From a virus (taxonomy: Duplodnaviria > Caudoviricetes): a stretch of 64,000 nt of DNA. Of this stretch, positions 1 to 64,000 are shown in pieces (positions within the stretch are counted from its first letter, which is position 1; each line of letters begins with the position of its first letter). The position numbers and the translations under genes were made by a program. The stretch covers positions 144,369-208,368 of the IMG/VR virus record IMGVR_UViG_3300012979_000027; one strand, given 5' to 3'. The notes under the pieces are model-generated. The model saw only the letters and a list, made by a program, of their open reading frames with translations, was not told the DNA's origin and ran no database searches.

Positions 1-1174
1 TAATGCGTTTACTTTCAGCTATTTTAAGCTGCAGTTCATTAAAGATTTTGTGATATTCACTATCTTTATTGATTATCTCTTTGGCTTTAACAATATCGCC
101 TTCGATTTCTTCTGTCTTTTCAGCAACTGTCGTAATTTTTTGAAGAATTTCTTCCAACTTTTCGTTCAAAGACAATTTTTCTTCGTTGATATGCGTAATA
201 TGTTCATCAGAATAAGCCCTCTTACAAGTAGGACAAACACCACTAACAGTTTCAAGTCGCTTTAAATCTCTACGAAGAACACCTTCTTCGATATAAAGTT
301 GAGATTTTACTATGTTTAGCTTAGTTTTAAACTCTTCCTGTTTGATAAGAGACGAATTGATAGCATTTAAGTCATAATCTTTAGGCCACTTTTTATGCAA
401 CTCATCAATAGCTGTATTATAAGAAACGATACATCGATTTTCATTATCAACTTTTTCATTGATTGCGTCTAACTCTCTTTGTTTACGAGTTTCATATTGA
501 TTTTGTAAATCTATTAATCGCTCGAGCTCTCTTTGATAGTTCGCGATATTTGATTCATGTAAACTTTGAGTATTTTTCTCAAGAGAATAGTTACCTTTAG
601 TTGTGCGTATATCCTCCTTCAAAATTCGGGACATTAAGGAGAAGATATTTAAGTTGAAAATAGTCTCGATGAAGTTCTTCTTTTCTTGTTTTTTACGAGC
701 CATGAACGGAATAGTATTATTAGCTCGCATCAGAACACAATTTTGGAAAATATCCTTTTCCGCATAAAAAACTTCTTCAATATATTTGTTAGTCTCAGCG
801 GTTGTGGATTTAGTAACCTCTACGCCATCTTTCCAAATCTTTAATGATTGAGGTGCAAGTTTACGTTCAATAAGATAAGTATCAATATTTCCTGGAGTCT
901 CAATATCTGCCTCGAGACGAACTACACAATTTTTACCAACCTTTCGGTTAACAATGAAACTTAACTTAGAAAGTTCTCGCATTGTATTACCGAACAAAGC
1001 AAAATAGAAAGCATCTGAAATGGAACTTTTGCCCGCCGCATTTGCAATACCATCCTCATCTCTATTAACACCTGTAATTACATTCATTCCGGTGTTAAAA
1101 TCTATTTCTAATGGTTCATTACCAATAGATAAGAAGTTTTGAATATAAAGTTTTTTGAAATTAATTTTCTTCAT
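1..1174 (-). CDS. T4 gp46-like recombination endonuclease subunit (SbcC/Rad50-like ATPase); 3' end runs off the window
   Basis: Manual translation from ATG at 1174: MKKINFKKLYIQNFLSIGNEPLEIDFNTGMNVITGVNRDEDGIANAAGKSSISDAFYFALFG (Walker A, N-x-x-GKS), then coiled coil. Absent from the ORF track because it has no stop in the window. Confidence 0.9.
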   Translation of the reverse strand, partial: MKKINFKKLYIQNFLSIGNEPLEIDFNTGMNVITGVNRDEDGIANAAGKSSISDAFYFALFGNTMRELSKLSFIVNRKVGKNCVVRLEADIETPGNIDTYLIERKLAPQSLKIWKDGVEVTKSTTAETNKYIEEVFYAEKDIFQNCVLMRANNTIPFMARKKQEKKNFIETIFNLNIFSLMSRILKEDIRTTKGNYSLEKNTQSLHESNIANYQRELERLIDLQNQYETRKQRELDAINEKVDNENRCIVSYNTAIDELHKKWPKDYDLNAINSSLIKQEEFKTKLNIVKSQLYIEEGVLRRDLKRLETVSGVCPTCKRAYSDEHITHINEEKLSLNEKLEEILQKITTVAEKTEEIEGDIVKAKEIINKDSEYHKIFNELQLKIAESKRI

Positions 1175-1204
1175 GTATTAATACTTTACATGAGTTCTGA
1201 AAGA

Positions 1205-1231
1205 AAAAATGCCGGTTCTAACCGGCATTTT
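1205..1231 (-). terminator. Hairpin terminator after nadE
   Basis: aaaaatgccggtt-ct-aaccggcattttt inverted repeat with A/T tails. Confidence 0.65.
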
Positions 1232-2117
1232 TCACAAAGTTGGGAAGATATGAGAAATCAGGTTGAGGCATCTGCACAATTTCCAACTTGAACTTATTCT
1301 GCTTATACTTCTTTCTAATCTTTTCTTTTACTTCATCATCTCCCTTGTTGAAACGAATAAAGTCATCAATCTGTTTATAAGTAATACCAAGTCGTTCTTC
1401 ATCAGATTGAGGCTGAAGGCCATCAGCAGGAGTTTTGTCAATTAGTTCAATCAGTCGTTTATGACCATCTACGGGGTAAGTTTGCCAAGACATATCAGCC
1501 ATTCTTTCCTTGACAGAAGTATCTTCTAACATTTTTTTATTATAAAGTAAAGTAGCAACATAGCAACCTAAGTGCTTTACCTCTGTTACTGTTAATCCTT
1601 GAATAGGAGCATACGACCCTGCATTATCGCCAAATTGTGTGGCATAACCAACCATATCTTCTGAAAGATTGGAAGTATTGATAACACGACCACCAATACA
1701 TTGACCAACAGCATGAAGTGTAGACATGCGGATACGAGCAGGAAGATTGATTTCCATGTCCTTATTAGGATAAACATTATCCATTGAGCGTCTATCCCAA
1801 ATCTGTTTTGTGATAGCATCCACACTCTCAGCAATGTTGATAATAGAATGAGAAATACCAAGAATTTTTACCACGTCAAAACTATCATGAATATCAGACT
1901 GTGTTCCTTGTGGCATCAATACACCGTGTACTCGTTCCTTACCAAAAATGGAAACAAGTAATGCAGCTACAACTGTACTGTCTTTACCACCACTAATACC
2001 AACAACAAATTTATCAGCGTTCGTAATTGAAGCCCATGTCTTCAAATGTGTTTCAATGGTTGCATATACCAACTCTAAATTAAAATCATATACTTTCTTT
2101 TCGTTCATATTTTCCAT
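1218..2117 (-). CDS. nadE: NH3-dependent NAD+ synthetase
   Basis: VVGISGGKDS PP-loop, NLPARIRM, NLSEDMVGYATQFGD, TPADGL..SDEERLG; no glutaminase domain. Confidence 0.92.
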   Translation of the reverse strand: MENMNEKKVYDFNLELVYATIETHLKTWASITNADKFVVGISGGKDSTVVAALLVSIFGKERVHGVLMPQGTQSDIHDSFDVVKILGISHSIINIAESVDAITKQIWDRRSMDNVYPNKDMEINLPARIRMSTLHAVGQCIGGRVINTSNLSEDMVGYATQFGDNAGSYAPIQGLTVTEVKHLGCYVATLLYNKKMLEDTSVKERMADMSWQTYPVDGHKRLIELIDKTPADGLQPQSDEERLGITYKQIDDFIRFNKGDDEVKEKIRKKYKQNKFKLEIVQMPQPDFSYLPNFVKNAG

Positions 2118-2147
2118 TATCTTATTTTTGCTTAGTTGAGGGTAGTG

Positions 2148-2339
2148 TCATACTCCCCTCTTTTTTCTTCCAAAAAGTCTATCATCTGTAAGTTTTCTGA
2201 AATACGCAGCAGTAGAGTGACATTTGAATGTGCATGTTTCGTTTCTCTTTTCTTCAAGAATATAATGAGTTACAAAAAACTTGATATTTCGCCATCTCAT
2301 TTTTCTTCGCCAAAAGATGTCACGATTTTTCATACTCAC
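2148..2339 (-). CDS. Small basic hypothetical protein
   Basis: 63-aa ORF packed between neighbouring genes on the same strand. Confidence 0.45.
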   Translation of the reverse strand: MSMKNRDIFWRRKMRWRNIKFFVTHYILEEKRNETCTFKCHSTAAYFRKLTDDRLFGRKKRGV

Positions 2340-2731
2340 AGATTTTCATCAATGGTTTCACGACTTGTCTCAAATTCTTTCGTTTCATCTAAATCCTTCC
2401 AAAGATTTACTGTAACAGTTCCATCATCATTATATTTCAATGCTCTTTTAACACGAAAAAGGGTTCGTTCTAACAAACAGGTTTTATCAATAATATCAGA
2501 AATAGTAAAATCTTTATCAAATTCAGTTTCTTTATTGAACTTATAACCATCTTCATGGGTATATGCTTGTGCTAATAATGATGCAATGAATTCAACGCTT
2601 TCTCGCTTATTAACATCAAAATGCTTTTCAACATTATAATTTGTAATGTAATATTTTGCAAATTTAATTACACTAGGTTGTTTTTCTAACCAAGCAATAT
2701 ATTCAAAATACTTCTTTTGTTTTTCTTCCAT
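2336..2731 (-). CDS. Hypothetical protein whose C-terminus resembles the NAMPT-like C-terminus
   Basis: 131 aa, TAGAACT motif 16 nt upstream, ends FETSRETIDENL. Confidence 0.7.
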   Translation of the reverse strand: MEEKQKKYFEYIAWLEKQPSVIKFAKYYITNYNVEKHFDVNKRESVEFIASLLAQAYTHEDGYKFNKETEFDKDFTISDIIDKTCLLERTLFRVKRALKYNDDGTVTVNLWKDLDETKEFETSRETIDENL

Positions 2732-2738
2732 AAGTTAA

Positions 2739-3587
2739 TTATACATTAGTTCTATGTTTTTTATGATGTGACTTTCCACCTTTACCATTTTTTCCAAGTT
2801 TATAACCAATTTTTTTATACTCTTCTATTTCTTCAATTTTTACACAAAGTCTATGATTAGTTTGTTCGTTAAACATCCATTTTTTACCAAAGTTTGGATT
2901 TTTTTCTCCACTTTTAGATTTTCTAATATTTTCACAAACCTCTTTTGGTAATTTCCTTCCAGTCATAAACTTTGCTGATGCTTCACCAATTTTTTTCTTA
3001 CTCTCTTCCGTGTGTTTAAATCCGAGTTTTTTCTGTCTTATTTTTTCTTTAGTTTCTTCTGTATGTTTAGAACCCAAACGACTTTGAATTAAAATTTGTT
3101 TATGTTCTTCTGAAAGTTTATTATTACCATTTTTTATACGAGATTCTAAAATTTTTTGTCTGTGTTCTTTTGTGTGTTTTCTACCAAGATTCGCTTTAAG
3201 TAAAGCCTTTTTTGCATTGTCGCTCATAGGTCTTCCTATCATTGGACTTGGCAACTTTTTATAAGCAATTCTCAATTTTTCAATTGTTCGTGAATTGATA
3301 GTAACACCTTTATGTCTATTAGCGAATAAAAAGCAAGTTTTTACCATCGCTCTATACTGATAACTATCTTCACCAAACTTTTTCTTATAAATTCGTTTCA
3401 ATAGTAAATGTGCTATAAAATGTTCTCGTACTGTAAGATTTACTTTATTTGACTTTTTGTAAATTAGTTTCTTATCAATAGAACGAGGAACGACATGATG
3501 AGTTTCGTAATACTCACAATTACTTTCATCCAATACATTTTCTCTACGATAACTTACGAGGTTATCATATATCTTCTCATAATCCAT
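2739..3587 (-). mobile_element. Free-standing HNH homing endonuclease with NUMOD3-type DNA-binding repeats (MobE/Seg-like)
   Basis: YYETHHVVPRS..N.V.LT.REHFIAHLLL HNH core, repeated G.KHTEE(T/S)K.KI motifs, GEKNPNFGKKW, TATAAATA late box upstream. Confidence 0.88.
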
Positions 3588-3645
3588 ATCAGTATTTATA
3601 CAAAATGTATCTCGTGTGAAAGGATTATGAGAAGATTTTTATTTT

Positions 3646-5442
3646 TTATAGATTTTCGTCTATCGTTCTACGGACTTCTTCAAAATTCTGTTTATATTCT
3701 TTTCCGTCCTTGAAGTAAGGAATGAGAGCAGAATTTTTACCAATCAAGTCCTTTTCATACTTTTCATCCTTATAAATCAATTCACCTTTTTCATCAAAAT
3801 AAATTTGACACAATCCTCTAGTTGATTTCTTGGATGACCAACTTTTAGGGTCCTTATAAACAAATTTCTCTTGAATTTCACCATTTTCGTCATAATACTT
3901 TGAGTGTGAGCACTTTACACAAATGCTGAAAGTGTCTCTCGTAAAGGGTGACAAAGTACCGTCTTCATTCTCAAGGGCTTGGAATGAGAATGAACCTACA
4001 CCAAGACTTACATTGTTGGCAGCAAATCCCTTGATAGCAAGTCGCTTATAGATTTTCTTGGCACGAGTGATAGTAATGCTATCACCATAAACTGCCTTAA
4101 TACCAGGGTTGAGAACCTTGAACCCCTTGGAGTTCACATTTCCACCAAAGAGTTCATACATGGTTTCCACCATGCCCTTCTCTTCCCAAGTACGAGAACG
4201 ATTCTGAAGAACACCTGATGCCCACATTGTAGGACAATCCTTATCAACAGTCTCATCAATGCCATGCAAATGTTCAACTGCACGAATACGAACAAGGTAT
4301 TCCTCACCATCACACAGGACTGCTACAAGATTACCCTCACGGAAACCTTGTTCCCAAAGATTATTTGCTTCCTCTTCTGTAAACATTAGAGTCATACACT
4401 CAAACTTAGTTCCATCTTCAAGCATTTCCTTAGGAATGCGCTTTACTGAATCAGCATGAAGAATAGGTACAGTACCACAGAGAGCATCCACAGGTTCAGC
4501 ACTATCATGTCGGACACCAATGAATACCCCACGCTTACCACGCTCATTAATTTCCTCCATAAAGTTGTTAGGAAGGATGTTGGTAAGTACATTCCAGAAG
4601 TCATAACTGTCACTTACTGCTGCAAATGACACATTCTTATAAAGCTCGAAAAGATACTTGAATGTAGGAATTTCATCACCTTTATCCAAACAAGCATGAG
4701 AAGTCATAACAGAATGCTCTGTTGAAGTAAGACCGCGAACGTTACCTTCACACTTACCATAAACATTCTGAATATGTTTACGAGCAGCAACCGTAGATGA
4801 GTTCCACATTGAAGTAAGCCAAGCAACGGAAGCATTTACTGCACTCTCATTACTCTCCTGACCACGCATTGAGAAGTCACACATGGCAGTTCGTTCATCA
4901 ATGCCATTTTCAACTGTCGCAGAAAATGCGCCTCTTGCAATTTTACGATATTCACGAGCAATGGTAGCACTCACCATCGGATGCCAAATTGCAGCCGAAA
5001 GGCTTGCTTCAAGAGCCTGTCCGACCCAGAAAAACTGAGGATTGGTAGACTTGATTTCCACACAAGGAACACCCATAGGAACAAGCGTACCCTCAGGCAC
5101 AGCATTGATTTCCACAGGAAGATAGCCAAGGTCATGAAGTGTATGAAGATTAATAAGAGTCTTAGTAATCATATGGCCGGAATAACCAAGACCATTCTTA
5201 AGAACATCGGCAATATCAACAGCAATTTCATCCCAAGGACAATTAAAGAAGTTATCATTGAAATTCTTCACAACATAAGAATGCACATAAGCACTCAAAC
5301 CGAAGAATACTACCTTATCAACACCTTTAAGGCGAGAACCACGAGGTGTGAGATATGAAGTCAATTCTCGCAGTTCAGGACGATACTGGAGAATGTGCGT
5401 CAACTTATAAAAGTCTGTCAAAAGCCAAGGATTTAGAAACAT
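3646..5442 (-). CDS. Nicotinamide/nicotinate phosphoribosyltransferase family (NAMPT-like, possibly Namat-like)
   Basis: LLTDFYKLTH, DFSMRG, STEHSVM, VSDSYDFW, RHDS, YGDSIT, GVGSFSFQ, TRDTF, KKSTRG; about 95-aa insertion after PVDALCG. Confidence 0.9.
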   Translation of the reverse strand: MFLNPWLLTDFYKLTHILQYRPELRELTSYLTPRGSRLKGVDKVVFFGLSAYVHSYVVKNFNDNFFNCPWDEIAVDIADVLKNGLGYSGHMITKTLINLHTLHDLGYLPVEINAVPEGTLVPMGVPCVEIKSTNPQFFWVGQALEASLSAAIWHPMVSATIAREYRKIARGAFSATVENGIDERTAMCDFSMRGQESNESAVNASVAWLTSMWNSSTVAARKHIQNVYGKCEGNVRGLTSTEHSVMTSHACLDKGDEIPTFKYLFELYKNVSFAAVSDSYDFWNVLTNILPNNFMEEINERGKRGVFIGVRHDSAEPVDALCGTVPILHADSVKRIPKEMLEDGTKFECMTLMFTEEEANNLWEQGFREGNLVAVLCDGEEYLVRIRAVEHLHGIDETVDKDCPTMWASGVLQNRSRTWEEKGMVETMYELFGGNVNSKGFKVLNPGIKAVYGDSITITRAKKIYKRLAIKGFAANNVSLGVGSFSFQALENEDGTLSPFTRDTFSICVKCSHSKYYDENGEIQEKFVYKDPKSWSSKKSTRGLCQIYFDEKGELIYKDEKYEKDLIGKNSALIPYFKDGKEYKQNFEEVRRTIDENL

Positions 5443-5500
5443 AATTTTAGTAATTTTAACTTATAATTTAATTTTATGCAAGTTCTGTCAGGGCCTTAGT

Positions 5501-6337
5501 TTAACGTCCTGACAAATCAATTTCAATTACTTTCTTTTCGCTGAATATCTTTAGAGTATCTGCAGTATGAATTTCATCAATAATTCCATTTGCATTAGAA
5601 TTATAAAAATCCTTAGATTGCGGCATCATGTGAGTGATGTAAAGGTCCACTTTCTTTGCTCCCATTTTACGAAGCGCAGTGGCTGCTTCTCTAAAGGTTC
5701 GTCCACCAGCACAAATATCATCGATAATCAGAATTCGTTTATCCTTAATATCTTCCTTTTCAGCAATGACTTCATACGAAACAATTTCACCCGTCTTAAG
5801 GTCACGCTTCTTGTCGCCAAAACGATAAGGAGACTTGAAGAGTTCACTATACTTCTTCGCTGCTCCTGCATCAGGATAGAACATAAGATCATAAGGATTT
5901 TCCTCATTGAGATGAACTTCTGCTTCCAAGAAAGACTTAACAGGATAATTCACATGACAATGCTTTAGCAAAGCAGGAAGTACATTACTGTGTGGGTCAC
6001 ATATGTAAACTGCTCTGAAATTCAAATCATTGATAATCTCTGCCACATACTTCAAACTAAACAAATGAACACCTGTGTCTCTATCCATCTGCCCATAAGG
6101 GAAGAAATCAATAACAAGTCTTGCCCAATTGTTAGGATAAGCATCATCCCACCACTTCTTAATAACCTGAAGATTGAACAAGTCCTCATTGCTTTCATAA
6201 ACAACTTTGAACTCATCCCAACAAGGTTCTTCAAAAGGAACAGGACAGGTTGCCTTTAGCCTATTAGCAGAAACATAGTCAACTTCATTGTTAGGGAAGC
6301 GACTCTGTACTACATTTATTCCATTAAACGTTACCAT
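5501..6337 (-). CDS. Ribose-phosphate pyrophosphokinase-like protein (Prs/Adps-like)
   Basis: FPNNE, FPYGQMDR, DPHS, YPDAGAAKKY, KKRD..TGEI, IIDDICAGGRTF, LYITH. Confidence 0.9.
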   Translation of the reverse strand: MVTFNGINVVQSRFPNNEVDYVSANRLKATCPVPFEEPCWDEFKVVYESNEDLFNLQVIKKWWDDAYPNNWARLVIDFFPYGQMDRDTGVHLFSLKYVAEIINDLNFRAVYICDPHSNVLPALLKHCHVNYPVKSFLEAEVHLNEENPYDLMFYPDAGAAKKYSELFKSPYRFGDKKRDLKTGEIVSYEVIAEKEDIKDKRILIIDDICAGGRTFREAATALRKMGAKKVDLYITHMMPQSKDFYNSNANGIIDEIHTADTLKIFSEKKVIEIDLSGR

Positions 6338-6342
6338 GATTT

Positions 6343-7140
6343 TTACTTTTCTTTTTTCTCAAAAAATTTACAAACATCATTATCAGATACAGTTTTATAA
6401 CCTTTATGTCTTCCGCTATATCTATTAGCAGGATACCAAACCATATTTTCCTTTTTAAGGCATTCACCAACTATCAATGAACCATGAGTAGGAGTTTCAG
6501 AAAAATACTTACAAAGAAAACAGTTTCTGCCCAAAGAGCTTTCCATCGGAATAGTTAAGTTATAATTCTTTTCAATATAATTCATCAACAACTGTGCATA
6601 ATGTTCTGCGCTATCTACTTCCGAAGGAATACTACCATAATCTGCAAGTTCACCTTGAATTAAAACATCTGCTTTACGATGAAAATCTTTGTGTATTGCT
6701 ACAAAAACGTCATTTTTACGTAGCTTATCAAAATCATCTATTTCAATTTTTTTTCCCAGTGCTCTACCCATTTCATAAAAACAGATAGGTTGTGGCGAAG
6801 GAGAATTGGAAAAATACATAGAGAAAAGAACACGAGGAGTATTCAAATATTTGAATTCCCATTCAATTTGCTCTCTAGTAGCATTAGGATTAGTTACATC
6901 AAAAGAATCTCTACGAGGGTTAAGAAAAATAATACCTCGTTCGTGTTTCCAATTTTTCTTAAAATAGTTAATGACAACTTTTTGCCATTCCTCACAATTA
7001 GTGATGCCACCTGCTAAAAATACAGGAATAGCAAACACTAAATTATAAGACGCAAGTTCAACATCTTCAGGGCAAGTAACGACTGTTACTTTATTTGCAA
7101 AAAGCTCCTTTGCTTTTTTTGCGTAAGAATTATAGAACAT
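6343..7140 (-). CDS. Nucleoside 2-deoxyribosyltransferase-like protein with C-terminal Cys-rich domain
   Basis: VFLAGGITNCEEWQ..LNPRR..EQIEWEF..PICFYEMG. Start reassigned to the ATG at 7140 (MFYNSY), which overlaps the pncA stop. Confidence 0.75.
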   Translation of the reverse strand: MFYNSYAKKAKELFANKVTVVTCPEDVELASYNLVFAIPVFLAGGITNCEEWQKVVINYFKKNWKHERGIIFLNPRRDSFDVTNPNATREQIEWEFKYLNTPRVLFSMYFSNSPSPQPICFYEMGRALGKKIEIDDFDKLRKNDVFVAIHKDFHRKADVLIQGELADYGSIPSEVDSAEHYAQLLMNYIEKNYNLTIPMESSLGRNCFLCKYFSETPTHGSLIVGECLKKENMVWYPANRYSGRHKGYKTVSDNDVCKFFEKKEK

Positions 7141-7777
7141 AACTTTCAGATTTCTCAATATCAATCTGACAGCAACCCATTGTAGTGAGGGCCGCCTTAT
7201 GTGTATCTTCAGTAACACATGCACACAAATCCTCAAGAACAGTAATCTTCATATCAGGGAACAAACCACGAATATAGAGAGCATTAGATGCTACGCAAAT
7301 ACCCGTGCAAAAACCCATAAGTACAATCTCGTCAATCTCATGAGACATATCCATTTTGATATCCTTCATGAAATTACCAATGTGTCTGCCAAGGTAATAC
7401 GACATAAAGGTATGCTTATCATAAATTCTATGAGGAGTAACGTGCTTCATCACCTCTTCATCAATCTCCCATCCCCATGTGTCCTTTATACAATGCTCAA
7501 CGGGGAGCTTCTTACCCTCAAGAGTGTTTTCATACCAGCAAGCTTCTGAAATTTCACTACTCCACTTCTTACCGTCCTTTTCAAACTCATCACCAACACT
7601 TTCCTTGTTGAAGTGCGTGTCACGGGTAGCCCAAATACCAACAGTATCTTCCTTGTCCTTTACCATAGAAAGGAACTTGGCAATGTTAGGAGTTACACGC
7701 TTAGCCCAATCAGAACCAAGACTTCCACTAATGAAGTCGTTCTGAACATCAATTACAATATAAAGCTTTTTTGTCAT
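7130..7777 (-). CDS. pncA: Nicotinamidase (isochorismatase family)
   Basis: VIDVQNDF, TRDTH, PVEHCIKDTWGWEI, K.TF, GFCTGICV (Asp/Lys/Cys triad and metal-binding His). Confidence 0.85.
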   Translation of the reverse strand: MTKKLYIVIDVQNDFISGSLGSDWAKRVTPNIAKFLSMVKDKEDTVGIWATRDTHFNKESVGDEFEKDGKKWSSEISEACWYENTLEGKKLPVEHCIKDTWGWEIDEEVMKHVTPHRIYDKHTFMSYYLGRHIGNFMKDIKMDMSHEIDEIVLMGFCTGICVASNALYIRGLFPDMKITVLEDLCACVTEDTHKAALTTMGCCQIDIEKSESYVL

Positions 7778-7819
7778 AGCTTAAATATGCATTTGTTCTG
7801 TTATCATAAATAGAAATAT

Positions 7820-8188
7820 ATGTCAAAAAGAAAGCTTTCAGACAGAGAATTTTTAATCGAACAATGTCTTCAAGATGCATATTATAATCGCAATGAAGAT
7901 CGTCTTGATGAAGGATGGTGGGAAGATATCAAAGCTAGTGCCAATGGAGCAAAGGAGTGGTTGAAAGCAGATTTAAAGGATTCGTTTACTCTAAAAAGTA
8001 AACAAAAAATAAAAAAAGATAGAACTAAAGCCAAGATGCGTGGTAAAGCTCAATCATATGCAATCTCTGCTGCAAAAATGTTATTATCATTTGTAAATGC
8101 TGGCGGTAAAATTGGAAATAATATTAAAAATATACATGATGTTATTATTCGTCTAAAGCGCTTTGGTTATGGAAGTTCTGAAAAATAA
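7820..8188 (+). CDS. Late protein, putative internal head protein
   Basis: TAAATA 7 nt upstream; LIE/LDE motifs; paralogous to the next ORF. Confidence 0.6.
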   Translation: MSKRKLSDREFLIEQCLQDAYYNRNEDRLDEGWWEDIKASANGAKEWLKADLKDSFTLKSKQKIKKDRTKAKMRGKAQSYAISAAKMLLSFVNAGGKIGNNIKNIHDVIIRLKRFGYGSSEK

Positions 8189-8204
8189 ATATAAATAAAA
8201 CTAT

Positions 8205-8813
8205 ATGGCTAAAAAACATATTTCAGAAAGAGAGCTTTTAATTTCTCAAATAAATGAAGACCTTCAATATGCTAAAGGAGAAAAAATTGATGAAAGTTGG
8301 TTTGATGATTTGAAGGCCAATGTTTCAGGAGGAATTAACGGCTTGAAACAAGGCGTAAAAAATACCGGACGTCGTATCGCCAATGTTGGTAGAACCGTAA
8401 AACAAGTTGGAAGCAATATTAGTCAAGGCGCAAGGGCTGCAGGTAATCTTGCGATAGGCAATAAAGAAGCAGCATTACAAAATGTTAATAATGTTAAAAA
8501 TGCAACTGCTAATAATAAGTCCATCGATAATACTGCAAAAAATGCAGCTAGTTCAGCTAAGGTTGCTTCATATTCCAAATCTATTCTTAATACAGTTGGA
8601 GCTTATATTAAAGCAGGTGGTGATGTACAAGAACTTATCAGCGCCATACAAGAATTAGCTCCTAATAATCAAAATCAACAAAGCCCTTCTCCTGAAGAAG
8701 AAATGGGGTCTCAAATGACTGATAATGCAATTCAAAATGGCGCAGTGATGGATTCTTATAATCCTTATAAAAATAGTAGTAGACAGCTAAAAATGCTTAA
8801 TTCTATACAATAA
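8205..8813 (+). CDS. Late protein, putative internal head protein (paralog of 7820..8188)
   Basis: TATAAATA upstream; shares SERE.LI..IDESWFDDLKA..G and AK..SY...AGG motifs with 7820..8188. Confidence 0.6.
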   Translation: MAKKHISERELLISQINEDLQYAKGEKIDESWFDDLKANVSGGINGLKQGVKNTGRRIANVGRTVKQVGSNISQGARAAGNLAIGNKEAALQNVNNVKNATANNKSIDNTAKNAASSAKVASYSKSILNTVGAYIKAGGDVQELISAIQELAPNNQNQQSPSPEEEMGSQMTDNAIQNGAVMDSYNPYKNSSRQLKMLNSIQ

Positions 8814-8815
8814 AG

Positions 8816-8848
8816 AAAAAAGTCCGAGATTTAAACTCGGGCTTTTTC
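8816..8848. terminator. Bidirectional hairpin terminator between convergent genes
   Basis: aaaaagtccgag-atttaaa-ctcgggcttttt. Confidence 0.65.
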
Positions 8849-9874
8849 ATATAAAGATAAAACATAAGAAGACACTTCATTTTTATTTGGAATATCTAGT
8901 AATTCGATATACTTTTTAATCGCATCTTCCATATCAAAAGCTTTTAATTCAACTTCAGCTATATCTTGGCTGAAGTTTTTTCCATTTTCCCATTCTACAG
9001 AAAACTCCAGAGGTTTCAAACCACTAATAATATTGCTAAGGATATTCATATCTGACGGAGTAATATCCATATCAATAATAACTTTAAAAATATTCCCAGG
9101 TATTACATTATGAGTCAAATTTTCTATAGGCCATCTCTTATTTTCTATAAGTTCGCTAAGGTTTAACTTATAGAATCTCGGAGAAACTTCATTTTTTACA
9201 AACTCACTTGTTAACGTATTTAAATCAAGAATATCAAATCCCTTTTCTGTTACATAAGTGTCAGAATGGTCCATTGGGAATGTATTACCTACATAAACAA
9301 TACGTTTATTAGGCCATGTCTTTTCTTGACGAAGATGAAAATGACCTGAATACACCAAATCAAATTTTTCTAGGAGTCCCGATGCTTTATAACCTTCTTC
9401 GCAATTCCCGACAGCAAGATTATATTTGAACATATTAATCTCAGCATGTGTAAAGAGAACATCTGCATTAGAATATTCTTCGGGATTATAGCCCCAACCG
9501 CAAAAAAGGATTTGTTTAGAACCGAAAGTCACTAATTCAGGCTTAGCAAAAACCTTAATATTGTCCCTGCCCTGAAATAGATTAACCGGCGAAACCGAAG
9601 GGGAATTTGCGTAATAAAGGTCATGATTACCTAAGATGAAATATAAATTAAACTCACTAAGCTTATTCAAAACCACTGAAGCTATATGAAGGGTATTTGC
9701 TGAGATGGAATTTCGAGTATGAAAGAAATCACCAAGAAATACTACATCTTTAATATCCCTCTTTCTTAATTCAGATACAAACCAGTCGGCCCAATTGAGC
9801 GCAATATTATGCCACTCAACTGAGTCCTGCTTAATACCCAAATGCAAATCTGAAAAAATAGCGATTTTATTCAT
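8831..9874 (-). CDS. T4 gp47-like recombination nuclease (SbcD/Mre11 family)
   Basis: FSDLHLG, LGDFFH, GNHD, SGHFH metallophosphoesterase motifs; likely start MNKIAIF. Confidence 0.9.
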   Translation of the reverse strand: MNKIAIFSDLHLGIKQDSVEWHNIALNWADWFVSELRKRDIKDVVFLGDFFHTRNSISANTLHIASVVLNKLSEFNLYFILGNHDLYYANSPSVSPVNLFQGRDNIKVFAKPELVTFGSKQILFCGWGYNPEEYSNADVLFTHAEINMFKYNLAVGNCEEGYKASGLLEKFDLVYSGHFHLRQEKTWPNKRIVYVGNTFPMDHSDTYVTEKGFDILDLNTLTSEFVKNEVSPRFYKLNLSELIENKRWPIENLTHNVIPGNIFKVIIDMDITPSDMNILSNIISGLKPLEFSVEWENGKNFSQDIAEVELKAFDMEDAIKKYIELLDIPNKNEVSSYVLSLYEKARV

Positions 9875-10082
9875 CGTCTCCACAGAATATTACTGCTAAA
9901 AATCCAAGAAGACAAACTCCCATCAAGGATGTAAAACCAATCCACCCCCAAAGATATGTAACAGCAAGCAAAAGCGTTGAAAAAATTGTAGAAAGGCCAG
10001 CAAAAACGCAACCGACTAAAATTCCTACAATCATTCTATCATTTTCTGAAAGACCTTTCTTTCTCAAAATGTCAATTATCAT
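9867..10082 (-). CDS. Small membrane protein with two TM segments
   Basis: Two hydrophobic stretches; overlaps both neighbours in operon fashion. Confidence 0.6.
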   Translation of the reverse strand: MIIDILRKKGLSENDRMIVGILVGCVFAGLSTIFSTLLLAVTYLWGWIGFTSLMGVCLLGFLAVIFCGDDE

Positions 10083-10645
10083 AATCTTCTATAACTATTT
10101 CATTTTCTGCATTATAAAACTCTCCCAAAGACGAAGAAAATACAGGTTTAATATAAATGGGAGCGTCTGTATTCTCTTTAGCAAACCCTCTCAAGAATTC
10201 CTGACCATATTCTGCTCGTACTTTAACATTTTGTTTTTCAAGATTAATTCTTCTCAAAAATTCACGCCAAGCAATACGATTAAAATAGCTAAAAGGATTA
10301 TATTTTCGCGATGGGTCAAACTTCTTACCAATTAATGCTTTTGTACACTTAACAAGAGCATCTGCAACCATCTCATCCTTCCAGGTATAACCCGAAAATT
10401 TAGGATTTTTTGCTAAACCGGTTAATCATCATACTAATCGCCAAACCACACTTCTCAAAATACTTTTTAGCATTTCTTCTAATAAGTTTAGCTTCAGGGC
10501 TCTTATCATTATCATCAAGTTCTGATTTCAATTTATCGTATTTGTAATACTCAGAAATATCAGACATGAATTGTGGTCCTGAAATATAGTGTTCGGGCTT
10601 TTCCTTTATCGGTTTAGAAGATACATATTCCGTACTTAATGCCAT
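10072..10645 (-). CDS. T4 gp55-like late-transcription sigma factor, interrupted by a +1 frameshift at CGG (10420-10418)
   Basis: Joining ORFs 10400..10663 and 10072..10371 by skipping one C gives HYISGPQF...MMIN-G-LAKNPKFSGYTWKDEMVADA...FDP..NPFSYFNRIAWREFLRRINLEK, the typical gp55 signature. Confidence 0.88.
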
Positions 10646-10670
10646 GAACTTATTATACCGCAAAAAATAA

Positions 10671-10697
10671 AAAAGGTGGGTAAAAACCCACCTTTTG
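10671..10697 (-). terminator. Hairpin terminator after the vWA gene
   Basis: aaaaggtgggt-aaaa-acccacctttt. Confidence 0.7.
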
Positions 10698-10702
10698 AAG
10701 GA

Positions 10703-12295
10703 TTACTTAATGATAGAATAACGGTCCTTGTTAAGTACTGAAACCATAAAATCCTCGGGATTCTTAGCAGAGAGAATCTGCTCAACCATGCCTGGCTTAC
10801 ACCCACCACAAAGGATAGCACCGCTACGATGATATGTAATTGGTTTAGAACTTACAACTGTAGCAGTATTCCAGAATACAATCTTCGGCATCTTATAACC
10901 TGCCTCAGCATACTTCGTACGAATCATCTTCAATGCGTCAGCCCCTCTTGTTGCTTGGTCAAACTGCATATCAGAGATAATCAAGATAGCCTCAGGCATC
11001 TCATCTACAGAAATCTTATTCTTTACTGCAATCTCAAGAACCTTATCAAATACAGCTTCCAAATCAGTATTCTGACCCCAAGGAGCAGAAATCATATGAA
11101 GAAGCTTCTCCTTCAACGGCCAAGTATCATCAATTGTCTGGAAAGTCGGCTTACGCGAGAAAGAGATAAACTGATTCTTAAAGATACCAGTATTATGCTC
11201 TGCAATATAAAGACCAAGAGACAAAGCAACGTCGATAGAAGCAATATTATGACCCCAACCATTGAACATAGAGCCAGAAGTATCTACTACTGCAAGCCAA
11301 TTATGATTACCGGTTGCGCCTTCAAAATAATTACGAAGAGAACGCCACTGAGAATCAGCCTGAAGAGCGATATTTTCATCTCCACGATATTCATGAGTAT
11401 CTACATAACAACCATTCTTCTGCGTCTGCTTAATACAACGCATTTTATTAGTGATTGGACGAGTTACATCATAAGGATAAAGAGTAGAGGTATTAATCTT
11501 TGGTGCGCTCTTAAGCATTACGGGCTCTGCAGAACGTACAACCTTATTAAGTTCCTGAAGATATGTAACATATCGAGCATTATCATTTCGAAGGAATGCT
11601 TTACGATACTTACCGGCTGCATAAGAAGGAAGCTTAGAATAATCAAAGGTATAATCCTTATTAGAAAGCTTAGTCTCTACAATATTAATAACCTTACGGA
11701 GAAAACTGAGTTGCTGACGATACTGCTTCTCGGAAGCAATACCAAGACCATTACGAACCGTTACAGAAAGCTCACGGGTCTTCTTGGAAGAAGTATTGCA
11801 AGAAGGAAGCCACTTAGCAAGAAGAGATACCTTCTGCGGCTCACCATTCATCACATTAAGCATATCATTGCTAAGCTGAGTACGAAGTACGTCGAAAATC
11901 TGAATATCAATCTCCTTAGAAACACCCAAAAGCGCCACAAGGTCATCCCAACGGCCAAAAGGCTTATCATCGGTACCATTAGGAATATGAATAATATTAC
12001 GAGCATACTCCGGATAGAGGCTCAAAAGAGTTCGCATACCATGACGAAATACCTCTCGCTCACCCTGACCTTCATGAATATCACGAATATAGAAAAGACA
12101 CTTAAGAGTAAGCTCCTTATTCTCAAGGGCGGCCTTACGAACGGCTTCCTCTACTGCCTTAGGGTTACGACGATATGAAAAACCATCCTGAAAAAGGTCC
12201 AAAACTGCAGAAAGAGAGCTATTAAAAGCAGTCATTCCGTTAGTAGTGGTAGTTACATTATCAATCTTAGTTGCACCATCAAATAGACTAGACAT
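10703..12295 (-). CDS. DUF2828/TROVE-like protein with C-terminal vWA domain
   Basis: TTNG...LDLF, FYIRDI..GQGER, GRWDDL, LLAKWLPS, LYPYD, VVDTSGSM (MIDAS), NTDLEAVF, ISDMQFD, IVFWN. Confidence 0.85.
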   Translation of the reverse strand: MSSLFDGATKIDNVTTTTNGMTAFNSSLSAVLDLFQDGFSYRRNPKAVEEAVRKAALENKELTLKCLFYIRDIHEGQGEREVFRHGMRTLLSLYPEYARNIIHIPNGTDDKPFGRWDDLVALLGVSKEIDIQIFDVLRTQLSNDMLNVMNGEPQKVSLLAKWLPSCNTSSKKTRELSVTVRNGLGIASEKQYRQQLSFLRKVINIVETKLSNKDYTFDYSKLPSYAAGKYRKAFLRNDNARYVTYLQELNKVVRSAEPVMLKSAPKINTSTLYPYDVTRPITNKMRCIKQTQKNGCYVDTHEYRGDENIALQADSQWRSLRNYFEGATGNHNWLAVVDTSGSMFNGWGHNIASIDVALSLGLYIAEHNTGIFKNQFISFSRKPTFQTIDDTWPLKEKLLHMISAPWGQNTDLEAVFDKVLEIAVKNKISVDEMPEAILIISDMQFDQATRGADALKMIRTKYAEAGYKMPKIVFWNTATVVSSKPITYHRSGAILCGGCKPGMVEQILSAKNPEDFMVSVLNKDRYSIIK

Positions 12296-12327
12296 AATTT
12301 TATTTTTTGCTGTTTATGTTTTGAAAA

Positions 12328-12663
12328 TTACAAATTATTTTTAAAGAAGTTCTGTTTCTTATTAAGTGTAAAATATTTCTCAACAAGTTCGTCAAACTCC
12401 TTTTCAGATATATGGCTTGACCAACGTTTTATAATATTTCCTTTCAAAATATCGTAAAAGTTTCTAACATCTGACTCGTCTTTTAACCAACAATTTGTTA
12501 TAAGATTTTGTTCTGGGTCATTATGCGCTATAAAATGTTCAAAAATAGAGAGGCCTTTTTCATTTTGCTTAACTGTACAATAAATTGTGAAATAACCAAA
12601 GTCATCTCTGAACTCAATATCCCTACAGATGAATTCGCAAAGGCTCTCTAACTCTTTAATCAT
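12328..12663 (-). CDS. Hypothetical protein
   Basis: 111-aa ORF in a tightly packed minus-strand array. Confidence 0.6.
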   Translation of the reverse strand: MIKELESLCEFICRDIEFRDDFGYFTIYCTVKQNEKGLSIFEHFIAHNDPEQNLITNCWLKDESDVRNFYDILKGNIIKRWSSHISEKEFDELVEKYFTLNKKQNFFKNNL

Positions 12664-12976
12664 TATTTTCTTTATGAATAATATTAATGCTCTTCACTTC
12701 GGAACCAGAAACAGTTACATCATAAGAATAAGTACTTTCATTCCATTTTGTTTTTATAGAATGTAGCTTCTTTTCTTTCTGATGACAGCATACGATACAA
12801 GTAAAAATACCAATTACAAACACATAAAATCCAAAACTCCATTGAATACAACCCATATCCCAATCATCTTGAAAGTATTTGAATGGGTTTAATGTCATAT
12901 TAACAAGACAACTCGTTATAAGTGTTAAAATAGCAGCAACTGCTATAACTCCCAAAATAATTAAAAAAATTTCCAT
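12656..12976 (-). CDS. Membrane protein with two TM segments
   Basis: Hydrophobic segments; C-terminus resembles that of 12961..13260. Confidence 0.6.
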   Translation of the reverse strand: MEIFLIILGVIAVAAILTLITSCLVNMTLNPFKYFQDDWDMGCIQWSFGFYVFVIGIFTCIVCCHQKEKKLHSIKTKWNESTYSYDVTVSGSEVKSINIIHKENND

Positions 12977-13260
12977 TCTTTCTTAGTTGTTACATGATTT
13001 ATTTGAACTTTATTAATTTTATTTTCACTATCATGAACATTAACTGTCAAAATACCGTTATTTTCATCTAAATTATAGTCTATGACATCATTTTCCACAT
13101 AATCATAGGCCAAAAATAGAGAACCAATAACAACAAGAATAATAGGAATAAAATTAACAGCCGACGCATCCGATTCCAATGCTATAATAGGATATATAAT
13201 AAACCCACCTATACCAAAAATTATCGTTAGAATACAAAAAAATGCAAGTAAAAAGCTCAT
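12961..13260 (-). CDS. Membrane protein with two TM segments
   Basis: Hydrophobic segments; overlaps neighbours. Confidence 0.6.
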   Translation of the reverse strand: MSFLLAFFCILTIIFGIGGFIIYPIIALESDASAVNFIPIILVVIGSLFLAYDYVENDVIDYNLDENNGILTVNVHDSENKINKVQINHVTTKKEWKFF

Positions 13261-13556
13261 AACTTCATCAATACTTTAGATTCTTCTATAAATTCACATC
13301 TATCTTTATCCATATCTGCAGTAAAGAACTCAACATCAGTGTGTCTGTTAAGAATTTTACCGAAAATATCACAAAAACTCCTATTTGAATCCTTTAAATG
13401 TGTATGTTGCCAAAGATATTCAGCTACACACTCAGCAACTATATTTCTAAGGCTACAATCAAACTCATCAATTTGCTCTGCTAATTCATAACCCTGCTCA
13501 GTGAACTGATCTTTATCATTGAGGTTATTTCTTTCAAGAATGATTTCGTGCTTCAT
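13257..13556 (-). CDS. Hypothetical protein
   Basis: 99-aa ORF in array. Confidence 0.6.
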   Translation of the reverse strand: MKHEIILERNNLNDKDQFTEQGYELAEQIDEFDCSLRNIVAECVAEYLWQHTHLKDSNRSFCDIFGKILNRHTDVEFFTADMDKDRCEFIEESKVLMKL

Positions 13557-13558
13557 GA

Positions 13559-13690
13559 TTAATTTTCAGTTTCTTTTTGCTGTATTTCTCTATAATCATC
13601 AAGTTCATCGTCTGCATCACTAGCAACTCGAAGAATTGCCCAAGTTGAAACTGATACTATAATAATAGCTAAAGATATAAGAATCCGCAT
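13559..13690 (-). CDS. Small single-TM protein (not in the ORF track)
   Basis: MRILISLAIIVSVSTWAILRVASDADDELDDYREIQQKETEN*; TAGAACT motif upstream. Confidence 0.5.
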   Translation of the reverse strand: MRILISLAIIIVSVSTWAILRVASDADDELDDYREIQQKETEN

Positions 13691-13766
13691 AAGATAATAT
13701 TTTTATATTTCAGTTCTAATACAAATAAAGTCAGGTTTAGCTTTAGGAATTATTTGGTAATCACAT

Positions 13767-14875
13767 TCAACAGTTTTCTTCATATTTTATATCCGAATAA
13801 GACTTAAGATATAGTTTAAGGTATCTTCTATCGTTATAAAATTCATGCTCAGACTTGGTATGAATAAGTTCGTAACTGACAGCATCAGTCCATTCGTGAT
13901 ACCAATCTTTCCCATCTTTACAATAAGCCTTATACTCAACAAAAACCGTTTCCTCAAGGTCTTTGTCACTCATAGTATTCAAAATCTCTTTTAGTTCTTT
14001 ATAAGTAAGACTATGATTTTCTTCAATAACTTCTTCAATCATAATTCTTTAAAAAATTGTATAGTGTGAGTTACATTACCAAAATTCCAATGATACTTAC
14101 CACATCTTTTAGGCTGTTTATCTCTGTTTATTTTGATTTCTCGTTTGCTTTCACCACCAAGTGTCTGAACATAAAAATAGAAAGTATCATTCATGAAAAA
14201 TGCAGGTTGACCATAACACTTTATGATGTCTGCTTCTTCACAGAGTTCTATAAAAGTTTTATCTTTCATAACTTAATCGTAATCATAATAAGGTTTAGTA
14301 AACTTCCAGATAATATCGAGGTATTTCATAAACGATTCTCTATCTCCTATGAATGAAATTGTATAACCATCCATCTTAAACCATTTGTCATGACGAAAAA
14401 CCGCAGTATACACCCTACCATAAGTTCCAAAACCTGGCCAACAACTATAACGAACACTCTTATCAAACTCCTCAAATTTATCCTGTAACTCTATTAGAGT
14501 TACATCTTTATCAGAATTCTTAAAATGTTCGAGTATGAAGTATTCTTCATTTAGTTTTCGCATGTTTTACAAATGTGCTATACAATTTCTAGGATTTAGC
14601 CCAGGATTGAACCTATACATTTCTACTGTAGGTCTTGAAGCCATAAAATAACACGGCTTCCCATCATACTTAAAATTAAGAGTGAAAATAGTTCCAATAT
14701 CACTATTGGTTATCTTTTCAAAATCAAATACTCCAAATTCATCAGTAAAAACCTCATCTTTTTCTTTATTGTATTTGACCTTGTATCTTTTCTTCCCTGA
14801 TACAAATTCAATATTCCACATCCCTTCCTTATAAAGGTCAACAATAGTCTTTTTTATCAATCTGTTGGGTATCAT
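13767..14875 (-). CDS. Four small hypothetical proteins (13767..14042, 14039..14269, 14273..14563, 14567..14875)
   Basis: Abutting or overlapping co-oriented ORFs with ATG starts. Confidence 0.6.
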
Positions 14876-14887
14876 AATCAGCTTAGT

Positions 14888-16096
14888 TTATTCGTAATTT
14901 CTAACCTCTATCATCTTGCCAAAGCGGGGAACACCGCCCCTGCCATCTTTCATAGGAGTAAGTTCTTGATATTTGATAGTGGCAAGTTTTCCTACATACT
15001 CATTACGGTTTTCGTAAAGGTTTCTTGCATAGTCTTGTGTTCCTGTAACCCCTGCTTTGAATTGCTCACCATTATCCGTCTCACAAATAACAGCAGCAGC
15101 AATTCCCTTCAAATTGCCCTTACCCTCTTCAAAATCAACAATCTTGTATTCAGTATCCTTAAACTTTTTGTATTTGAGCATATCAAAGGAGCGTCCAAAG
15201 AAATAAGGAACATCCTTTTTGAGCATAATACCTTCGTAACCACGATTTACCATGACCTTAATGTAATATTCGACCAAAGTCTCGTTATATACTTCATTAG
15301 ATGATTCTAACTTCCAACCACCAATAAAGTAATGAACCCAACCAGGCCCAACAAGATAAAAACTATCTTTGTTCACATCATCCAAATGATGACCCACCCA
15401 TCCATTCTGTTCAAAGATGTCCACCAATCTTGTCTTACGCTCTAGGTAAAGCAACTGTGGCTCAGATGGATAATAACTGTCAAAACAATGATACTGAACC
15501 AACTTGGCACTTTCTTCCAAATCTTCAGGCTTAGGCTTGGTCTTCTTCACAAGACTTACTATCTTGTTGAAATCATCCTTTAACTCATGATTATACAACT
15601 CACCATCAAGAATAGCATCAGGGTAAGTCTCAAAGAACTTCTTTACAAATTCATTCTCTTTAATGTGAGGACAACTTACAAACTCCTTATGTCCTCTACT
15701 GAACATACGAATTTCACCATCTACTAATTTTATATATGAGCGCAGGCCATCAAGTTTGGGCTCTACAATGTAAGGAAAGTCTAACTTACCCTTTTCTTGT
15801 CTATCGGGGTATTTGTCTGCAAGACTTACCTCAAATCGTTTCTCTTCACTAGGAATGTCATAAGAATAACCATGGTCAATCTGATATTGAACCTTAGATG
15901 ATACTTCATTCAAAACCTGTTGTTCAATACTCGTCTCATTAGCCTTACCTACATTTTTTTGTTCTACATAAGTAGGTGAAGTTTGAATTTTCTTACCGTC
16001 GCATCTGCCGCTAATAGTCCAATAACTCACATTATCATGGTCAATAGACCATTCAAGTAAATTACCCTTTTTATCTCTCTTATAAAGTTTAGTCAT
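14888..16096 (-). CDS. ATP-dependent DNA ligase (T4 gp30-like)
   Basis: EPKLDGLR (motif I), LDGELY, YEGIMLK, LKYKKF, C-terminal OB fold ..GVPRF. Confidence 0.93.
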   Translation of the reverse strand: MTKLYKRDKKGNLLEWSIDHDNVSYWTISGRCDGKKIQTSPTYVEQKNVGKANETSIEQQVLNEVSSKVQYQIDHGYSYDIPSEEKRFEVSLADKYPDRQEKGKLDFPYIVEPKLDGLRSYIKLVDGEIRMFSRGHKEFVSCPHIKENEFVKKFFETYPDAILDGELYNHELKDDFNKIVSLVKKTKPKPEDLEESAKLVQYHCFDSYYPSEPQLLYLERKTRLVDIFEQNGWVGHHLDDVNKDSFYLVGPGWVHYFIGGWKLESSNEVYNETLVEYYIKVMVNRGYEGIMLKKDVPYFFGRSFDMLKYKKFKDTEYKIVDFEEGKGNLKGIAAAVICETDNGEQFKAGVTGTQDYARNLYENRNEYVGKLATIKYQELTPMKDGRGGVPRFGKMIEVRNYE

Positions 16097-16157
16097 TAGT
16101 CAATGATACATTAGTTCTGTTACTTTGTCCCACGTATAGTGTCTATGCGCTTATTCT

Positions 16158-19112
16158 TCATTTTTCACTTGGCATATCACCCATAAAATCATAATTCATA
16201 AACTTTTTCACAATGTCATACACCATGAACTTATGAACTAACTTCACAACATTTTCCATTTCTTCCTTTTTCTTTTTGGTGGAAGGAGTGTAATTGTGGG
16301 TGAAGTAATTATGCTTATTCTTCCCTCTCTTTGTATAAAAATTGGTCATATTAATTATTCATTCAAGATGTTAAAGTTTCATCATCAACTTCCTCAATAG
16401 TCACATTTTTATAGCCTTGATTAATAATGTAATTTTTATAAAATTCAACTCTTCTCAGTTCTTCTTCGGAAGGATTTTTGGAAATAGGAATGATACATGA
16501 GGTGTTCTCGTCAGTCGTGAATTCTTGTATAGTCTCTCTACACACCTCTTCAACTGTACCATTCGTTCCAATTTTGTATAAAACCATGTCGCTCATACGC
16601 TTATTGTTCTAAATATTCCTTCAATGTTCCGTTTTCGTATTTTTCAAGAATTTCTTTGCAAAATTCCATCATTCTTTTATCTCGTTTCAACTCAAACTCC
16701 TCATTTAGTTTCTGCATCGCCACTTCATACGTATATTGTCTAAGTTCTCCACTAGCACAGTATTTGAAGAGTTTCATTATAGTATCTATCCTATCAAGAT
16801 TTGCTTGTAATTCTTCTTGAAATTTTTCTGTATCTTTGGGGTCATGATGAATCTTTGTACCACATTTCTCTAGTACTCGTAATGTAAGTTTGAAATCTTC
16901 ATCCTCACAATCATCAATAGAACAATTCACAAAAAAGACTTCATCTGCAGTCAATCCACATGCAGTGCTTGAATTCATCAAACCTAACTTATACATAGTG
17001 CTACCGGCTCTGAACCCCTCATAATGGCGTTCCAAACGGTTCATACTTTCACGCCTATACCTAAAAAGGTCATCATAATCTTTAAAACAAAGTAAAATAG
17101 TCTTTTTAATTTCGCTCATGCGCTTATTTCACCATTTTTTCAGAATTTCAAGATTTCTTTTATCTGCCTTTTCAGCATCAGTTAGATTTCTTTCTTTCTC
17201 ACACTGTTCCAAATATCTATAATGAACCTTGAAATCATTATTACATTCAAACCCTCTTTCTTTAACCATCTCAATCAACGAAGGTCCATTACACAACATA
17301 CCTGTAGTTTCAATCCATCCTCTAAGACGTTTAGGATTAGGTTTAGGAATAGCACGTTTCATTACTTCATCAACCCATATATCCATCGTTTTATAAGAAA
17401 GTTCAAGATTAGGATTTTCTTTCTTTACCATGTCAAATGCCTCCTCAATTGAGACTTGTGGTAAATCAAGAGGAACATAACCTAACGCATACCTTGCTTC
17501 GTTTTCAGTAATATCATGTTTATTCATGAAATCTTCCACCTCTTTACGCTGATTAGGGCTGAGGGGATAACCGGTGACATCTCTCATAATTCAATTATAT
17601 GACTGTTCTAAAAGCTACCAAAGATAAAAATAAAAAATCCCAAGAAAAACTTGGGGATGAAATTATTACAAAATAACTCTGATTTTCAAATCATTTTTGC
17701 CAAGATAACGCAAAACATCAATAAGAGTCAGCAAACAAGCACAAAACTTATCACAAAGCCCCGTCTTATACTCTACTTCTGAACGAATTACACGATAAGC
17801 GAATTCATGAAGTGTTTCAGGATGCGGATAAAATTTATGAGTTCCAATAATCAGGCAGTTACCATTGAACTCTACATTCAAAACACAACCCAAATATTCA
17901 TCATGATTAGTTAGATTGAAATGAGACAATACTGTATCTTCTGTTTCAACAGCAAATGTATTATCAAGCTGGTCAATCCAAACATAACCTGTATTATGCG
18001 TAAGGAAATAGGTAAGTTTGTCATATTGGAATACACCAATTTCATCAGCGTTCCATTCACGATTTTTCCAATCCTTACCTGCCCACTCGTCAATTAATTG
18101 TTCCATTGTCATAATCAAATAAAATCAGTATCGGTTAATCTATGAGACTTACCATACTCCTTATCATTGTGGAGGATGATATGCTTGTTTTCCTCAATGT
18201 ATTCTACCAAACGCTTAAAAGATGGAGATTTTGCCAAATCTGTTGCTTCATCATCGCCAAATCTTTCACATGAATTGCTATCTTTGTGTAAAATAATGTG
18301 ATGATTTGTATAAGGCTTTTGGGTGTATGTATTTTCGTCAATGTAAGTCAATCTTACATTATATAAACACACACGAACTTCCTTTATGCTACTTTCAACA
18401 GAAAAAAGATTTCTAAAATTAATACTCGTAATCTTATTTTCACAAGTATTCACGCAGAAATCACCATCTCCTGTAAGTAGCACCTTACTGTCGATAATTT
18501 TATTAACTACCTTCTCAACCACTTCTTCATCTTTCTTTCTCATACATCCAATTATATGCCTGTTCTATTTTTTAAATGAGTATAAAACGCCTTTATTGCT
18601 TCAACTGCTTCGCCCGCAAAAATAACGTCTTTATATAATCTCTTTAACAAGATTTTGTCGCCATTCAACGCAGTTACAACATATGTATCTTCACTTAAGG
18701 TAAATTCTTTATCATCATTAATAATTTTATCACCTTTCTTTAAAATCTCAGTCTCTACTATTAGCATAAAAAATTAAATTTTAATAGAAGATAACTCCAT
18801 TTCCATTTCCATTATATAATATGAAGTTTCCACTTTAGCTTTTTTTCTTTTTGTTTGAATTTCATTAATTTGTGCTTCCAAATTAGAAATGAAATCTTCA
18901 ACTTTTTTCTCAGTGAGATTATCAAAATTTATATATTTGGAACAGATTTTTTCTTTGCGTTTTGAAGGTTTACCTAACCACATTTCAATATATTCATATT
19001 CAAAGCCGGCAGTTAATCTCCCGGACGGGTACAACCTAAAATAAAGTTGAAGGCCCTCTTCTGAAAGCTCTTCACGCCTCTTTAACAAATATTCAAAAAG
19101 TTTAAACTTCAT
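16158..19112 (-). CDS. Array of small hypothetical (early-type) proteins: 16158..16349, 16363..16596, 16601..17119, 17129..17587, 17666..18118, 18115..18543, 18552..18767, 18774..19112
   Basis: Co-oriented, tightly packed ORFs with no recognisable motifs. Confidence 0.55.
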
Positions 19113-19506
19113 TTAAAAATGGTTTTAAAAGATTCCATTCAGATTCACTAATAGCACCACAATCATATTTCTCTTGAAGATTATATAAGCACTGTTTCAA
19201 ATATCGTTCATTATGCCAAGTGCTAAACAAATCTTCTTTAAAGCATTTAAAGTTTTTAGGAAAATTGAAATGCTTCCAAAATTTATCTGGTGTTACTTTA
19301 TAATTTCTGGATTTCATCTCATTTATAATTCTTTCACTATAATCATAAAAATGTTCAATATCAAAATCTAAAATTTTATTAACAAGAACATGATTAGGCG
19401 AACCATTCTTAGTGATATTAGAAGCTATACAACAACATTCCCGCCATTGTCCAAGAAGTTGTTGACGCGGAAGAACTGAAATAATATTTTTGTGCCAAAG
19501 TCGCAT
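19102..19506 (-). CDS. Pyrimidine-dimer DNA glycosylase-like protein (DenV-related family)
   Basis: MRLWH..I..LPRQQLLGQWREC, H.LVN, EM..RNY, H..RYL.QC..NL.EK. Confidence 0.75.
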   Translation of the reverse strand: MRLWHKNIISVLPRQQLLGQWRECCCIASNITKNGSPNHVLVNKILDFDIEHFYDYSERIINEMKSRNYKVTPDKFWKHFNFPKNFKCFKEDLFSTWHNERYLKQCLYNLQEKYDCGAISESEWNLLKPFLNEV

Positions 19507-19536
19507 AAAAATATATTATTTCAGTTCTGTTTGAAA

Positions 19537-20034
19537 TCAAGACAAAATAGCCAACTTACCGAGGCCTTCTTTTTCTAACTTTTTCAAAAGTTCAAATTCA
19601 GATTCATCCCAAGCTATTAAACAAGACGCAGCATTAGCAGTTGCTTTTTGTGAACCATCGGGACGACAGAACTTCAAACGACCTTTAATAAAGAAAAGAT
19701 ATTTTGCAGTCGGGAAAATATAATCATGCCAAGCCTTAATATCAGTTCGTGTAAAAAGTAACATTAAACCTGGTCCGTTATATTCCGAAAATTTCTTCAA
19801 AAATGGATATGCTTCTGAGCCATAAGGCGGGTTACACCAAACACGTCCAAACCACTGCTGAATTAATCCATTATCTTCTTTAGTATAATTTATATCTGCA
19901 CAATCCCAGGGACGAATCGTAGCAGCACAGGGGTCTAAATCAAAGTGACCCAATTTATCTAACAAGTCACGAGGTGTTAACCAAACGTTTGTAGATTCCT
20001 CTGTCTTTACAGTATTAAAAGCTTTAGAATTCAT
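19537..20034 (-). CDS. Phage-type DNA N6-adenine methyltransferase
   Basis: WLTP, FDLDPCA, DNGL..W.G.VWCNPPY, RTD..W, GRLKF. Confidence 0.88.
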   Translation of the reverse strand: MNSKAFNTVKTEESTNVWLTPRDLLDKLGHFDLDPCAATIRPWDCADINYTKEDNGLIQQWFGRVWCNPPYGSEAYPFLKKFSEYNGPGLMLLFTRTDIKAWHDYIFPTAKYLFFIKGRLKFCRPDGSQKATANAASCLIAWDESEFELLKKLEKEGLGKLAILS

Positions 20035-22441
20035 TTATATCCAAGTACTTATTAATCTTCTTCTTTTCACTTTCAGAGCACTCCAAATAACGATGGGCTA
20101 AACTATGATACCTAAAAAGTTCATCTCGGCGAATCTCTTTAAAAGTATAAACAACAACAGATACTTTGCGAAGATTAGCCATTTCAATGGCATGATATGC
20201 TTCTGAAGATATATAAGGAGTTCTGGACTTTATTATTTCCTTCTCAAAAGAAGAACTTCTTAAATCAGTAATTACAAAGTCATCATACATTGTGGTATCA
20301 TCAAGAGAGCGAGAAATGGCCTCACTCATCTGATTAAGATTCCCATTATTATCTAAAAGGACGTAAGCATAACAACTACATCCTGAAATTTCGTTAGTGC
20401 GTGTACTCATATTAACGAGGATAACGAATTACATCAAACGGACAAACAGAAGGAGCGCTAAAATCTGCAATTGTAGTAGATTCATCGGAAACACACTTAT
20501 TCTGCTCAGATTCGATAATGATTTCCGCTACACGGGCCTTAGTTACGCAGTTAATACGAACCTTACCAATGGCAGCCATACACTCATCAAATTGAGTGTC
20601 AATATCAAACCATTCGGTAACAAATTCCTTCTTATCATTATCCCAATTATTCATTACCATCTTACCATTTGCAGAAAATGCAATAAAATGTTCTTTCTCT
20701 TCATCCCACGGACAATGATAGGTCCAAACTCGGTCAATCTTATGAAGGGTGTCCTTACCGAAGAATACAAGACCCTTCATTTCAGAAGATGCCTTAACAG
20801 CATCAAATACCTTAAATTCCCCATTCTCAAAAAGCTGATTAATATGTGCAACAATTTCCATTGAACGGACAAACATAGCATCACGTTCACGAACCCAAGC
20901 TTTCAATACTTTATTAATAGTACGAATAATCTTTTCCTTCTTAGGAAGTTCCATAAAACGACCACAAGCACAATCATCATCACGATGATGGACAATCAAA
21001 TCTCCCGTTTGTCCACACGTTCCCTTTTCGCCGCTGCCTACACTATAAGCCTGACTAAAACACATGCAATTTTTACACTTTGTTTCCATATTCTTTATAT
21101 TACTTCGTATCTAATTTTCCCAAATAATTATATGCAAACTGGATAGCCTTATAAAGGGGTTCCACCTCTTCCATCATATAATGAAGTCGGCGCTTCACTT
21201 CATCGTATTCACCATCTTCATAATAGCCTTGGATATTATCTACCTCATCTTCGGTTATAACATCAGATTGAGCGAAATTGTTAATCTCATTAATCGCCTT
21301 AGTAAATTCCGGATGTTCTTCCCACTTATCAATCATCGTTTTTAATTTCTTTATAAAATTTAAACTTAAAAATTACAGTACCACGTTTAATAGTATACCA
21401 TTCTCCATCATAACTAAAATTGTTATCTTCTAAATCTCCAAGGGCAAGATAATTAAATTCTCCAAGAACACGATAACAAAGTTCATTAGAACTAAGAAGA
21501 TATTGCAAAATAATGCCGTTCATCTCAATTAAATCTGCAGTTTTGCATTTATTGATAAACTTATCTTTCATACAATGAAAATTATAAATGTTCTGTTACT
21601 TTAGAAAGCTAGACTTCTTCTCATCATTATGAGTGCGAATCATAAGAATAATTCCTACACTTATAAAAATAATAAAAAATATTAAAAGGAGATAAATCAT
21701 AAATTTTGAAAAAATGTTAATTTAGCAATATGAAAATCACACCATAAAATATCATCTTCATATAGCGAAAGTGTAAGCATATCACTCTTAAATGATAATT
21801 TCCAATTAGTAACTAAATTAAGTTGAATTTCATTAAAAGAACTTTTAAGAGAATCGACTTCATAATCATATTGAAAAAGAATATTTGAACCAAATTCAGT
21901 ACCAACTAAAATATTATTACAATAATATCCAAAATTTGCATCAAGAAAAAGTTTAAAGTCTTTATCAACTTTACCTTTTTCACAAAAATTTTTATCAAAT
22001 TTGGAAGTATCTTTTAATAAATCTGTAAGTTCATAGACAGTCATATTACATTTTCAGTTTATCTTCATGGTCCCTCAATAGAATAATATCTCTAAATCCA
22101 TCATCCTTATCAAACCAATCAATAAGAAGTTCGAGAGGATATGTGTTATGTACTCTAATTTTATACTCAGCGCTTGGCCATTCATTCATCGGAAAACCAC
22201 CGGCTTCTACAAACTTCCCGTCATGTTTTTCATTTTTAGCAAAATAAAGTTGTTTATACCCAGCTTCATTATCCCCATGGTCTTCATCTAAAATTTCTGC
22301 TATAGTGAGATACTTTTCTAAACTTGGAGTACTAAAAGAATAATTACCTCCATATGCAATAATATACCATTTGACATCTTTCCCTTCATTATTCATAAAA
22401 TGCCAAAAGGTATCATAAGTTAATTCTTGACCAACGTACAT
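20024..22441 (-). CDS. Hypothetical proteins 20024..20410, 20412..21089 (N-terminal Cys-rich), 21100..21336, 21329..21571, 21697..22044, 22046..22441
   Basis: Co-oriented packed ORFs. Confidence 0.55.
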
Positions 22442-22468
22442 AATTAATATTATTAAAAATATTTTTAA

Positions 22469-23917
22469 CTAAGTTCTGAGCACAATATCAGTTTCTCGAA
22501 CGTTAATTTTTTCTTCTTCGTAAATTCTAAGACGTTTATTAGCGTGAGCAGTAGAATATTTGAATCCTTTATCACAAATATCAAATATGTTTAACTCTTT
22601 TTTAGTTGGATGAAGACGTAATCCGCGACCAATACTTTGAACAACAGTAACAGATGATTTACCTCCTGCTGCAAGGATAATATTATGTAAATTTTTAATA
22701 TTAATACCAGTTGAGAATATTTTAGTTATAGCAATACACAATATATTATCTTCTTCCTCCATTAATTTCTTGATTTCATCTCTACTATCTGTATCAATCT
22801 CTCCTCTGATAAAATAAATTTTCTTATCAGATTCTACAGTATCCAAAATATTCTTTAAAATAAAACCATGCTCTAAGCGATTTACTAGCAAGAGAGTATT
22901 CTTATCTAGTTTAAAACATAAATCTTTTAAGAAATTATTGCGATATTTGTTAGAATAAAGTTCTTCAACTTCATCGCGATATTTCATTTCCCCATAATAT
23001 TCTGGGTAAATTAAGTTTGCTTTTCGGATAATAACATTAGATAATACACCAGCATCTCTTAATTCTTTTGAAGTTTTAGTATATCGGACAGGTCCTAAAA
23101 GTCCTATATTTTTTATCTTATCTTCAATTTCCTCTGCTAAAGTACCAGTAAATCCGAATCTATATTTCGTAACTATTTTTTCAATACATTTGGAAACCAT
23201 ATTACCTCGTTTAATAGAGTGGGCTTCATCAACTATTAAACAATCAAAACTGTTCCTCCAAATCTTTTCATACTGATTAAACCTTGATAATAATAATGGT
23301 CGATTAGCAATTACAATTTCCGAATCTTCATCTAATTTATTAAACTTATCATAAAATTTGATTATTTTACGATTCAGTTTATAAACATTTACTAATTCAT
23401 CATAAAATTGAGTTACCAGCCCATTATCTGGAACTACAATCAGAACTTTCTTAATATTTTTATTAGAAAAGAGATTATTGATAATAGAAGCAATGGTAAA
23501 AGTTTTACCTGCACCTGTACCTAATACAAAGGTTCCGAACTTATAACGTAATGCAAGGTCAACGCATTCTCTTTGATAATCTCTTAGCTTAAATTCTAGG
23601 TTATCAAGTATCTCACATGGTTCATCTTGTGTAAATTTTTCCTTGAATGAATCTGAAATCTGATATTCTACTGGTCTATCTATCACATATGTTTTCAACC
23701 ATTTAATAATTTCTCCTGCTATTCCAAAATCGAATGAACCAGTTGGAGTTATAAAATACTTTCGGTCCCTTACGAATCGTTTATTTGGCCCGGTAGTAAA
23801 TCTTTTTTCTTTATTAGGTACACTGAAAGAATGCATCAATCTATCTCTAACATCCTTGTCTGAAAGAGCTATATGACATGCGTTCTTTTTTTCTGAATAA
23901 TCTAACTGTACTAGCAT
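22469..23917 (-). CDS. uvsW: UvsW-like SF2 DNA helicase
   Basis: LRDYQ, GTGAGKT, VDEAH, GFTGT, FSTGINIKNLHNII, QSIGRGLR. Confidence 0.93.
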   Translation of the reverse strand: MLVQLDYSEKKNACHIALSDKDVRDRLMHSFSVPNKEKRFTTGPNKRFVRDRKYFITPTGSFDFGIAGEIIKWLKTYVIDRPVEYQISDSFKEKFTQDEPCEILDNLEFKLRDYQRECVDLALRYKFGTFVLGTGAGKTFTIASIINNLFSNKNIKKVLIVVPDNGLVTQFYDELVNVYKLNRKIIKFYDKFNKLDEDSEIVIANRPLLLSRFNQYEKIWRNSFDCLIVDEAHSIKRGNMVSKCIEKIVTKYRFGFTGTLAEEIEDKIKNIGLLGPVRYTKTSKELRDAGVLSNVIIRKANLIYPEYYGEMKYRDEVEELYSNKYRNNFLKDLCFKLDKNTLLLVNRLEHGFILKNILDTVESDKKIYFIRGEIDTDSRDEIKKLMEEEDNILCIAITKIFSTGINIKNLHNIILAAGGKSSVTVVQSIGRGLRLHPTKKELNIFDICDKGFKYSTAHANKRLRIYEEEKINVRETDIVLRT

Positions 23918-23919
23918 CT

Positions 23920-24315
23920 TTACATCTGTTCCATCTTCATTAACTCAATAGCATTCTTCAAATCAAAAGTTGTAGAACTAAAAATCTTCTCAGCTTTTTC
24001 CAAATACTCAATTATAAGTTCTAATTCTTCTATTTCATCATTAATTTCTGCAATTACCGGAGACTTTGAAAGCATTTCTTTAGCACTTTGAGTAGAAATT
24101 TTGATTCCAACATCTGCAGATGACTGAACTTTCTTAATTAAGTCTGATTTTTTACGTTGTAGTTGCTTTAACTCTATTTTAGATTCAATAAGTTTAGCTA
24201 CCCAATAATGTTTCAAAGACGGTATTTCATTTATTTTGTTATGTATATTAAACTGGTCTATTTTTAAATCTTTTTCTATTGCTTCTTTGTAATTTACAAA
24301 CTTTTCGTAACTCAT
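23920..24315 (-). CDS. uvsY: UvsY-like recombination mediator
   Basis: 131-aa helical protein directly upstream of uvsW, with DLKID..N and FDLKNAIE.MK. Confidence 0.75.
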   Translation of the reverse strand: MSYEKFVNYKEAIEKDLKIDQFNIHNKINEIPSLKHYWVAKLIESKIELKQLQRKKSDLIKKVQSSADVGIKISTQSAKEMLSKSPVIAEINDEIEELELIIEYLEKAEKIFSSTTFDLKNAIELMKMEQM

Positions 24316-24332
24316 TCTTAAATAATTATATC

Positions 24333-25139
24333 ATGAAAATTGGAAAAGTGTTAAATCTTATTAATGAAAATGTTGTCATAGATTTTGGTCATTTTCATTT
24401 TGATTCAGCTGTTTCATTTTTAAATCGCTATTCTTCTGAAGATGAAGAGTTTGAACCTGATACATGGGGAGAAGAAACACTTGAAAAATGTAAAAAGGAT
24501 AAAGATTTTGTTGAATATGATGAAGCAAAGGACCTTTATGATAAATTAAGTCGTAAAGAACAGAAATTTGTTTCTCCAAATGGCAAATATAAAGATTCTC
24601 CTAAACTAATATTCAGATTAGGAGAACATGATAATGGTAACCTTATCGGATTTATTGATGTATATTATTTTCCTAAAGAAAAGAAATCTTTATCTGATGT
24701 TGATGAATTAATAGATGATATATCCAGTTCAAAATCATTTGATGGGAGAGATGGATTTATCACAATGGCGGTAGACCCAAAATATAGAGGAAAGGGTATT
24801 GCGAAAAAATTATTAGCAGCTGCCGCTAAGAAAGCTAAGAAGGTTGGTTTAGATGCATTAATGTATGAGGTAGAATATAAAAACAAGCCTTCTATTAACT
24901 TTATACAGAAATTTAGCAGTAAATTTAAGAATGAAACACCTGCGTCTAAGAGTGATAAGGATTCTGGAACTTTAATATTCAGATACCGTTTTGAAAAGGA
25001 TGAAGATGAAATGACTTCCGCTATTTTATCTACAGCACCACAAGGTGGAGCATTAGAATGTGGAGATAATTATGCGCCAGGTGATATGCGACTTCCTAAA
25101 GTTTTAGGAAAAATACAACGTCGTAAGAAAAAGGCATGA
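24333..25139 (+). CDS. Late protein containing a GNAT acetyltransferase domain
   Basis: TAAATA 8 nt before the ATG at 24333; AVDPKYRGKGIAKKLL acetyl-CoA motif, N..SI.F; tail YAPGDMRLPKVLG. Confidence 0.75.
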   Translation: MKIGKVLNLINENVVIDFGHFHFDSAVSFLNRYSSEDEEFEPDTWGEETLEKCKKDKDFVEYDEAKDLYDKLSRKEQKFVSPNGKYKDSPKLIFRLGEHDNGNLIGFIDVYYFPKEKKSLSDVDELIDDISSSKSFDGRDGFITMAVDPKYRGKGIAKKLLAAAAKKAKKVGLDALMYEVEYKNKPSINFIQKFSSKFKNETPASKSDKDSGTLIFRYRFEKDEDEMTSAILSTAPQGGALECGDNYAPGDMRLPKVLGKIQRRKKKA

Positions 25140-25153
25140 TATAATATTCCTAT

Positions 25154-25612
25154 ATGGACTTAGGTCATTGGGAATTAGGAAATAATGTTACTTTACCAGA
25201 AGATTTTGAAGAAAACCCACCTATGGGTTTTGTCTATCGTATTGAAAATAAAGAAACTGGTAAATTTTATATTGGTCAGAAAAAGATTATTAAAGTTGAA
25301 AAACGTCCTCCACTAAAAGGAAAAGTTAGAAAACGTAAAATTGTTAAGCAATCTGATTGGAAAACTTATTGCGGTTCATCTAATGAACTTAAAAATGATG
25401 TTTTAAATTTCGGTGAAGATAATTTTACCTTTAAAATTATTCGTTTTTGTGATTGTAAGTGGGAAATGGCATATTGGGAGTTGTATTATCAGATGTTAAA
25501 TCATGTACTATTCAGGGAAGACTCATACAACGGGATTATTAATGTAAGAATTTCCAAATTTCAAAAGTTTATCGATAGATACAAAGATGAGATTCAGAAC
25601 TTAGATATATAA
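25154..25612 (+). CDS. GIY-YIG-like nuclease domain protein
   Basis: GFVYRIEN..TGKFYIGQK, WKTYCGSS, YNG. Confidence 0.75.
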   Translation: MDLGHWELGNNVTLPEDFEENPPMGFVYRIENKETGKFYIGQKKIIKVEKRPPLKGKVRKRKIVKQSDWKTYCGSSNELKNDVLNFGEDNFTFKIIRFCDCKWEMAYWELYYQMLNHVLFREDSYNGIINVRISKFQKFIDRYKDEIQNLDI

Positions 25613-25617
25613 TTTTT
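25595..25617 (+). promoter_or_regulatory. Representative phage-specific YAGAACW-N16-ATG element
   Basis: cagaact-tagatatataattttt-ATG; the same motif and spacing recur in front of many genes (see findings). Confidence 0.75.
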
Positions 25618-26430
25618 ATGACTTTTGTAGAAACAATAGATATTGTTAAAAATTTATGCGAGCAGCATAAAGTAATACCATTATTTGCTTTTAGAAACGG
25701 TTCAAAGGCATATGGTTATGATAACGCAAATTCTGATGATGATATTCTATTTGTTTATTATCGTCAACCATTAGATTATTTTTCTCTAAAGGAAGTAGAT
25801 AATGAGTTTAAGCACTCTGAATTAGATATTAAGGGATGGGATATTCGTAAATTTATAGCTATTTTAGCAAAAAATGGCTGGAATACCTATGAAGCTCTTC
25901 ATAATGAGTCCTGGACTGCATCTGAAACTGCTGATAAGCTTTTGACTTCTTTAATATCAATAGCACATAAAAACCTTGATGTAAAGAAGATAACAAATAC
26001 AATGTTATGTTGTGCATTAAGAGATAGAACAAAATATCTTACTAACCAAGATAAAGCAAAGAAAGTAAAGGCTTGTTTATCATTTGCAAGGATGAATCTT
26101 TCAGCTCGTTATCTATTTTTTGTGAAGGAGTATCCTCCTATAAATTTTGAAACGTTAGTAGGAACTCTTGAAGTTAATTTAGAAAATAACTCTGATTTTG
26201 AAATTCCATATCATATAATTGCATTTCTTAAATTTTTGATGTATACCCGTAAATCAATGAATTTAGAAAATATTGATTTAAAATATATGGATATGATTAT
26301 GGAAGTATTATTCGTTACTCATCAAAAGCTTATGAAACTAAATGATAATCTTGGAGATACCTCTAAGATGGGTTATGTTTCAAAATATGAAAAATTACTT
26401 AAAGAATTTTTCCAATCTCAACTTAAATAA
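25618..26430 (+). CDS. Pol-beta superfamily nucleotidyltransferase (NrdC.11/YcgL-like)
   Basis: GSKAYG....SDDD, DIKGWDIRKF, N.YE.L. Confidence 0.75.
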   Translation: MTFVETIDIVKNLCEQHKVIPLFAFRNGSKAYGYDNANSDDDILFVYYRQPLDYFSLKEVDNEFKHSELDIKGWDIRKFIAILAKNGWNTYEALHNESWTASETADKLLTSLISIAHKNLDVKKITNTMLCCALRDRTKYLTNQDKAKKVKACLSFARMNLSARYLFFVKEYPPINFETLVGTLEVNLENNSDFEIPYHIIAFLKFLMYTRKSMNLENIDLKYMDMIMEVLFVTHQKLMKLNDNLGDTSKMGYVSKYEKLLKEFFQSQLK

Positions 26431-26435
26431 ATTTT

Positions 26436-26570
26436 ATGAAGACAATCGCTTTAATTTTTACAGTACTTGCTTTAACTTCTTGCACTTTGTCAGGCACATA
26501 TACATCTGCCTCTCAAAATTTTGGTTTTAATACCTCTATTGTAATTCCAGTAGAAGATTATAAGAAGTAA
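26436..26570 (+). CDS. Small predicted lipoprotein (not in the ORF track)
   Basis: MKTIALIFTVLALTSCTLSGTYTSASQNFGFNTSIVIPVEDYKK*; lipobox LTSC. Confidence 0.6.
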   Translation: MKTIALIFTVLALTSCTLSGTYTSASQNFGFNTSIVIPVEDYKK

Positions 26571-26571
26571 T

Positions 26572-27075
26572 ATGCGAGTCCGTTCACTAATATTATTTGA
26601 TTTAAAGAATAATATAGTTCACTCCAACAAAAAGTTGTTGGAGTTTATTACTTTATACAATATTACAAATAAAACTGATATTAATAACCTCTTTATTTTC
26701 TTTGTCTTATCTGAGATTCTTGAGATTTATAAGAACAACAAAAACGGAATGATAGTTTTTTATCTTTCGAGCGAAAACTATAATATTTTGCAGGAAGATA
26801 CCGATATCAACTATTCTAAATTTTTGAAAATAGTCACGAAGAAAATAAAGTTTCCGATTATTATCAGTTCTTTACCGTTCACTTATTTTTGTTCACTAAT
26901 GGCAACAAACTGTCCTCAATATGATGAGATTATCGAGAATTACACATTCTTACCTTCCATATTTGATGACATTGTAAAACTCATTAAGAAATTAAAATTT
27001 TATAAGCTAGAAAGGGAATTAGTTTTAAATCTTAAAGAGAGATTTAAATTAATGAGTATGTTTGAAACAAAATAA
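26572..27075 (+). CDS. Hypothetical protein
   Basis: 167-aa ORF in operon. Confidence 0.6.
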   Translation: MRVRSLILFDLKNNIVHSNKKLLEFITLYNITNKTDINNLFIFFVLSEILEIYKNNKNGMIVFYLSSENYNILQEDTDINYSKFLKIVTKKIKFPIIISSLPFTYFCSLMATNCPQYDEIIENYTFLPSIFDDIVKLIKKLKFYKLERELVLNLKERFKLMSMFETK

Positions 27076-27086
27076 ATAATTGTACA

Positions 27087-27515
27087 ATGCTTAAGAGAAA
27101 ATTTAAAACTTTTGAAACGATTGCCAAATTTAAAAAGCTTTATGAAGCTGATGAAATGGAGCAAAACCCGAATGCAGAAGGTGGAGATGCTACTAATCCG
27201 CCGGTCGAAGGTGCTGAAGGCGCTGAAGGCGCTGAAGGTGATGTAACTAATGACCCGAATAAACAAGCTGACCCTGAGTCTGGTACATTTATGTCTGATA
27301 ATCAGAAAGCTGAGATGGCAAAAATGATTCTTGATGCTCTTATGATGACTCCTCCTGAACCGGGTACTATTCCATCTAATCTTATGAATGTTACAACTGA
27401 TAATGCTGATGAGGTTATCAAATATGTTCAGGGGCTTAATGCTCTCAGCGCTCCTCTTTCATTAGATAATGATGCTGATACTAATTCTATGGCAGGTGCT
27501 TTGAAAGGTCTTTAA
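27087..27515 (+). CDS. Acidic late protein (LYE motif, EGA repeats), possible head-associated protein
   Basis: TAAATA 8 nt upstream; low-complexity acidic region. Confidence 0.6.
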   Translation: MLKRKFKTFETIAKFKKLYEADEMEQNPNAEGGDATNPPVEGAEGAEGAEGDVTNDPNKQADPESGTFMSDNQKAEMAKMILDALMMTPPEPGTIPSNLMNVTTDNADEVIKYVQGLNALSAPLSLDNDADTNSMAGALKGL

Positions 27516-27517
27516 GT

Positions 27518-28129
27518 ATGAAGAACTTTTATTTTAGTAATCTTAACTTCCTTTTGGAAGATATGAATCAGGAGCATAAAATTGCTATTATTCCCGGTTC
27601 ATTCAAACCACCACACAAGGGTCACTATGAGATGATTAAACATTATTCAGAACTCGTAGGTCCAGATGGAGAAGTATTAGTATTTGTTTCTAAACCCTCC
27701 ACCAAGAATCAACGTAAGACTCCAGATGGTAAAATCATTTCTCCAGAACTTGTAAAACAAATTTTAGACATATATTGTCAATCTTTAAGTAATGTTAAAG
27801 TAGAAATTGCTCAAGTATCTCCTGTTAAAGCATGCTACGATATTGGCGAACGTTTAGAATCGGGGGTTTTGCTTTTCGGATGTTCTAAAAAGGATGATGA
27901 TATTAAACGTTTCGAACAAATCAAATCTTATATTGAATCGCGAAATCCTAACCTGATTGTTTTAGACCCAATGACTACCGCAGTTGATGTTACTGCTTCA
28001 GAAGATGGAGTTGTATCAGCAGCTGATTTTCGACGAGTTTATGGAAATCCTGAAGAAATGATGCAATTTCTTCCTGACCATCTAAATGATGGAACAAAAC
28101 ATAAAGTGATTCAAATATTACTTCAATAA
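27518..28129 (+). CDS. HxGH-motif cytidylyl/nucleotidyltransferase-like protein
   Basis: IAIIPGSFKPPHKGH and VSAADFR (ISST-like) motifs. Confidence 0.8.
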   Translation: MKNFYFSNLNFLLEDMNQEHKIAIIPGSFKPPHKGHYEMIKHYSELVGPDGEVLVFVSKPSTKNQRKTPDGKIISPELVKQILDIYCQSLSNVKVEIAQVSPVKACYDIGERLESGVLLFGCSKKDDDIKRFEQIKSYIESRNPNLIVLDPMTTAVDVTASEDGVVSAADFRRVYGNPEEMMQFLPDHLNDGTKHKVIQILLQ

Positions 28130-28151
28130 AAAAGGCGGGTTAACCCGCCTT
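28129..28151. terminator. Hairpin terminator between convergent genes
   Basis: aaggcgggt-ta-acccgcctt. Confidence 0.65.
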
Positions 28152-28159
28152 AATAATTA

Positions 28160-28654
28160 TTAAGCATTTGAAGCAATACTTTCTGTCACATAATCAACAT
28201 TTATACCATCATTGGAAATATTATCTTTAGTAACATCGATAAGAGCATCTAGTTCTTTTCCTACAAAATCTTTAGAGATAAGAATTTTGTGTTCATTATC
28301 AGAACGATTTGTAATAGAAAATGGCACTTTTTTATAATCTTCCCCGCCAAATTGTACATCTAGTTCCACTACAGGTCTATCTTGTATATGGCCTCCTCCG
28401 ATATTAATTTTAATAATGTCTTTAATCTTTTTAGATATACGACGTTCATTACCATCTTTATTAAATGTTTTAAAATTAATAATATTACCTTGTATTACAA
28501 TGTCTTCACCATGAATTACATTATAACCGCTGTTGCCAGAATCAACTTTAGCAACAAGTTCACCAATACCTTTAACAAGTACGGGCTCTTCTACACCAAT
28601 GACCATTTTTTCAAGGGTCAACTTATATAATCTAGAGTTTATACAAGTTTTCAT
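28160..28654 (-). CDS. Retropepsin-like aspartic protease (RimK-associated protease family)
   Basis: IGVEE.V....G...AKVDSGN, RPVV.LDV.F, F.ITNR....ILI. Confidence 0.75.
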   Translation of the reverse strand: MKTCINSRLYKLTLEKMVIGVEEPVLVKGIGELVAKVDSGNSGYNVIHGEDIVIQGNIINFKTFNKDGNERRISKKIKDIIKINIGGGHIQDRPVVELDVQFGGEDYKKVPFSITNRSDNEHKILISKDFVGKELDALIDVTKDNISNDGINVDYVTESIASNA

Positions 28655-28656
28655 TA

Positions 28657-29067
28657 TTAAAACATTTTAGGAGAAAGAGGCAAAGCACCTCCGATAATTG
28701 TAGTAGTTCCGATCATACCTGCGCCAGATGCATCTTCAATATCGCAAAGAAGCATATCAAGAGAATTAGAAATTGAAATTAAACGAGAAACTAGTTCTTC
28801 TTTTGTAAGAAATTGCCCACGGTCTCTTTCAGTTGGTAAACTACTTGCTTTCTCAAGAACTTCCATTATTTTTTCACCCATCTCTTCAGCAAGTGTTTTC
28901 AAATAAGTTTCTTCAGCAGAACCTTCGGGTTGGACTACTGTAATATTATGAGGCGATGCAGATTGAAATTGGTCACAAGACCATCCGAATTCACAATCTT
29001 CTTCAAATAAATCATCAAGAAACTTATTAGTTTCACTGTATTCATCATATTTTGCTTTATAATGCAT
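28657..29067 (-). CDS. Acidic late hypothetical protein
   Basis: TAAATA 5 nt upstream. Confidence 0.6.
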   Translation of the reverse strand: MHYKAKYDEYSETNKFLDDLFEEDCEFGWSCDQFQSASPHNITVVQPEGSAEETYLKTLAEEMGEKIMEVLEKASSLPTERDRGQFLTKEELVSRLISISNSLDMLLCDIEDASGAGMIGTTTIIGGALPLSPKMF

Positions 29068-29111
29068 GAAAATATTTATTTCTTTAAAAAAGTTGTGTTA
29101 TAATAAGTTTA

Positions 29112-29832
29112 ATGAAAATTGCAATTTCTCGGAAATAACGATAAGAAGCGTTTTGAGCTTATTAAATCATTCATTTCTCAATGGCCAATGTATTCTACCC
29201 CATCGGATACTATTTTTGAAATTAACGAATGGAAAGATGACGAATTAAAAAATACATTTAACGAGGTAGAAAAAGTATTATTTTCTAAGATATTATTTTT
29301 AGAAGACCAATATGAAAAATATAAGGATGTTGGATATATAATTTATAATGGGTCTTTATTAGATATTCTTATTAATTCTTTAGTTCTTTGTGAGCAAAAT
29401 TATGTGTCTGAAGAATTTGTAGAAAAAGTAATATACCATACAAAAAAAATGTTTAGAATCATAGATGTCTTATATATAGTACCTGATGATACACTTAATG
29501 AAACTTCTGATGATGATTTAAAGGTATTAGAGTCTGTATATTGGAACTTTTATGAAAATTATCAAAATGATTTTGAAAATTCTCCTTTTTTTGATCAAAA
29601 AAATTGTTCTTCTATTTTTATGATAGATTCAACTAATCCATTAGGAGAAATTAAAATGCTATTGGATAAAAATGGTAATTTGGATACAACTATGCAAGGC
29701 GGAAGTAATGAAAATATCGTAGATTTGTCAAAATTGAAGAAAATATTTAATAATAATCCAGCTTTATATAAAGCAGCAATGCAATCATTAAATTCGGAAA
29801 CTTCATTAAATTCGGGTTTTATAACTCTTTAA
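29112..29832 (+). CDS. Degenerate P-loop kinase-like protein, interrupted by a +1 frameshift at CGG (29130-29132)
   Basis: TGtTATAAT 7 nt before ATG 29112; MKIAIS-G-NNDKKRFELIKSFISQWPMY after skipping the C. The ORF-track start at TTG 29119 lacks the MKIAISG strand. Confidence 0.65.
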
Positions 29833-29838
29833 AATTTA

Positions 29839-29870
29839 AAAAGCAAGTCTAACAGTTAGACTTGCTTTTT
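29839..29870. terminator. Bidirectional hairpin terminator
   Basis: aaaagcaagtctaac-a-gttagacttgctttt. Confidence 0.7.
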
Positions 29871-29891
29871 AATTTAATAAAAAATATAAAC

Positions 29892-30497
29892 CTATTCTGT
29901 TAGTTGCGTATCTTTATAATTATAAGATAATTTTGGCTGTAATAATATATCAGATTCTTCAATACCGGGTATTAATTTAGAAATATATTTTATTAAAGTG
30001 CTTATATAACCATAATACCACCTTAATGTATTTTTTTGTTCTTCAGTTTCGCCACTTATAAAATTAATATTTTCGGACTGAGATATTCCATTTAATAAAA
30101 TATCATTACGTATCGTATCTAATCCTGAAGCAGATAACCATTTACTATTTGCTCCTAAAATTATTGCTATCATAAATTCTAGTACTTTAATACGATTTAA
30201 TATTTCATTATCTATCGTATTTTGTAAAGATGTAACGGCTTCTTCTAAACCAGTTATTTCTTCACTTACAGTATGCGCAAAAGTTTGCACATCACTAGCT
30301 AATGTTACAACTTCATTAATAGTCGATTTAAATGTAGTATGTTCTAAATCTATAATTAAATCGCCAAAATCTACAACTGCAGCTCCATCACGAGTTTCAT
30401 TCCAAATAATAATTTTATCTCCATTTTCTATAGAAGTGTACTGTGGAAGATCTTTTATAGATGCATAGACCTTTTTCCCATATGAACTATAAGCCAT
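29892..30497 (-). CDS. Late hypothetical, possibly virion, protein with a coiled coil
   Basis: TAAATA 5 nt upstream; SIKDLPQ..I..GD..I N-terminal motif reminiscent of fibre proteins. Confidence 0.55.
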   Translation of the reverse strand: MAYSSYGKKVYASIKDLPQYTSIENGDKIIIWNETRDGAAVVDFGDLIIDLEHTTFKSTINEVVTLASDVQTFAHTVSEEITGLEEAVTSLQNTIDNEILNRIKVLEFMIAIILGANSKWLSASGLDTIRNDILLNGISQSENINFISGETEEQKNTLRWYYGYISTLIKYISKLIPGIEESDILLQPKLSYNYKDTQLTE

Positions 30498-30535
30498 GAC
30501 ATTATTTAATATCAGAACTTTGATATGAATAAAAT

Positions 30536-30904
30536 ATGAATTTTGATGAGTTTTATCCCCTTTTAAAAAGTATTTTTACAAAAAAGGATTGTGATATAAT
30601 GCCTTGCGCAGATAATTTTAATGTTTATCTAGCAACTCGTTATATTTCTTTTTATCATCCAAGCTTATGCGAGGTTCTAAATGAATCTATTAATAAATTT
30701 AAAATTAATTCGATGTTTAATGAACCAGAAGAAGGGTATAAGTTTTTAAAAGCACTTATTCCTAAGCTTCCTTATAAACATATCAAATATATTAAGAAGG
30801 AAAGTGTTAAAAATCAACGAGATAAGAATATTTCTGATGAATCTATCACTAAAATTGCAAATTATTTGGAAATTTCTCGAAGAGAAGTTAGAGCTATTTT
30901 ATAA
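30536..30904 (+). CDS. Clamp loader small subunit (gp62-like)
   Basis: F..YL..RY.S....N..Y.FL...IPK...KYIKK...IANY.EIS.RE pattern; length about 120 aa. Confidence 0.65.
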   Translation: MNFDEFYPLLKSIFTKKDCDIMPCADNFNVYLATRYISFYHPSLCEVLNESINKFKINSMFNEPEEGYKFLKALIPKLPYKHIKYIKKESVKNQRDKNISDESITKIANYLEISRREVRAIL

Positions 30905-30926
30905 AAATGTGATATAATAAAAACAT

Positions 30927-31368
30927 ATGCAAAAAGATTTACTTTTAGACCAATATTCTAAGGCTTCTGTATCTGATATTAATCTTGAGAGTCCTAATTG
31001 TGCCCGGAGACATCGCAATTAGAGGATTTGTTCTCGATTCACTTTATGATGATTTTGTATTTGCTGATTATATTGATATAGATAATGGTTATATTAAGCA
31101 TGAGTCAGGGCTGGTGACAGTTGATACGTCAGCAACTAAAACTTGGCGTAAGGCTCGTGTTATTATGGTAGGTCCCGCATGTCGTGCTACTTCGCCTGGA
31201 GATATTATTCTTTTTCCAAATGATAAAGGCCTTCCATGTGGTGAAGTAGATTATATTTCTCATTTAGAAGAAAATGACCTCGTTCCGAAGCAAGATATTC
31301 TTGAAACTGCTAAAAACGGTATATTTCTTAGTGAACATCGTATTTTTGCAAAACTTTTAAAGAATTAA
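30927..31368 (+). CDS. GroES/gp31-like co-chaperonin, interrupted by a +1 frameshift at CGG (31005-31007)
   Basis: TGaTATAAT 8 nt before ATG 30927; MQKDLLLDQY...PNCA-G-DIAIRGF...SGL......WRKARVIMVGP.C....PGDIILFP...FLSEHRIFA. Confidence 0.72.
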
Positions 31369-31369
31369 G

Positions 31370-31684
31370 ATGGCTATTTCATCTTCTACATTAGACTCGA
31401 TGCTTCTTGCTAATGTAGTAGATCTTTCTTTTATTAAAAAAGACGGGTCTACTCGTAATATGACTTGTACTAAATCATATGAATTACTTTCTTCATTTGA
31501 AGGACGCTCTTTTTTGAAATATCAAGAACCTAAAGGAAATCCTCGTAATCTTCCTTCAAATCTTTTAACAGTATGGGATATAGATTCACAAGGATTTAGA
31601 ACAGTAAATTGTGAATCGGTAGATATTTTATCAGTAATTCCTGTAGAAAACTTTAGAAAAATGCTTATTGAAAAATACGTTTAA
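31370..31684 (+). CDS. Sm-like/WYL_2 (DUF2693-like) phage protein
   Basis: V...F.KKDGS.R.M.CT and VWDID..GFR. Confidence 0.7.
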   Translation: MAISSSTLDSMLLANVVDLSFIKKDGSTRNMTCTKSYELLSSFEGRSFLKYQEPKGNPRNLPSNLLTVWDIDSQGFRTVNCESVDILSVIPVENFRKMLIEKYV

Positions 31685-31707
31685 ATTTTTATGCAATAAT
31701 TAATTAC

Positions 31708-32055
31708 ATGAAAAATAATATTATCGTCGATTTAAACGAAACCTTTAATGAGTATTTCTTTAAAAAGTTTACTTTTCTATTAGATAATAAAATTATTAAA
31801 GATGGAAGGTTAAAACTCTTTACAATGAAGGGTTTTAACCTTAAATTTTTCTTATTAGATAAAGATAATATTATTAAAAATCTTGAAATACCATATCCAT
31901 TTGATTTGATTAAACTCAATGATGGTTATATTTTTGATTATCGCTTAGAAAAGTTTAAACTTTTAAAGGATTCAGAACTTCTTAATAATGTATTTGAATA
32001 CGATTGTCTTAAATCGAGACTATATGATAAACCTTTAATTGTAAAAATAGAATAA
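31708..32055 (+). CDS. Hypothetical protein
   Basis: 115-aa ORF in operon. Confidence 0.6.
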   Translation: MKNNIIVDLNETFNEYFFKKFTFLLDNKIIKDGRLKLFTMKGFNLKFFLLDKDNIIKNLEIPYPFDLIKLNDGYIFDYRLEKFKLLKDSELLNNVFEYDCLKSRLYDKPLIVKIE

Positions 32056-33698
32056 TGCTTAATGAACCGCTTATAACTGCTTTCCCTGAAGGTGCAACAC
32101 CTAATGATGCACAAGATTATATTATTTCAGAAATAGAAGAAGCTTTAGCACAAGGCAAGAAATACATTATTATTAATGCGCCTACTGCAACTGGAAAGAG
32201 TTATATAGCGAAAACTATTGCTAATTTTTCTGATGACCCGACAGAAGGATTTGTTCATGCCTGTAATACATATCAAATTTATGATAGTGAAGACCCCGAG
32301 GTATCTGAAGAGGACCTTGCGCCATTTGGGACTGCTATTTTAACTGTTACTAAATCTCTTCAGGACCAATATACTGACTTCTTCAAAGATGGTGAAGCAT
32401 TGAAGGGTAAAAGTAATTATGAATGTGCAGTTAATGATATGTACAACTGCGATAATGGTATCTGTACATTCACAAAAGGTCAGTTGAAAAAGTGCCTTGC
32501 TTGCGATAAGTGTCCTTATTTTACTCAACGTAATAAAACAGTTACGAATATTTGTAGTTTTTATAATTATGCGATGTTTGAATCGCTTCCAGATATTGTT
32601 AAAAATAAAGAGTTTATCATTTGTGATGAGGCTTCGGAGCTTGAAAGTGAATTAGTCGGCCGTTATACATTTGAAATCATTTCTAAAGAGCTTAAGAAGA
32701 TTGATTCTGAGTATCCGATTACTCCATCTGTCAACGCTTCTCGAGCAATTATCCTTGATTGGGTAAGTGAGATGTCTTCTATTTGTGAGTACGAATATAA
32801 TTCTTATATGAATCACCTAGCAAAAGAGCTAAAAGATAAGACTAAAAAGAAGCGACTTAATAAAGAAGAGTCTCAGAAGCTCTCTCTTTTGAAAAAATAT
32901 AAGGAAGCTTTCGGGTCTATTCTTGAATCTTGGTCAGAAACTGAATATATTATTACCCATACTGATAACGGGTTAATGTTTCAGCCTTATAATGTAGATA
33001 AATTAGCTCAACGTATCTTCAAGCATGGTAAACATATCATTCTTATGTCTGCCACGATTGTTAATCCTGCTAAGTTTGCAAAAACATTGGGTATAGATGA
33101 CTATTATTTCATTGAAACTGCTACTACATTGTCTGCTAAGAAGGCTCCGATTAAGTGCACAGATAAGTTCAGGCTGAATTATAGGAACAAAAGCGAGATG
33201 CTTCCTAAGATGTGTAAGGTTGCTAATCAAATTTGTGCTATGTATAAGGATAAGAAGGGTATTATCCATACACATTCAATGGATGTTTTAAGCTATCTGA
33301 AGGCGGAACTAGGTGATAACCCTCGATTTTTGTTCCGTGAGCAAGGTATTGATAATGAAAGAATGCTTCAAATTCATCAGGAAAGTAAGGAACCAACTGT
33401 TTTAGTGTCACCTTCTATGACACACGGTGTTGATTTAAAGGGCGAATTGGGTGAATTTCAAATTGTGATGAAGGCGCCCTTCCTTCCTCTTAATGATGAG
33501 CGTGTAAAACGCAAGTTCAATAATGATAAAGAATGGTATATAGATGCCATGTTGTCTACTTTGGTACAGATGTGTGGCCGTTGCAATAGAAGTATTAGTG
33601 ATTATAGTGAAACTTATATTCTCGATGGTCTGATTCTCGATGCTGTTCTTAGAAATAAGGAAAAACTTCCAAAGTATTTCCTTGAAAGATTTATCTAA
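32055..33698 (+). CDS. DinG/Rad3-family SF2 helicase with Cys cluster
   Basis: APTATGKS, LQDQY, KGKSNY.C, C.Y, ICDEA, LMSAT, GVDL, K.PF, Q.CGR.NR..D. Confidence 0.88.
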   Translation: MLNEPLITAFPEGATPNDAQDYIISEIEEALAQGKKYIIINAPTATGKSYIAKTIANFSDDPTEGFVHACNTYQIYDSEDPEVSEEDLAPFGTAILTVTKSLQDQYTDFFKDGEALKGKSNYECAVNDMYNCDNGICTFTKGQLKKCLACDKCPYFTQRNKTVTNICSFYNYAMFESLPDIVKNKEFIICDEASELESELVGRYTFEIISKELKKIDSEYPITPSVNASRAIILDWVSEMSSICEYEYNSYMNHLAKELKDKTKKKRLNKEESQKLSLLKKYKEAFGSILESWSETEYIITHTDNGLMFQPYNVDKLAQRIFKHGKHIILMSATIVNPAKFAKTLGIDDYYFIETATTLSAKKAPIKCTDKFRLNYRNKSEMLPKMCKVANQICAMYKDKKGIIHTHSMDVLSYLKAELGDNPRFLFREQGIDNERMLQIHQESKEPTVLVSPSMTHGVDLKGELGEFQIVMKAPFLPLNDERVKRKFNNDKEWYIDAMLSTLVQMCGRCNRSISDYSETYILDGLILDAVLRNKEKLPKYFLERFI

Positions 33699-33730
33699 TT
33701 TTAATTTTAGAACAAAAATACATTATAACA

Positions 33731-34696
33731 ATGACTTTTGATAAAACATATATAGAAGTGCTTCAAAATATTATGAAGAATGGCATCCGTAAGCAAAATC
33801 GTACGGGTACTGATACTCTTTCCGTGTTTAATACACAGATTTGCGCTGAAGAAGATGCAGAAGGTTATGCAAATATCCCTCTTTCGAATCTTAGAAAGGT
33901 TTTCTTTAAGGGTGCATTAATTGAGGTATTATGGATTCTTGGTATTCATATGAAAGATGAGCGTTATTCTAATCTTCCTCAGACAAATACACAGTATCTT
34001 CTCGACCATGGTGTGAAATATTGGCAACCTTGGACAAATGAAGATAATAATCTTGGACCTGTATATGGTGCACAACTTGTAAATTGGCATGATTATAAGC
34101 TGGTATTTCCTGAAAATTATGAAGATGGTCCCAATGGAGTTGAATATGCAAGCATTTATGTAAATCAGATTCAGAATATTATTGATAAACTTCGCACAAA
34201 TCCTGATGATAGGCGTCTTGTAGCAACAATGTGGAATCCTTCTAAACTTTCTAAGATGGCGTTGCCACCCTGTCATCATACAATGGAATTTTATTCTCAG
34301 CCGATGCCAGATGGTAAGCGAATGCTTCATACCAGATGGATGCAACGTTCCTGTGATATGCCGATTGGTATACCTTACGATATGCTTCTTTATACCCTTC
34401 TTAATAAGATCGTAGCTTTGTGTACTGGACATATTCCTGGACATGTTTATGGACTTCTTGGTGATAGCCATATCTATGTAAATCAGATTGATGGTGTTAA
34501 AGAAATGCTTAATCGAGCCGAAACTGATGATTTTAAAGCATGCCCTCAACCAAAAATCTACATTGAAGACCGTATTTTTGATATTATTGCTGAAAAGGGT
34601 TGGTGCGATTTGACCGATTTTAATATCGATGGCTCTGATTTTAAGTTAGTTACATACGAACCTCTTGCAAAAATTGATATGCCAGTATCTGTATGA
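33731..34696 (+). CDS. thyA: Thymidylate synthase
   Basis: NRTGT, LGPVYGAQ, DDRR, MALPPCH, QRSCD..IG.P, GDSHIY.N. Confidence 0.95.
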   Translation: MTFDKTYIEVLQNIMKNGIRKQNRTGTDTLSVFNTQICAEEDAEGYANIPLSNLRKVFFKGALIEVLWILGIHMKDERYSNLPQTNTQYLLDHGVKYWQPWTNEDNNLGPVYGAQLVNWHDYKLVFPENYEDGPNGVEYASIYVNQIQNIIDKLRTNPDDRRLVATMWNPSKLSKMALPPCHHTMEFYSQPMPDGKRMLHTRWMQRSCDMPIGIPYDMLLYTLLNKIVALCTGHIPGHVYGLLGDSHIYVNQIDGVKEMLNRAETDDFKACPQPKIYIEDRIFDIIAEKGWCDLTDFNIDGSDFKLVTYEPLAKIDMPVSV

Positions 34697-35046
34697 TTAA
34701 ACCAAGTACTAAAAAATTTAAATGCCCTCATTGTGGAAGCACTAAATTGAATATTATGTGCATGATAGAGGCAGAAAGAAGGTTATTTGAACCCATTTTT
34801 AAAAATGGGTATTTAACTTATTCAAGAGTTGGTTCAACACTTTTAGATTGGGCCGAATCTCCATCATTTAGCTATACATATTGTTGTCATAATTGCAAAC
34901 ATCAATGGTATGGTGAGGATTCATTAGTTAGAAGTGGAGCATTTGGTACAATTATGGCGTCTGAAATGCATGCTACATTTGATAGAACTAATACTAAATC
35001 GTTAGCTGATGAAGAAGGAAGGGATTTTGAAATAACTTTACATTAA
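34693..35046 (+). CDS. Zn-ribbon hypothetical protein
   Basis: CPHCGS and CHNC motifs. Confidence 0.6.
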   Translation: MIKPSTKKFKCPHCGSTKLNIMCMIEAERRLFEPIFKNGYLTYSRVGSTLLDWAESPSFSYTYCCHNCKHQWYGEDSLVRSGAFGTIMASEMHATFDRTNTKSLADEEGRDFEITLH

Positions 35047-35070
35047 TTTAGAACTGAAGTATATAAAATT

Positions 35071-35802
35071 ATGACTTTAAACGATTTTATTATTGATAAT
35101 AATTGTAAGAACTTTAATGAGCTGAAGGAGCGCCTTTGCAATAAGTATGCTGCTCTTAGAGTTAAGATGAAGGGAGTTGATTATAGTTATCTTTTTTCTC
35201 TTAATCCTAAAGTTGATAATTGTTCCCATTCTAGTTGGGATCCTGACCATTATGTTACTGCTACTAATAATGTAATGGCTTGTACTAAGTTTGATACTAT
35301 TAATGGTATCGATATTGAAAATATTAAACCTGTAACTAAAGACACTCTTGAGGATAAGGAAGTCGCTTTGCTTTTTGCTCATGAAGCTAATGTATTTGAT
35401 GATACATTTGATTTCCAGGTGAAGTATGGCCTCATGACTCGAGAGGAAATGTTTGAAAAGGCGCCATATTTCATTGAAAAGGACAATTTGATGATGAAAA
35501 TCGGTCATCTTAAGGAAGAACTTGCAGAAATTGAGAAGGCTGCTGAGAATGGTGATCTTGCCGAGTTTGCCGATGGTATTATTGACCTTATCTATGTTGC
35601 GGCTGGACTTGGTAATCTTTGTCGTTTGCCGATGAAGGAGCTTTGGAATGATGTTCAGAATTCTAATATGGTTGGTAAAGAGAGAGTAACGTCTCTTGAT
35701 AAAGCAACAAAGCGCGGTTCTACTTTTGATGTACGTAAGACAGATAAGTGGGTTGGCCCTCGCGGCGCAGATATTATTGAACATTTTTCAATCGGGAAGT
35801 AA
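35071..35802 (+). CDS. MazG-like/PRA-PH NTP pyrophosphohydrolase
   Basis: LKEELAE...E.ADG.IDL.YV..G, V..SNM.K, K...W..P. Confidence 0.8.
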   Translation: MTLNDFIIDNNCKNFNELKERLCNKYAALRVKMKGVDYSYLFSLNPKVDNCSHSSWDPDHYVTATNNVMACTKFDTINGIDIENIKPVTKDTLEDKEVALLFAHEANVFDDTFDFQVKYGLMTREEMFEKAPYFIEKDNLMMKIGHLKEELAEIEKAAENGDLAEFADGIIDLIYVAAGLGNLCRLPMKELWNDVQNSNMVGKERVTSLDKATKRGSTFDVRKTDKWVGPRGADIIEHFSIGK

Positions 35803-35833
35803 ATCTTCCCGATTTTATGATATAATTAAAGAA

Positions 35834-36370
35834 ATGAATAAAAATAAGATAGACACAGTTGAAGTACCAGTTCTTGAGTTAACCTTTGATAAATTTTTGG
35901 AGTTGAGTAAGAAGATTAATATTATTGATTGTATTACACTTTTTTCGATGCCCAATCATGTAAAGACTTATTCTGACCCGGAGAAAACTCCAATCGGTGA
36001 TTTAATTTTAGAACTTATTGAATATCAAAAGGAAGAAAACGAGTGGCGTATATCTAAACATCCAGTACAGGATTATACTATTGAGAACAATACAGCTAAG
36101 TTTCTTGATAAGTCAATTACGGATGCTGCCCGAGTTATTATCGTTTCTAAAATGAACTCAGTTTTTATTATTCCAGGTGAAAATTCGATTAAAAATGGTA
36201 ATTGTCAGCCGAATCAAATTATTAAACTCTCTAATATGATTTCTTCTCAGCTTTTTTTGCTTCAATTTAAAGATGTTAAGGAAGAAGACTCCGAAAAGTA
36301 TAATCTTCAAATCGAGTTTGCTCTTATAGACAGAACTAATATAAAAGAAAAACATGACGATACAAATTAA
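35834..36370 (+). CDS. Hypothetical protein
   Basis: Likely start MNKNKID after TGaTATAAT. Confidence 0.55.
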   Translation: MNKNKIDTVEVPVLELTFDKFLELSKKINIIDCITLFSMPNHVKTYSDPEKTPIGDLILELIEYQKEENEWRISKHPVQDYTIENNTAKFLDKSITDAARVIIVSKMNSVFIIPGENSIKNGNCQPNQIIKLSNMISSQLFLLQFKDVKEEDSEKYNLQIEFALIDRTNIKEKHDDTN

Positions 36371-37106
36371 AGGTGATTGTTATGTAGTTGGGGATATTCA
36401 TGGAGAAGCATGTACTTTAGTAGACGTGCTTTCTTCATATGAAATTACGAATTGTACTCTTATACTTTTGGGAGATATTGGTATTTGGCGTTATCGTGAT
36501 TATAAGCATTATCGTATTTTAGATGAATATGGTTTAAAAAATAATGTAATTATCTACGCTTTTCGAGGAAATCATGATAATCCTACATTTTTTAAGCATC
36601 CAAATGGGCGTTCTCCTATTGTAGATCGTTTTTGGAATAAATTTACTCATTTCAAATTGATTCCAGACCTCTCTATTATTGATATTAATGGAGCAAAGGG
36701 TATCGTAATCGGTGGAGGATTGTCTATCGACAGAAGCATTCGCCGTTCTTTTCAATACGCTTTTCGTAATAATGGAGGAGTTTATAAGAGAAATGACTGG
36801 TGGAATGATGAAGGCCTACCTATAACTGATGGAATTGAGGAAAAAGTCGACTTTATTCTTTCGCATGTTGGTCCTAGGCCGACCAAAACTCCGCCTTTAA
36901 ACGAAAATAATTGTCAATTTTTTAAGATTGATTATGATTTAGAGGATGCCATCAATAAAGAAAATGCCCATTTGCATAAGATTCATCAACAATTTAATCC
37001 AAAAAAATGGTGGTTCGGACATTTTCATATCAATGATGCATTTAATTACGGCCAAACTCGTTGTTATGCAGTTGATATATTGAATCTTTCACCGGTTCTT
37101 ATATAA
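36354..37106 (+). CDS. Metallophosphoesterase
   Basis: GDIHG, LGD.G, RGNHD, GGG.SIDR, SH, FGHFH. Confidence 0.88.
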   Translation: MTIQIKGDCYVVGDIHGEACTLVDVLSSYEITNCTLILLGDIGIWRYRDYKHYRILDEYGLKNNVIIYAFRGNHDNPTFFKHPNGRSPIVDRFWNKFTHFKLIPDLSIIDINGAKGIVIGGGLSIDRSIRRSFQYAFRNNGGVYKRNDWWNDEGLPITDGIEEKVDFILSHVGPRPTKTPPLNENNCQFFKIDYDLEDAINKENAHLHKIHQQFNPKKWWFGHFHINDAFNYGQTRCYAVDILNLSPVLI

Positions 37107-37142
37107 GTTTTTGCCATAATATCTATCATAAATAAAGATATT

Positions 37143-37790
37143 ATGGCAAACTTATTAACACCAATCGTATTAAACTTTCCAGACCGAGGCTCTTGCGCGG
37201 TTGATTATATTGATTACTTCGATGAAGGTCAATATGGTCCCGACAAGGCCTTTTTTGTTGGAAGATTCCAGAAATTAGATGAAATTGCTACACAGATGAA
37301 TACTTGTTTAGCGCTTCAGAATACACCAGGAAGCATGATTCATGTGAATCGTACTAATATTCCTGACAAGTGGATGGACCCGATGACCTCATATTCAGAC
37401 CCATTCCCTCGTCGCGCGCAATATAAGATTCGTTTCTTACTTCGCATTAAGTTCTATGGCGATTATGCGTATATTGATTTGGGTGCTAAATGGTCTTCTG
37501 ATGATGATTTGACAGCTGGAGCACCAATAGTAACTTCTGAAGAACTTAGTGTAGTGAATAAATGTTGGATTTCTGAAAGAGATGCTAATTTTATTTTAGA
37601 CGAACTCAAAAAAGCTGGTCTAAGCTTTAACGGTTCTACCACATATGATGCAGCAACTGCATCTGTAAGAGTTCTTACCGAAGAAGAACTTGCAGCTATT
37701 GAAGAAGAAAAAGCAGTTGCATCTGCAAATTATATTATTGACGACGAATCATACTTTGTAGATGCTGATGGGAAACCGCTTACACTATAA
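37143..37790 (+). CDS. Late (virion?) hypothetical protein
   Basis: TAAATA 8 nt upstream. Confidence 0.55.
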   Translation: MANLLTPIVLNFPDRGSCAVDYIDYFDEGQYGPDKAFFVGRFQKLDEIATQMNTCLALQNTPGSMIHVNRTNIPDKWMDPMTSYSDPFPRRAQYKIRFLLRIKFYGDYAYIDLGAKWSSDDDLTAGAPIVTSEELSVVNKCWISERDANFILDELKKAGLSFNGSTTYDAATASVRVLTEEELAAIEEEKAVASANYIIDDESYFVDADGKPLTL

Positions 37791-37793
37791 ATA
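37786..37793 (+). promoter_or_regulatory. Representative T4-type late promoter TATAAATA
   Basis: Matches the T4 gp55 consensus; the TAAATA core recurs before structural genes and a gp55 homolog is present. Confidence 0.75.
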
Positions 37794-37800
37794 ATATTGT

Positions 37801-38073
37801 ATGGCAGAAGAACAAGTTACAACAACTCCAGTAACTGACGCAAAGCCGGTTACGAAAGAAGAGCACAAGGCAAATATTGTTAAAAAAATTATTGATTGCG
37901 CTACTTCTGTGATGAAGGCAGCATTCTCTAAAGGTGACGCTGACACAGTATGGTATAAAAAGGGTCTTTATTATACAGCTGCAGGTATTCTTGCTGTTAT
38001 TGTATATGCTTTTACATATCATGGTGTAGAAATTATTGATTGGCTTACAGCCCTCGTAAGTAGTTTATTTTAA
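37801..38073 (+). CDS. Late small membrane protein (holin candidate)
   Basis: TATAAATA upstream; C-terminal TM helix. Confidence 0.45.
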   Translation: MAEEQVTTTPVTDAKPVTKEEHKANIVKKIIDCATSVMKAAFSKGDADTVWYKKGLYYTAAGILAVIVYAFTYHGVEIIDWLTALVSSLF

Positions 38074-38099
38074 TATAAAATATTTTATAAATTTATAAT

Positions 38100-38139
38100 A
38101 AAATGAGATTATACCTTTTTACCGGTATAATCTCATTTT
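38100..38139 (+). terminator. Hairpin terminator
   Basis: aaaatgagattatacc...ggtataatctcatttt. Confidence 0.65.
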
Positions 38140-38156
38140 ATTAAATAACATTAGAT

Positions 38157-38882
38157 ATGATTTCAAAATGTAATAATATTGTAATCAACAGAACAAAATT
38201 TTCTGATTTTGAAAATTTTGATACGAGTTCTCAATCAACAGAAAATTTAAAATTAGTTGGTTATGTAGATACGTATGATCCTTGCTCTGGAGAACATATT
38301 AAAAAAAATGTTGCAGTAAATTATCCAGAGACAACTAATACTATTTCATTTTCTAATAACTATTACATCTCAGATTTAAAAAATTTTTCTCCAATAAACA
38401 ATTGGGTTACTGTATCATCTATTGGTAATTTTACTACTTGTTTTAGAATAAATTCTAATTTTGAAGGTGACTTTATACAATTTAATATTTTAAACGCATA
38501 TGGTAATGGAATGTTGGATAATATTATGAATGTTAATAATGGAATTAATGAATTAGTAATTTCATTCGCTAAAACATTTCCATTAGGAAAGAAAATAAAT
38601 GTATTATTTTCGGGATTTCCAGTAAAAGCGATAAATGATAAACCATGTGTTATTAGACAGCTAGATTTTAATAATTGGTCAGAAGTACCTAGCTTAGCTC
38701 CTGGTGTATTATTTGAATCAGACCAAAACTATAAATCACCAGATGGTAATACACAAATTACCAAAAATATTTTAATTACTTTTGTTCAAAAAGCTAAATC
38801 TGGAGCACTGGCTACAGAAAATGGTACTACAAGCGATAATAATAAGATAATGGTTGCAACTGATATTAAATTAATTGACTAA
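38157..38882 (+). CDS. Late hypothetical (virion?) protein
   Basis: TAAATA 9 nt upstream; first gene of a structural operon. Confidence 0.55.
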   Translation: MISKCNNIVINRTKFSDFENFDTSSQSTENLKLVGYVDTYDPCSGEHIKKNVAVNYPETTNTISFSNNYYISDLKNFSPINNWVTVSSIGNFTTCFRINSNFEGDFIQFNILNAYGNGMLDNIMNVNNGINELVISFAKTFPLGKKINVLFSGFPVKAINDKPCVIRQLDFNNWSEVPSLAPGVLFESDQNYKSPDGNTQITKNILITFVQKAKSGALATENGTTSDNNKIMVATDIKLID

Positions 38883-38892
38883 TATAACTGAT

Positions 38893-41709
38893 ATGACTAA
38901 TACTTTTTATAAACCAAAAAATGAATTTGGAGAGTTACTTGCTTCAGAAAATTTTATAAATTCTAAAATTGCCAATGAAATTTCTGTGCGTGAAGAAGAA
39001 ACTATTAAAATATATGAAGATATTAATAGTATCTATAAGCATATAAATGAAGTTCCTTTTTATAAATTCGAAGAATTACCAGGAAGTAATTTAACTATAG
39101 AAGAATATATTTTATCTAATAAAATAAACAATAATTCTTTAACCCCAGAAGAATTAAAAATAGAATTAAGCAAAACAATTTATTTGCGTCCGATTAATAA
39201 AAATGAATTTGAAGAATATATTTGTTTAAATCCCGATGCTTATAATTCTATAACTTTTGCTAATGCGCGTTTTAATCGTATTGGCTCTGGAGAAGCATCT
39301 ATTGCTTCTATTTCTCGTCTAGGTTCAGTATCACTCTTTTGTGATGATGTTTATGAATTTAATGATGAACAATGGAATAATTTATATCCAAAACCGATAT
39401 TAAATGACGGCTCAGAAGGAACTCCTAGCCCTAAAGAAGGATTAGCAGTAGCACCATATATATTACGTAAATTTGTTCAAAAAGATAAACAAACTGAAAA
39501 TGATATAGATATTATTAACAAAAATATTAATAATATTTCTTCTGATATTGAAAAAATAAACAAAGAATTAGGTGGAATATTAGAAGATAACACTGCTGAA
39601 AATCAAGGTTCTGAAATTGAAAATTTAAAACAAGAAATAATCAATATTAAATCCTTTAATGATTCACAGCAACTTATTATTTCTCAAAATACAAATACTA
39701 TTACTCAACATTCAGATGATTTAGATAATTTAAAAGCAGCAATAGGCATTTCTAATTGCGAAAATGATATTGAATGCTCTGTATTTTGTCGCTTAGACGA
39801 TATATCAGAACGATTGAATAGTAATGACGAAAATGACGCTAATATTGATATTAGGGTTGTAGATCTAGAAGAAAAAATATTAACAATTACTGATAACACT
39901 TTAAGGATAGATAATATTGATGAAGCAGTCACCGAGTTAAATGCTAAAATTATTAGTAATACTGATGAATTGAATAAAATTAATAATACTATTGGTGATA
40001 AAGAAAATTTAGTTGAAGGCACTATTCAGCATGATATCTCTCTTATCAATAGCGAAATAAAACGAATAGATAAAATTAATGAAATTAATAAAAACGCATC
40101 AAATATAGCGGTTATCCAGGAAGAACTTAAAAAATTAACAGAAGAAACTTCATCTAATAATACTTCTCTATTAAATTATATTAATATTTTAGAAAGCGAA
40201 GATGAAAAAATTAATAAAAATATAGCAGCATTTAAGGATGAAGTTGGCGCACCTACTAAAAATGATGTAACATTATGGGAATTAGCTGAAGATACCGCCG
40301 CATTTGCTTTAAGGAATAAAAGCGATATAGATAATTATAAGTCTTTAATAGAAACTAATACTAATAATATTACAAAAAATACAGGAGATATTGGTTATGT
40401 TAAAGGCGAATTTAATACATTTAAAACAAATATCAATACCGTTCTTAATTCTTTAAAGTTAAGTATCGATACTAATAGTGCTAATATTAGTGCAAACAGT
40501 GCAAATATTAGTACAAATAGCGCAAATATTACTTCTCAGGATAAACGTATTGAAATAGTTGAAAATGATATTAAATCAATTAATGCAAAAATACCTTCAG
40601 ACTGGACTCAGACAACGTTTACAGGCACTAAAACTCTAGCTGAGCAAAATAAAAATAAGATAGAATTATGCATTAATGATATAAAATCACATACAGAAAT
40701 TATAAACTCTCATGATGCTAGAATAACTTTACTTGAAAATAATAATATATCAGATATCGAAGCGGATATAGAAAATATCAAGGCTGATATTAATAAAATT
40801 GATTTTAGTACTTTATCTAATATTACTGTAAATTTCGCTAATATTAATAATGAAATTAGTAATTTAAATAAATCAATTTCTGATAAAGCTTCTAAAGAAG
40901 ATTTAGCTAATTCTGAATTAGAACTGAGTAACGTAATTAATCAAAATACAGGTAAGATAATTGAATTAACTTCCAGAATATCAGCTTTAGATAATCCAGA
41001 AAATGGAGCTATTTCAAATATAAAATCTGATATAGAAAAAAATAGTGATGATATAGAAGATTTAAAAGAAAATACGATTAAAAATTTAGATAATCGTATA
41101 GTGTCTTTGGAAAAAACTTCAGTTACTGAAGAATCATATAATAAAAAAATAGAGTCAATTAAGAAAGATATTATTAATAACACCGGCAAAATTGGTGCGC
41201 TTGACCAACGTGTAGATGATGTATATAATACGGTAAACGCTTTAGTTGCGGGCAAGGAAATTTTAACTTCTGAAGTCTCAGGTATCAAAACAGTATCTAG
41301 TGAACATAGTATACAAATTGCGGCATTAGAGGAAAAATCAAATGAAATTAGTGATATATTAGTACAAACTGCTAATTCTAATTTGGCTAATAATATTTTA
41401 ATTAGATGCCAACTAGATGGAGATGACCCTAATACTGAAATTAATGAAGGACGAGCTAAATTATCATTTAACGCTATTGCCAATAAATTAGGATTAAATC
41501 CAAACGATTTAGAGATTATGGTAACCGGCGTTCGTTTATCATATGGTGATAGTATGCTTCATGATGAACATATAACTACTGAAATATCTTATGTAGATGG
41601 AGGCGATGAAGGAAGACTTATATATATAGATTTTTCTGGTTACGAAACTCCACATAATATTTTAGTATCAATTACATATAGTATTATATCAAATATAATT
41701 GAATTATAA
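38893..41709 (+). CDS. Long coiled-coil fibre-like structural protein
   Basis: Extended heptad repeats (NSANISANSANIS, RITLLE, RISALD); likely ATG at 38893. Confidence 0.7.
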   Translation: MTNTFYKPKNEFGELLASENFINSKIANEISVREEETIKIYEDINSIYKHINEVPFYKFEELPGSNLTIEEYILSNKINNNSLTPEELKIELSKTIYLRPINKNEFEEYICLNPDAYNSITFANARFNRIGSGEASIASISRLGSVSLFCDDVYEFNDEQWNNLYPKPILNDGSEGTPSPKEGLAVAPYILRKFVQKDKQTENDIDIINKNINNISSDIEKINKELGGILEDNTAENQGSEIENLKQEIINIKSFNDSQQLIISQNTNTITQHSDDLDNLKAAIGISNCENDIECSVFCRLDDISERLNSNDENDANIDIRVVDLEEKILTITDNTLRIDNIDEAVTELNAKIISNTDELNKINNTIGDKENLVEGTIQHDISLINSEIKRIDKINEINKNASNIAVIQEELKKLTEETSSNNTSLLNYINILESEDEKINKNIAAFKDEVGAPTKNDVTLWELAEDTAAFALRNKSDIDNYKSLIETNTNNITKNTGDIGYVKGEFNTFKTNINTVLNSLKLSIDTNSANISANSANISTNSANITSQDKRIEIVENDIKSINAKIPSDWTQTTFTGTKTLAEQNKNKIELCINDIKSHTEIINSHDARITLLENNNISDIEADIENIKADINKIDFSTLSNITVNFANINNEISNLNKSISDKASKEDLANSELELSNVINQNTGKIIELTSRISALDNPENGAISNIKSDIEKNSDDIEDLKENTIKNLDNRIVSLEKTSVTEESYNKKIESIKKDIINNTGKIGALDQRVDDVYNTVNALVAGKEILTSEVSGIKTVSSEHSIQIAALEEKSNEISDILVQTANSNLANNILIRCQLDGDDPNTEINEGRAKLSFNAIANKLGLNPNDLEIMVTGVRLSYGDSMLHDEHITTEISYVDGGDEGRLIYIDFSGYETPHNILVSITYSIISNIIEL

Positions 41710-42489
41710 TGAATAAGTCAAGAATTTATACAAGTTCTAATACTGATGATTTATATGTTTTAGGTTTAAAAGATGGCCAAAATGTAAGAATTAAGGTAAA
41801 AGATTTATCATGTCATAGCGGAATTATTATTAATTCCGGTTCTGAAGATTCATTATCTATCTCTTCTACATTTTATTCATCTTATGATGAATTATATAAT
41901 GATTTTAAAGAAAATAAGTTAAAATCTAATACTATTTTTATAGTAAATGATAAAGGCACTTTAGAACAATACATTATTCATAATAATTCTATTATTCCTA
42001 TAGGCGGTGGCATTAATACTATAACAGAAGGTGTTGAAAATAATAAAAATGAAATATCATCGACTGCAAGAGATAATGATGGAATTATAGATTATAATAT
42101 GCCTGAATTAGTTAATCGGTAATTATATGTACAAAAATCACGATAATATTACTCATGTTTATTGCGATATGCCGGCACTCAAAACGGGTAGACAAATGTT
42201 TTATGGGACATCATTAATTTCTTTTTCGGGAGATTTATCTTCTCTTACAGATGGTTATCATATGTTTAGCAAGGGTTGTAGATTAGATAGTGAATCTATT
42301 ATTAATATCGTAGACGGGATTAATAATTTTGCTAAAAATAATGATAATAGCCATTTTATAGGAATTGGCTATGATTCTTCAAAGGTATCAGATACTTTTA
42401 AAAATGAAATAACACATGAGTTTAATTCTAAAGGTTGGGATGTATTTTGGTATAAAGATGGTGACCTTTCTAAATTTAATAAAAATTAA
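41709..42489 (+). CDS. Tail-associated protein with LRR-like repeat, interrupted by a +1 frameshift at CGG (42117-42119)
   Basis: ...YNMPELVN-G-NYMYKNHDNITHVYCDMPALKTGRQMF..SFSGDLSSLTDGYHMF; the junction rebuilds the L-VNG-xx-M repeat seen in 44547..48260. Confidence 0.75.
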
Positions 42490-42497
42490 TTTTAATT

Positions 42498-44513
42498 ATG
42501 AATACTAATTATACTACAAAAACGTCATCGCTTAAAGCAACTTTGGCAGATGTTCGTTTACTAAATGCGACAAAAATTAAAGTCTCACCGGATGGAAAGG
42601 CATCTAGTGAGAAAAAGGATATTATTGAAATTATTAAAGATGTTGAACAAACTGCTACAGACGCTATTAACAATAGTGGTATTCATGTAGGTATTGAGAC
42701 TAGTATGGTTAAAGGTGGTCTAAACGGCAACCTTAATATTGATGCAGATGGAGATAATTTACTTGATGCTGGTATTCCACAGAAAGTTAAAGGTATGAAC
42801 TTCTGCGGTAATGTTGCTGTTGTAAACAATGCTGATGGCACTGTTGATTTCTGGTTTATGAATCCTGATAATCACAGCAAGCCCACAAAAGCTACTGAAT
42901 CTGGTGCTCCTGGTCAATCAATGTACGTTTATGACGGTACTGTCAATACAGACGGTCTTACTAAGAATTCTCAACACGGTAGATGTATCGTTGAATCTAG
43001 CAACGCAAATCTTACCTACACACTTGCTGGTACTGGTAAGAAGGACGGTTCTGAAACTTCTACGATGGCTGCTGATAATAAAATTTCCACAATCAAGGTT
43101 TATGTAACTGACGGTGACGGTACTGAACTTGCTACTGTTGAATCTCCTGCTATTTGTGAAGCAAATACAGCAACACAAGCTCGTGGCGGCACAATTACGC
43201 ACGCGGACAAGGGTGTAACAATTACCCTTACAGGTGTTACTGAGAACAAGGTTGATACTGCTAATAACATCAATGACGCTCAGCTTGGTTATACTCCTGG
43301 TTATGTTCGTTTTAGTGGTAAAGTTCAAGTTGCATCTTCTACAGTTCTTCCTGATGGCGGCACGATGAAGGTTAAGGTTGTATTCAATAATGGTTCTACT
43401 GAAACACAACTTATTCAGAGCGGTATTGTATATGCTTATCAGGCTAATACTCTTACTGCTGCTGACGCTCCTACTGCTGTTTACAGATATTCAACAGATA
43501 CTACAAAGCGTGTAAATATCTCAGGTATTACATATGATACTACTGGTACTATTACTCTTACTGTTAGTGGAATTAAAGGAACACAAAGAGGCGGTGCTCA
43601 CTCAAAGGCACAGTCTGCTCGTGCAAGATTGACAACTGCTGCTAGTGGTTCTAATGGTTTCTCAATTAGCGTTAAAGATGTAACAACCGCATTTGCAAGT
43701 GGAACACAGAATGGTGCTGATGCTGTATTCTCTGGAACTTTGAGTGATACGTTGGAACAAACTGGTAATCCTGTGAAGACTTCTATTAGTGCGGTTGGTG
43801 AAGTAAAGGTTTATGAGCAGACAGGTTCTTCTTCCAATGTTTCTAAATGTACACCTACTGTTGATGCTTCTGTAACAGATGCAGGTTGGCTTTACACAGG
43901 TGCAGCCCCAACTAATAATACACTTAGCTTGACTGATAGTGCAAATGTTTATGTAACCTTTACTCGTGATAATTCTCGTGTATTGGCTGACTATGATTCA
44001 TTGAAGGCAGGTACAGCACCAGGAACATTCGTTTCTACTAAATTGCTTAGCGAGACAGATTACATGAAGCAGCTTCTTGTTCAAGGCGGAACTCTTCGCC
44101 ATACTAAACAAGATAAAACTTCAACTTATACTAATATTACAGGTGATGGTAAGCGTTCTTATGTTGTTCCATTCACCGCTAATTACACAGGTTCAGTAAT
44201 TTATGCAACTGTTGGTGGTTTGTCTGCATTCAATACAGATAAGATTCGTATCTATATTGTATGTAAGAAGGCTGATGACTCTGTTGGTGCTCAGATGCTC
44301 AACAACTATAATGCTAATAACACATCAAGTGTTGCTACATATGGTGCTAATGCTATTGCACAAGATACTACACCTTCTTCTAACAGATGGAAGTGCGAAA
44401 TTGTTAAGGGAACATTTGCTCTTAACGAGACAGGTGCTACGTATTGGTTGGTAGTAGAAATGGAGACTAATTGTGATATTCAACCTACAAGTATTAAGAT
44501 TTCTGCTAAGTAA
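42498..44513 (+). CDS. Thr/Ser/Gly-rich tail structural protein
   Basis: Beta-rich composition; paralog of 51505..53476. Confidence 0.65.
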   Translation: MNTNYTTKTSSLKATLADVRLLNATKIKVSPDGKASSEKKDIIEIIKDVEQTATDAINNSGIHVGIETSMVKGGLNGNLNIDADGDNLLDAGIPQKVKGMNFCGNVAVVNNADGTVDFWFMNPDNHSKPTKATESGAPGQSMYVYDGTVNTDGLTKNSQHGRCIVESSNANLTYTLAGTGKKDGSETSTMAADNKISTIKVYVTDGDGTELATVESPAICEANTATQARGGTITHADKGVTITLTGVTENKVDTANNINDAQLGYTPGYVRFSGKVQVASSTVLPDGGTMKVKVVFNNGSTETQLIQSGIVYAYQANTLTAADAPTAVYRYSTDTTKRVNISGITYDTTGTITLTVSGIKGTQRGGAHSKAQSARARLTTAASGSNGFSISVKDVTTAFASGTQNGADAVFSGTLSDTLEQTGNPVKTSISAVGEVKVYEQTGSSSNVSKCTPTVDASVTDAGWLYTGAAPTNNTLSLTDSANVYVTFTRDNSRVLADYDSLKAGTAPGTFVSTKLLSETDYMKQLLVQGGTLRHTKQDKTSTYTNITGDGKRSYVVPFTANYTGSVIYATVGGLSAFNTDKIRIYIVCKKADDSVGAQMLNNYNANNTSSVATYGANAIAQDTTPSSNRWKCEIVKGTFALNETGATYWLVVEMETNCDIQPTSIKISAK

Positions 44514-44546
44514 AAATTTAACAAAATAGAAAAATAATTAAAAATT

Positions 44547-47500
44547 ATGGCTAATATATTTGATAAAGATACTGCAAGCACTGACAATCACTTGTTGAAT
44601 GAGCAGTTCCACGCATTCTCCAAATCTCCTTCAAGTCCTGGCTCTACCCTTGGTGGTGCTTCTAACCGTTCAGGTCACACTGTTTCTGCTAGCGATGTTT
44701 GGGCTGAAAAGATTCCCGCTTTCTTCTATCCAAAGGCTGATTCAGACTATGCAGTTTGTAAAGCAAATGCTAAGTTAAATGATATTTGTCGATGGGGTGA
44801 TGAAATTCAAATCTGGAATGGTTCTGAATTTATAAAGTTTGCTGATAATTATAATGCAATTCCAGATGGATGGATTTTCTGTAATGAAAATGACGAGCCT
44901 GTTGTGCGTTTTCATAAAAATCGTATAGCTTATAACCTTAACGATGTTAACAATGCTTATGACAATTCTCTCGATGCCAATAATAAAGGCGCTTCAGCAA
45001 AAATTCAAGGTTGGAATGGCCCCGTTAAGAAATATACAGTAACATTAGATGGAGATACTATTACTTATGAAGTGGTTGAAGGTTCCATGCACCCCTATGT
45101 TGAAAGTGCTCCAAACTTTATAACACAATTTGTTGCTCCTACTGATAACATTGTAAAGGGTGTTCCTTCTAAGGGTTACGGTCCTATCGTAATGGTAGGT
45201 GGAAGCCCTTTAACTGAAGACGCTGATTCTACTGCTGGTTATATTGCTAATAACTTCGCAGGTATTATTCAGTTCAATGAAAGAAAAGCTCAAGGAACAG
45301 TAACAGTTCATGCCTTTGAATACTGCGGTAAAACACTTGGAAATACTATCGGCAATATTGCAGACCTTGAAAGCAAACTCACACCAATAACTACGGCGAT
45401 AACAGATGTCCAAACCACCGCTAATTCTAAGGTCGCTGATGTAAAAATTAATGACGTTTCTATTGTTAACGAAACTTCCAAAGTCGCTTCTCTCACGACT
45501 ACAAAAACTGATATAATTGCCGCCAACGCGAGTTCTAAGTCTACTAATCTTGCTACTGAGGCTTCTGTTGCTAAAGCAGTTGCTAAGGTTCTTGAAGATG
45601 CTAATGCTTACTCTGATACCCTCCATAGTACAAATCTTGTCTATATTGTTCTTGGTGACAATGAAACTCTCCCGGAACCTTCTGCTAACACAGTTGGTAA
45701 GATTTACCTTGTAAAGGAAGGTAATACAGCCAATGACGAAACTGACATCGATGCTATCAGTGGTTCTTATGTAGAGTACATGACTCGCAAGGCAAGTGAA
45801 ACGGAATATGTTTGGGAAAAGATTGGTACTACCGCTGCTGACCTTACTGGTTATGCTAAAACTATCACAATTAATGGTGAATCTAAAACAGTTTCAAGTA
45901 ATGCAGTAGACCTTGGCAATGTTGCTATAAGCGTAACTGCAGGTAATGGTATTACTAGTGGTACTGTAAGTACTGGAGGTGCTCTTTCACTCACTCTTGA
46001 TGAGGCTGATATTAATAAGAAGGGTATTGTTCAACTTGCTTCTACTCACGAAGCTTCTAATACTACTAAGGCTGCTACAGGTGCAACTGTTGCTTCTGCT
46101 ATTAGTGGCATTGGTTCTACCTCACTAAGTGATAATGGCGTTACGGTAACAACTGGTGGTGGTTCTGTAACAGGTGTCGAAGTTGCTACTACTTCTCTTG
46201 TAAACGAAGGCTCTCTTGTTGGATTTGTAACAGATGATAACCTTATCACCGCTGCTGATGCTCTCGCAGCTATCAAACTTGCTAAACCTGAGAATTATAT
46301 TTCTACTGTAAGCGACGGTGAAACTGATGCCGAAGGTAGTTATGTTAATGTAACTTCAGGGGAAACAAAACTTGTTATCAAAGACGGTCGTGAAAATGTT
46401 TATACTAATGACCTTTGGGGTACTACCGTAAGTATGGTTAGTAATACCATTACTGTTCAAGGTGGTCCGATTGATGGAACAGACTGGGGTCCGAAAAATG
46501 GTTATAATACTAAGGGTGAAGTATATACTTATATTACATATTATCCACAAGGTTCTAATCCTATCACTAAGGTAGAGAATAATATGGTTTATAATGGAGC
46601 TACTGAAGTAGCCAACATCAAAACAAATGAGATTGTCAATGGTACTAATATGTTCTCCGGCACTTCTCTTGAATCATTTAATAGTGACTTGAGTAGCCTT
46701 GTCGATGGTAATCGTATGTTCTACAAGACTTCTCTTGCTTCATTTAGTGGAGATTTGAGTAGCCTTGTCGACGGTTATCAGATGTTTTACAACACTTCTC
46801 TTAAGTCGTTTAATGGTGACTTGAGCAGCCTTGTTAATGGTACTAATATGTTCGTCGATTCTGAGTCATTTGAATCATTTAGTGGTGACTTGCTCAGCCT
46901 TGTCGATAGTAATTCCATGTTCTTTAACACTCCTCTTAAATCGTTTAGTGGTGATTTGAGCAGCCTTATCAATGGTTACCGTATGTTCTACAAGACTCCT
47001 CTTGCTTCATTTAGTGGAGATTTGAGTAGTCTTACTAATGGTAATTCCATGTTCACCAACACTTCTCTTACTTCGTTTAGTCGTGACTTGAGTAGCCTTG
47101 TCAATGGTTATTATATGTTCAGTAATTGTATCTCTCTTAAGTCGTTTAATGGCGACTTGAGCAGCCTTGTCAATGGTGGTGCTATGTTCTCCTCCACTTC
47201 TCTTGCTTCATTTAGTGGTGATTTGAGTAGCCTTGTCAATGGTACTAATATGTTCTCCGGCACTTCTCTTGAATCATTTAATAGTGACTTGAGTAGCCTT
47301 GTCAATGGTACTAATATGTTCTCCGGCACTTCTCTTGAATCATTTAATAGTGACTTGAGTAGCCTTGTCAATGGTTATTATATGTTCTCCTCCACTTCTC
47401 TTGCTTCATTTAGTGGTGATTTGAGTAGCCTTGTCAATGGTGCTGATATGTTCTCCTCCACTTCTCTTGCTTCATTTAGTGGTGATTTGAGTAGCCTTGT

Positions 47501-48260
47501 CAATGGTACTAATATGTTCAGTAATTGTGCCTCTCTTACTTCATTTAGTGGAGATTTGAGTAGCCTTGTCAATGGTACTAATATGTTCTCCTCCACTTCT
47601 CTTGACATTGAGTCTGTTGAGCTTATCTGTGATGTTCTTCCTAACTACAACACAGAAAATGGAGGTAAGAAGCTTAAAACTGCTACATGGAATTCAAGTG
47701 AAGGTAAGTATACCTACAGCGATTGGAATGGAACATCTAATTTCTATTATCCTATTATCGAGATTATTACTGATTATGACTCAATGTCTCAAGGTAATAC
47801 TGATGGTATTAACAGAAGTTTTGATACTGAATATATTAGCGCTTCTAATGTCAAGTCCATTACAATCAAATGGAAGAGTGGTAGTGCAATATTAGGGGAG
47901 GGACATGAAGCAGATAGAGAAAAAATTGCAAAACTCTTTACTAATACAGCTACTGAAAAGGGATGGACATTCCTTGTCAACACAGAAATTGCTGAAAGTG
48001 GTGAAATTGCTCCTCCTAATGCGATTATGGCAACAGATGGAACGATTCAGTATTATGTCTTGGCTAAAAAAGACGAAGCAACAGAAGACAATGCTACACA
48101 CATTGACGCAAGTGGCAAGTTGTGGAAGTTTGATACTGCTGAGGCGATTATTGGACCTAACATCAAGTATTGGTCAATATTTGCAACAGTTGAAGATGCT
48201 CTTACTGAATGGGGATTGACCCCTTGGACAAAACCTACTGAAGAAGAGACAGAAGCTTAA
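44547..48260 (+). CDS. Tail fibre/receptor-binding-like protein with LRR-like tandem repeats
   Basis: N-terminus shared with 53487..57872; GKIYLV..WEKIG and KGIVQL fibre motifs; repeat array. Confidence 0.75.
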   Translation: MANIFDKDTASTDNHLLNEQFHAFSKSPSSPGSTLGGASNRSGHTVSASDVWAEKIPAFFYPKADSDYAVCKANAKLNDICRWGDEIQIWNGSEFIKFADNYNAIPDGWIFCNENDEPVVRFHKNRIAYNLNDVNNAYDNSLDANNKGASAKIQGWNGPVKKYTVTLDGDTITYEVVEGSMHPYVESAPNFITQFVAPTDNIVKGVPSKGYGPIVMVGGSPLTEDADSTAGYIANNFAGIIQFNERKAQGTVTVHAFEYCGKTLGNTIGNIADLESKLTPITTAITDVQTTANSKVADVKINDVSIVNETSKVASLTTTKTDIIAANASSKSTNLATEASVAKAVAKVLEDANAYSDTLHSTNLVYIVLGDNETLPEPSANTVGKIYLVKEGNTANDETDIDAISGSYVEYMTRKASETEYVWEKIGTTAADLTGYAKTITINGESKTVSSNAVDLGNVAISVTAGNGITSGTVSTGGALSLTLDEADINKKGIVQLASTHEASNTTKAATGATVASAISGIGSTSLSDNGVTVTTGGGSVTGVEVATTSLVNEGSLVGFVTDDNLITAADALAAIKLAKPENYISTVSDGETDAEGSYVNVTSGETKLVIKDGRENVYTNDLWGTTVSMVSNTITVQGGPIDGTDWGPKNGYNTKGEVYTYITYYPQGSNPITKVENNMVYNGATEVANIKTNEIVNGTNMFSGTSLESFNSDLSSLVDGNRMFYKTSLASFSGDLSSLVDGYQMFYNTSLKSFNGDLSSLVNGTNMFVDSESFESFSGDLLSLVDSNSMFFNTPLKSFSGDLSSLINGYRMFYKTPLASFSGDLSSLTNGNSMFTNTSLTSFSRDLSSLVNGYYMFSNCISLKSFNGDLSSLVNGGAMFSSTSLASFSGDLSSLVNGTNMFSGTSLESFNSDLSSLVNGTNMFSGTSLESFNSDLSSLVNGYYMFSSTSLASFSGDLSSLVNGADMFSSTSLASFSGDLSSLVNGTNMFSNCASLTSFSGDLSSLVNGTNMFSSTSLDIESVELICDVLPNYNTENGGKKLKTATWNSSEGKYTYSDWNGTSNFYYPIIEIITDYDSMSQGNTDGINRSFDTEYISASNVKSITIKWKSGSAILGEGHEADREKIAKLFTNTATEKGWTFLVNTEIAESGEIAPPNAIMATDGTIQYYVLAKKDEATEDNATHIDASGKLWKFDTAEAIIGPNIKYWSIFATVEDALTEWGLTPWTKPTEEETEA
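46635..47603 (+). repeat. About 14.5 tandem 66-69-nt repeats encoding VNGxxMFxxTSLxSFSGDLSSL
   Basis: Visible directly in DNA (gtcaatggt...atgttc...acttctctt...tttagtggtgatttgagtagcctt) and in protein. Confidence 0.95.
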
Positions 48261-48282
48261 AATACTTCTTTTTGAATAACTG

Positions 48283-48315
48283 AAAACCCTCGAGTAAGCA
48301 ATCTCGAGGGTTTTT
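48283..48315. terminator. Bidirectional hairpin terminator
   Basis: aaaaccctcgag-taagcaat-ctcgagggttttt. Confidence 0.7.
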
Positions 48316-48340
48316 GCTTTTAAATTTTTAACTATAATTT

Positions 48341-49111
48341 TTAATCATCTTCACAATAACACTTCATCTTTTCTAATGATTTTTCTCTATCCCATAATTG
48401 CTGACCATAACGATTAGGTTTGAAAGCAACAGAAATCCATTCAGACCAATCAAAGGTTGGTTGTTCAAAGGCATTGACATGTCCTTTAATACCTTCAAAT
48501 ACATCAATAGACGCTCTCAATACAGGACACATTTCCATCAATACACTCACGACCTTATCTTCATTCCAACCTACTTCCACTCTCTTTTTCATGATACGAG
48601 CTTCCTCAGACTCTCCTTTTGCCATGTGATTACAAAGATTGAAAATAACGCTTACTCCTAACTTAGTAAAAGTCTGACAACAGCCATAACAACACAACTG
48701 TGCAAAGTATGAGCCTATTTGACCTAATTTATCAAGTAAATTCTCTTTCTTCAATCTATTTTCAATAGGTGTAATATAATCAAAGGTATTCAAAACACAA
48801 TCAGAATCAAGTTTGATAAGATAATCATAATCAAAGCGTTGAGCAATTTTAGCATATTCTATGAACATACCATGAATACACTCAAACCCATTTAGATTAC
48901 CATTACGATTGAAATGAGTTGTGATAAGAGTAGGAGAAGTTTCTAATTCTTTTTTCTTGATGTTCTTATCACAACGACCATCATCAAAAACATAAACCCT
49001 TACTTCATGTTCAGGATGTCTTTCAATAGTCTTCTGCAAATACTTTAACGACTGATTGAGAAAATCAACATCTTCATGATACGAAAAATAACAAACTGCA
49101 ATTTTACTCAT
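48341..49111 (-). CDS. GT-A fold glycosyltransferase-like protein
   Basis: YVFDDG, YLIKLDSD (DxD), YGCC, NED. Confidence 0.6.
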   Translation of the reverse strand: MSKIAVCYFSYHEDVDFLNQSLKYLQKTIERHPEHEVRVYVFDDGRCDKNIKKKELETSPTLITTHFNRNGNLNGFECIHGMFIEYAKIAQRFDYDYLIKLDSDCVLNTFDYITPIENRLKKENLLDKLGQIGSYFAQLCCYGCCQTFTKLGVSVIFNLCNHMAKGESEEARIMKKRVEVGWNEDKVVSVLMEMCPVLRASIDVFEGIKGHVNAFEQPTFDWSEWISVAFKPNRYGQQLWDREKSLEKMKCYCEDD

Positions 49112-49461
49112 ACTTCACCAATTTCCTTTCTATCTTTATTAGCCAAAGTATATGTTTCCATACGAACATTCTCTTTAGGCATAATTTCTATAAGTTTTTG
49201 AATAAGAACAGGAAGGTCAAATTCAACTACTGATGTATAACCTGATAAATTATCAAAATAACGAAGTTCCAAAATGGAATTCTTCATAGCAGGTTGTTCA
49301 TCGGTTTTATAATAAGCTCCTGTATCTCCTGTAGGAGTACCTACGTCAATTGTCATACGAAATCCTGCTTGCGCTGAAAATAGTTTAGGAGCTTTATGTA
49401 ACTCCAATGACCATTTCCCTGTTGCAGGATTATACTCAAATGGTTTATCAAATGTTGCCAT
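49108..49461 (-). CDS. Hypothetical protein
   Basis: 117-aa ORF overlapping the glycosyltransferase start. Confidence 0.55.
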   Translation of the reverse strand: MATFDKPFEYNPATGKWSLELHKAPKLFSAQAGFRMTIDVGTPTGDTGAYYKTDEQPAMKNSILELRYFDNLSGYTSVVEFDLPVLIQKLIEIMPKENVRMETYTLANKDRKEIGEV

Positions 49462-49534
49462 ATATTTTTAATTATATACTATATTTTTCAAAAATATTAT
49501 CATTTCTTTATTTTCTAGGATAAGTACATTCAAT

Positions 49535-49792
49535 ATGAAGTTTTTCGCAATCACTGATTACGATTTTACTCCCGCTCGTACAGAACGCGCAAATATCATT
49601 ATTATTAATGATCGTCGTATCTATGCGGAGGATTACGAACCGGGAGATTTTGAAGAAATTCGTGTAGACGGTGCCGCTTTAACTGTTCGTTTTAATGGCG
49701 GTAATGTTCGCTCTACTAACTGGACAGCAATTTATGACTTAGAGGTAGAGGACGAAGATAGAGATTATTATAAAGATTTTCTCCGACTTTAA
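49535..49792 (+). CDS. Hypothetical protein
   Basis: 85-aa ORF followed by hairpin aaaggttacc-tct-ggtaaccttt. Confidence 0.6.
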   Translation: MKFFAITDYDFTPARTERANIIIINDRRIYAEDYEPGDFEEIRVDGAALTVRFNGGNVRSTNWTAIYDLEVEDEDRDYYKDFLRL

Positions 49793-49879
49793 AATATTAA
49801 TTTCGTAATAAAAATAAAAGGTTACCTCTGGTAACCTTTCTTTATATAATAAGGCATTTAAACCTAAATAAAATACAGA

Positions 49880-50471
49880 ATGAGTCAACAATATACTTCA
49901 AGAACAGCAGCCTTAAAGGCAACTATAATTGATGCAATAAAATTAAGGGTTAAGGAAAAAATCGGAGATTCAGCATATGTTAATATCCTTGATTTAATAC
50001 CGTCTAAAGAAGAAGTTGAAACAACTTTGGCTATGCTTAAATCTAAAAGTAATTATATTGATACTCATGGTTGTTTATCTAAAAATGTAGAAGACACAAT
50101 CACCGATTTAAATGCATGGTTACGAGAACAAGTATCTCCTCTTGTAAGTTGTAAAGGATATTTTAATAATATTGAAATTGGTTCAGAAAATGCAATAACA
50201 AGAATTAATTTTAATTTATTACGAGAAATAATTTCTGACTCTTTTATAAAAAATTGCATTATAAACGGAACGGTTATTATACAATTTTCAGCATTAGAAA
50301 CTATTAATAGTAATCGGAATATTTGACAATCTTACAAATAATGGAAATCTTATTATGGAATTTCCTATGTTAAACCATAATATTAATATAGTTTCACAAA
50401 CTTACAATGGTTCTGGTACAATAGAAGTGTCTAATCCAGATAATATAACAGTAACTTTACCACAGATATAA
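49880..50471 (+). CDS. Late structural protein, interrupted by a +1 frameshift at CGG (50315-50317)
   Basis: TAAATA upstream; N-terminus like 42498 (YT..T..LKAT). After the skip it reads GIFDNLTNNGNLIMEFPMLNHNINIVSQTYNGSGTIEVSNPDNITVTLPQI*, ending at 50471 directly against the next gene. Confidence 0.65.
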
Positions 50472-50828
50472 TTAATTCATTTTTAGTAGATAAGATGTTT
50501 TATTTGCTATATTATTAAAATCATCAATAAGCGATTCTAATGCAGCTGTATTTGCATATTTGTTAATTGAAGTTGAAAATTCATCAAATGCTCTTTCAAA
50601 TGATATTCTCAGATCCTCTTCATCGTCTGGTGTGTGTAGTTGAAATTTAAAATTAATATTAAAATTTTTAACATTATTAGCTCCAATACACGATTCAACA
50701 AATTCATCAATTTTATCTGAAAACTCAGTATATGCTTCATCCAAAACTTTATGATGAGCGTAAGAATTAGTAATCCAATGTAATGATTTTATAGTATTTA
50801 AAAATAAGAAAAACGGTCCAAAATTCAT
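50472..50828 (-). CDS. Ferritin/Dps-like small protein (DUF5856-like)
   Basis: LHW.T.SYAHHK.LD..Y......D.FVE...G and N...YLL. Confidence 0.75.
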   Translation of the reverse strand: MNFGPFFLFLNTIKSLHWITNSYAHHKVLDEAYTEFSDKIDEFVESCIGANNVKNFNINFKFQLHTPDDEEDLRISFERAFDEFSTSINKYANTAALESLIDDFNNIANKTSYLLKMN

Positions 50829-50858
50829 TATTTTTATTTAAAAACATATTTTTATAAA

Positions 50859-51485
50859 ATGGGATATTATAACAAAGATTTAGAATTAAAAAATATAATA
50901 GATATTAAAAAAGATACTATTTATGACGGTATCGGAATACTTAATAATACTTTGATTACCTTTGATTGCTCTTCATTTGCCAACTTAGAGGCAGACGAAA
51001 TAAATTATATTTCTACTGAAAAATCATTGGAAGATTTTATTCATCAAGAAAAAGTTGATGATTCTAATAATGAAAAAGACCCTTATAATATAAGCTATGA
51101 AGATAAAACACCTTTATTTATTAACAACTTATTTAAAATAATTATAGATTATCAAGATGGTATAACTGAAGAACGATTTAACTCAAATGATGAACAATGG
51201 TTAATCTTTGAACATAAATTTCAATTTAAAGATAATAAATTTATACGTAATAAAGATGATAACGATTTTCCAGGAGAAATTAAATTAATAATATTTGATT
51301 TAGTAGGTCATAAATTTGAAATATTAATACCATTTTATGTTTTTAAACAATCTATATTTGAAAGTGATAATTCAAATCAAGCAATAAAATTATTATATGC
51401 AAATTTAGATAATGAAGGAAAAATTTCATATATCTTTAAAATTAATAATGAAGTAGTATTGGCAAAATATCTAAAATTAGATTAA
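50859..51485 (+). CDS. Hypothetical (virion?) protein
   Basis: 208-aa ORF. Confidence 0.55.
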   Translation: MGYYNKDLELKNIIDIKKDTIYDGIGILNNTLITFDCSSFANLEADEINYISTEKSLEDFIHQEKVDDSNNEKDPYNISYEDKTPLFINNLFKIIIDYQDGITEERFNSNDEQWLIFEHKFQFKDNKFIRNKDDNDFPGEIKLIIFDLVGHKFEILIPFYVFKQSIFESDNSNQAIKLLYANLDNEGKISYIFKINNEVVLAKYLKLD

Positions 51486-51504
51486 TTAAATATAATTTAT
51501 AATT

Positions 51505-53476
51505 ATGGCAAGAATTCAAAATCCGCAAGACCAATATGGAAACTCACTTGTTACTCAGAGGGAATTTGATAGTTTTATAGAAAATCTTAAAATACCTGAA
51601 GAATTAGACATTAATTTGATTATGCAGGAGCTTAATCGTACTATTTTGATAGAAGTTAAAAAGCAAGTAGATGCAAGTATCAAAAATTTAAACATTAATA
51701 CGGGCGGAAATTCTAATAATGAAAATAATAATACCGAAAATATAACTTTTAATAATACATTACTTTCAATAGGTGGAGTAGATATTTCAACTGGTGAAAA
51801 TAAATTAGCAGTAGATACAAATAATGACGGACAAATAGATATTAATGAGTGTATAGCAAAAACCAATGCCATAAATTTTAGAGGTTCTTTAGTAAAAATT
51901 ATTCCCAATAGTAATGGTTCAGTAGATTTATGGTTTGGTGAAACACAAGACCCACCATTTTTTAATACTATTTCGGATTTTAATAATAATGAAAAATATA
52001 TATTTTCTAATTCATTTGGTTTATATGATATTCCTAAAAATATAACACCTGGAAAATTATATAATAAAGTTTCTAAAAAAACCGATACTCCTATAATTAA
52101 ACTTAATAATGGAAATGAATTAAGCCTTTCTAAAAATAGCGTTATTTCTGTACAAATTCTTAAGCGGAAATAATAATTCAATTATTTCTAAATTAATGAT
52201 TGAAGATGGAAAAATTTCGAAAAATTTTTCCACAGCAGCTGAAATTATATATGATTTAAAAGAAAATTCTGAAAAAGATGCTGAAGAGGGTTTTACACCT
52301 GGATTTATGCGTGGTACTATATCTGTTAAACTAAATAATTCAGCTATTTTTCAGAACGAGATAGGGGGCACTTATATTGTTAATGTAGATATCAATAATG
52401 CTACTAAATCAACATCTCAAGTTTTTGTCTATTCTGAAAATACTGATACACTACCTACTATTCTTGAAACGGGTTCTACTGCAATATATAAACCATATGA
52501 CAATTTAACTTATATATCAGGTATAGGATATGAATCAGGAGGAGAAGTATCATTAACCGTTGGAGATATATCAAATACCCATTATATGGTTACTAAAGAT
52601 TTGAAACGTATACATGTATCTGATACTTCAAATCAAGTTTCATTTACTGAAAATCCCCCTATTATAACAACAGTAAATGGTATTATAAGCTCTAATTATA
52701 TTAAAAAAGATACTGATTTGGTAAATGAAACAGCTACTTTTACATGGAATGAAACGGTACAGGCATCATCCCAGACTCCTTCTATAGTTTCTGGAAATAT
52801 TACTATTAAACCATACGGACAAGAAGGTACAACAGTCGGAAATGGTATTACAATTCCTATTGTTCGTCATGAGGATTATGAAGAAGAAAGATATCTTTAT
52901 ACGCAAAAAGAGACAATAAACTATAATTCAGATAATTTTTCCGGAGAAACAAATCGACTTTTAGGATATTTTGATGGTTCTAAATTAATTTTAGAAACAC
53001 CTTCAAATTATAATAGTGAAGAATCAATTAGCGATTCAAATTTAGCATCTTATTATAATAAACAAGCATTAGTTCAGGGTAATTATCTTAAGCATCCTAA
53101 AAATGATATAACTGGACAATATACAGATAATGCAACTGGTACACGTTATTTTATAAGAGAAATAAAAATGCCATCTGGAAATGACCAAAAAGAAATAGTA
53201 ACTATTAATGTTAAAAGTGGTATTAACGCTCTCGGTAATGAAAGTTCTCCTATTAAAATTTATGCAGTAAACAAAGATGATTTATCAAGATTTGTGCGTC
53301 TTGATGCTCCTACAAATATTTTAAATGGCGTTGCCGATAAAAACTTTAAAAATGGTACATGGACATGCCAAATACCTACAAATAAAATAAAAATATATCA
53401 AAATAAAGGTTTTTACCTTGTTATCGAAATGTCTGAAAATGCAGCATCCCTTGGTCCTATAACTCTAACATTCTAA
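51505..53476 (+). CDS. Tail structural protein (paralog of 42498..44513), interrupted by a +1 frameshift at CGG (52165-52167)
   Basis: 5' part matches NF.G.....N..G.VD.WF; 3' part matches DA..G.TPG..R, ISGI.Y...G...LTV, Q.LVQG..L.H.K and LV.EM of the single ORF 42498..44513. Junction reads ILK-G-NNNSIISKLMIEDG. Confidence 0.78.
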
Positions 53477-53486
53477 TTATATAAAT

Positions 53487-56400
53487 ATGTCATTCATAGC
53501 CGATAATCAAAAATATCATCCTTTTTCTAAATCTCCTGTTAAACCGGGTTCATCAGTAGGTATCGCTATTAATAAAAGCGGTCATACTGTATCAATTAAT
53601 GATATTCAATGTACAGATATTCCATGGTTTGTTAATATAGGAGCAGAAGAAGACCTTTCTGAAATACAACCATATGCCCGCCATAATGATATAGCATATT
53701 GGGGTTCTTTCAAATCAAATTCTGCTCAATGTAAAAAATTTAAAGCTAAAATAGAAGATGAAAATGGTAATTTAGTAGAATTACCAAAAAATGAATGTAT
53801 ATGGGAAGATTATAATGTTTTCTCTAGCGATACAATTCTTTCTAATGAAAATAATGAACCTGTTGTAAAATTTTATTATAAAAAGAATTTAGAAGGTATT
53901 TCAGCAGATAATAATGCAGGATTAGGAGCTAATAATTGGTCAGCATTTGTAATTGATGGTGAGGGTGATGATAAAAAATATATTGATCAATTTGTAGCAC
54001 CTACAGATAAAATTCATTCAAGATTGCCATCCATGGGATATAATCCTATAGTTTATATTAATGGTATAGCGATGGACGAATCAGAAGAAGACGAAGAATA
54101 TATTGCTAATACTTTTGCGGGAATAATTCAATTTAATAAAAAACGTACTGATTTGTCATCAATCAAAGTAAGTGTATTTGAATATATTGGCGATAAACTT
54201 GATAAATATATTTCTAATATACCAAATAATAAAGGTATACAGCTTATTCCTGGAACTGATAATGTTTCAGTAGAATTGTTAGAAAATGGAAACGAAATAA
54301 ATAAGTATTCCATTGCAGTTGATGGATATACGACTGAAGAAGCCGATTCTTTACTCAATAATAAAGCAGATAAAGATAATCTTTCTTCACATACTTCTGA
54401 CAACAATATTCATATTACAGCATCTGAACGTTCTAAATGGAATACGGTATCTCAGAAAACTGACCGCTTAACATTTCCTACTGGTTATACCAATTTTTAT
54501 GAGAATCAATATTATGTAACATCATATGGGTTTGAATATGTAGGATTAATAGAAGATGCATGGATTCAAAATATTGAAGTTAGTGTTGTTTTACCAGAAT
54601 TAAGAGATTCTTTAACTGAAATCAATCTATCATCTAACCCCTCTATAACACCTAATATAATAGGTGAAAAAGTTTGTAAAATACTTGTAGCGGAAGGTCT
54701 TAATGACGATTGGGGAGAAAAATTCAATAAAGATGATGATGAAATAGAATTAGGAACTTCTGAATATAATATTTGTGAAAAAGATAAAAATAATAGTTTA
54801 TTAGAAACTCTTAATTTCACTTTTGACCAACCTATATTTTTAAAGGCAAATAAAAATTATAGATTTTATTTTTATGATCGAGATGAAAATCTTTATGCAT
54901 TACCTATTATTGTTAATGTAGATGATTCTAACAATATTACTAATAGCAGAAAAGAAGTTGCTTCAAGAAATTTATATACTAGATATGACTATTTTGGTGT
55001 CTGGGGCAGTGGCGGTAGTATGCCAGCTCCGTACGCTCCATATGGTCTAAAGGTAAAATTGAGTAAAGATATATATTCTGCCTTTGTCGCGCATGAAAAT
55101 AATAACGATATTCACGTAACTAAAACTGATAGAGATAATTGGAATAATTCTTGGGAAAATGCTATTTCAGAAGAAAAATATACAATAACTGAATATGATA
55201 AAATTAGTGGAGACTATACTACATTTGTATTACCGTATAATATAGTTCCGGTAGGTTCTTCTATTAATACTGTAAAATTAGAAATAACACAGGGTTCTCC
55301 GGGCGCTAGTGCATACCTTGGGGCAGGTCTTTTATTTACAGATGGAAGCACAAAATTATTGAGAGTCTCTAATAATGCCGAATCTATATCCTCCAGGAGT
55401 ATTTTAACTTGGTACTTTGATGAAGCATTAGAATTAGAAGAAAATTCTCGATTTGTATTTTATCTTCTCAAAAATAAAGAAGACTTTATCTCTCCTCATC
55501 CGTTAGTAAGTTCAGATGTAAGAATTTGTTCGAGAACTGCAAGGGTTGTACCAGGGACAGATTATTCAAGTTGGGATAATGTTATATCTAATTTGAATTA
55601 CGGATTTATTGCTAACGCAGTAAACCTTGAAGCTGGTAACTATAATAGCATGTGGGATGAGTATCCCGTTTGTACCTTATCTAAAATACACCATGTTAAT
55701 AATGATATTAGGCATTTTAAAGAAGGTGAACATGAACAATTATTCTCGGATGAAAAATTAATTTTTGATTCTGAAAAAAATGTATTATCTACTGGTACTG
55801 GCCAATATTATGGCATACGTTATATACCATCTGAAACATTTAAATTTAATAAAATATCTATAATTCGTGACCAAGCTGCATCGGTAATTGGTTCTAAATA
55901 TTTGTTTATTTTCAAAGAAGAAGATAATACTAAAGTTTTTGTTCAGAAATGTAATACGCGTCCTGGTTCTATTATAATAGATAATATTTGCACTTGGGAA
56001 TTTGAGCCAACTTTATTAGAAAAAGATGGCAAATACTTTATAATTTTCAAAGATGATGAAAATGAAACATATAGCAAAAGTTTTGTTCGACTTCAAGCTT
56101 TAAAACAAAATTCTGCAAGTGAATCTTTATACTTTATTAATGATAGTGACCAAGAGACAAGCACCTCTTATGTACCAAATATAAAAATTTATGGTGAAGG
56201 GCGCCTTTTTGCGACTATAGATGAACTAAATGCACACACTTCAGATGATTCTATTCATGTAACACAAGCAGAAAAAGATATTTGGAATGCTGGTGGAAAT
56301 GCTCTTCAAGAAATTATAGAAGGTGACCATATTGAAGTAGATGGTAATACAATAGGAGTTGACACCTCCAGTTTAGTTGCCGATACTACATTCATTACTA

Positions 56401-57872
56401 AAGTAAATGAGTTAGCTACAGCCAAAGCAAATACAGCAGTAGGAAATCATGAAAATAGTACAACAAATCTTCATGTTACTCAAACTGAAAAAAATGATTG
56501 GAATAGCAAACTTAGTTCCATTTCTGCTTCTAGCAGTAATAATTATGTAGGAGCATCTGTTAATAATGATAATGAAGTTGTAATATCTCCCAATGTTGTT
56601 AATGATATTTCTGTTGTTGAAACAGGTAAACTTATTGATGCAAATACAATTAAGAGTTATGTTGATGAACACACTTCCGATAGCGATATTCATGTAACAA
56701 TTGATGATAAAAATAATTGGAATACAAGTAATATAGAGTATAAAGCGCTCAATAAAGACGTTACTTCATATAAAGATGGGGTTTTAACGTATAGAAATGG
56801 AAACACTGAAAATATTAATTTAGAAAAAACTATTTCAGCGCAATATGCATTTGGCAAATACTCAAATTCATCTGCCAATACAATAAGTGAATTTAATTTA
56901 AGAACTATTAAAGATGATTATACAATAAATGATGGCGCAAATTATGAAAATGACTGTGTAGTTTCTGATGATGAAACAGTTAATACATTGGCTAATCTTA
57001 TTAACGGGCGAGGTATGTTTTTACGTTCCAACCTAACAACTTTTAACGATGAATTACCATGTTTAATGTTAGGTGATAATATGTTTAAAAATTCAACATC
57101 TTTATCTAATTTCAGATCACCATTGCCTTCGTTAACTTGTGCAGGAGGAATGTTTAGAGGTTGTACCAAATTAACTACATTTAGAACTAAACTACCTAGT
57201 CTTTCTCGCGCTAAATCAATGTTTAATGACGATGATGAGTTAACAACAGTAGATACATGTCTTCCAAATTTAACGTATGGAAATAATATGTTTTCTAATT
57301 GTCCCAAGTTAACAACTGTTAACTTGTCTTCTACGTCTTTGAGTAATTTATACGACGGAACATTTATGTTCCATCATAATACAGCTAGAGATTTTAATAA
57401 ATTTAGAGGCGATTTATCATCTCTCGAAACAGCAGAATACATGTTTACGGGTTGTCGTCTAGACCTTGAATCTGTGACTCGAATAGCAGATACTATAAGA
57501 GATTGGTCAAATGATAATTCTAGTCCATGCGCACATAGGATTGGTATAGGTATTAATTCTAAATCAAGTTGGACTAATTGGAATAAATTTGAAGAGCAAA
57601 GAACTCGTATCACAAATAAAGGATGGATAATTGCGCAATGGCAAGAAAATGGTGTCGATCCAGAACCAGTGGAATCCACAGCATTAACATATTATTATGC
57701 TAAACCGGCATCTGGTTACGCATCCCCTGAATATATAGATGAAAATGGTAATAAAGTTACATTAATTTTAACCCATTATACTGATTGTAAGGATGAATAT
57801 GAAATAGTATCTTCTCGTGAAGAAGCAGAAATTCGCTTTAAACTTACAAAAATAGAAAAAGTTGAAGAATAA
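53487..57872 (+). CDS. Tail fibre-like protein (paralog of 44547..48260)
   Basis: Shared HxFSKSP..PGS..G.A.N.SGHTVS, NEN.EPVV.F, QFVAPTD, YIAN.FAGIIQFN; HxxDxxIHVT repeats; C-terminal LRR-like L..G..MF units. Confidence 0.75.
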   Translation: MSFIADNQKYHPFSKSPVKPGSSVGIAINKSGHTVSINDIQCTDIPWFVNIGAEEDLSEIQPYARHNDIAYWGSFKSNSAQCKKFKAKIEDENGNLVELPKNECIWEDYNVFSSDTILSNENNEPVVKFYYKKNLEGISADNNAGLGANNWSAFVIDGEGDDKKYIDQFVAPTDKIHSRLPSMGYNPIVYINGIAMDESEEDEEYIANTFAGIIQFNKKRTDLSSIKVSVFEYIGDKLDKYISNIPNNKGIQLIPGTDNVSVELLENGNEINKYSIAVDGYTTEEADSLLNNKADKDNLSSHTSDNNIHITASERSKWNTVSQKTDRLTFPTGYTNFYENQYYVTSYGFEYVGLIEDAWIQNIEVSVVLPELRDSLTEINLSSNPSITPNIIGEKVCKILVAEGLNDDWGEKFNKDDDEIELGTSEYNICEKDKNNSLLETLNFTFDQPIFLKANKNYRFYFYDRDENLYALPIIVNVDDSNNITNSRKEVASRNLYTRYDYFGVWGSGGSMPAPYAPYGLKVKLSKDIYSAFVAHENNNDIHVTKTDRDNWNNSWENAISEEKYTITEYDKISGDYTTFVLPYNIVPVGSSINTVKLEITQGSPGASAYLGAGLLFTDGSTKLLRVSNNAESISSRSILTWYFDEALELEENSRFVFYLLKNKEDFISPHPLVSSDVRICSRTARVVPGTDYSSWDNVISNLNYGFIANAVNLEAGNYNSMWDEYPVCTLSKIHHVNNDIRHFKEGEHEQLFSDEKLIFDSEKNVLSTGTGQYYGIRYIPSETFKFNKISIIRDQAASVIGSKYLFIFKEEDNTKVFVQKCNTRPGSIIIDNICTWEFEPTLLEKDGKYFIIFKDDENETYSKSFVRLQALKQNSASESLYFINDSDQETSTSYVPNIKIYGEGRLFATIDELNAHTSDDSIHVTQAEKDIWNAGGNALQEIIEGDHIEVDGNTIGVDTSSLVADTTFITKVNELATAKANTAVGNHENSTTNLHVTQTEKNDWNSKLSSISASSSNNYVGASVNNDNEVVISPNVVNDISVVETGKLIDANTIKSYVDEHTSDSDIHVTIDDKNNWNTSNIEYKALNKDVTSYKDGVLTYRNGNTENINLEKTISAQYAFGKYSNSSANTISEFNLRTIKDDYTINDGANYENDCVVSDDETVNTLANLINGRGMFLRSNLTTFNDELPCLMLGDNMFKNSTSLSNFRSPLPSLTCAGGMFRGCTKLTTFRTKLPSLSRAKSMFNDDDELTTVDTCLPNLTYGNNMFSNCPKLTTVNLSSTSLSNLYDGTFMFHHNTARDFNKFRGDLSSLETAEYMFTGCRLDLESVTRIADTIRDWSNDNSSPCAHRIGIGINSKSSWTNWNKFEEQRTRITNKGWIIAQWQENGVDPEPVESTALTYYYAKPASGYASPEYIDENGNKVTLILTHYTDCKDEYEIVSSREEAEIRFKLTKIEKVEE

Positions 57873-57894
57873 TCTAATTTTTTTATAAAAATTA

Positions 57895-57925
57895 AAAAAT
57901 CCTTAACATTTAGTTGAGGATTTTT
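57895..57925 (+). terminator. Hairpin terminator ending the tail operon
   Basis: aaaaatccttaac-attta-gttgaggattttt. Confidence 0.65.
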
Positions 57926-58065
57926 CTTTTTAATATCTGATTTATTATTAATAATTTTTAACTGTTGCCTTCAATTTTTACTTTTATCTTTCCAGAACAG
58001 TACCAAAATAATTTTATATTTTATAGATTTTTCCGAATAGTCGGACTTTTAAATAAACTATTATT

Positions 58066-60987
58066 ATGGTAAAAGGAACTCTTATTAATTGTAGTGATAC
58101 TGTAAATGAATATATTAACCGAGAAGACTGGCGAATTAAAGGTAATGCTAATACGGGTTATTCAGGGGCTGGTTTGATTAATAATATTGCAGGCAAAGTG
58201 GTCGCTAATTGGTGGTTAGATGAAGTTTATACTAAAGATGAAGGTGATGCACATCGTAATGCAGACTATCATATTCATGACCTAGATATCCTCGGAGGGT
58301 ATTGTATAGGGCATGACCTGCAGAAGCTCCTTCAAGAGGGTTTCAATGGTGTTGTGTCTAGAGTAGGTGCGAAACCTCCCAAGCATTTCCGTGAAGCACT
58401 TTATCAGATGGCTAATTATATCGGAATTTTGCAAGCAGAATGGGCAGGTGCGCAAGCATTTTCATCTTTTGATACTCTTCTTGCTCCTTATGTATTTTAT
58501 GATATGAATATAGAGGGCCTTGATGAGCGAGGTGTAAAGAAAGCAATTATTAATTTTGTTTATAATCTTAATGTTCCCTCTAGGTGGGGGCAGTGTGTAC
58601 CTGCTTCATATCGTTGTTTAAAGGCGGATGGCACTTGGGTAAATTATGAGAATTTACAAATTGGTGATGAAATTTATGTAATTGATATGGAAACGGGGCT
58701 CTTGAAGAAAGATAAGATCACTCATCTTAATCTTTTTGATGCTCCGAAAAAGATGCATCATTATGCAAATAAAGCTAATGGCTTTAATTTTGAGGTAACC
58801 CCAAATCATCGTGTAATTTATAAAACGGGTTCTAATAATCTAAAGATTAAGGAATCTGCTGAACTACTTGATTATGACATGATTGGTATTCCGATTGCAC
58901 CTTGGGGTAAGCATACGCCTGAATCATTTATGTCTAATGAATATGATATTCAGGACGAACTTCTTGAACTTATTGCATATATTATTACTGATGGAACTAT
59001 TGTAAAACAAGAAGGAAAACAGACTTGTATTTCTTGGTTTAAATCGCCACGTCGTTTTGGTATTGAACGATTTGAAGAGCTTTGCGATATTCTTAATATC
59101 ACTTATTCCCGTCGAAAAGATGAATCATCTAAGTTTGAAGGTTCATTTGTCTATGAGTATCGCATGAATATTTCAGAGAATACAAATAAAATTATTGAAC
59201 TTTTAAATGGTACCAAACATGAAGTGCCTGAATTTATGCAGCATTTATCCCCGCGTCAATGTTATATTATTTTAGATGCTTGGGTTTTAATGGATGGTCA
59301 CTTTGATGGAGCTCATTGGAAGATGCAGGCTGATAATAAGAAACTTCAAGAGATGCTTGCATATCTTGCAATTAAGGCAGGTAAAGCTGTTTCTTTAAAT
59401 GAGCGATTAATTGGTGCTAATAAGAATGCGACTATCTATGCAAATCTTCACAAACGTCAGATTCGTTCTTGTGTTGTATCTGAGGTAGAAGCGTCTTGTG
59501 AAAAGGTTTGGTGTCCTACAACTGAAACTGGTACATTTGTATGTATGACAGATGAAGGTTATGTATTTCTTACCGGTAATTCACCATTTTCAAATCTTAC
59601 AATTGATTGGACAGTACCACCTTCTTTAAAGGATTTAGTACCAATGTATAATGATATTCCATACTTTGTTAAGGTTTTTAATGATTCTATTAAAGAAAAC
59701 TATGAAAAGATGATTAAGTATCGTGGAATGTTTGGGCCTGGAGATTCAAAGGAAATCGAATTTATTGACAAAGTTCGCGAACGTCTAAATGATTATGAAT
59801 CTGATGAAGAAACATTGATGTACTCTCTTACCTACAAGCATTTCCAAAAGGAGATGGACATTATTAATCGCTGCTTCTATCAGGTTCTTACAGAAGGTGA
59901 TAAAGACGGTCAGCCATTTACTTTCCCGATTCCGACTGTGAATATTACAGAAGATTTTGATTGGAATAATCCTAACTGTAAGTATCTTTTTGAAAATACA
60001 GCTAAGTACGGACATTCATATTTCCAGAATTTCATTGGTTCACAATATCTTCGCGATGAAAATGGTAAGCTGACTATTAAAGACCCAAATGCTTATTCTC
60101 CTAATGATGTAAGAAGTATGTGCTGTAGACTTCAATTAGATAAGAAAGCCCTTCGTAAACGCGGTGGCGGTCTATTTGGTTCTGATGCACAGACAGGTTC
60201 TATTGGAGTAGTAACTATCAATATGGCTCGCCTTGGTTACCTTTTTAAGGGTGATATGGTTGGGCTTAAAAATCGTCTTAAAGAACTTTGCAATATGGCT
60301 TCATCTACTCTTGAAAAGAAGCGTAAGATTGTCCAAAAATATAATGATGAAGGTCTTTATCCTTATACCCGCCGTTATGTAAAAACACTTGATACATTCT
60401 TCTCTACAATCGGTGTAAATGGCATGAATGAGATGGTTCGTAATTTTACCGATGATGAGTATGATATTACAGATATGCGAGGGCAACAAATGGCCAAAGA
60501 TATTCTTGATTATATAAATGAACTTATTCTTGGTTATCAAGAAACAACCGGAACATTATATAATCTTGAAGGCGTACCAGCCGAAGGAACCACATATAGA
60601 TTTGCAAAGGAAGATATTAAACGTTTCCCTGATATTATTCAGGCTGGTTATCCTGAAGCACCTTATTATACAAATAGTTCGCAGCTTCCGGTTGATTTCA
60701 GTGATGACCCGTTTGCAGTGTTGGACCTTCAAGATGAGCTGCAAAAGAAATATACAGGAGGTACGGTGCTCCACCTTTATATGACCGAGCGAATTTCCAC
60801 TCCGGAAGCATGTAAGCAGTTGGTTAAGAAGGTTTTATCAAATTATCGTCTTCCCTATATTTCTATAACTCCTTCATTCTCAGTATGTCCGAAACATGGT
60901 TATATCGCAGGTGCTCACGATTTCTGTCCTCTCTGTGATAAGGAAATTATGGCAAGACACGCTAAAGAGGTAGATATGAATACTTGA
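58066..60987 (+). CDS. nrdD: Anaerobic (class III) ribonucleotide reductase large subunit with an intein; lacks the C-terminal glycyl-radical segment
   Basis: HIHDLD, EWAGAQAF, FTFPIPT, VRSMCCRL, TGSIGVVT.N, YYTNS, TGGTV.H, CPKHG..CPLC. Confidence 0.93.
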   Translation: MVKGTLINCSDTVNEYINREDWRIKGNANTGYSGAGLINNIAGKVVANWWLDEVYTKDEGDAHRNADYHIHDLDILGGYCIGHDLQKLLQEGFNGVVSRVGAKPPKHFREALYQMANYIGILQAEWAGAQAFSSFDTLLAPYVFYDMNIEGLDERGVKKAIINFVYNLNVPSRWGQCVPASYRCLKADGTWVNYENLQIGDEIYVIDMETGLLKKDKITHLNLFDAPKKMHHYANKANGFNFEVTPNHRVIYKTGSNNLKIKESAELLDYDMIGIPIAPWGKHTPESFMSNEYDIQDELLELIAYIITDGTIVKQEGKQTCISWFKSPRRFGIERFEELCDILNITYSRRKDESSKFEGSFVYEYRMNISENTNKIIELLNGTKHEVPEFMQHLSPRQCYIILDAWVLMDGHFDGAHWKMQADNKKLQEMLAYLAIKAGKAVSLNERLIGANKNATIYANLHKRQIRSCVVSEVEASCEKVWCPTTETGTFVCMTDEGYVFLTGNSPFSNLTIDWTVPPSLKDLVPMYNDIPYFVKVFNDSIKENYEKMIKYRGMFGPGDSKEIEFIDKVRERLNDYESDEETLMYSLTYKHFQKEMDIINRCFYQVLTEGDKDGQPFTFPIPTVNITEDFDWNNPNCKYLFENTAKYGHSYFQNFIGSQYLRDENGKLTIKDPNAYSPNDVRSMCCRLQLDKKALRKRGGGLFGSDAQTGSIGVVTINMARLGYLFKGDMVGLKNRLKELCNMASSTLEKKRKIVQKYNDEGLYPYTRRYVKTLDTFFSTIGVNGMNEMVRNFTDDEYDITDMRGQQMAKDILDYINELILGYQETTGTLYNLEGVPAEGTTYRFAKEDIKRFPDIIQAGYPEAPYYTNSSQLPVDFSDDPFAVLDLQDELQKKYTGGTVLHLYMTERISTPEACKQLVKKVLSNYRLPYISITPSFSVCPKHGYIAGAHDFCPLCDKEIMARHAKEVDMNT
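58594..59580 (+). mobile_element. Intein (329 aa) with LAGLIDADG homing endonuclease
   Basis: RWGQ|CVPAS...VTPNHRV (block B), IAYIITDG and WVLMDG (LAGLIDADG), KVWCPTT..GTFV...TGN|SPFSN. Confidence 0.92.
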
Positions 60988-61107
60988 AAAATTTTTAGAA
61001 AAAAGTTTTTCTTTAACAAGCTATTGAAGTTCAAGTAGATGGCTTGTTTATTACTAAAATTTAGCTAATTTTTAAAGATAAGGTAAGAATTAAATACTTT
61101 TACAATT

Positions 61108-61269
61108 ATGTCAAGAATTGAATTATTGAAGAAATATGAAGCCGAACGCACGCCAACTCTCTGTTACACCCGTTGCATGGGTTATATCCGACCGGTTGCT
61201 GCGTTTAATCCAGGAAAAGTAAGTGAATATAAACAGCGTGTTTTCTTTACTGAATCCAAGTCAATCTAA
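61108..61269 (+). CDS. Separate NrdD C-terminal glycyl-radical peptide (not in the ORF track)
   Basis: MSRIELLKKYEAERTPTLCYTRCMGYIRPVAAFNPGKVSEYKQRVFL: YxRxxGY.RP...N.GK..E...R motif. Confidence 0.88.
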   Translation: MSRIELLKKYEAERTPTLCYTRCMGYIRPVAAFNPGKVSEYKQRVFFTESKSI

Positions 61270-61296
61270 AATTAAAGAAAAAAAAAAATCTAAGCG

Positions 61297-61324
61297 AAGG
61301 GTCAGACTAAAATCTGACCTTTTT
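61297..61324 (+). terminator. Hairpin terminator
   Basis: agggtcaga-ctaaaa-tctgaccttttt. Confidence 0.65.
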
Positions 61325-61354
61325 AATTTTTAGAACTTGAGCATATAAAATTAT

Positions 61355-61942
61355 ATGATTACTTCTAAAGAACGTTATTTTGCAGAAAGTTCAGATCGTA
61401 CACATACCCTGCTGGCTCAAATTAAGACTAAGAATAATGAGTGGGTTGATTACGAAAAATGTTATTCTAAGGCAGGTTTTTCGCCTCAAGACTATGCATG
61501 GCATTGGATAAGTTTGTGGGGTAGAGCAAGTATTTTGAATAAAATCAAGAATCCAGAAGTTCGTATTTTAAATGGTATGAGAAAGCAAGTCTATAGTAAT
61601 GCTGCTCATATTATTAATGAGCTTTTTGGATGTATTGGTACAAATAGCGATTTTAAATCATGCCCGTTTGTAGATAGGAAAAGTTGTCGTCCCTTTGCAT
61701 ATGATGCAAAGATTGCTTCTATTCGATTTAAGAATTCGGAACTTGCGGATATTCTCATTACCGATATCGAAACTGAAGAGGGTTGGAATAAGTTTGTAAA
61801 GGTTTTGCAGGACCTTTCTTTCCAGAATGATGGTTTTAAGACTTTTAATCAGGCTACTCTTACATCAGATGATAATAATCTTCACTGGTATAAGGTTAAG
61901 TGTAATTCAGGTCTTCAATTCTCTTTTGCTCTTTACGCTTAA
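61355..61942 (+). CDS. Hypothetical protein
   Basis: TAGAACT motif upstream; 195 aa. Confidence 0.6.
   Translation: MITSKERYFAESSDRTHTLLAQIKTKNNEWVDYEKCYSKAGFSPQDYAWHWISLWGRASILNKIKNPEVRILNGMRKQVYSNAAHIINELFGCIGTNSDFKSCPFVDRKSCRPFAYDAKIASIRFKNSELADILITDIETEEGWNKFVKVLQDLSFQNDGFKTFNQATLTSDDNNLHWYKVKCNSGLQFSFALYA

Positions 61943-64000: not shown

Follow-up and report, generated by a model that had tools for sequence, protein, structure and literature searches.

A putative nicotinate-type version of the NARP1 NAD+ reconstitution pathway in a gut phage

The phage NAD+ reconstitution system NARP1, found in phages such as SPbetaL1, Bas63 and ICP1, consists of Adps and Namat (bioRxiv 10.1101/2024.02.11.579819; structures in PMC12774641 and PMC13586617). 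The 64,000-nucleotide stretch of phage DNA analysed here (the window) carries homologues of both, accompanied by genes for a nicotinamidase and an NAD synthetase, which raises the question of whether the cluster encodes a version of this pathway running through deamidated intermediates. The source is a large gut phage with a 208-kb genome.

ORF and family searches (Pfam, PHROG and NCBIfam profile matches) confirmed every gene named in a preliminary description of positions 1218–7777. All are co-oriented on the minus strand and closely packed in the order pncA, NDT-like, Adps/Prs-like, Namat/NAMPT-like, homing endonuclease, two small ORFs and nadE. The reported absence of an adenylyltransferase from the cluster was likewise borne out by the family searches. 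The features are as follows:

7130–7777, minus strand: pncA, nicotinamidase, 215 aa (PF00857 Isochorismatase, 4e-20)
6343–7140, minus strand: NDT-like accessory protein, 265 aa (PF15891, 1.4e-11)
5501–6337, minus strand: Adps-like PRPS-fold kinase, 278 aa (phrog_619, 8e-61)
3646–5442, minus strand: Namat/NAMPT-like transferase, 598 aa (phrog_448, 1e-130)
4795–4797, minus strand: Ser216 codon of the transferase (HMMER alignment to 9w5x; translation WNSSTV)
4183–4470, minus strand: transferase insertion of ~95 residues (325–420), relative to solved Namat
3934–3996, minus strand: transferase adenine 'selectivity clamp' helix (SCH), from alignment to solved Namat
2739–3587, minus strand: homing endonuclease, NUMOD3, HNH-type (PF07460, 8.5e-14; phrog_655, 1.1e-29; phrog_12434 HNH, 1.7e-5)
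2336–2731, minus strand: 131-aa ORF without family (no Pfam, PHROG or NCBIfam match)
2148–2339, minus strand: 63-aa ORF without family (no Pfam, PHROG or NCBIfam match)
1218–2117, minus strand: nadE, single-domain ammonia-type NAD synthetase, 299 aa (PF02540, 2.9e-43; TIGR00552, 1.8e-41)
8831–9883, minus strand: SbcD-like nuclease subunit, flanking and outside the module (phrog_100, 7e-66)
2–1174, minus strand: SbcC-like nuclease subunit, flanking, cut by the window end and outside the module (phrog_77, 7e-55)
27518–28129, plus strand: HxGH nucleotidyltransferase, 203 aa (PF01467, 5.7e-6)

Pyridine pocket, clamp helix and descent of the transferase

The transferase matched solved Namat structures (9w5x/9w5w, 1.2e-80; 9ke8, 1.9e-68) and human NAMPT (1e-36), with bit scores of 275 to the solved SPbetaL1 Namat and 129 to human NAMPT. 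As in the Namat of NARP1, the catalytic core is kept in the alignments (D10, Y12, F190, R193, E242, H243, R311 and D313), together with the clamp Arg (R37), the first clamp aromatic, at motif position 3 (F485), and the TRD. Unlike in NARP1, the module enzymes have Ser or Ala in place of Namat Asp215 and a remodelled pyridine pocket. In the HMMER alignment to 9w5x, Ser216 of the window transferase falls on Asp215, the equivalent of human NAMPT Asp219; Asp215 hydrogen-bonds the amide of nicotinamide, and Asp219 sets the substrate specificity of NAMPT. Among the human NAMPT mutants listed in Table 2 of PMC4919578, D219S is entered as 'switch the substrate affinity' (Khan et al. 2006; also PMC7096376) and D219A as loss of activity. 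The D219S mutant has the same Asp-to-Ser change at the same position, but it was made in the laboratory as a single-residue substitution in an enzyme that uses PRPP, whereas the change in the module is natural, clade-wide and accompanied by other pocket changes.

The residue at this position among 150 representatives was Asp in 95, Ala in 33 and Ser in 19. Since human NAMPT with Ala at this position is listed as inactive on nicotinamide, the Ala found in most relatives would fit a loss of nicotinamide use, short of proof for nicotinate use. The positions separating the Asp and non-Asp groups surround the pyridine site (188, His to Ser, Gly or Cys; 214, Gly to Lys or Asn; 216, Asp to Ala or Ser; 240, Ala to Ser; 312, Pro to Gly or His), and the catalytic and phosphoribose residues are invariant between the two groups in the alignment.

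In a transferase tree rooted on KVP40-like NadV, the non-Asp enzymes formed a single clade (support 0.98) nested deep within Asp-type Namat, with the window transferase inside it. The outgroups have His188, Asp216 and Ala240 in common, so the non-Asp state is derived. Judged from this phylogeny, the non-Asp clade arose from canonical, Adps-partnered Namat. By match scores the transferase groups with Namat and not with NAMPT, and the tree, a check proposed in the preliminary description, nests its clade within Namat.

The SCH motif (defined in PMC12774641) is 21 residues long in the window transferase rather than 11, reading GSFSFQA, a 10-residue insert and FTRD. The insert, a further difference from NARP1, was found in 38 of 49 non-Asp representatives, and the canonical 11-residue motif in 11 early-branching ones. 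These early branches, to which phAss-1 (a public phage) and locus L134 belong, have the full 11-residue Namat clamp signature alongside pncA, adps and nadE. Because the insert shifts the second adenine-stacking aromatic out of register, use of ADPR-PP could be altered in the window's subclade. The ~95-residue insertion (325–420) separates the two stretches matched to solved Namat (6–324 and 421–560) and is variable across the alignment of relatives.

Partner enzymes and their linkage to the pocket change

The Adps-like protein matched phrog_619 at 8e-61, whereas the best cellular PRPS structure reached no more than 2.5e-11, and it was 37–41 % identical to Felixounavirus Adps-type proteins. ICP1 Adps residues with roles described in PMC13586617 are kept (F18, H121, D161, K185, D212, D213 and C215), with Gln at R87, an ADPR-contacting residue; none of the residues tested distinguishes Adps from a true PRPP synthetase. 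For PncA, the best solved match was the yeast nicotinamidase Pnc1 (2h0r, 4.7e-13), against which the catalytic D/K/C and zinc D/H/H residues are all aligned and kept, as they are in 50/50 module-linked homologues. NadE matched archaeal NadE (2e18, 8e-25) and Francisella NadE (3fiu, 4e-24) about equally, its sequence pointing to neither NaAD nor NaMN as the preferred substrate, and its SGGxDS P-loop is kept in 53/53 module-linked homologues. From these residues, both PncA and NadE look active.

The co-occurrence survey suggested earlier for pncA and nadE covered 158 viral loci, 54 with non-Asp and 104 with Asp/Glu transferases, and revealed a strict link to the non-Asp type. All 54 non-Asp loci carried nadE and 51 carried pncA, the three others being cut off upstream; among the Asp/Glu loci both counts were zero (0/104). 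After dereplication at 70 % identity the split was 16/16 versus 0/20 (Fisher p = 1.4e-10), a test that overstates independence as the linkage stems from one evolutionary origin. An NAD synthase was likewise absent from the whole of five genomes with an Asp-type enzyme, of which four are at least 90 % complete. The order pncA-adps-namat-nadE recurs with transferases only 31–76 % identical to that of the window, so the arrangement is not due to chance, and in L055 and L066 the four genes form compact operons with overlapping reading frames.

Adps was present in 51/54 non-Asp loci; one non-Asp locus, L057, has no adjacent Adps and a more PRPS-like gene elsewhere in its genome. A Macro-domain gene was found in 40/54, lying between the transferase gene and nadE at loci where its position was checked, and was absent from the whole of the window's own genome. 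PF01467 was absent from 9/10 other genomes with the module, eight of them at least 90 % complete, which indicates that in these nine the module needs no adenylyltransferase of the phage's own.

Proposed route and alternatives

The cluster probably encodes a nicotinate-type (deamidated) version of NARP1 phage NAD+ reconstitution. This reading, put forward in the preliminary description, is supported by the sequence comparisons, namely the lost Asp, the linkage, the descent from Namat, the presence of Adps and the Macro-domain gene, and the lack of an adenylyltransferase. PncA would convert nicotinamide freed by NAD+ cleavage to nicotinate, and the Adps homologue would convert ADP-ribose and ATP to ADPR-PP. 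The Namat-derived transferase would then join nicotinate and ADPR-PP directly to deamido-NAD (NaAD), which ammonia-type NadE would convert to NAD+ at the expense of ATP. Neither an NaMN intermediate nor an adenylyltransferase would be needed. An anti-defence role and a selective advantage may be presumed for the module.

As in NARP1, a PRPS-fold kinase and a NAMPT-fold transferase of the same two families are adjacent, and the presumed input is ADP-ribose; unlike NARP1, the module adds an obligatory upstream nicotinamidase and an obligatory downstream NAD synthetase, and its transferase would yield NaAD rather than NAD+. NARP1-AP, consisting of Adps, the Macro phosphatase Adpp and Namat (bioRxiv 10.64898/2026.01.28.702374), is similarly an extended NARP1 operon, and many relatives have a Macro-domain gene inside the module; its extension is on the ADPR side, however, whereas that of the module is on the pyridine side, and the window genome has no Macro gene. 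Phage-encoded NAD+ restoration is also shared with NARP2 (NadV-type NAMPT with NMNAT/Nudix, KVP40-like) and NARP3 (PnuC with NadR), which imports nicotinamide riboside (PMC13464706). Unlike the module, NARP2 uses PRPP and an adenylyltransferase; in its KVP40-like NAMPT, GGGLLQ stands where the aromatic clamp would be. The window genome contains no Nudix gene and a single, PPAT-like nucleotidyltransferase. The order of bacterial Preiss-Handler salvage (PncA, PncB, NadD, NadE), in which nicotinamide is deamidated first and NadE amidates NaAD last, is retained, but the module lacks a PncB-type NAPRT and NadD, whose roles would fall to the Namat-derived enzyme together with Adps, bypassing NaMN. 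We found no paper describing a nicotinate-type NARP1 variant. The NARP1 preprint (bioRxiv 10.1101/2024.02.11.579819) does not mention nicotinic acid, NaAD, nicotinamidase, NadE or PncA, nor does the Namat structure paper mention nicotinic acid or NaAD. If correct, the proposal implies a reaction, ADPR-PP and nicotinate to NaAD, for which no paper was found.

A PRPP-based Preiss-Handler salvage, in which the Prs-like enzyme makes PRPP, the transferase NaMN, host NadD NaAD and phage NadE the final product, is possible but rather unlikely. Solved Namat still converts PRPP and nicotinamide to NMN in vitro (PMC12774641), and the undiscriminating Adps residues, the broken clamp helix of the window's subclade and the gene content of L057 would all be compatible with such a route. 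It is opposed by the clade's descent from an Adps-partnered Namat with the partner retained in 51/54 loci, by the complete adenine clamp of the early branches and by Macro-domain genes of the kind that feeds ADPR into NARP1; it would also need host NadD in 9/10 genomes, and a PRPP synthetase is already present in the host. Ordinary NARP1, making NAD+ from nicotinamide and ADPR-PP beside independent auxiliary pncA and nadE genes, is quite improbable. The transferase does match Namat in its catalytic core and in most contacts to phosphoribose, but the amide-binding Asp is lost in all pncA/nadE-linked enzymes and in no others, D219A is listed as inactivating human NAMPT (PMC4919578), a nicotinamidase would take away the nicotinamide substrate, and the four genes overlap as a single operon in L055 and L066.

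That the remodelled pocket accepts another pyridine or base, giving an NAD analogue or other ADP-ribosyl compound, seems very improbable: several pocket positions have changed together, beyond Asp alone, but the strictly linked PncA makes nicotinate and NadE amidates a nicotinate dinucleotide, which fits nicotinate specifically. Francisella NadE works as an NMN synthetase, and the similarity of the phage NadE to 3fiu raises the likewise very improbable route of NaMN to NMN followed by adenylylation by the HxGH protein at 27518, the sole PF01467-type gene in the 208-kb genome. That protein has intact nucleotidyltransferase motifs and weak NadD/NMNAT-family hits; however, the top 50 Foldseek matches of its AF2 model (pLDDT 85) were all phosphopantetheine adenylyltransferases, and its gene lies 20 kb off on the opposite strand. 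Given this PPAT-like fold and the missing PF01467 genes in 9/10 other module genomes, the HxGH protein is unlikely to be the module's NaMN adenylyltransferase, and the earlier suggestion of it as a salvage partner was not upheld, as it does not travel with the module.

Accessory genes

The cluster had been described as five enzymes; all are present, but the conserved core comprises four, with the NDT-like gene as an occasional accessory that is commoner at ordinary NARP1 loci (17/94 Asp-type against 2/54 non-Asp loci). Its start is residue 33 of a longer ORF (6343–7236), and the product combines an N-glycosidase-type Rossmannoid domain with a C-terminal region rich in Cys. The AF2 model (pLDDT 79) matched 4mcj in Foldseek (4e-8), followed by weak TIR and RCL/DNPH1 matches, and invariant residues include E95, E123, R77 and R126. 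Like the NDT-like gene, the homing endonuclease and both small ORFs are additions specific to the lineage: a homing endonuclease lies between the transferase gene and nadE in 4/84 loci, and no relatives of the 63-aa ORF were found in other loci. The last ~28 residues of the 131-aa ORF resemble the transferase C-terminus (BLASTP, 13/28 identities, E 0.01), and both proteins terminate in TIDENL.

The NAD gene array and its enzyme families

The viral record is 208,368 bp long and 99% complete; the window forms its final 64 kb and has a GC content of about 33%. A tight gene array was found on the minus strand at 1218–7777, and the genes named in the preliminary description, together with their layout, were borne out by the following family matches:

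7130–7777, minus strand: pncA (family match)
6343–7140, minus strand: NDT-like gene (PF15891); a longer ORF reaching 7236 begins too early
5501–6337, minus strand: PRPS-fold (Adps-like) gene (phrog_619)
3646–5442, minus strand: NAMPT-fold (Namat-like) gene (phrog_448)
2739–3587, minus strand: NUMOD3/HNH-type homing endonuclease (family match)
between the homing endonuclease and nadE, minus strand: two small ORFs without a family
1218–2117, minus strand: nadE (PF02540)

The phrog_619 and phrog_448 matches indicate that the Adps and Namat gene pair of NARP1 is present, the two genes lying on the same strand and separated by 58 nt. SbcD-like (8831–9883) and SbcC-like (2–1174) nuclease genes flank the array, and two plus-strand ORFs (7820–8813) also lie between them, beside the NAD module. 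Upstream of the module in the relative L002 there is likewise a homologous phosphoesterase gene (3902–4951). No phage record matched the cluster by megablast, and a promoter and terminator scan gave a site count not above that of shuffled sequence.

The homing endonuclease gene separates nadE from the transferase gene within the operon (region 2336–3587). It is followed by a 131-aa ORF with a C-terminal TIDENL tail identical to that of the transferase, which may be a footprint of the homing endonuclease insertion. Duplication of the NAMPT C-terminus as the source of this ORF was rejected, the similarity being limited to a 28-residue tail (E 0.01) with no DNA repeat.

In PncA, the Asp-Lys-Cys triad and the Asp/His/His metal (zinc) site all align with yeast Pnc1, and the six residues are kept in 50/50 homologs. 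NadE (299 aa) matched PF02540 only, as a single synthetase domain without a glutaminase domain, and was about equally similar to archaeal NadE (2e18) and Francisella NadE (3fiu); its loop reads SGGKDS, and SGGxDS is kept in 53/53 homologs. The 598-aa transferase, the only PF04095 protein, matched solved Namat structures at 1.2e-80 (9w5x/9w5w) and 1.9e-68 (9ke8), far more strongly than human NAMPT (1e-36). The Namat core residues Asp13', Tyr15', Phe189, Arg192, the catalytic His, Arg306 and Asp308 are aligned and conserved in the window protein as D10, Y12, F190, R193, H243, R311 and D313.

The pyridine-pocket switch and its descent

Asp215 of SPbetaL1 Namat hydrogen-bonds nicotinamide (PMC12774641). 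It was found that the window transferase has Ser216 at the aligned position and so lacks the nicotinamide-binding Asp. The equivalent Asp219 of human NAMPT sets substrate specificity (PMC7096376), and among the human mutants D219S is tabulated as having its substrate affinity switched and D219A as having lost activity (PMC4919578). Of 150 representatives clustered at 50% identity and drawn from 1.8 billion proteins, 95 had Asp at position 216, 33 had Ala and 19 had Ser. The non-Asp and Asp groups are told apart best by residues lining the pyridine site, at positions 188 (His to Ser/Gly/Cys), 214 (Gly to Lys/Asn), 216 (Asp to Ala/Ser), 240 (Ala to Ser) and 312 (Pro to Gly/His). Residues that serve catalysis or bind phosphoribose are invariant across both groups. 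Glu occupies the amide-binding position in ten Namat loci (L096, L097, L117, L133, L139, L144, L146, L149, L151 and L157), which keep His188 and Ala240 and whose surroundings are those of ordinary NARP1, Adps being present and both pncA and nadE absent.

The transferase, initially described as NAMPT-like, grouped with Namat in the phylogeny. The non-Asp transferases, with Ala or Ser and in one case Val at position 216, formed one bipartition (support 0.98) and, when the tree was rooted on KVP40-like NadV, lay many nodes deep inside Asp-type Namat, with the Felixounavirus and ICP1 Namat branching outside the clade. The non-Asp state is derived, since His188, Asp216 and Ala240 are common to the NAMPT outgroups. 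In the Adps tree, 44/49 module-linked Adps fell in one clade (support 0.95) with the window's small group branching nearby, and the two trees are roughly congruent.

The NARP1 clamp helix has 11 residues, GS-X-phi-X-phi-X-phi-TRD, with aromatics at positions 3 and 7, whereas that of the window has 21, keeping GSF and TRD with a 10-residue insert that displaces position 7. The canonical 11-residue signature is present in 11 early-branching clade representatives, such as those of the gut phage phAss-1 and locus L134, and the other 38, the window protein among them, carry an insert that gives a motif of 17–25 residues. Since the insert-free early branches already belong to the non-Asp clade, the pocket switch came first and the clamp insert later; the insert-free members retain the whole module. 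The window transferase also has an insertion of ~95 residues relative to solved Namat (window 4183–4470), in a region of variable length across the clade. Four Namat homologs of 780–885 aa (P0268, P0248, P0246 and P0256) contain long insertions that resemble inteins and fall precisely on active-site motifs, either inside the GS..TRD clamp or directly after the RPD motif.

Linkage to pncA and nadE

Gene content was scored in 158 viral loci with 10-kb flanks using profiles made from the window's own proteins, and this survey of co-occurrence with Adps and Namat showed the pncA and nadE pair to be confined to non-Asp loci. Among the 54 non-Asp loci, nadE was found in 54, pncA in 51 and Adps in 51, and in the three loci without pncA the sequence ends on the upstream side. 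The 104 Asp or Glu loci, by contrast, included 100 with Adps and none with nadE or pncA. After dereplication at 70% identity the linkage was 16/16 versus 0/20 (Fisher p = 1.4e-10); it goes back to a single evolutionary origin, so that the test overstates independence. NAD synthase was found nowhere in five Asp-type genomes, four of which are at least 90% complete.

The commonest gene order was pncA-adps-namat-nadE, and compact operons with overlapping reading frames were seen in L055 and L066. The published TAG-recoded genome of phAss-1 (OQ749652.1, 2399–6837; L086) holds a complete module of pncA, a PRPS-fold gene, a transferase with Ala216 and Ser240, and nadE, and the L134 locus has the four module genes together with a Macro-domain gene.

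In some loci the interval separating adps from the transferase gene holds other genes. In L011 (8176–9066) and L012 (8377–9165) these are SIR2-family genes (PF02146, 2e-48), placing an NAD+-consuming phage enzyme inside an NAD+-rebuilding operon, and in L003, a 48%-identical relative, there is a NADAR-domain gene (7547–8011; 5e-31).

The NDT-like protein had been counted as the fifth enzyme of the cluster. Its gene was found in only 2/54 non-Asp loci, compared with 17/94 Asp-type loci, where it recurs beside ordinary NARP1 pairs, and it is therefore regarded as an occasional NARP1-associated accessory and not as part of the core. Its model (pLDDT 79) matched 4mcj, an uncharacterised Parabacteroides NDT-like structure, at 4e-8 and, weakly, TIR and RCL folds; both E95 and E123 are invariant and the C-terminal part is Cys-rich. 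It may be an accessory of NARP1 that has not been described before and has N-glycosidase chemistry. ESM Atlas look-ups with this protein and with the HxGH protein (27518–28129) returned their own Pfam families only.

Proposed chemistry of the module

The module is real, conserved and widespread, and the interpretation that suits it best is a nicotinate-type variant of NARP1. NARP1 itself converts ADPR to ADPR-PP, and ADPR-PP and nicotinamide to NAD+ (bioRxiv 10.1101/2024.02.11.579819). For the deamidated rebuilding of NAD+ via NaAD put forward in the preliminary description, sequence comparison shows which enzyme families are involved, that the pocket has switched, what this switch is linked to and where it arose; the chemistry and an anti-defence role are inferred.

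Preiss–Handler salvage, the alternative raised at the outset, needs a PncB-type NAPRT and has NadD, whereas the window transferase scores 21.7 bits against TIGR01513 (cut-off 297) and the window lacks NadD, its sole PF01467 gene being PPAT-like. The HxGH protein, earlier suggested as a partner adenylyltransferase, was rejected as a conserved partner, having a PPAT-like model fold (top 50 structure matches all PPAT) and no co-occurrence with the module; it belongs to a conserved viral nucleotidyltransferase family of ~200 aa with the motifs GSFKPPHKGH and SASDFR. NARP2 differs in that its NadV outgroups have the NAMPT-type loop GGGLLQ..RD in place of GSF..TRD, and in its NMNAT/Nudix partner; no Nudix, Macro or NADAR gene was found anywhere in the window genome.

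The least secure step of the reading is whether ADPR-PP or PRPP is supplied to the transferase. The 278-aa PRPS-fold protein matched the phage family containing Adps at 8e-61 and cellular PRPS structures at only 2.5e-11, and is 37–41% identical to Felixounavirus members of the same family. Against the GenBank record of ICP1 Adps, for which structure and activity are published (PMC13586617), F18, H121, D161, K185, D212, D213 and C215 are kept and Arg87 is replaced by Gln; these conserved residues were rejected as a discriminator between Adps and PRPS, since PRPS has them too. A PDB sequence search with the protein matched cellular PRPS only and no Adps chain. In favour of ADPR-PP, the clade descends from an ADPR-PP-using ancestor with its Adps partner retained, and the first clamp aromatic, TRD and the clamp Arg are conserved, the stacking Arg40 of SPbetaL1 Namat corresponding to R37 of the window and being Arg in 45/52 non-Asp representatives. 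A Macro-domain gene is present in 40/54 non-Asp loci, between the transferase gene and nadE where its position was checked, and in NARP1-AP it is a phosphatase with this domain that supplies ADPR to the pathway (bioRxiv 10.64898/2026.01.28.702374). Nine of ten other module genomes, moreover, have no nucleotidyltransferase-fold gene. Pointing the other way are the clamp insert of the window's subclade, the Gln at Adps Arg87, the ability of Namat also to use PRPP (PMC12774641), and L057, which lacks an adjacent Adps. Direct formation of NaAD by the transferase is favoured on balance, and a PRPP/NaMN route dependent on host NadD is considered unlikely.

The transferase of L057 is of the Ala type without the clamp insert, with nadE and pncA directly downstream (L057 9950–13397), and in the genome, which is 56% complete, a 319-aa gene that is more like PRPS (L085 1339–2298) lies at a distance of ~15 kb or more.

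Depletion of NAD+, as practised by Thoeris, DSR, SIR2-HerA, aRES and others, is central to bacterial defence against phages, and three pathways of phage NAD+ restoration have been described. NARP3 comprises PnuC and NadR (PMC13464706), and the Macro phosphatase and RyDEP are already known as extensions of NARP1. The NARP1 preprint (bioRxiv 10.1101/2024.02.11.579819) does not mention nicotinamidase, NadE, PncA, NaAD or nicotinic acid, the Namat structure paper (PMC12774641) mentions neither nicotinate nor NaAD, and a full-text literature search found no paper on a nicotinate-type NARP1 variant. It seems rather probable that the Ser/Ala-type Namat converts nicotinate and ADPR-PP to NaAD and PPi, a reaction not known in biochemistry, within a distinct pathway that bypasses NaMN and NadD, is widespread in gut phages and evolved once from NARP1 by the pocket switch and the capture of pncA and nadE.

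If so, the NAD+ arms race would gain a new enzyme activity and, with NaAD, a new intermediate. Such a route could explain phage survival where the host or the conditions bring about rapid deamidation of nicotinamide, and ATP expenditure would render its final step irreversible. The natural Asp-to-Ser/Ala switch offers a clean testable case in which one pocket change and two recruited genes rewire a pathway. Thousands of 'nicotinamide phosphoribosyltransferase' annotations in gut phages probably misname the substrate twice over. In phAss-1 the module is annotated gene by gene as a nicotinamidase, a ribose-phosphate pyrophosphokinase, a nicotinamide phosphoribosyltransferase and a pair of hypothetical proteins that includes NadE, and in the accompanying paper the nicotinamidase appears solely as a table entry.
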